The notes below the pieces were generated by a model that made no database searches, was not told the origin of the DNA, and worked only from the letters and a program-made list of their open reading frames with translations. Source: Escherichia coli (lineage in GTDB: Bacteria; Pseudomonadota; Gammaproteobacteria; Enterobacterales; Enterobacteriaceae). From it: 21,251 bases of DNA. Of the stretch, positions 1 through 21,251 are shown piece after piece (within the stretch, counting starts at the first letter, position 1; the number at the start of each line of letters is the position of its first letter). Both the position numbers and the translations under genes were made by a program. The DNA lies in NCBI RefSeq assembly GCF_003334255.1, contig NZ_QOWU01000069.1; one strand, 5' to 3'.

Positions 1-8496: not shown

Positions 8497-9158
8497 TGAT
8501 CAGGATTAGAGAGGTAAGTCATCACTATTCGCTGGGGCATAGCGCAGTCCCTGCGCTACAGAATATCTCGCTGGATATTGCTGCCGCTGAAATGGTGGCC
8601 ATTACCGGGCCTTCGGGCAGTGGAAAATCTACCTTATTAAATGTACTGGGATGTTTACTGACCCCACATTCGGGGGAGGTCTTTCTGCTGGAGAAGCTGA
8701 CGAATACGCTGAATGATTATCAGAAGTCGTTATTTCGGCGGGATAATATCAGCTTCATTTTTCAGTCGTTTAATCTATTACCGGTGCTATCGGTTGATGA
8801 AAATGTCGAGTATCCGTTGATTCTGCAGGGTGTCAGAAAAGTTGAACGTAAAAAACGTGTCGCAGAGATAGTCAATGATGTCGGTCTGATGGGATTTCGG
8901 CGGCATCGGCCGGACCAGTTATCCGGCGGTCAGCGACAGCGCGTCGCGATTGCCCGGGCGCTCATTACTGACCCGAAGTATGTGCTGGCGGATGAGCCGA
9001 CGGCTAATTTAGACAGTGAAAACAGCAAAATGATACTGAATCTTATTGCCGAGATGAATCACATACGCAAAACCGCATTTATTTTCGCTACCCATGACGC
9101 AAACGTATATAACTTCGCGCATCGTATGATCAATATGACTGACGGGAGAGTCATATGA
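8496..9158 (+). CDS. ABC transporter ATP-binding protein, LolD/MacB-type
   Basis: Walker A GPSGSGKST, ABC signature LSGGQRQRVAIARAL, Walker B VLADEPTANLD; start overlaps the previous stop (TGATG). Confidence 0.9.
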   Translation: MIRIREVSHHYSLGHSAVPALQNISLDIAAAEMVAITGPSGSGKSTLLNVLGCLLTPHSGEVFLLEKLTNTLNDYQKSLFRRDNISFIFQSFNLLPVLSVDENVEYPLILQGVRKVERKKRVAEIVNDVGLMGFRRHRPDQLSGGQRQRVAIARALITDPKYVLADEPTANLDSENSKMILNLIAEMNHIRKTAFIFATHDANVYNFAHRMINMTDGRVI

Positions 9159-10369
9159 CAACGGCATTGTTAGCGTTGCGCAATGTATTCAGAAATAAAC
9201 GCCGAACTTGCATTGTTTTCCTGTCCATCTCGGCAGCGATGAGCGCCATGATTGTGTTTGGCGGCTTTATTAATTACACCTTTGAAGGACTCCGGGAATC
9301 GACGATCAGAACCCAGCTGGGGCACTTTCAGATTGCCCAGCGCGGCTATTTCGAGCAGGGCGCATCGCAGAGCAGAGAGCTGCTCATTTCGTCACCTCAG
9401 CGGCTGGAAACAAAACTGCAAACGGTACCTCATATCAGCACGATCTCCAGAAGGCTTACCGGCTCCGGACTGATTACGGTTGGCCACGCTTCGCTGTCTG
9501 CCAAATTAATCGGTGTCATGCCGGAACGCGATGAGGAATTCTCGAATTATGAAATTGTGGTGGAAGGCAGGCAAATCGAACAGGGCCATGATGATGAGTG
9601 TGTGATTGGCAGCCAGCTGGCAAAAGGTCTCGGGGCGCAGGTGGGTGATACCGCCACCATACTCAGTTCGAGTTATGACGACGCAATCAACGCGGTAGAT
9701 TGTACCATTGTCGGTATCGTACGGACCCCGGCGAAAGAATATGACAAGGTTTATGTAAAAATGAACCTGGCTCATTTGCAGCGATTGCTTGATACCGAAA
9801 AAATTGAATATCTGGTGTTGTTACTGGATGAAACGGAAAACTTATCGATTGTTGCCAGCCAGCTGAGCACGGTAATAAGTGGTGAGTATGAGTACAGAGA
9901 GTGGACGCAGCTGGCAGAGTTTTATCAGGGCGTGGTTAACCTTTATACGTCAATATTCAGGCTTAGTTTCATCGTATTATCAATTATCGTCATTTTAAGT
10001 ATCACCAATACGATGAGCATGTCGGTTTTTGAACGCTTTCGCGAGATTGGCACATTGCGGGCAATGGGACAGACGCGGCTTTCCATCATCGGATTATTTG
10101 TAAGTGAAGGGATCATTATCGGTATCCTGGGCGGCATCATTGGCGTGCTGGCTGGAACAGGGTTTGCCCAGCTGATTAACCTCTCAGGGGGGATCGCGAT
10201 ACCTGCGCCACCGGGCATGTCCAGTGGCTATACTGCACGTATTAATATCGATTTCACTGTTATTTTATACTCTTTTATGATGTCGATGATAACTGCAACG
10301 GTATCTTCATTATATCCGGCCATTATTGCGGCCAGAAAAGATATTGTCGAGGCACTGACCCATATATGA
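9155..10369 (+). CDS. ABC transporter permease, FtsX-like (LolC/E / MacB-family)
   Basis: 404 aa; N-terminal transmembrane segment, large periplasmic domain, then three C-terminal transmembrane segments (LSFIVLSIIVILSI, IIIGILGGIIGVLAG, ILYSFMMSMITATV); ATG overlaps the ATPase stop (ATGA). Confidence 0.85.
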   Translation: MTTALLALRNVFRNKRRTCIVFLSISAAMSAMIVFGGFINYTFEGLRESTIRTQLGHFQIAQRGYFEQGASQSRELLISSPQRLETKLQTVPHISTISRRLTGSGLITVGHASLSAKLIGVMPERDEEFSNYEIVVEGRQIEQGHDDECVIGSQLAKGLGAQVGDTATILSSSYDDAINAVDCTIVGIVRTPAKEYDKVYVKMNLAHLQRLLDTEKIEYLVLLLDETENLSIVASQLSTVISGEYEYREWTQLAEFYQGVVNLYTSIFRLSFIVLSIIVILSITNTMSMSVFERFREIGTLRAMGQTRLSIIGLFVSEGIIIGILGGIIGVLAGTGFAQLINLSGGIAIPAPPGMSSGYTARINIDFTVILYSFMMSMITATVSSLYPAIIAARKDIVEALTHI

Positions 10370-11109
10370 AAAAACTGCTTACCATCTTCTTACTTTTATT
10401 GTTGTTTCCCACAGCATCAGTGACGGCTGAGAGCCCCGAGTTGACTCTTTCACCTGAAAAAATATTGACGCGGGTTGATACTATTCGTGCACCTGGCAGT
10501 GATTTTATTTTCACTGTTACAGCCGATGTAAATAATGGCGAGGTGATGAGTGAATACACCGTGAAAGTTAATAACAGCACGAAAAGTCTGGTGCTGTATA
10601 CCAAACCGGTAAAAAATAAAGGACGGGTAATCCTGTTAGATGACCGCAACATGTGGATATACATACCCGGTACCAGTCGGGCGATGAGAATATCCCCGCA
10701 ACAGCAACTGGTTGGCGCTGCCTCTAATGCCGATATTTCGCGAGTGGTCTTTAATATCGACTATCGTCCGCTATCTGCGGTGACAAAAAAAGAGCACGCT
10801 CGCGAGGTGATTGAGCTGGAGTTGCAGGCCAAAGAAGCCTCTGCGCCCTACAGAAAAGTGGTATTAATCGTCGATAAACACAGCTTTCAGCCGATTAAAG
10901 CAGATTTTTATGCACTGTCGGGGAAAAAATTAAAATCGATAGATTATCTTGAATATGCCCCCGTCCTGGGCGAGGTGCGTCCGGTTAAATTAGTGATTAG
11001 TGACAGTGTTAACACCAGCAAAACGACAACATTGACCTACAGCCATTTTTCACTGGAAAAAACGCCGGAAGCATTCTATCAGCCATCCTATCTTAACCGG
11101 GTAAGATAA
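10366..11109 (+). CDS. LolA-like periplasmic carrier (outer-membrane lipoprotein-sorting-protein family)
   Basis: Signal peptide MKKLLTIFLLLLLFPTASVTA without a lipobox; length and the RVILLDDRNMWIYIPG…RISP pattern match LolA-like proteins found next to ABC/FtsX exporters and in polyene-pigment clusters. Overlaps the permease stop. Confidence 0.5.
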   Translation: MKKLLTIFLLLLLFPTASVTAESPELTLSPEKILTRVDTIRAPGSDFIFTVTADVNNGEVMSEYTVKVNNSTKSLVLYTKPVKNKGRVILLDDRNMWIYIPGTSRAMRISPQQQLVGAASNADISRVVFNIDYRPLSAVTKKEHAREVIELELQAKEASAPYRKVVLIVDKHSFQPIKADFYALSGKKLKSIDYLEYAPVLGEVRPVKLVISDSVNTSKTTTLTYSHFSLEKTPEAFYQPSYLNRVR

Positions 11110-11130
11110 CAGGATAAGTCAGGAGACGTT

Positions 11131-12330
11131 ATGAGGGAGCTTGCTGGCAAACGACCATGGCGCGGATATGGATTATGCCTGCTGACGGCGCTCCCGCTGT
11201 TGGTCAATGCTGAGGGTGCTGATTTTGATTATCAGTTGCAAAGCGATCTGCGCAGCTATGTATATCAGGGAGAAAAATACAGAGATAGCCAGGATTTTAA
11301 TCTGTACTCTGACAATTTCGCGCAGCTCATGGTGAATTTCTTCTCCCGCTATCATTATCAGCGCCTTACGGTGCCCGTAAAAATAAGAGCCAGCGAAAAA
11401 TACTCTTTTGATAAACGTGATGATAAATCCGACCTGATAGTCGATGAGGCCTTTCTCGATTATTCTGCCACTGATACGCTTATTTTCAACCTTGGACGTA
11501 AACAGTTGGTTAATGGGGTGGCGATGGGAAATAACCCCACCGACTTTCTCAATGCTAATAAGTATCAGGATCGGCATCTGTCAGACCAGCAGCGCCGATC
11601 TGAGATAAAGGGGGATGATGTGGTTGGGGTCGTGAATTATTTTGCCTCATCATCTGTACAGTTTTACTATTTGCCGTCAGAAAATGCCAGCTGGCTCCAG
11701 TACGCCTGGAATATTCCATCAATGAATACCGATACCGGATTTTCCTGGTACCACGATGATATCAATGCTGTCGGTATCAACATCTCAACGACGTTTACGG
11801 ATAAGATTACGGGCTATATCGAGAATTCACTGTCTGATAAAAGAAACCGTTCGGTTATCGATGCGCAGGGGAATCTGCACAGTGAATCGGGTTTGTTTAC
11901 CGATCTGGTGCTGGGCTCACAATATACCTTTGATAACGGCATTAATATCAACGCAGAATACTGGTATAACCAACACGGCTATAGCAAAGAGGAGTATGAC
12001 GATATCTCTGCCGCTGTGGCTACGGGTAAAATAAAATACACTGATGCTTCCCGCTCTTTAAGTATGCGTAATCGGTATAAAAATAAACTGTTTTTTCGGC
12101 TGAGCGATATTCCGGTTAATGAAGATATCAGGCTGGAGCAGACCTTTATTCAGAGTTTAACGGATAATGGCTACTTTCTGCGGAGTACGGTTATTGGCCA
12201 GCTGTCGGATAATTCAACATTGCGTGTCAGCATGGAATTCTATCAGGGCAATGCGCAGAGCGAGTATGGTGGTAACCCAATCAATTACGGCGTGTTTTTG
12301 TCCTGGCAATATTTCTTGGAGAGTAACTGA
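11131..12330 (+). CDS. Putative outer-membrane (beta-rich) protein of unknown function
   Basis: AGGAG ribosome-binding site; signal peptide ending LLVNA-EGAD; composition rich in Y/N/S/T/G with alternating hydrophobic patterns; aromatic-rich C-terminal region (GVFLSWQYF). Confidence 0.45.
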   Translation: MRELAGKRPWRGYGLCLLTALPLLVNAEGADFDYQLQSDLRSYVYQGEKYRDSQDFNLYSDNFAQLMVNFFSRYHYQRLTVPVKIRASEKYSFDKRDDKSDLIVDEAFLDYSATDTLIFNLGRKQLVNGVAMGNNPTDFLNANKYQDRHLSDQQRRSEIKGDDVVGVVNYFASSSVQFYYLPSENASWLQYAWNIPSMNTDTGFSWYHDDINAVGINISTTFTDKITGYIENSLSDKRNRSVIDAQGNLHSESGLFTDLVLGSQYTFDNGININAEYWYNQHGYSKEEYDDISAAVATGKIKYTDASRSLSMRNRYKNKLFFRLSDIPVNEDIRLEQTFIQSLTDNGYFLRSTVIGQLSDNSTLRVSMEFYQGNAQSEYGGNPINYGVFLSWQYFLESN

Positions 12331-12332
12331 TT

Positions 12333-13166
12333 ATGGCATTTGCTTCGCATAACCCACAGCGTTATGACATTGGTGAGGATTGTTTCGCCCTTTATCATTC
12401 GGAATCACACAGTTTTGAGGTATTTCTTGGCAGTGAACGCGTGCCTTTCTTCTCAGCAGAAGTGGTAGATAAAATGCTCGGCGGCATGACAAAGATAGCG
12501 CATGGCGAGCTGGACTGTTCATCCGCACTCCATTTCTTTGTGTTGCGTTCCGCTTTCCCCGGTATTTTTAATCTTGGTGCCGATCTTGATCTGTTTCACT
12601 CGTTAGCCGCGGAGAAAAACAGAGATGAACTTCGTCTCTATGCTGACAAGTGCGTTGACCTTATCCATCACCTTTCTCACGGCATCAACAATGCGATAAC
12701 GACCGTGGCGCTGGTAGAAGGAAAATGTTTTGGCGGCGGCTTTGAGGCGGTACTGGCCTGCGATTACCTGATTGCCAGTGAGTCCGCTTTATTCTCGTTC
12801 CCCGAAATCAAGCTGGGTATTTTTCCCGGTATGGGAGCCGCGTCGGTTATGTCGCGGGTACTGAATAAAGGGGATTACCAGCGAATTTTCCTTTCGGGTG
12901 AGATGTTTTCCGCGCAGCAGCTCTTTGATATGGGCCTGGTGAGCCAGCTGGTTCCCGACGGGCAGGGAGAGGCGGTATTAAGGCAGTTCCTGAAGCGTAT
13001 GAATAGCGCCGCGTGTTATCAGTTATCCGCTATTTATAAATACAATAAGCGGCTACCAGTGTCGGAGCTGCGCTTTTTTGCTGAGCAGTGGGTAGAGGGG
13101 GTAATGGATTTAACCCGGCGGCAACTCGCGCTGATTGCTTATGCGGCAACGCAACAGAGAGAATAA
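12333..13166 (+). CDS. Enoyl-CoA hydratase/isomerase (crotonase-family) protein
   Basis: Crotonase core GKCFGGGFEAVLACDYLIASESALFSFPEIKLGIFPGMGA; starts 2 bp after the previous stop. Confidence 0.85.
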   Translation: MAFASHNPQRYDIGEDCFALYHSESHSFEVFLGSERVPFFSAEVVDKMLGGMTKIAHGELDCSSALHFFVLRSAFPGIFNLGADLDLFHSLAAEKNRDELRLYADKCVDLIHHLSHGINNAITTVALVEGKCFGGGFEAVLACDYLIASESALFSFPEIKLGIFPGMGAASVMSRVLNKGDYQRIFLSGEMFSAQQLFDMGLVSQLVPDGQGEAVLRQFLKRMNSAACYQLSAIYKYNKRLPVSELRFFAEQWVEGVMDLTRRQLALIAYAATQQRE

Positions 13167-13186
13167 GTACCAGGCGGGGTAGGCCC

Positions 13187-14480
13187 CTGAGGAATCCCCA
13201 GAAAAATGAGACAGGCATAGTGTGTTGTGATCTAATTGATTGCGCTAACAATTTCAAGGAAATCACCACTATGCCTGCGCGCTCATTATGCCGAAAATTT
13301 CTTAAAAATATACTGGAACCTCTGCATCTTTACCGTCAAAACGCACTGATTGACGCAACCAGTGCTGTAATAAATGGTGCATCTCTTACGCTTACCAGTA
13401 TCGGACGCCATTTAACTGGAACTGCATCGGTTAAAAATAAAATAAAGCGTATGGATAGACTGCTGGGGAATCCCCATCTGCAAAATGAGGTTCCCATAAT
13501 TTTTCAACGTGTTACGCAGAAAATTACGCAGGGAATGTCCCGTGCTGTGATACTCATTGACTGGAGTGCTTATCATGCTTCGCGTTTCCAGCTCCTACGG
13601 GCAAGCCTGGCATGTGATGGTCGCTCTTTACCATTGATGAGTTGTATCGTTCCATCATCACAGACGGCAAATGCTGAAGTGCATGAACGTTTTATTGGGT
13701 CGCTTGCTGAGTGCTTTACACCTGAAACTAATGTCATTGTTATTACGGATGCCGGTTTTCAGGGGCGATGGTTTCAACAGGTTAGTTCTCGTGGCTGGAC
13801 TTATATTTGTCGGGTACTGGGTAACCACTATTACAATGTTGGTGATGGGTGGGAAAAGGTACTGGATTCAGGAAAAAAGGCATCAACAACAGCAAGTTAT
13901 CTTGGTAAAGGTCTGCTGGGACGAAGTAAAGAAGCACAACACGAAGACTATTTTTACCTTTATAAAAGCAAACCTAAAGGCCGTAAATTTAAACGTTCAA
14001 AAGAAAGATCTACTAGGGCATCGGTGACAGCTAAAGCCCAGACAGCGGGGAAATCACCCTGGTTTATTTTTACAAATAGCACTGAATTTTCCCCTAAACA
14101 GGTGATGAGGTTATACAGCCGCAGAATGCAAATCGAGCAAAATTTCAGGGATGAAAAAAATCCTCGCTGGGGATTTGGGCTAAGGTTTGGAGCCAGCTAT
14201 TCAACTGAGCGGGTCACAGTGTTGAGCCTGATCGCGACGTTAGCCAGTATCATTATGTGGTTAAGTGGTTTCAGTCTTGAAAACAAGGGATACATCATAA
14301 ATATCAGGCAAATACAGTGAAACACAGGCGAGTCATTTCGTTGTTAAAGTTGGCGGAGAATGTATTTCGACATTCTCCGCTCATATTGAAAACCCTGTCG
14401 CTGGACTCGGGGTTGAAGAAATTACAGCAACGGTATATCGATATGATATTGGTTTACTGAGTTTTCTGGGGATCCCTCAG
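13187..14480 (+). mobile_element. IS4-family (IS10-like) insertion sequence, about 1.29 kb, apparently intact ends
   Basis: Left end CTGAGGAATCCCCAGAAAAA (from 13187) and inverted right end (reverse complement of 14461-14480 is CTGAGGGATCCCCAGAAAAC); both resemble the IS10 terminus CTGATGAATCCCC. Flanked by a direct duplication GGTAGGCCC (13178-13186 and 14482-14490; boundary ambiguous by 1 bp). Confidence 0.8.
13271..14320 (+). CDS. IS4-family (IS10-like) DDE transposase
   Basis: ATG at 13271 (MPARSL...); motifs shared with the IS10 transposase: IKRMDRLLGN, ILIDWS, LRASLACDGRS, TDAGF, LYKSKPKGRK, RRMQIEQNFRD. The ORF-track start at 13088 is an upstream extension across the IS end. Product is shorter than the IS10 transposase; about 160 bp with a hairpin follow the stop. 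Confidence 0.85.
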   Translation: MPARSLCRKFLKNILEPLHLYRQNALIDATSAVINGASLTLTSIGRHLTGTASVKNKIKRMDRLLGNPHLQNEVPIIFQRVTQKITQGMSRAVILIDWSAYHASRFQLLRASLACDGRSLPLMSCIVPSSQTANAEVHERFIGSLAECFTPETNVIVITDAGFQGRWFQQVSSRGWTYICRVLGNHYYNVGDGWEKVLDSGKKASTTASYLGKGLLGRSKEAQHEDYFYLYKSKPKGRKFKRSKERSTRASVTAKAQTAGKSPWFIFTNSTEFSPKQVMRLYSRRMQIEQNFRDEKNPRWGFGLRFGASYSTERVTVLSLIATLASIIMWLSGFSLENKGYIINIRQIQ

Positions 14481-14489
14481 GGGTAGGCC

Positions 14490-14744
14490 CCGCAGCAGCG
14501 GCTTGCTTTGGGATTGTCTCGCTGCCAGCCGCTCAGTTGCAGGGAGGCCGCGTATTGTTTCTTCGATTGCGTACAGTTCGCCGATACGTTTCAGGGCTTC
14601 CTCTGCTGTGGATGCACTGGTTGCCGGGCTAAAACTGGGGTAACGGAAATTTCGGCGGTTCCGGCGTAGAACCCCGATATGTTCCGAACCGTCGCGGCCG
14701 TCTGGTTTGCTCATAGTTTTACCGGGGCATAAAATATGGTGTCT
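14490..14744 (-). pseudogene. IS66-family transposase (TnpC-like) internal fragment
   Basis: Minus-strand translation …HIGVLRRNRRNF…EEALKRIGELYAIEETIRGLPATERLAARQSQSKPLL resembles the conserved post-DDE region of IS66 TnpC (LYAIE…IRG…ERL…RQ…S.PL); only about 80 codons, cut at the lower end by the IS10-like insertion. Confidence 0.5.
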
Positions 14745-14777
14745 TAGAAAGATACTGAGGGCTTTAAGGATTAATAC

Positions 14778-15272
14778 ATGAGTGAATTTTATTCAAGGGC
14801 AGCAACTGTGGCAGACATGCCATTTATCATGGGTGAGTTCGAAGACGGCGCACGCAAAGGTCACTTCTACGAAGAGGTCCTCACATCAAATGTTGGTGAA
14901 ACCTTTGAACAGCAGCTCAGGCTGGCAATCAAGGCGAACGAGCAGGGCCAATACACCGGGCATTTTATCTACATCCTGCTGCGACGTTCTGATGACAAAA
15001 AAATAGGACTAATCTGGTTCTGTGACGTACGCGATCCAACCGGTGTGCCACGACTTGAGCTCCGTGCCGTCAGTATTGTCAAAGAGCTTCGCGGGAAAGG
15101 CTATGGGTCAATGCTTGTGTCCGAAATGCTCGAATCAAACCCTGGCTGGCCAATGATGGCGAGGTGCTACGTCAAATCCTCGCAAATGGCCGACATGCTA
15201 AAACGCAGAGGTTTTTACCTTTTTGGCACGTCACCCAAAGGCACGCAGATGCTGTTTCGCGACCCAAAGTAA
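14778..15272 (+). CDS. GNAT-family N-acetyltransferase
   Basis: 164 aa; AAGGA ribosome-binding site; acetyl-CoA binding motif A-like LRGKGYGSMLVSEML; substrate unknown. Confidence 0.7.
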   Translation: MSEFYSRAATVADMPFIMGEFEDGARKGHFYEEVLTSNVGETFEQQLRLAIKANEQGQYTGHFIYILLRRSDDKKIGLIWFCDVRDPTGVPRLELRAVSIVKELRGKGYGSMLVSEMLESNPGWPMMARCYVKSSQMADMLKRRGFYLFGTSPKGTQMLFRDPK

Positions 15273-15900
15273 AAGATACTGGACCATGCTGGCCGACCAG
15301 AACAGGATAAAGCCAGCATCGACACACTGACTCGCTATGCCCATGCGTGCAGTATCAAAAAACTGTATCACTGGTATAATCTGGTAAAGAGCATATTGAG
15401 AACTTATCATGTCGTCACGCAACTCTATACATGATTTTATAATGCTGCTCCCGGCGCTGCTGTTAGTTGGGTGGTTAGTTTTGGTGATAATTCTCATGTT
15501 TAGGGATGATAAATGTGACAAAACTTACCGTGAAGGTTCGTTTCCCGAATTTATTTGTCTCCATTCTGATCGCTCGTCACTTCGAGAAACCGATTCTGAG
15601 AGACTCATTGTCAAATATACAGAAATACAATCACGAAAATAGGTAAAACCAATAATACTATAGCTAAAAAAATAGTTACTTTTCTGTATCACCCTGTCTC
15701 TCTCTGCTTTTTCATGGCTACTGTCATATTTATGTCTGTTGCGCGGTTTTATCTGTGTATATAAAATACATCTGTATTCATTGTTATCTGAAAATTTGCG
15801 TATGCTGATAAAAAATCCGATTTCTTATTTCCATATTGGCACATTTTTATTATCAGGAAAAAAACGTCATCTTCTGGAATACTGGAAAGCAGAAGTTATC

Positions 15901-16398
15901 ATGCGGGATAAGTTTGTTTTTCACCGGCTTATCAGGAACGGTATGCAGAGGCAGAGAGGTTTTCTTCTGTGGTGGCGTCTGGCCAATGAGATGTTTATCT
16001 CCGGAAACAAAAAACAAAGGAAATGTGCGATAAAGATAAAAAATGCACTCATGGAACGGTATGGATGTGATATCGGCCTGGGCGCGCGGATTGGTAAAGG
16101 CCTCGTGTTGCCTCACCATGCAGGTATCGTCATTCATGGTAATGTTGATATCGGTGAGAATGTCATTATACGGCAGAATACAACCATTGGTGAGAAGGTT
16201 TCTGACAGCAGGGATAACTATATTGTTATTGGCGATAATGTCGATATTGGTGCCCATACATGTATTATTGGGTTAAATGTGAAAATCGGAAGTAATGTTA
16301 AAATCGGGGCAATGTCTTTTATTATGGATGATGTGCCTGATAACTGTACTTATGTCACCAGGAAGGAATCCAGAGTAATAATTCGTGAACAGTCATGA
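15901..16398 (+). CDS. Hexapeptide-repeat O-acetyltransferase (serine acetyltransferase / WcaB-like)
   Basis: Left-handed beta-helix repeats GIVIHGNVDIGENVIIRQNTTIGEK…IVIGDNVDIGAHTCIIGLNVKIGSNVKIGAMSFIMDDVPDN; ATG at 15901 gives the ~165 aa length typical of WcaB-like proteins; the ORF-track start at 15739 is probably an extension. Confidence 0.7.
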   Translation: MRDKFVFHRLIRNGMQRQRGFLLWWRLANEMFISGNKKQRKCAIKIKNALMERYGCDIGLGARIGKGLVLPHHAGIVIHGNVDIGENVIIRQNTTIGEKVSDSRDNYIVIGDNVDIGAHTCIIGLNVKIGSNVKIGAMSFIMDDVPDNCTYVTRKESRVIIREQS

Positions 16399-16497
16399 AA
16401 TAAATATCATCATTATTCTGTTGGTGACTTTGCTGACTGAGATATATACTATCTGTATGTCGTGAATTACATATTAACGATACGCAGAGGTGTGTAT

Positions 16498-17115
16498 ATG
16501 GGCAGTGTCACAAAGAAACCGTCACCTGTTGTTATTATTAAGAAAAAAAGACGAATTCTTTCTCACCAGGATGATGCCGTACAGGCTGTTCCTGATGATA
16601 TAAAACCAGCGCCAGTAATGGAATTTAAAACTGACTCATTACCTCCGGATATACCAGCCACAGTGGTCGGTTCCCCGGAACAACAGAAAAAAACAGGACG
16701 TAAGAAGAAGAAAAAAAAGAAGAACAATGGATGGAGTCATGAATTTATCCGACACAGTCTGGACTGTGTTAAAAAAATATTCCCTCAGTTACGGGCTGAA
16801 GAGGGGGGATATCATGCATTTAAAATTGGCATATCAAAGGATGTCATGGCTTTTATTTCGTCCAGTCCAGAGTGTGGGCTCACAGTAAAAGAATGGGACT
16901 GTGCTGTAAGAATGATTACTGGCGGTTACAAATATCTGCAGCGTATATCAGTCGCAGGTACGCCGCGTTATGGTCTGGATGGCAAAGTTCATGGAACTGT
17001 AACGGAAGAAGAAGCGCAGCATGCGCAGGCAAAACTTGAAAAACACACGCAGCGTTATAACGCCAGGATGAAAGAGACAGAGGATGCTCGCCGCAATCAA
17101 CCATCGACAGACTGA
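16498..17115 (+). CDS. ProQ/FinO-family RNA-binding protein
   Basis: Central domain …IFPQLRAEEGGYHAFKIGISKDVMAF…GGYKYLQRISVAGTPRYGLDGKVHGTVTEEEAQHAQAKLEK has the FinO/ProQ pattern (FP..F, KIGI, YL, RYDL-EG, EE…A). Lys-rich N-terminal segment KKTGRKKKKKKKNN. ATG at 16498 preceded by GAGG. Confidence 0.75.
   Translation: MGSVTKKPSPVVIIKKKRRILSHQDDAVQAVPDDIKPAPVMEFKTDSLPPDIPATVVGSPEQQKKTGRKKKKKKKNNGWSHEFIRHSLDCVKKIFPQLRAEEGGYHAFKIGISKDVMAFISSSPECGLTVKEWDCAVRMITGGYKYLQRISVAGTPRYGLDGKVHGTVTEEEAQHAQAKLEKHTQRYNARMKETEDARRNQPSTD

Positions 17116-21251: not shown

Follow-up and report, generated by a model that had tools for sequence, protein, structure and literature searches.

The window, meaning the whole 21,251-nucleotide stretch of Escherichia coli DNA that was analysed, contains one insertion sequence of the IS4 family and the IS10 type, a member of the enterobacterial ISEc60 clade that is complete but dead, a reading to which we assign a probability of roughly 90%. 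The copy keeps both of its ends and is flanked by a 10-bp target duplication, while a single-nucleotide deletion has split its transposase gene.

13187-14480, + strand: entire insertion sequence of 1294 bp (intact length 1295 bp), an IS10-like member of the IS4 family, ISEc60 clade

Identity and Relatives

The element is matched at 100% by positions 23095-24388 of NZ_CP060062.1, from the E. coli G6/7 / G8 plasmids. Its nearest named relative is ISEc60, a name taken here from the NCBI annotation (WP_001111632.1) and mentioned in two papers, only in passing, with 85.4% nucleotide identity and, once the reading frame has been repaired, 88% amino acid identity. By the convention used in ISfinder, two copies are assigned to the same IS at about 90% DNA / 95% protein identity or more, and ISEc60 is therefore counted as a different IS. 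Closer to the element are an intact Klebsiella pneumoniae copy (P0001; L012:2312-3606), at 94.3% nucleotide and 95% amino acid identity, and a plasmid copy found in sequencing-run data (L013), at 93.6% and 94%; a decayed E. coli chromosomal copy shares 89% of its nucleotides. The transposase of IS10/ISVsa5 is 36% identical to that of the element over 357 aa (E = 1e-74). This identity, together with the DDE and YREK motifs, the CTGA ends, the GATC at nt 7-10 of the right end and the layout of the 5′ region, bears out the label "IS10-like" that a sequence-only reading had given to the element.

Ends and Target Duplication

13187-13205, + strand: left terminal inverted repeat CTGAGGAATCCCCAGAAAA, corresponding to the IS10 outside end
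14462-14480, - strand: right terminal inverted repeat CTGAGGGATCCCCAGAAAA, with GATC at 14471-14474, nt 7-10 from the tip
13177-13186, no strand: left copy of the 10-bp target duplication GGGTAGGCCC, by flank comparison
14481-14490, no strand: right copy of the 10-bp target duplication GGGTAGGCCC, by flank comparison

Both IS ends are present, as the sequence-only reading had stated, and 18 of 19 bases match between the left and right terminal repeats. Within the first 13 nt of the ends, 11-12 positions match the IS10 outside / inside ends (the outside end of IS10 being CTGATGAATCCCC), and GGGGATCCCTCAG in the right end is invariant across 25 family tails. The IS10 subgroup is described as having a length of 1200-1350 bp, 5′-CT ends and 9-bp direct repeats (PMC2266710, Table 1). 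The element, at 1294 bp and with CTGAGG… at both ends, falls within this subgroup in size and termini, but its repeat, like those at 22 family sites, measures 10 bp.

How the flanks are divided from the element decides the length of this repeat. The identical flanking string is 12 nt long (GGGGTAGGCCCC, at 13176-13187 and 14480-14491) and takes in the terminal base at either end of the element; with CTGA...TCAG termini as in IS10, the duplication is the 10-bp GGGTAGGCCC. An exact 10-bp duplication is found at 22 of 36 distinct insertion sites of the ISEc60 clade, while the same script returns 9 bp for the IS10 control copy (L027; L026 was left out as an incomplete copy). Some of the 22 sites have G or T as the tenth base, which assigns the C preceding CTGAGG to the flank rather than to the element. 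The direct repeat reported from the sequence alone thus exists, but not at the 9 bp given for it: if the copies were the 9-bp stretches 13178-13186 and 14482-14490, they could not both touch the element, and the G at 14481 would have no explanation. A canonical 9-bp duplication, GGTAGGCCC, with one extra base at one end of the element (CTGAGG…CCTCAGG or CCTGAGG…CCTCAG), would agree with the subgroup description and with one distant relative, L037, which shows 9 bp; in a single copy, moreover, the boundaries are ambiguous because the 12-nt identity covers the terminal C and G. Across copies, however, the right flank starts with T or C in L008, L029, L036, L043 and L079, which excludes an extra right-end G, and the left flanks of L036, L043, L079 and L142 end in G or T with CTGAGG kept, which excludes an extra left-end C. 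With the 10-bp reading exact at 22 sites, a 9-bp duplication is very improbable.

The Transposase Gene

13271-14320, + strand: truncated transposase ORF, 349 aa (340 native plus 9 out-of-frame residues), matching NF033591 and PF01609
14285-14286, + strand: frameshift site, AA here and AAA in ISEc60 and other intact relatives (alignment column 1126)
14281-14460, + strand: -1 frame with the real C-terminus …IHHKYQANTVKHRRVISLLKLAENVFRHSP…LVY, stop 14458-14460, by frame translation

Members of the IS4 family have a DDE transposase with D(60-110)D(100-150)E spacing, a Y-(2)-R-(3)-E-(6)-K signature, a target duplication of about one helical turn and, as a defining trait, a transposase encoded in a single ORF without frameshifting (PMC2266710). 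In the element, the catalytic residues D97, D160 and E289, separated by 62 and 128 residues, align with the DWS / DAGF / QIEE motifs of IS10, the signature is found as YSRRMQIEQNFRDEK at residues 282-296, and the 10-bp duplication is of the expected length. The protein also matches NF033591 with 346 bits, against a cut-off of 152, and PF01609 with E = 2.5e-18. The window copy departs from the family in the single ORF, which is broken by the 1-nt deletion at 14285-14286. Because the intact relatives all have one ORF of 396-397 aa (120 among the matches listed, at 50-95% identity), the window copy is, on sequence grounds, a pseudogene of an IS4 member and not another architecture; RefSeq already labels the gene "IS4 family transposase, frameshifted".

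Restoring one A to the run yields a 396-aa protein that is 88% identical to the ISEc60 transposase, and the C-terminal region of IS10, QANTVRNRNVLSTVRLGMEVLRHS, aligns with the C-terminus encoded in the -1 frame. The sequence-only reading had suspected either a frameshift or a shorter family variant. Alignment of the C-terminus establishes the former as the loss of one A, and the latter is contradicted by the length of the intact relatives. That reading had correctly placed the end of the ORF 160 bp before the right end, with a length of 350 aa that becomes 349 aa; the +1-frame ORF that it pointed to is indeed open over 14301-14486, but the homologous continuation of the transposase lies in the -1 frame. 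What the truncated protein lacks is its last 56 residues, and because these are conserved, it is presumably inactive. No solved structure gave a sequence match, and the missing C-terminus is thus not mappable on Tn5 transposase.

Could the split frame itself be functional, either through programmed -1 ribosomal frameshifting or as a 349-aa natural short variant or inhibitor? The sequence around the break is indeed rich in A (GAAAACAAGGG), the conserved C-terminus can be read in a -1 frame that is open from 14281, and truncated transposases of IS50 act as inhibitors. Nevertheless, the 120 listed intact relatives encode the protein in one piece, as the definition of the family has it (PMC2266710), and the difference from them is a simple 1-nt deletion. 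Sister copies, furthermore, go on decaying, with another 1-nt deletion in L148. Programmed frameshifting in particular was rejected, as 14281-14318 contains no X XXY YYZ slippery heptamer and the relatives are single-ORF. We regard a functional split as very improbable, and an ordinary pseudogene as the preferred reading.

Insertion Site and Target Preference

12333-13166, + strand: crotonase / enoyl-CoA hydratase gene, last of the upstream operon, stop codon 13164-13166
13174-13186, + strand: left half of the pre-insertion hairpin GCGGGG-TAGG-CCCCGC, by reconstruction and fold; the 3′ arm continues at 14487-14492
14493-14614, - strand: 122-bp internal fragment of an IS66-family transposase gene, adjoining the IS and uninterrupted by it

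The element lies 20 nt past the crotonase stop codon, in agreement with the distance of about 20 bp first reported. The reconstructed uninterrupted site is CAGGCGGGGTAGGCCCCGCAGC, carrying the hairpin GCGGGGTAGGCCCCGC. No empty site was found in complete E. coli genomes by flank search or among the six contigs with the exact crotonase that were sampled from the assembly collection, and therefore the pre-insertion hairpin is reconstructed rather than observed. Across 22 insertion sites of the clade, the consensus of the targets is cGGGG-N4-CCCCg, preceded by A-rich and followed by T-rich sequence, and symmetric target positions are complementary at 13-19 of the 22 sites, where about 5.5 would be expected by chance. 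Compared in this way, the sites identify GC-rich, terminator-like hairpins as the apparent preferred target of the ISEc60 clade, and this preference would account for a position 20 bp behind the crotonase stop and directly behind the operon. The target hairpin in the window is not followed by a T-run, and therefore is not an obvious intrinsic terminator.

The element had also been described as lying inside an IS66-like remnant. IS66 homology is confined to 14493-14614, starting 2 nt past the right copy of the duplication, and the left flank has none. This fragment is 96.7% identical to an IS66-family transposase gene on a Serratia grimesii plasmid and matches NF033517 with 33.9 bits, its homology stopping abruptly on both sides.

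Stem-Loops and Regulatory Layout

13208-13278, - strand: RNA-OUT-like antisense stem-loop over the transposase start codon (ATG 13271-13273), by fold and covariation
13229-13232, no strand: family-invariant GATC, 42 nt upstream of the ATG (41 nt in IS10)
14353-14380, - strand: perfect 11-bp hairpin with a 6-nt loop, within transposase codons 362-370; structure conserved on the antisense strand only

The 5′ region of the element folds on the antisense strand into a stem-loop (-32.7 kcal/mol, z = -5.1) whose outer stem pairs 13212-13222 with 13267-13277, in a register that matches IS10. The structure is conserved: over 28 family members it is 94.4% paired, five pairs show compensatory change, and G.U cells number 55 on the - strand versus 14 on the + strand. 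An Rfam scan of the element gave no match at the gathering score, the miRNA and snoRNA matches being noise; RF00240 aligns with 13208-13278 on the - strand over the full model length at 16.3 bits, below its gathering score of 41, where real IS10 scores 98.8 bits. Fold, register and covariation suggest that the stem-loop corresponds to the RNA-OUT of IS10. No sigma-70 consensus was found for an antisense transcript promoter at the thresholds used. The upstream GATC overlaps the hexamer TCTAAT (13231-13236), a candidate -10 of the putative transposase promoter. With one GATC in this candidate -10 and another in the right end, the element appears to have retained the regulatory layout of IS10, consistent with control by Dam and by antisense RNA. 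In operon read-through transcripts, the stem-loop would sequester the transposase start codon.

The perfect 11-bp hairpin in the 3′ part of the gene, another feature picked out from the sequence alone, was confirmed, with a fold of -21.5 kcal/mol (z = -5.5). Family-wide, its pairing is 93.9% on the - strand, by way of G.U pairs, versus 78.8% on the + strand. A role as a conserved mRNA (+ strand) element was rejected, given the A.C mismatches in relatives and a Photorhabdus copy with no fold, as was one as an intrinsic terminator, since no U-run follows the hairpin on either strand.

Proposed History of the Insertion and Possible Effect on Neighbouring Genes

The history that we propose starts from an active ancestral copy of 1295 bp with a 396-aa DDE transposase, which would have inserted by cut-and-paste, the route typical of IS10 and IS50. 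It would have entered the loop of a hairpin rich in G and C, GCGGGG-TAGG-CCCCGC, located 7 nt beyond the crotonase stop codon, where cuts staggered by 10 bp would have given rise to the duplication. Afterwards the AAA run at codon 339 lost one A, and with it the transposase lost its conserved C-terminal residues.

Of the six sampled contigs encoding an identical crotonase, all carry the same insertion and the same frameshift, and two have an extra mutation. Because insertion and frameshift are common to all six operon contigs, the element is an old, fixed, dead copy, and the fairly recent transposition proposed from the sequence alone is not supported. In complete E. coli genomes there are no further copies at ≥99% identity beyond both copies of the plasmid record; for this reason the copy is very probably immobile and inherited passively with the plasmid island.

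Alternatively, the insertion might have been kept for its effect on neighbouring expression, by replacing the operon terminator, by providing an outward promoter or by driving the downstream GNAT gene (14778-15272). IS10 carries an outward promoter, pOUT, and in the element a CATAAT hexamer can be read at 13290-13285 (- strand), where a pOUT analogue is expected. The insertion is also fixed in all sampled carriers, and it splits a GC-rich hairpin 20 nt after the last operon gene. A pOUT-like transcript, however, would head into the operon's 3′ end in antisense orientation rather than into a gene, the split hairpin is no obvious terminator, and clonal inheritance of a dead element explains fixation equally well. 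A consensus scan for promoters and terminators returned site counts equal to chance, with none at the IS ends. We consider retention for expression unlikely, and passive inheritance remains the preferred explanation.

Significance

For the window, the result carries little weight: existing annotation already lists this dead transposon as a frameshifted IS4-family pseudogene, and its main use is as a marker of the history of the plasmid island. The annotation gains the 10-bp duplication, the C-terminus in the -1 frame, and the recognition of the IS66 piece as a separate 122-bp scrap. More tentatively, and with rather less than even confidence, we propose that the ISEc60 clade forms an IS10-related lineage of its own, marked by two properties for which we found no description, namely hairpin homing (cGGGG-N4-CCCCg) with loop-centred 10-bp duplications and a second, antisense-only hairpin in codons 362-370. 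If true, hairpin homing would explain copies piling up behind genes and beside hok/ibs toxin loci, and the antisense-only hairpin would suggest either another antisense RNA or a block to transcription that comes in through the inside end. Experimental confirmation of hairpin seeking would predict landing at operon 3′ ends and beside small toxin genes, and would offer a natural contrast to IS10, useful for following how target choice and cut spacing shifted within one transposase lineage.

Comparison with Known Systems

ISEc60 resembles the element in its length class (1294 bp), in a terminal 19 nt that is identical, with differences only beyond nt 19, and in a 396-aa transposase at 88% identity. 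It also shares the 10-bp duplication, the GC-hairpin target, the 5′ stem-loop and the 3′ hairpin. Unlike ISEc60, of which some E. coli genomes contain 35 or more copies, the window copy has a frameshift and is single-copy. The K. pneumoniae copy L012 and the plasmid copy L013 likewise have 10-bp duplications, GGGATGCCCC and GGGGAGACCC, in GC hairpins, and their 3′ hairpin is identical; unlike the window copy, which is short of one A, they measure 1295 bp and keep the 396-aa ORF intact.

IS10/ISVsa5, the IS of Tn10, has in common with the element the CTGA…TCAG ends with an GAATCCCC / GATCCCC core and the DDE and YREK motifs. Both carry one GATC in the inside end, at nt 7-10, and another upstream of the start codon, 41-42 nt from its ATG; in both, the antisense stem-loop has its 5′ end 7 nt beyond the A of that codon. 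IS10, however, is 1329 bp long, encodes a 402-aa transposase, duplicates 9 bp and targets GCTNAGC (PMC2577343 Table 1), in contrast to the 10-bp duplication, the GGG-N4-CCC target and a left end about 23 nt shorter in the element. In target choice only, the element resembles IS231A, an IS4-family member of Bacillus thuringiensis with the target GGGNNNNNCCC and an 11-bp duplication (PMC2577343 Table 1): both use a palindromic GGG…CCC sequence with A/T-rich flanks and a duplication of about one helical turn. IS231A nevertheless belongs to a different subgroup, with CAT ends and a length of 1450 bp or more (PMC2266710 Table 1), and combines an N5 spacer with 11 bp where the element combines N4 with 10 bp.

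Identity and Source of the Element

The IS10-like element that follows the crotonase gene closing the plasmid operon is an ordinary, previously annotated, inactivated insertion sequence (IS) of the IS4 family. Its features and its immediate surroundings in the window are as follows.

13177-13186 and 14481-14490: target duplication, 10 bp, GGGTAGGCCC
13187-14480: complete insertion sequence, 1294 bp; left end CTGAGGAATCCCCAGAAAA, right end reading inward CTGAGGGATCCCCAGAAAA
13208-13278, minus strand: stem-loop, fold -32.7 kcal/mol, z = -5.1
14281, open to a stop at 14458-14460: -1 frame with the real transposase C-terminus
14353-14363 pairing with 14370-14380: 11-bp hairpin, loop ATTTCG, stable on both strands
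14493-14614, minus strand: internal fragment of an IS66-family transposase gene, 122 bp, by homology with plasmid DNA

The element and its flanks are 100% identical to a plasmid of 99,817 bp present in E. coli G6/7 and G8, strains from the stool of healthy people (plasmid record position minus 9908 gives the window position), and RefSeq already labels 13271-14460 "IS4 family transposase, frameshifted". Complete E. coli genomes contain no copy of at least 99% identity beyond the two copies of this plasmid record, and a search of the window found no further copies or fragments of the element's ends. The sequence-only reading, of an IS10-like element with both ends intact, is borne out by left and right ends that agree at 18 of 19 bases and by a transposase 36% identical to that of IS10/ISVsa5 (E = 1e-74). 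For all protein comparisons, one A was restored at the frameshift site, giving a 396-aa protein that scores 346 bits against NCBIfam NF033591 (cut-off 152) and also hits Pfam DDE_Tnp_1. Its catalytic residues D97, D160, and E289 are separated by 62 and 128 residues, and its YREK signature is YSRRMQIEQNFRDEK; DDE spacing and the YREK signature define the IS4 family (PMC2266710).

The nearest named relative is ISEc60 (85.4% nt, 88% aa). Closer still are unnamed copies: K. pneumoniae has an intact one of 1295 bp (94.3% nt, 95% aa), a sequencing run yielded another on a plasmid (93.6% nt), and 3 E. coli strains carry a decayed chromosomal one (89% nt). In a pattern scan covering a single genome from each species, the left end was also found in many Enterobacterales, among them Klebsiella, Salmonella arizonae/diarizonae, Photorhabdus, Xenorhabdus, Pantoea, Kosakonia, Serratia, and Pectobacterium. 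At the left end, the transposase frame of these elements stays free of stop codons upstream of the ATG, so gene callers frequently join the transposase to the gene before it; public records hold 557-680-aa "aldehyde dehydrogenase A" or "ydbC" chimeras with the transposase (proteins P0007-P0013), and in the window the open frame upstream of the ATG starts at 13088 (region 13088-13270).

Target Duplication and Flanking DNA

The string shared by both flanks is 12 nt long, GGGGTAGGCCCC, and includes the element's first C and last G, so the boundary cannot be fixed from the window copy alone. We surveyed the ends and flanks of all fetchable family copies, comprising 36 distinct insertion sites, and found an exact 10-bp direct repeat next to CTGAGG…CCTCAG at 22 of them. 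Several family duplications have T/C as first base or G/T as last base (TGGTTATCCC, CGGATGCCCG, CAGCCTAGCT, CCCCACGGGG, CGCCCCGGTG), which excludes an extra G or C as part of the element. The window duplication is therefore GGGTAGGCCC, replacing the 9 bp first proposed; the identical procedure applied to a fetched control, a real IS10/ISVsa5 copy, returned a 9-bp duplication, GGCCAAGCT.

The element had also been placed inside an IS66-like remnant. When both flanks were joined and searched against plasmids, the match to intact IS66-family transposase genes was limited to 14493-14614, with abrupt breaks on both sides (96.7% identity to a Serratia grimesii element), and the 20 nt from the crotonase stop to the element showed no IS66 homology. 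Because the right copy of the duplication extends to 14490, the element lies 2 nt outside the IS66 scrap. The RefSeq IS66 pseudogene call (14484-14624) is somewhat wider than the DNA homology supports. Transposon debris is also present upstream of the operon, where Rfam Group II intron RF00029, a catalytic domain model, matches 691-767 on the minus strand (41.8 bits, gathering score 40, E = 2.6e-5); the RefSeq table has no feature there, and the match is probably an intron remnant. The operon itself (about 1970-13166, plus strand) encodes an SDR, ACP, FabZ-like dehydratase, KAS-like protein, PfkB kinase, FeeM-type N-acyl amino acid synthase, ABC exporter, LolA-like protein, and crotonase, together with a predicted protein of 399 aa whose N-terminus resembles a signal peptide; it appears to be a plasmid-encoded route for synthesis and export of an acylated lipid or amino acid.

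Inactivation and Age

Alignment with ISEc60 confirmed the suspected frameshift: an AAA run is short by one base at 14285-14286 (GAAAAC-AAGGG in the window, GAAAACAAAGGG in ISEc60), and because of this missing A the annotated frame reaches a TGA at 14318-14320, giving 349 aa, of which 340 are native and 9 out of frame. A +1-frame ORF at 14301-14486 exists as described, but it does not carry the conserved C-terminus (…IHHKYQANTVKHRRVISLLKLAENVFRHSP…LVY), which lies in the -1 frame; this C-terminal stretch aligns to QANTVRNRNVLSTVRLGMEVLRHS of IS10. The intact relatives among the 120 listed all encode a single ORF of 396-397 aa, which does not support a shorter family variant. Given this and the absence of a slippery heptamer at the site, we read the break as a degenerative mutation rather than a programmed frameshift.

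Intact ends and duplication had suggested fairly recent transposition. In the assembly collection, 623 index blocks contain the exact crotonase protein, which marks the operon cluster as common, and the same insertion, site, and frameshift occur in 6/6 returned crotonase loci from different assemblies and metagenomes, one with an extra 1-nt deletion and another with a single-base substitution. The intact ends and duplication are therefore no sign of a recent event; this copy is a fixed, decaying relic.

A Strand-Specific Hairpin in the Transposase Gene

The perfect 11-bp-stem hairpin is real (z = -5.5 and -6.3 on the two strands of the window copy) and lies inside transposase codons 362-370 (AENV-x-RHSP). 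In the equivalent region of 24 relatives, A.C mismatches build up on the plus strand (78.8% paired), whereas the same positions are G.U on the minus strand and the helix is retained (93.9% paired). A Photorhabdus copy has no plus-strand hairpin fold (z = -0.25) and folds at -16.1 kcal/mol on the minus strand (z = -3.1). Part of this bias is unavoidable, since the arms have G or T at their third codon positions, and no double compensatory changes were seen among the relatives. Third-position entropies at the four-fold sites Ala362, Arg367, and Pro370 (0.91, 0.59, and 0.94 bits) are 3 of the 6 lowest among non-Leu, non-Ser sites, against a median of 1.53 bits over 110 conserved four- or six-fold columns. 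This low synonymous variation suggests nucleotide-level selection for an antisense-strand structure, a modest lead that reaches past the original finding. No U-run follows the hairpin.

Comparison with IS10 and Other Insertion Sequences

The regulatory layout follows IS10. Both elements carry GATC at nt 7-10 of the inside (right) end, and a second GATC (13229-13232) is invariant across 28 family members; its distance to the ATG is 42 nt (41 nt in IS10), and it shares bases with a candidate -10 hexamer, TCTAAT. The Rfam RNA-OUT model spans the minus-strand 5′ stem-loop end to end, at only 16.3 bits (gathering score 41), compared with 98.8 bits for real IS10; in both, the structure's 5′ end is 7 nt past the A of the ATG. 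Pairing holds in 94.4% of stem-loop cells over 28 distinct relatives, against about 30% with partners slid, and compensatory changes occur at 5 pairs, one of which shows all four Watson-Crick combinations (AU 11, CG 6, UA 4, GC 2). Observed values were reached in 0/500 shuffles for 4 of 5 measures and in 13/500 for the fifth, pairs changed on both sides; G.U pairs number 55 on the minus strand and 14 on the plus. A consensus promoter scan found none for an antisense transcript. We take the stem-loop to be a putative, diverged functional counterpart of RNA-OUT and of fold-back inhibition.

The ISEc60 clade, the enterobacterial IS10-related group, inserts almost exclusively into GC-rich hairpins (cGGGG-N4-CCCCg), with the 10-bp duplication centred on the loop (fetched loci L003-L025, L029-L036, L043, L065, L079, L087, L142; window 13174-13186 and 14487-14492). 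The consensus of reconstructed targets is C-GGGG-N4-CCCC-G, A-rich before and T-rich after, with centre-symmetric positions complementary at 13-19 of 22 sites (5.5 expected by chance). Many targets are textbook intrinsic terminators, e.g., GGCGGGGAAAATCCCCGCCTTTTT and AAAAAAGGGGCTTAGGCCCCTTTTTT, and several adjoin hok, hokE, or ibs toxin genes. E. coli CFSAN029787 carries two identically flanked ISEc60 copies in consecutive ibs/sib repeat units (L003:2001-3294, 3633-4926). Another genome (L017/L018) has two copies head to tail, 10 bp apart, with outer flanks GGGATTTTCC and common spacer GGGATTTACC, an arrangement suggesting that the second copy took as its target the half-hairpin re-created at the junction of a copy already in place. 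The reconstructed window target, GCGGGG-TAGG-CCCCGC, begins 7 nt past the crotonase stop codon, and a preference for such targets accounts most economically for the element's place directly after the operon. This clade-level preference is likewise a modest lead beyond the original finding. Among known systems, the pattern is closer to IS231A (GGGN5CCC, 11-bp duplication) than to Tn10 (GCTNAGC, 9 bp) (PMC2577343 Table 1).

Follow-up and report, generated by a model that had tools for sequence, protein, structure and literature searches.

The question raised by this locus was whether a short sequence directly downstream of a GNAT acetyltransferase gene is a relic of a ParE-like toxin gene, and with it of a decayed toxin-antitoxin (TA) locus. 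The window, which here means the whole 21,251-nucleotide stretch of Escherichia coli DNA that was analysed (contig NZ_QOWU01000069.1), showed 100% identity to NZ_CP060058.1, an IncK2/Z plasmid of E. coli strain G8. The features on which the argument depends are as follows, and those annotated by PGAP are marked.

13271-14460: IS4-family transposase, frameshifted (PGAP)
14484-14624: IS66 transposase fragment (PGAP)
14675-15274, + strand: GNAT cassette, adjoining the scar
14778-15272, + strand: GNAT gene, 164 aa (PGAP), within the cassette
15275-15307, + strand: 5' remnant of yacB (ParE-family toxin), with homology to the first ~14 yacB codons
15308-15379, + strand: 3' remnant of an XRE-HTH antitoxin gene, the last ~24 codons and the stop codon, from a toxin-first Gp49/HigB-like module
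15380-15750, + strand: conserved I-complex/IncF backbone segment, right of the cassette site
from 15802: serine acetyltransferase gene (PGAP)
right of 15802: ProQ/FinO gene, recombinase fragment, yacA, yacB and truncated 3'-5' exonuclease gene, yacC (PGAP)
18004-18273, + strand: yacA antitoxin gene, intact; a reference copy outside the scar
18270-18551, + strand: yacB toxin gene, intact (PGAP start 18273), with the 16-mer discussed below recurring at its nt 15-30

No PGAP feature was present between the GNAT gene and 15802, and the segment between the GNAT cassette and the backbone was left without annotation in every record. Overall, 14675-15750 was found to be a mosaic of four pieces: the GNAT cassette, the yacB stub, the antitoxin tail and the backbone. 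The intact gene at 18270-18551 is annotated in public records as the toxin of the yacAB type II TA pair. Its product matched Pfam ParE_toxin (PF05016) with an E-value of 4.7e-17 and solved ParE structures with an E-value of 3.5e-8 in a PDB sequence search, and these matches justify the label ParE-like.

Several other features of the window were recorded around these genes. Positions 13184-14483 were occupied by an IS4-family element, which has terminal inverted repeats of 22 bp (21/22) and whose transposase is frameshifted; it is inserted beside the IS66 transposase fragment (14484-14624). Where other plasmids have kept a flank to the left of the GNAT cassette, this plasmid has the two IS sequences instead. 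Upstream of the IS elements, a plasmid-borne biosynthetic cluster at 1970-13166 carried genes for an SDR, an ACP, a FabZ-like protein, a ketosynthase and a PfkB kinase, together with N-acyl amino acid synthase (FeeM-domain), ABC transporter, LolA-like and crotonase genes, which is uncommon cargo for an IncK2/Z plasmid. On the right, the recombinase fragment, yacAB and the truncated yacC were bracketed by 48-nt direct repeats with 89.6% identity (17480-17527 and 18939-18985), the first copy of which holds a perfect 22-nt palindrome, AACCGTACAATATTGTACGGTT (17486-17507). They may serve a recombinase or resolution system as its sites, or mark the borders of modules. An exact 19-nt direct repeat, TGTTATTATTTTTGAGATG, was also present at 17148-17166 and 20713-20731, one copy where a small hypothetical gene begins and the other within a Tn3-family transposase fragment.

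The initial annotation had linked the segment to yacB through a 16-nt exact match between 15279 and 18284. This match was confirmed, the 16-mer CTGGACCATGCTGGCC having one copy at each position and both copies lying on the + strand. The flanking similarity claimed with it was real but short, with 27/32 identical positions in the best ungapped alignment (15276-15307 against 18281-18312) and AGATA added upstream across a 2-nt gap in the gapped alignment. The resemblance of the local translation to the toxin N-terminus was also correct (YWTMLADQNRIK in the stub against FWTMLASQDRKR in yacB; with the preceding residue, (Y)WTMLADQNRIK against (F)WTMLASQDRKR). Similarity thus ran past the seed to ~33 nt, the tblastn match to YacB ending with YWTMLADQNR, and blastn and tblastn of 14300-15800 showed no further yacB or yacA homology beyond this stub. 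A direct 16-mer repeat of any sequence arose in 7% of dinucleotide-preserving shuffles of the window, and the self-BLAST score of the stub and yacB pair (36.5 bits) was reached by 6.7% of them. These frequencies bear out the original caution that a single 16-mer in a 21-kb window is not unlikely by chance; inside the window alone the repeat is only marginally above chance and is weak evidence.

The relationship was settled by comparison of the stub with yacB in other plasmids. Counting from the ATG at 18270, the stub opens with GATA, equivalent to nt 9-12 of yacB, and continues at 15279-15307 with the equivalent of nt 15-43 (codons 5-15). It differs from the gene by a 2-nt loss, 3-4 substitutions and the absence of the start codon. 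Identity was 25/29 with the yacB of the window itself, 26/29 with the allele of pCMY-136 and 29/29 between intact yacB and the stub CTGGACCATGCTGGCCAGCCAGGACAGGA at the same place in pEA7_1, which is likewise linked to the GNAT gene. In pLAO40 and pMS1718-3 yacA is intact, and overlapping its end by the normal 1-4 nt comes the complete yacB start, which is fused to the HTH-gene tail at the same point as in the window (ATGATGGAGATATTCTGGACC...GGCCAGCCAAAACAGAAT|AAAGCCAGCATCG; the sequence behind yacA reads ATGATGGAGATATTCTGGACCATGCTGGCCAGCCAAAACAGAAT|AAAGCCAGCATCGGCACACTGACTCGC...). The junction was also found in pRHBSTW-00176_3 and pA17EC0191-4, which keep yacB from nt 7 only (36/39 against yacB in the former) behind a different RHH-ParE cassette and a hypothetical gene. 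Homology, context and these intermediates show the descent of 15275-15307 from the 5' end of yacB. What is left is 33 of 282 nt with ~11 homologous codons, where a functional toxin would be a complete ORF of ~90 aa with the PF05016 fold.

The remainder of the segment came from a different gene. Positions 15308 to 15363/7 matched the 3' ends of genes annotated as 'helix-turn-helix transcriptional regulator' with 96.4% identity over 56 nt (locus L003, positions 2310-2365), 93.4% over 61 nt (locus L004) and 85.5% (locus L005). In all three loci the HTH gene overlaps the end of an upstream toxin gene of the RelE/ParE family, and an intact pair of this kind matched Pfam Gp49 (E 6e-23) and HTH_3 (E 2e-13). 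The toxin of the intact pair matches Gp49 (PF05973) and not HigB_toxin (PF05015), and one record calls the antitoxin 'HigA1'; 'HigBA-like' is used here for gene order and fold class only. The homology to the 3' ends of genes which stand behind toxins of the Gp49/RelE families shows that 15308-15379 is the remnant of a HigA-like XRE-HTH gene by descent. A 1-nt deletion was present near 15363, and the repaired reading was KASIDTLTRYAHACSIKK(P)VSLV and a stop, against KASIDTLTRYAHACGIKKPVITLY and a stop in the intact gene. The remnant therefore extends to the old stop codon at 15377-15379, which adjoins the conserved downstream backbone.

The two parts meet at 15307|15308, where codon 14/15 of yacB is joined to codon ~69 of the HTH gene. 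Inspection of the plasmid alignments by eye showed no microhomology at this point beyond possibly 1 nt. Neither of the nearby GCCAGC repeats has been lost, and a microhomology-mediated deletion was unsupported.

Taken together, we put the probability at roughly 90% that 15275-15379 is a composite scar of two different type II TA operons, in which a 5' stub of yacB is fused to the 3' tail of an HTH antitoxin gene. The proposal that a decayed TA locus had left the 5' remnant of a ParE-like toxin gene beside the GNAT gene is therefore supported, given the truncated yacB behind an intact yacA in the sister plasmids. The idea of one second, decayed TA locus held for yacB and failed on the count, as two TA loci are scarred here. 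Similarly, the extent given at first, 15279-15330, lies within a real scar which is longer, and 15308-15330 derives from the HTH antitoxin gene; the residues K P A S T H and the stop at the end of the original translation are the 3' end of the antitoxin gene read out of frame.

A search for the junction showed that it was present in 17 of 72,556 PLSDB plasmids and in 13 of 5426 complete E. coli genomes. The junction-bearing PLSDB plasmids span IncK2/Z, IncI-gamma/K1 and IncFIA/FIC types, and six of them carry the junction without a GNAT gene. Three kinds of cassette were found upstream of it, namely yacA, another RHH-ParE pair and the GNAT module. In the GNAT-linked plasmids pUR5854 and pEA7_1, a 31-nt piece of yacA (the promoter-proximal region and the first 14 nt, matching window positions 17987-18017) lies upstream of the GNAT cassette, at positions 1937-1967 of locus L008 (pUR5854) and 637-667 of locus L014 (pEA7_1). 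With a yacA stub on one side and a yacB stub on the other, the GNAT cassette in these two plasmids is embedded in a gutted yacAB operon, and the former yacAB promoter may drive the GNAT gene there. The stub itself varied by lineage (GCCGACCAGAAC in the window, GTCAGCCCGGAC in pRHBSTW-00176_3, GCCAGCCAAAAC in pLAO40 and a deletion of 13 nt within the stub of pUR5854), and the differences between lineages were concentrated in the yacB-derived part of the scar. Such lineage-specific substitutions and deletions are what neutral drift would be expected to produce.

The backbone from ~15380 onward was shared by more than 1800 plasmids, and different cassettes meet it at different depths. pCMY-136, with an intact yacABC, meets the common backbone at 15365 and keeps the last 15 nt of the HTH gene, and pRHB10-C04_2, with another stabilisation pair, meets it at 15347 and keeps 33 nt. 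In every lineage examined a 3'-terminal piece of this gene was retained, 15, 33 or 72 nt long. The nested leftovers of one antitoxin 3' end argue that the Gp49/HTH module was the oldest occupant of the site and was overwritten to a varying extent by the cassettes that came later.

A history consistent with these observations would begin with a backbone that held a Gp49/HTH (HigBA-like) module just downstream of the replication region (I-complex, IncF). A yacAB module would then have come to lie upstream of it, and an illegitimate deletion or recombination would have fused yacB codon 14/15 to HTH codon ~69, killing the toxin and leaving yacA an orphan, which is the state in pLAO40 and pMS1718-3. 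In one sublineage a GNAT cassette of ~0.6-0.85 kb would have taken the place of yacA and of the initial 8 nt of yacB, and its arrival would have left the 33-nt stub right behind the GNAT stop codon. Finally, in the present plasmid, IS66 and IS4 insertions would have removed the left flank, including the yacA stub. Among PLSDB plasmids and complete E. coli genomes, no intact HTH antitoxin gene of the Gp49/HTH module was found directly upstream of the backbone at 15380, all full-length matches carrying the scar, and no record showed yacAB followed in cis by the Gp49/HTH module. Since neither an intact ancestor nor this in-cis arrangement was found, we infer the order of events and the route to the fusion, by deletion in cis or by illegitimate recombination between plasmids. 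The order in p510016_84 (an intact yacAB, the GNAT cassette and then the scar) requires an extra recombination step in this history.

Downstream of the scar, 15409-15642 on the + strand holds a 77-aa ORF that carries no annotation and has a hydrophobic helix at its N-terminus (MSSRNSIHDFIMLLPALLLVGWLVLVIILMF...). It was conserved at full length in most of the related plasmids examined and truncated in pLAO40, p510016_84 and pMS1718-3, and no NCBIfam or PADLOC match was found for it. An extended -10-like sequence, TGGTATAAT, was located at 15372-15380, in the final codons of the HTH remnant and ~30 nt upstream of the ORF, and it was kept in all lineages, even those with only 15 nt of the remnant left. 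A larger scenario can be drawn from this, in which the site downstream of the replication region (I-complex/IncF) is a recurrent cassette-exchange hotspot where the Gp49/HTH module, yacAB, other RHH-ParE pairs and then the GNAT cassette overwrote one another. The result would be a stratified TA 'graveyard', its right limit held by selection for the TGGTATAAT promoter, which would have arisen within the final codons of the earliest antitoxin gene and would drive the gene of a 77-aa membrane protein. We regard this scenario as speculative and rather unlikely; if it is true, part of the scar would have been exapted, and not the parE-like part, as the putative -10 role touches the HTH tail (15372-15380) alone.

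With respect to activity, the anatomy and drift of the scar suggest that it is non-functional, and no activity is expected of it; for TA function the plasmid has a separate, intact yacAB at 18004-18551. Co-option of the scar could have taken the form of a 3' UTR or terminator serving the GNAT gene, of a promoter region serving the 77-aa ORF, or of a short peptide, encoded by ORF 15223-15330 or reading MLADQNRIKPASTH from the ATG at 15286. It would be favoured by the retention of TGGTATAAT in every lineage and by an 8-nt inverted repeat which the junction created (ATGCTGGC at 15286-15293 and GCCAGCAT at 15312-15319), the main predicted hairpin of the scar. However, the fold of 15260-15410 was not significant (z = -1.2), and no match to the scar was found in Rfam at a relaxed E-value. 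A consensus scan of 15275-15379 found no promoter- or terminator-like site on the + strand, and the sole site, inside the yacB stub, was a minus-strand terminator-like stem of 5 pairs (15294-15282); promoter- and terminator-like site counts equalled the shuffle expectation (2 against 2.2 and 1 against 1.1). The stub encodes no domain and directly follows the GNAT TAA, and the yacB frame stops after 16 codons, ~11 of them toxin-derived, with neither a ribosome-binding site nor a start codon in that frame. The peptides differ by lineage, the yacB-derived part is free to vary, with some of it deleted in pUR5854, and a promoter role would involve 15372-15380 only and not the parE-like segment. Co-option is thus improbable.

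A recent copy within the plasmid, by which the stub was duplicated or gene-converted from the plasmid's own yacB at 18270, could have been suggested by the presence of two copies 3 kb apart on the same strand. The stub is nearer to the allele of pCMY-136 (GACAGGA) than to its own neighbour (GACCGGA), and the identical junction occurs in plasmids without a second yacAB (pUR5854, pLAO40, pRHBSTW-00176_3 and pEA7_1), which places the junction before the arrangement of the present plasmid. This origin is very unlikely.

GNAT toxins paired with RHH antitoxins exist, and the GNAT gene could in principle be the toxin of such a pair (TacAT/AtaRT-type) with the fragment as the leftover of its partner locus, as might also be read from its position in pUR5854 and pEA7_1, where the stubs of yacA and yacB enclose it exactly. 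The cassette is common to IncFIB plasmids of Enterobacter, Citrobacter and Raoultella at 92% identity, and the homology to these modules ends at 15274, two bases past the stop codon; locus L002 matched 14710-15274 at 92.4% and then diverged into its own terminator-like hairpin, and pUR5854, pEA7_1 and p510016_84 matched the cassette from 14675. Known toxins of this type (TacT/AtaT/KacT) have ~160-175 aa and an upstream RHH/DUF1778 gene, but the GNAT protein showed only weak generic GNAT matches in Pfam (best E 2.4e-5), no NCBIfam or PADLOC family, and generic GNATs in the PDB sequence search (best E 0.37), none of which is a TA acetyltransferase toxin. No RHH or DUF1778 ORF was present upstream of the gene in the window, and in the Enterobacter plasmids the upstream gene encodes a 214-aa hypothetical protein. 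An RHH antitoxin remnant near the GNAT gene, which the initial annotation had envisaged, was also absent from the window: no yacA homology was found in 14300-15275 at the DNA or protein level, and upstream of 14675 are the IS66 and IS4 fragments, so that GNAT and IS sequences stand where the cognate RHH gene of a type II TA operon would be. A yacA stub, of 31 nt, was kept in pUR5854 and pEA7_1 only. Moreover, the fragment is from yacB, with a ParE fold, and so from a toxin gene rather than an antitoxin gene. No support for the GNAT-toxin reading was found and it is highly improbable.

Coincidence of the 16-mer and its flanks without common descent, for which only the shuffle frequencies given above and the end of the similarity at ~33 nt speak, is refuted, because the stub at the same locus in pEA7_1 is identical to yacB at 29 of 29 positions and the stub in pLAO40 and pMS1718-3 runs without a break from yacA and the yacB start codon.

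Compared with known systems, the composite scar shares the 5' end of yacB with the yacAB pairs (YacA, an RHH antitoxin, and YacB, a ParE-family toxin) of ColIb-P9, R64, pWR100 and IncF plasmids, and differs from an intact pair in that only ~33 of 282 nt are left, with no start codon, yacA or ParE fold. An inactive yacB with an orphan yacA has already been described in the Shigella pINV plasmid (PMC9455713, PMC7354431); there yacB was inactivated through a frameshift, whereas here the loss came through fusion or deletion. The second part is 85-96% identical to the last ~24 antitoxin codons of the Gp49 and XRE-HTH modules of IncF/IncU plasmids of Enterobacteriaceae (e.g. WP_000493283.1 / WP_000780223.1), but it holds only a frameshifted C-terminal tail past most of HTH_3 and is accompanied by no toxin gene. 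In its nested endpoints, its drift between lineages and the varied cassettes between conserved flanks, the scar resembles the pseudogene fragments and recombination scars at other plasmid cassette sites, from which it differs notably in nothing; it is merely unannotated.

We regard the scar as an ordinary fossil of recombination, left by the repeated exchange of cassettes on E. coli plasmids; TA fragments at variable plasmid sites are commonplace. Its importance is limited to annotation and plasmid history, with no new system or mechanism involved. Within that history it is a useful lineage marker, since one junction ties together 17 PLSDB plasmids, and it indicates that the GNAT cassette would have landed in a yacAB operon which was already inactivated. 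Finally, it documents that yacA has been orphaned by truncation of its toxin gene on E. coli plasmids too, besides those of Shigella.

Follow-up and report, generated by a model that had tools for sequence, protein, structure and literature searches.

The FinO-type copy-number repressors closest to the gene analysed here are FopA, of IncI1/I-gamma plasmids, and PcnR, of IncI2 plasmids. FopA binds and protects the Inc antisense RNA and accelerates the pairing of Inc with repZ; its hallmark is the presence of two positively charged stretches in the N-terminal region, and the RNA-binding tyrosine and arginine are Y146 and R157 in FopA and Y70 and R80 in ProQ (PMC7491321). The type of ligand recognised by FinO domains is a terminator-like hairpin (PMC9977716), and some chromosomal RNAs are among the ligands of FopA too (PMC7491321, PMC9977716). 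PcnR represses repA via the repR leader and its deletion results in an approximately 10-fold higher copy number; putative ProQ/FinO proteins have also been noted on IncI1 and IncB/O plasmids (PMC8053102). Both the FopA and the PcnR genes are located near their own replicons.

Here we describe a gene for a 205-aa protein found in a stretch of 21,251 nucleotides from Escherichia coli, which we call the window (Table 1). The whole window aligns without gaps to positions 9909-31159 of the E. coli G8 plasmid NZ_CP060058.1 with 99.976% identity, and the same coding sequence was annotated there by PGAP as ProQ/FINO family protein (WP_016232781.1). Regarding the start codon, we took the ATG at 16498 and not the upstream GTG at 16462, because the protein N-terminus MGSVTKKPSPVVIIKKKRR aligns with MGKNQEERKTPVIVVKKRR of FopA. 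The dN/dS between lineages was 0.10-0.22 for the gene, 0.09-0.16 for the FinO domain and 0.13-0.27 for the N-terminal region. Thus both the N-terminal region and the domain are under purifying selection (dN/dS 0.09-0.27).

Table 1. Features of the locus, with positions in the window
Feature	Positions	Strand	Basis or remark
Hexapeptide-repeat (serine acetyltransferase-like) gene	15802..16398	+	NCBIfam EpsC/CysE-like, below cut-offs
GAGG ribosome-binding site	16487..16490	+	7 nt upstream of ATG; read directly from sequence
CDS for 205-aa FopA/PcnR-clade FinO-domain protein	16498..17115	+	ORF; ATG 16498, TGA 17113-17115
First basic stretch and conserved N-terminal motif (S9-R19, SPVVIIKKKRR)	16522..16554	+	Contains A7 run 16543-16549
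Second basic stretch KKTGRKKKKKKK (K64-K75)	16687..16722	+	A7 run 16687-16693 and A8 run 16711-16718 inside
In-phase A_AAA_AAG heptamer	16713..16719	+	Phase check; -1 frame stop TGA 16739-16741
FinO/ProQ domain fold, predicted, residues 81-199	16738..17094	+	AlphaFold2, Foldseek; Pfam match residues 87-192
Fourth A run (A7, K92-K93)	16771..16777	+	Frameshift-allele site in relatives
Conserved 95-aa ORF, usual downstream neighbour	17140..17427	+	Annotated in NZ_CP060058.1

A preliminary description, made from the letters of the window, had recognised a FinO/ProQ core in this protein, and this was borne out by the profile search, the PDB search and the predicted fold. The profile search recovered the Pfam ProQ domain (PF04352, E=3.8e-14, 53 bits), which covered model positions 7-108 of 109 and is also precomputed for an identical database protein (P0001). 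With phmmer against the PDB, the best sequence match was the N-terminal domain of ProQ (5nb9, E=2e-7), and RocC was matched too. The AlphaFold2 model, built on 40 homologues, had a pLDDT above 93 over residues 81-199, with predicted helices at residues 81-94, 112-122, 130-141, 144-150 and 170-199 and strands at 156-158 and 164-167, that is, the helical bowl with a two-stranded beta-hairpin of the FinO-domain fold. The best PDB match of this model in Foldseek was RocC in a terminator-bound structure (7rgt, TM 0.86, rmsd 2.2 A), the other matches being FinO (1dvo, rmsd 2.1 A over 105 residues), Lpp1663 and NMB1681. Disorder is predicted for residues 1-78, in which the lysine tract lies, and at the other end the modelled protein finishes with the helix (residues 199-205) and has no additional domain. 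Y146 and R157 are invariant in the alignment and match WRYL and TRVDLDG of ProQ.

Regarding the placement within the family, only 31 proteins reached E<=1e-10 in an exhaustive search of 1.84 billion representative proteins and therefore the clade is small. The FopA and PcnR-like relatives were reached through this exhaustive search, the word-indexed protein search giving near-identical clusters only. FopA of pCol1B9 was 37% identical over 199 aa (E=3e-37), the IncI2 PcnR-like protein was 29% identical (E=9e-28), and these two were 36% identical to each other; therefore, the three proteins represent roughly equidistant branches. The homology extends over the full length and includes the N-terminal region with its two basic stretches. 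Actually, all three branches have in common the motif PV[VI][IV][IV]KK[KR]R and a second basic stretch just ahead of the domain. P10, V11, K15, K16 and R18 are invariant among this protein, FopA/YafB and the PcnR-like protein, and the N-terminal motif was also found in five other homologues (P0009, P0010, P0022, P0024 and P0032). The second basic stretch, predicted to be disordered and immediately ahead of helix 1, aligns with RKKKKKRHR of FopA. The N-terminal region had been regarded as distinctive, but FopA had already been published with two such stretches as its hallmark (PMC7491321), and those found here align with those of FopA, the PcnR-like protein and other clade members. The NCBIfam models for the FinO subfamily (NF010317, 32.5 bits vs a cut-off of 136) and for the ProQ equivalog (NF003434, 41.3 bits vs a cut-off of 127) stayed far under their cut-offs, which means that the protein is neither FinO proper nor ProQ. 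Within the FinO/ProQ family, the gene product is best placed on the FopA/PcnR branch, as an RNA-binding protein encoded by a plasmid. It is a known kind of gene, already annotated, on a plasmid backbone; in the accessible literature we found no earlier characterisation of a subfamily associated with IncZ/IncK2- and IncFII-type replicons.

The gene had also been described as borne by an island on mobile DNA, with no tra genes in sight. The DNA is indeed mobile, but it is the backbone of a plasmid, as the alignment with NZ_CP060058.1 shows, and 126 of the 132 matching PLSDB plasmids are typed as conjugative; the impression of an island without tra genes was due to the boundaries of the window and to the deletions of this particular plasmid. 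NZ_CP060058.1 is a 99.8 kb plasmid typed as IncK2/Z with a MOBP relaxase, and its transfer genes are I-type remnants only, not F-type. Among 5,426 complete E. coli genomes the gene was present in 142, with 148 matches, all of them on plasmids and none on a chromosome.

The surroundings of the gene are conserved. In seven relatives with 93-99% protein identity (L003, L006, L008, L010, L011, L012 and L013) repA is followed in turn by a short ORF, a Phd/RelE-type toxin-antitoxin pair, the hexapeptide acetyltransferase gene, the FinO-like gene and an ORF of 95-104 aa, so that the acetyltransferase gene lies upstream of the FinO-like gene in all seven, and the latter starts around 2.3 kb past the repA stop. 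The 95-aa ORF was kept in 10 of the 12 fetched relatives and was missing in L006 and L012, in which the region is truncated or interrupted; it matched nothing in Pfam or NCBIfam and did not resemble YafA of IncI plasmids. Even a homologue that is 50% identical and comes from an unrelated assembly (P0009) lies in the order IncFII_repA, ParE-type toxin-antitoxin pair and ProQ-domain gene, without the acetyltransferase. In NZ_CP060058.1, repA is located at record positions 1-873, about 25 kb from the FinO-like gene and outside the window. The stretch from repA to the acetyltransferase/FinO module is occupied by IS110 and IS66 elements, a transposon of the Tn3 family and a cluster of cargo genes (ACP, ketosynthase and ABC-transporter genes) that measures about 12 kb. 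These transposon and cargo insertions parted the gene from repA, although both are still on one molecule. The gene is part of a replicon-adjacent module and not of a cargo island.

The replicon itself is under antisense-RNA control. Directly upstream of repA in the host plasmid we found a full-length Rfam PK-repZ match (162.5 bits). In the alignment of the leaders, the Inc hairpin differs from pCol1B9 Inc, the main ligand of FopA, in the loop alone, the stem and the U-rich 3' tail being identical. The antisense RNA lies at record positions of about 99,650-99,750 on the minus strand, and this strand folds into a hairpin that resembles a terminator and is stable (-41 kcal/mol, z=-6.6). The host RepA shares 86% identity with an IncFII RepA, and BLAST gave no match with RepZ. 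A PK-repZ control region together with a FII-like RepA makes this replicon an IncZ-type combination, with the control region of the I-complex and an FII-like initiator. Among the relatives, L006 carries a true IncFII CopA instead (85.5 bits) and L012 carries a 340-aa I-complex RepA. The gene is thus located on a plasmid with a repA/repZ replicon controlled by an antisense RNA, as expected for the FopA/PcnR clade, here with the insertion gap of about 25 kb.

In our opinion the protein most likely works as an RNA chaperone by which plasmid replication is repressed and the copy number controlled, a reading by analogy with FopA and PcnR to which we give a probability of roughly 0.6. The FinO domain with its conserved Tyr146 and Arg157, the similarity to FopA and PcnR, the exclusive location on plasmids, the synteny with repA, the Inc hairpin, the purifying selection and the truncated repA next to the most decayed copies all support it; what we established directly is the domain, the clade, the synteny and that a suitable ligand is present, and RNA binding and repression are what we infer from them. 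The FinO domain, preceded by the presumably disordered basic N-terminal region (PVVIIKKKRR ... KKTGRKKKKKKK-NNGW), would grip a hairpin that resembles a terminator and ends in a free 3' tail, by analogy with the solved structures of the FinO family. The RNA bound might be the Inc/RNAI-type antisense RNA of the plasmid replicon, the repA leader, or both. By protecting the antisense RNA and speeding up its pairing with the leader, the protein would cause less RepA to be translated and the copy number would stay low, which is how FopA was shown to act on IncI plasmids and, in a variant form, PcnR on IncI2 plasmids; the lysine tract may be part of the RNA-contacting or chaperone region.

Some points go against this reading. 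The putative target comes only from 29-37% identity and from synteny, and in this plasmid the replicon is outside the window, about 25 kb away. The exact mode of action cannot be read from homology, because the mechanisms of FopA and PcnR differ. Furthermore, three replicon flavours were found beside the module (the IncZ-type hybrid, a true IncFII with CopA and the 340-aa I-complex RepA), which makes one co-evolved RNA partner hard to point to. The large IncF plasmids that form the commonest lineage have an intact gene although an IS1 separates it from any adjacent repA, and therefore the protein may serve, or also serve, other RNAs. The I-complex plasmid pMS7163B was also considered, as the subject of a TraDIS study (PMC10286972), but this study gives no direct evidence here because the plasmid carries a FopA-type gene, beside yagA, and not a member of this subfamily.

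The alternative that survives best, although we regard it as unlikely, is an RNA chaperone that works like a small-scale ProQ and mainly binds RNAs outside replication control. Its possible ligands are antisense RNAs of type I toxin-antitoxin systems, cargo mRNAs and host small RNAs. ProQ prefers structured antisense RNAs, and the host plasmid encodes sok, three AgrB-like antisense RNAs and isrC, which would be speculative ligands. That FopA likewise binds some chromosomal RNAs (PMC7491321, PMC9977716) is in line with this alternative, and so is the persistence of the gene: 110 of the 113 commonest-allele records have it intact, and in two fetched members of that lineage (L004 and L009) an IS1 separates it from any adjacent repA. 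Nevertheless, the position near the replicon is kept down to 50% identity and is common to FopA and PcnR, the Inc hairpin is present with the same stem and tail as the ligand of FopA, and the decay of the gene goes together with the decay of the adjacent replicon, the most decayed copies (pO145/pO157-like lineage) being next to a truncated repA.

A role in conjugation had also been suggested, on the grounds that FinO-domain proteins on mobile DNA often control it. A FinO-type fertility inhibitor acting through an antisense RNA of the transfer regulon would have the same domain, the predicted fold does match FinO (1dvo), and the deletion of PcnR modestly raised the transfer frequency of its IncI2 plasmid (PMC8053102). 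However, the score of the NCBIfam FinO model stayed at 32.5 bits, the N-terminal region is unlike that of FinO (PMC7491321), and no FinP RNA was matched at the Rfam gathering threshold in a scan of essentially the whole host plasmid. The host transfer genes, moreover, are I-type remnants instead of F-type genes, and the gene adjoins a replicon and lies outside any tra operon. We therefore consider a fertility inhibitor very improbable, and replication control is better supported than conjugation control.

Regarding the lysine tract, the preliminary description had placed an A8 run at 16711-16718 within a stretch of seven lysines, and the position was exact: K69-K75 and N76 are encoded by AAG AAG AAG AAA AAA AAG AAG AAC. 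It was proposed that slippage there could make the expression phase-variable. Three A7 runs lie elsewhere in the gene (Table 1). A single A8 run is within chance expectation, since around 0.4 runs of this length per base type are expected in the window, where a second A8 occurs at 4926. In the 618 bp of the gene there are 4 A runs of at least 7, compared with a mean of 3.3 after shuffling the lysine codons; their clustering is due to the 26 lysine codons and their preference for AAA. Within the tract the rarer codon AAG is enriched (5/7 vs 3/19 in the rest of the gene, Fisher p=0.014), and these AAG codons interrupt the A run and shorten it. The longest run, of 8, is below the median of 11 of the lysine-codon shuffles, a difference that is not significant (P=0.17). 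Selection against long A runs is thus a trend only, with p=0.014 in the codon test and P=0.17 in the shuffle test. Most likely, the A8 run arose as a side effect of lysine codons and is no programmed switch.

The variation of the tract was surveyed in an alignment of 12 fetched relatives (13 sequences) and in two allele-specific megablast censuses. In the commonest allele the tract was A8 in 110 of 113 records, A7 in 3 and A9 in none, and the three isolated A7 records may be sequencing errors. Around 4 of 60 evenly spaced sampled records had a net frameshift, and three of these came from one decayed lineage with a truncated repA. Among the 13 aligned sequences, the indels of the coding region were found mainly within A runs. 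Three plasmids, two of them pO145 and the third from the commonest lineage, had A7 in place of the A8 run, and pUTME-3-pO157 had A6; in the pO145 lineage the first run was A8 in place of A7 (+1) and the fourth run was A6 (-1); the pECOED-type alleles have lost one in-frame AAG codon, and the frameshift product P0005 diverges at the fourth run. The pO145/pO157-like copies have three or four frameshifts each and lie beside a truncated repA and a frameshifted antitoxin, which points to the decay of a dead replicon module and not to switching. Sequencing error as the sole source of the frameshifts was rejected as well: the changes of the pO145 lineage are real, because they are common to at least 4 independent assemblies and are accompanied by the truncated repA and the frameshifted antitoxin.

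That the gene is a contingency locus, toggled by slippage at the A8 and the three A7 runs, is therefore difficult to believe. It is true that frameshift alleles exist and map to the A runs, that truncated products (P0005, P0006 and P0008) are present in public assemblies, and that the neighbouring acetyltransferase gene had no indels in 11 relatives. However, the alignment and both censuses showed a nearly invariant tract, which the preliminary description had itself named as a refutation, some of the single-base differences may be homopolymer sequencing errors, and the net-frameshifted records came mostly from the decayed lineage. Only loss alleles were found and no balanced on/off polymorphism was seen, the tract is enriched in the rarer AAG, and the run is, if anything, shorter than in the shuffles. 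For these reasons we rejected phase variation; the A runs are mutational weak points, for which the role of a switch is not demonstrated. Just as doubtful is a variant in which the four A runs (A7, A7, A8 and A7) act as a bet-hedging switch of copy number, where slippage would inactivate and restore the putative repressor and produce minority high-copy variants, and low-level -1 frameshifting could add a truncated basic peptide. If it were true, the high-copy variants could be selected whenever a higher dosage of the plasmid cargo was useful.

The heptamer A_AAA_AAG is intrinsically shifty in E. coli, as known from dnaX and IS elements, and we take the one at 16713-16719 to be a -1 slippery sequence of the dnaX type. 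That programmed -1 ribosomal frameshifting or transcriptional slippage at this heptamer yields a basic peptide of 80 aa from the N-terminus that lacks the FinO domain is the weakest alternative and hardly credible: the heptamer is in phase and of a kind known to be shifty in E. coli, with an AGGA 13 nt upstream, two adjoining hairpins at 16729-16770 (from 9 nt downstream, z=-2.65) and a stop in the -1 frame after 7 codons, but it is not conserved, as P0009, the closest distinct homologue, has A_AAA_AAC and FopA has G_AAA_AAG, the first hairpin, already weak, is without its closing G-C pair in the commonest allele, covariation was not seen, and KK dipeptides encoded by AAA-AAG yield such heptamers by chance, one occurring elsewhere in the PcnR-like gene. 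A conserved programmed frameshift was thus rejected from the phase and conservation of the heptamer in the FopA, PcnR-like and P0009 genes and from the folding of the downstream RNA, and the eye-catching A run apparently has no regulatory role.

Should the repression of replication be the true function, this subfamily would be a third branch of FinO-type copy-number repressors after FopA and PcnR, one that serves IncZ/IncK2 and IncFII-type replicons, which are common on virulence and resistance plasmids of E. coli. This would be useful yet incremental for plasmid biology, with no new kind of mechanism. It would also provide a natural test of one FinO domain facing different antisense RNAs, of the Inc type and of the CopA type.

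Finally, the protein can be compared with the known members of the family. It is most like FopA (YafB) of the IncI plasmid pCol1B9 in Salmonella SL1344 (PMC7491321). Both are proteins of around 200 aa encoded by a plasmid near its replicon, both have a disordered N-terminus with two basic stretches ahead of the FinO domain, Tyr146 and Arg157 occupy the same positions in the two, and the Inc hairpin of the host replicon has the same stem and 3' tail. Nevertheless, the identity is only 37% and the linker and the C-terminal tail are unrelated; the neighbours here are the acetyltransferase gene and the 95-aa ORF, whereas those of FopA are yagA and yafA, and the RepA here is of the IncZ/IncFII type, whereas FopA accompanies RepZ.

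PcnR of the IncI2 mcr-1 plasmids (PMC8053102) is also a FinO-domain protein with the conserved N-terminal motif (PVIVVKKRR in PcnR), it is encoded around 2 kb downstream of repA, and it is a copy-number repressor. The identity is lower in this case (29%), the second basic stretch of PcnR is weaker, and PcnR acts by binding directly to the stem-loop of the repR leader and not via an antisense RNA. FinO of F-like plasmids (1dvo) has the same domain fold and is likewise encoded by a plasmid, as the chaperone of a sense-antisense RNA pair, but the protein described here is far below the cut-off of the NCBIfam FinO model, has a different N-terminal region and is found on a plasmid from which FinP/traJ are absent. 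The chromosomal ProQ and RocC of Legionella share the FinO domain, ProQ being the best sequence match in the PDB and RocC the best fold match; unlike ProQ, however, our protein is without the ProQ C-terminal domain, scores 41.3 bits vs 127 with the ProQ model, and among 5,426 E. coli genomes is encoded by plasmids only.

In the EHEC virulence plasmids pO145-13516, pO145-12761 and pUTME-3-pO157 (L002, L005 and L007 among the fetched relatives) the FinO module is a decaying remnant throughout. These plasmids have a truncated repA and a frameshifted antitoxin, and their FinO-like gene has 3-4 frameshifts, every one of them in A runs.

The FinO-like gene also varies at its 3'-end. Most relatives (L003, L004, L008, L011 and L013 among them) have 82 extra bp beyond the end of the window allele (~17108-17115), so that their FinO-like proteins are 217-221 aa long. 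Furthermore, a single-C deletion near the 3'-end of the gene gives rise to two alternative C-terminal tails, ...STNCHTGQQFEGRLHS and ...SKTVTPDSNLKDACIHNGA. The C-terminal tail therefore looks dispensable. The 95-aa ORF that follows is likewise variable at its 3'-end, in this case through a G5/G6 run (~17418-17422) in the same alignment; it had no match in the Pfam or NCBIfam profile searches and is unrelated to YafA.

Regarding the interior of the FinO-like gene, a perfect 8-bp hairpin with a 4-nt loop (GACACAGU/ACUGUGUU) lies immediately 5' of the fourth A run. It was identical in the 13 sequences aligned, all of them, and therefore covariation says nothing for or against it.

Features located in the window and in the host plasmid NZ_CP060058.1 (L017 and L018 are handles for its sequence)
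Feature	Position	Strand	Remarks
Group II intron domain match (Rfam RF00029)	window 691-767	-	41.8 bits, barely over gathering score
Co-oriented cargo cluster	window ~1964-13166	+	about 11-12 kb
8-bp hairpin	window 16751-16770	+	within coding region
Conserved 95-aa ORF	window 17140-17427	+	after FinO-like gene in 10 of 12 fetched relatives
Resolvase C-terminal fragment	window 17620-17895		
yacA/yacB, RelB/RelE-type toxin-antitoxin pair	window 18004-18551	+	
Tn3-family transposase fragment	window 19532-20896	-	
repA of host plasmid	L017 1-873		
PK-repZ/Inc control region	L018 2657-2806		162.5 bits

Besides the resolvase and transposase fragments, there is a 238-bp segment (18743-18980), possibly left over from a transposon or res site. 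The host plasmid has an inverted copy of it with 91.6% identity some 8 kb further downstream (L001 30800-31037). The intron domain match adjoins IS66-family genes.

The cargo cluster is inserted in the host plasmid between repA and the FinO module. Its genes encode an SDR oxidoreductase, an acyl carrier protein, a ketosynthase-like protein, a PfkB kinase, an ABC transporter ATPase, an FtsX-like permease, a LolA-like lipoprotein-sorting protein and a crotonase.

Outside the window, the replicon of the host plasmid is a hybrid of the IncK2/Z type, in which an I-complex PK-repZ/Inc control region is fused to an IncFII-like RepA. This RepA is 86% identical to an IncFII RepA, and BLAST gave no match between it and RepZ. 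The toxin of the yacA/yacB pair (WP_001384452.1) is the same protein as the toxin encoded just 3' of repZ in pCol1B9. Finally, the I-complex backbones of pMS7163B (L023) and L011 share ParA/umuDC/DinI genes; the former carries a FopA-type gene (7188-7790) adjoining yagA and the latter a gene of the window's FinO-like subfamily (3161-3826) adjoining the acetyltransferase. Therefore, the two FinO-like types look interchangeable between related I-complex backbones.
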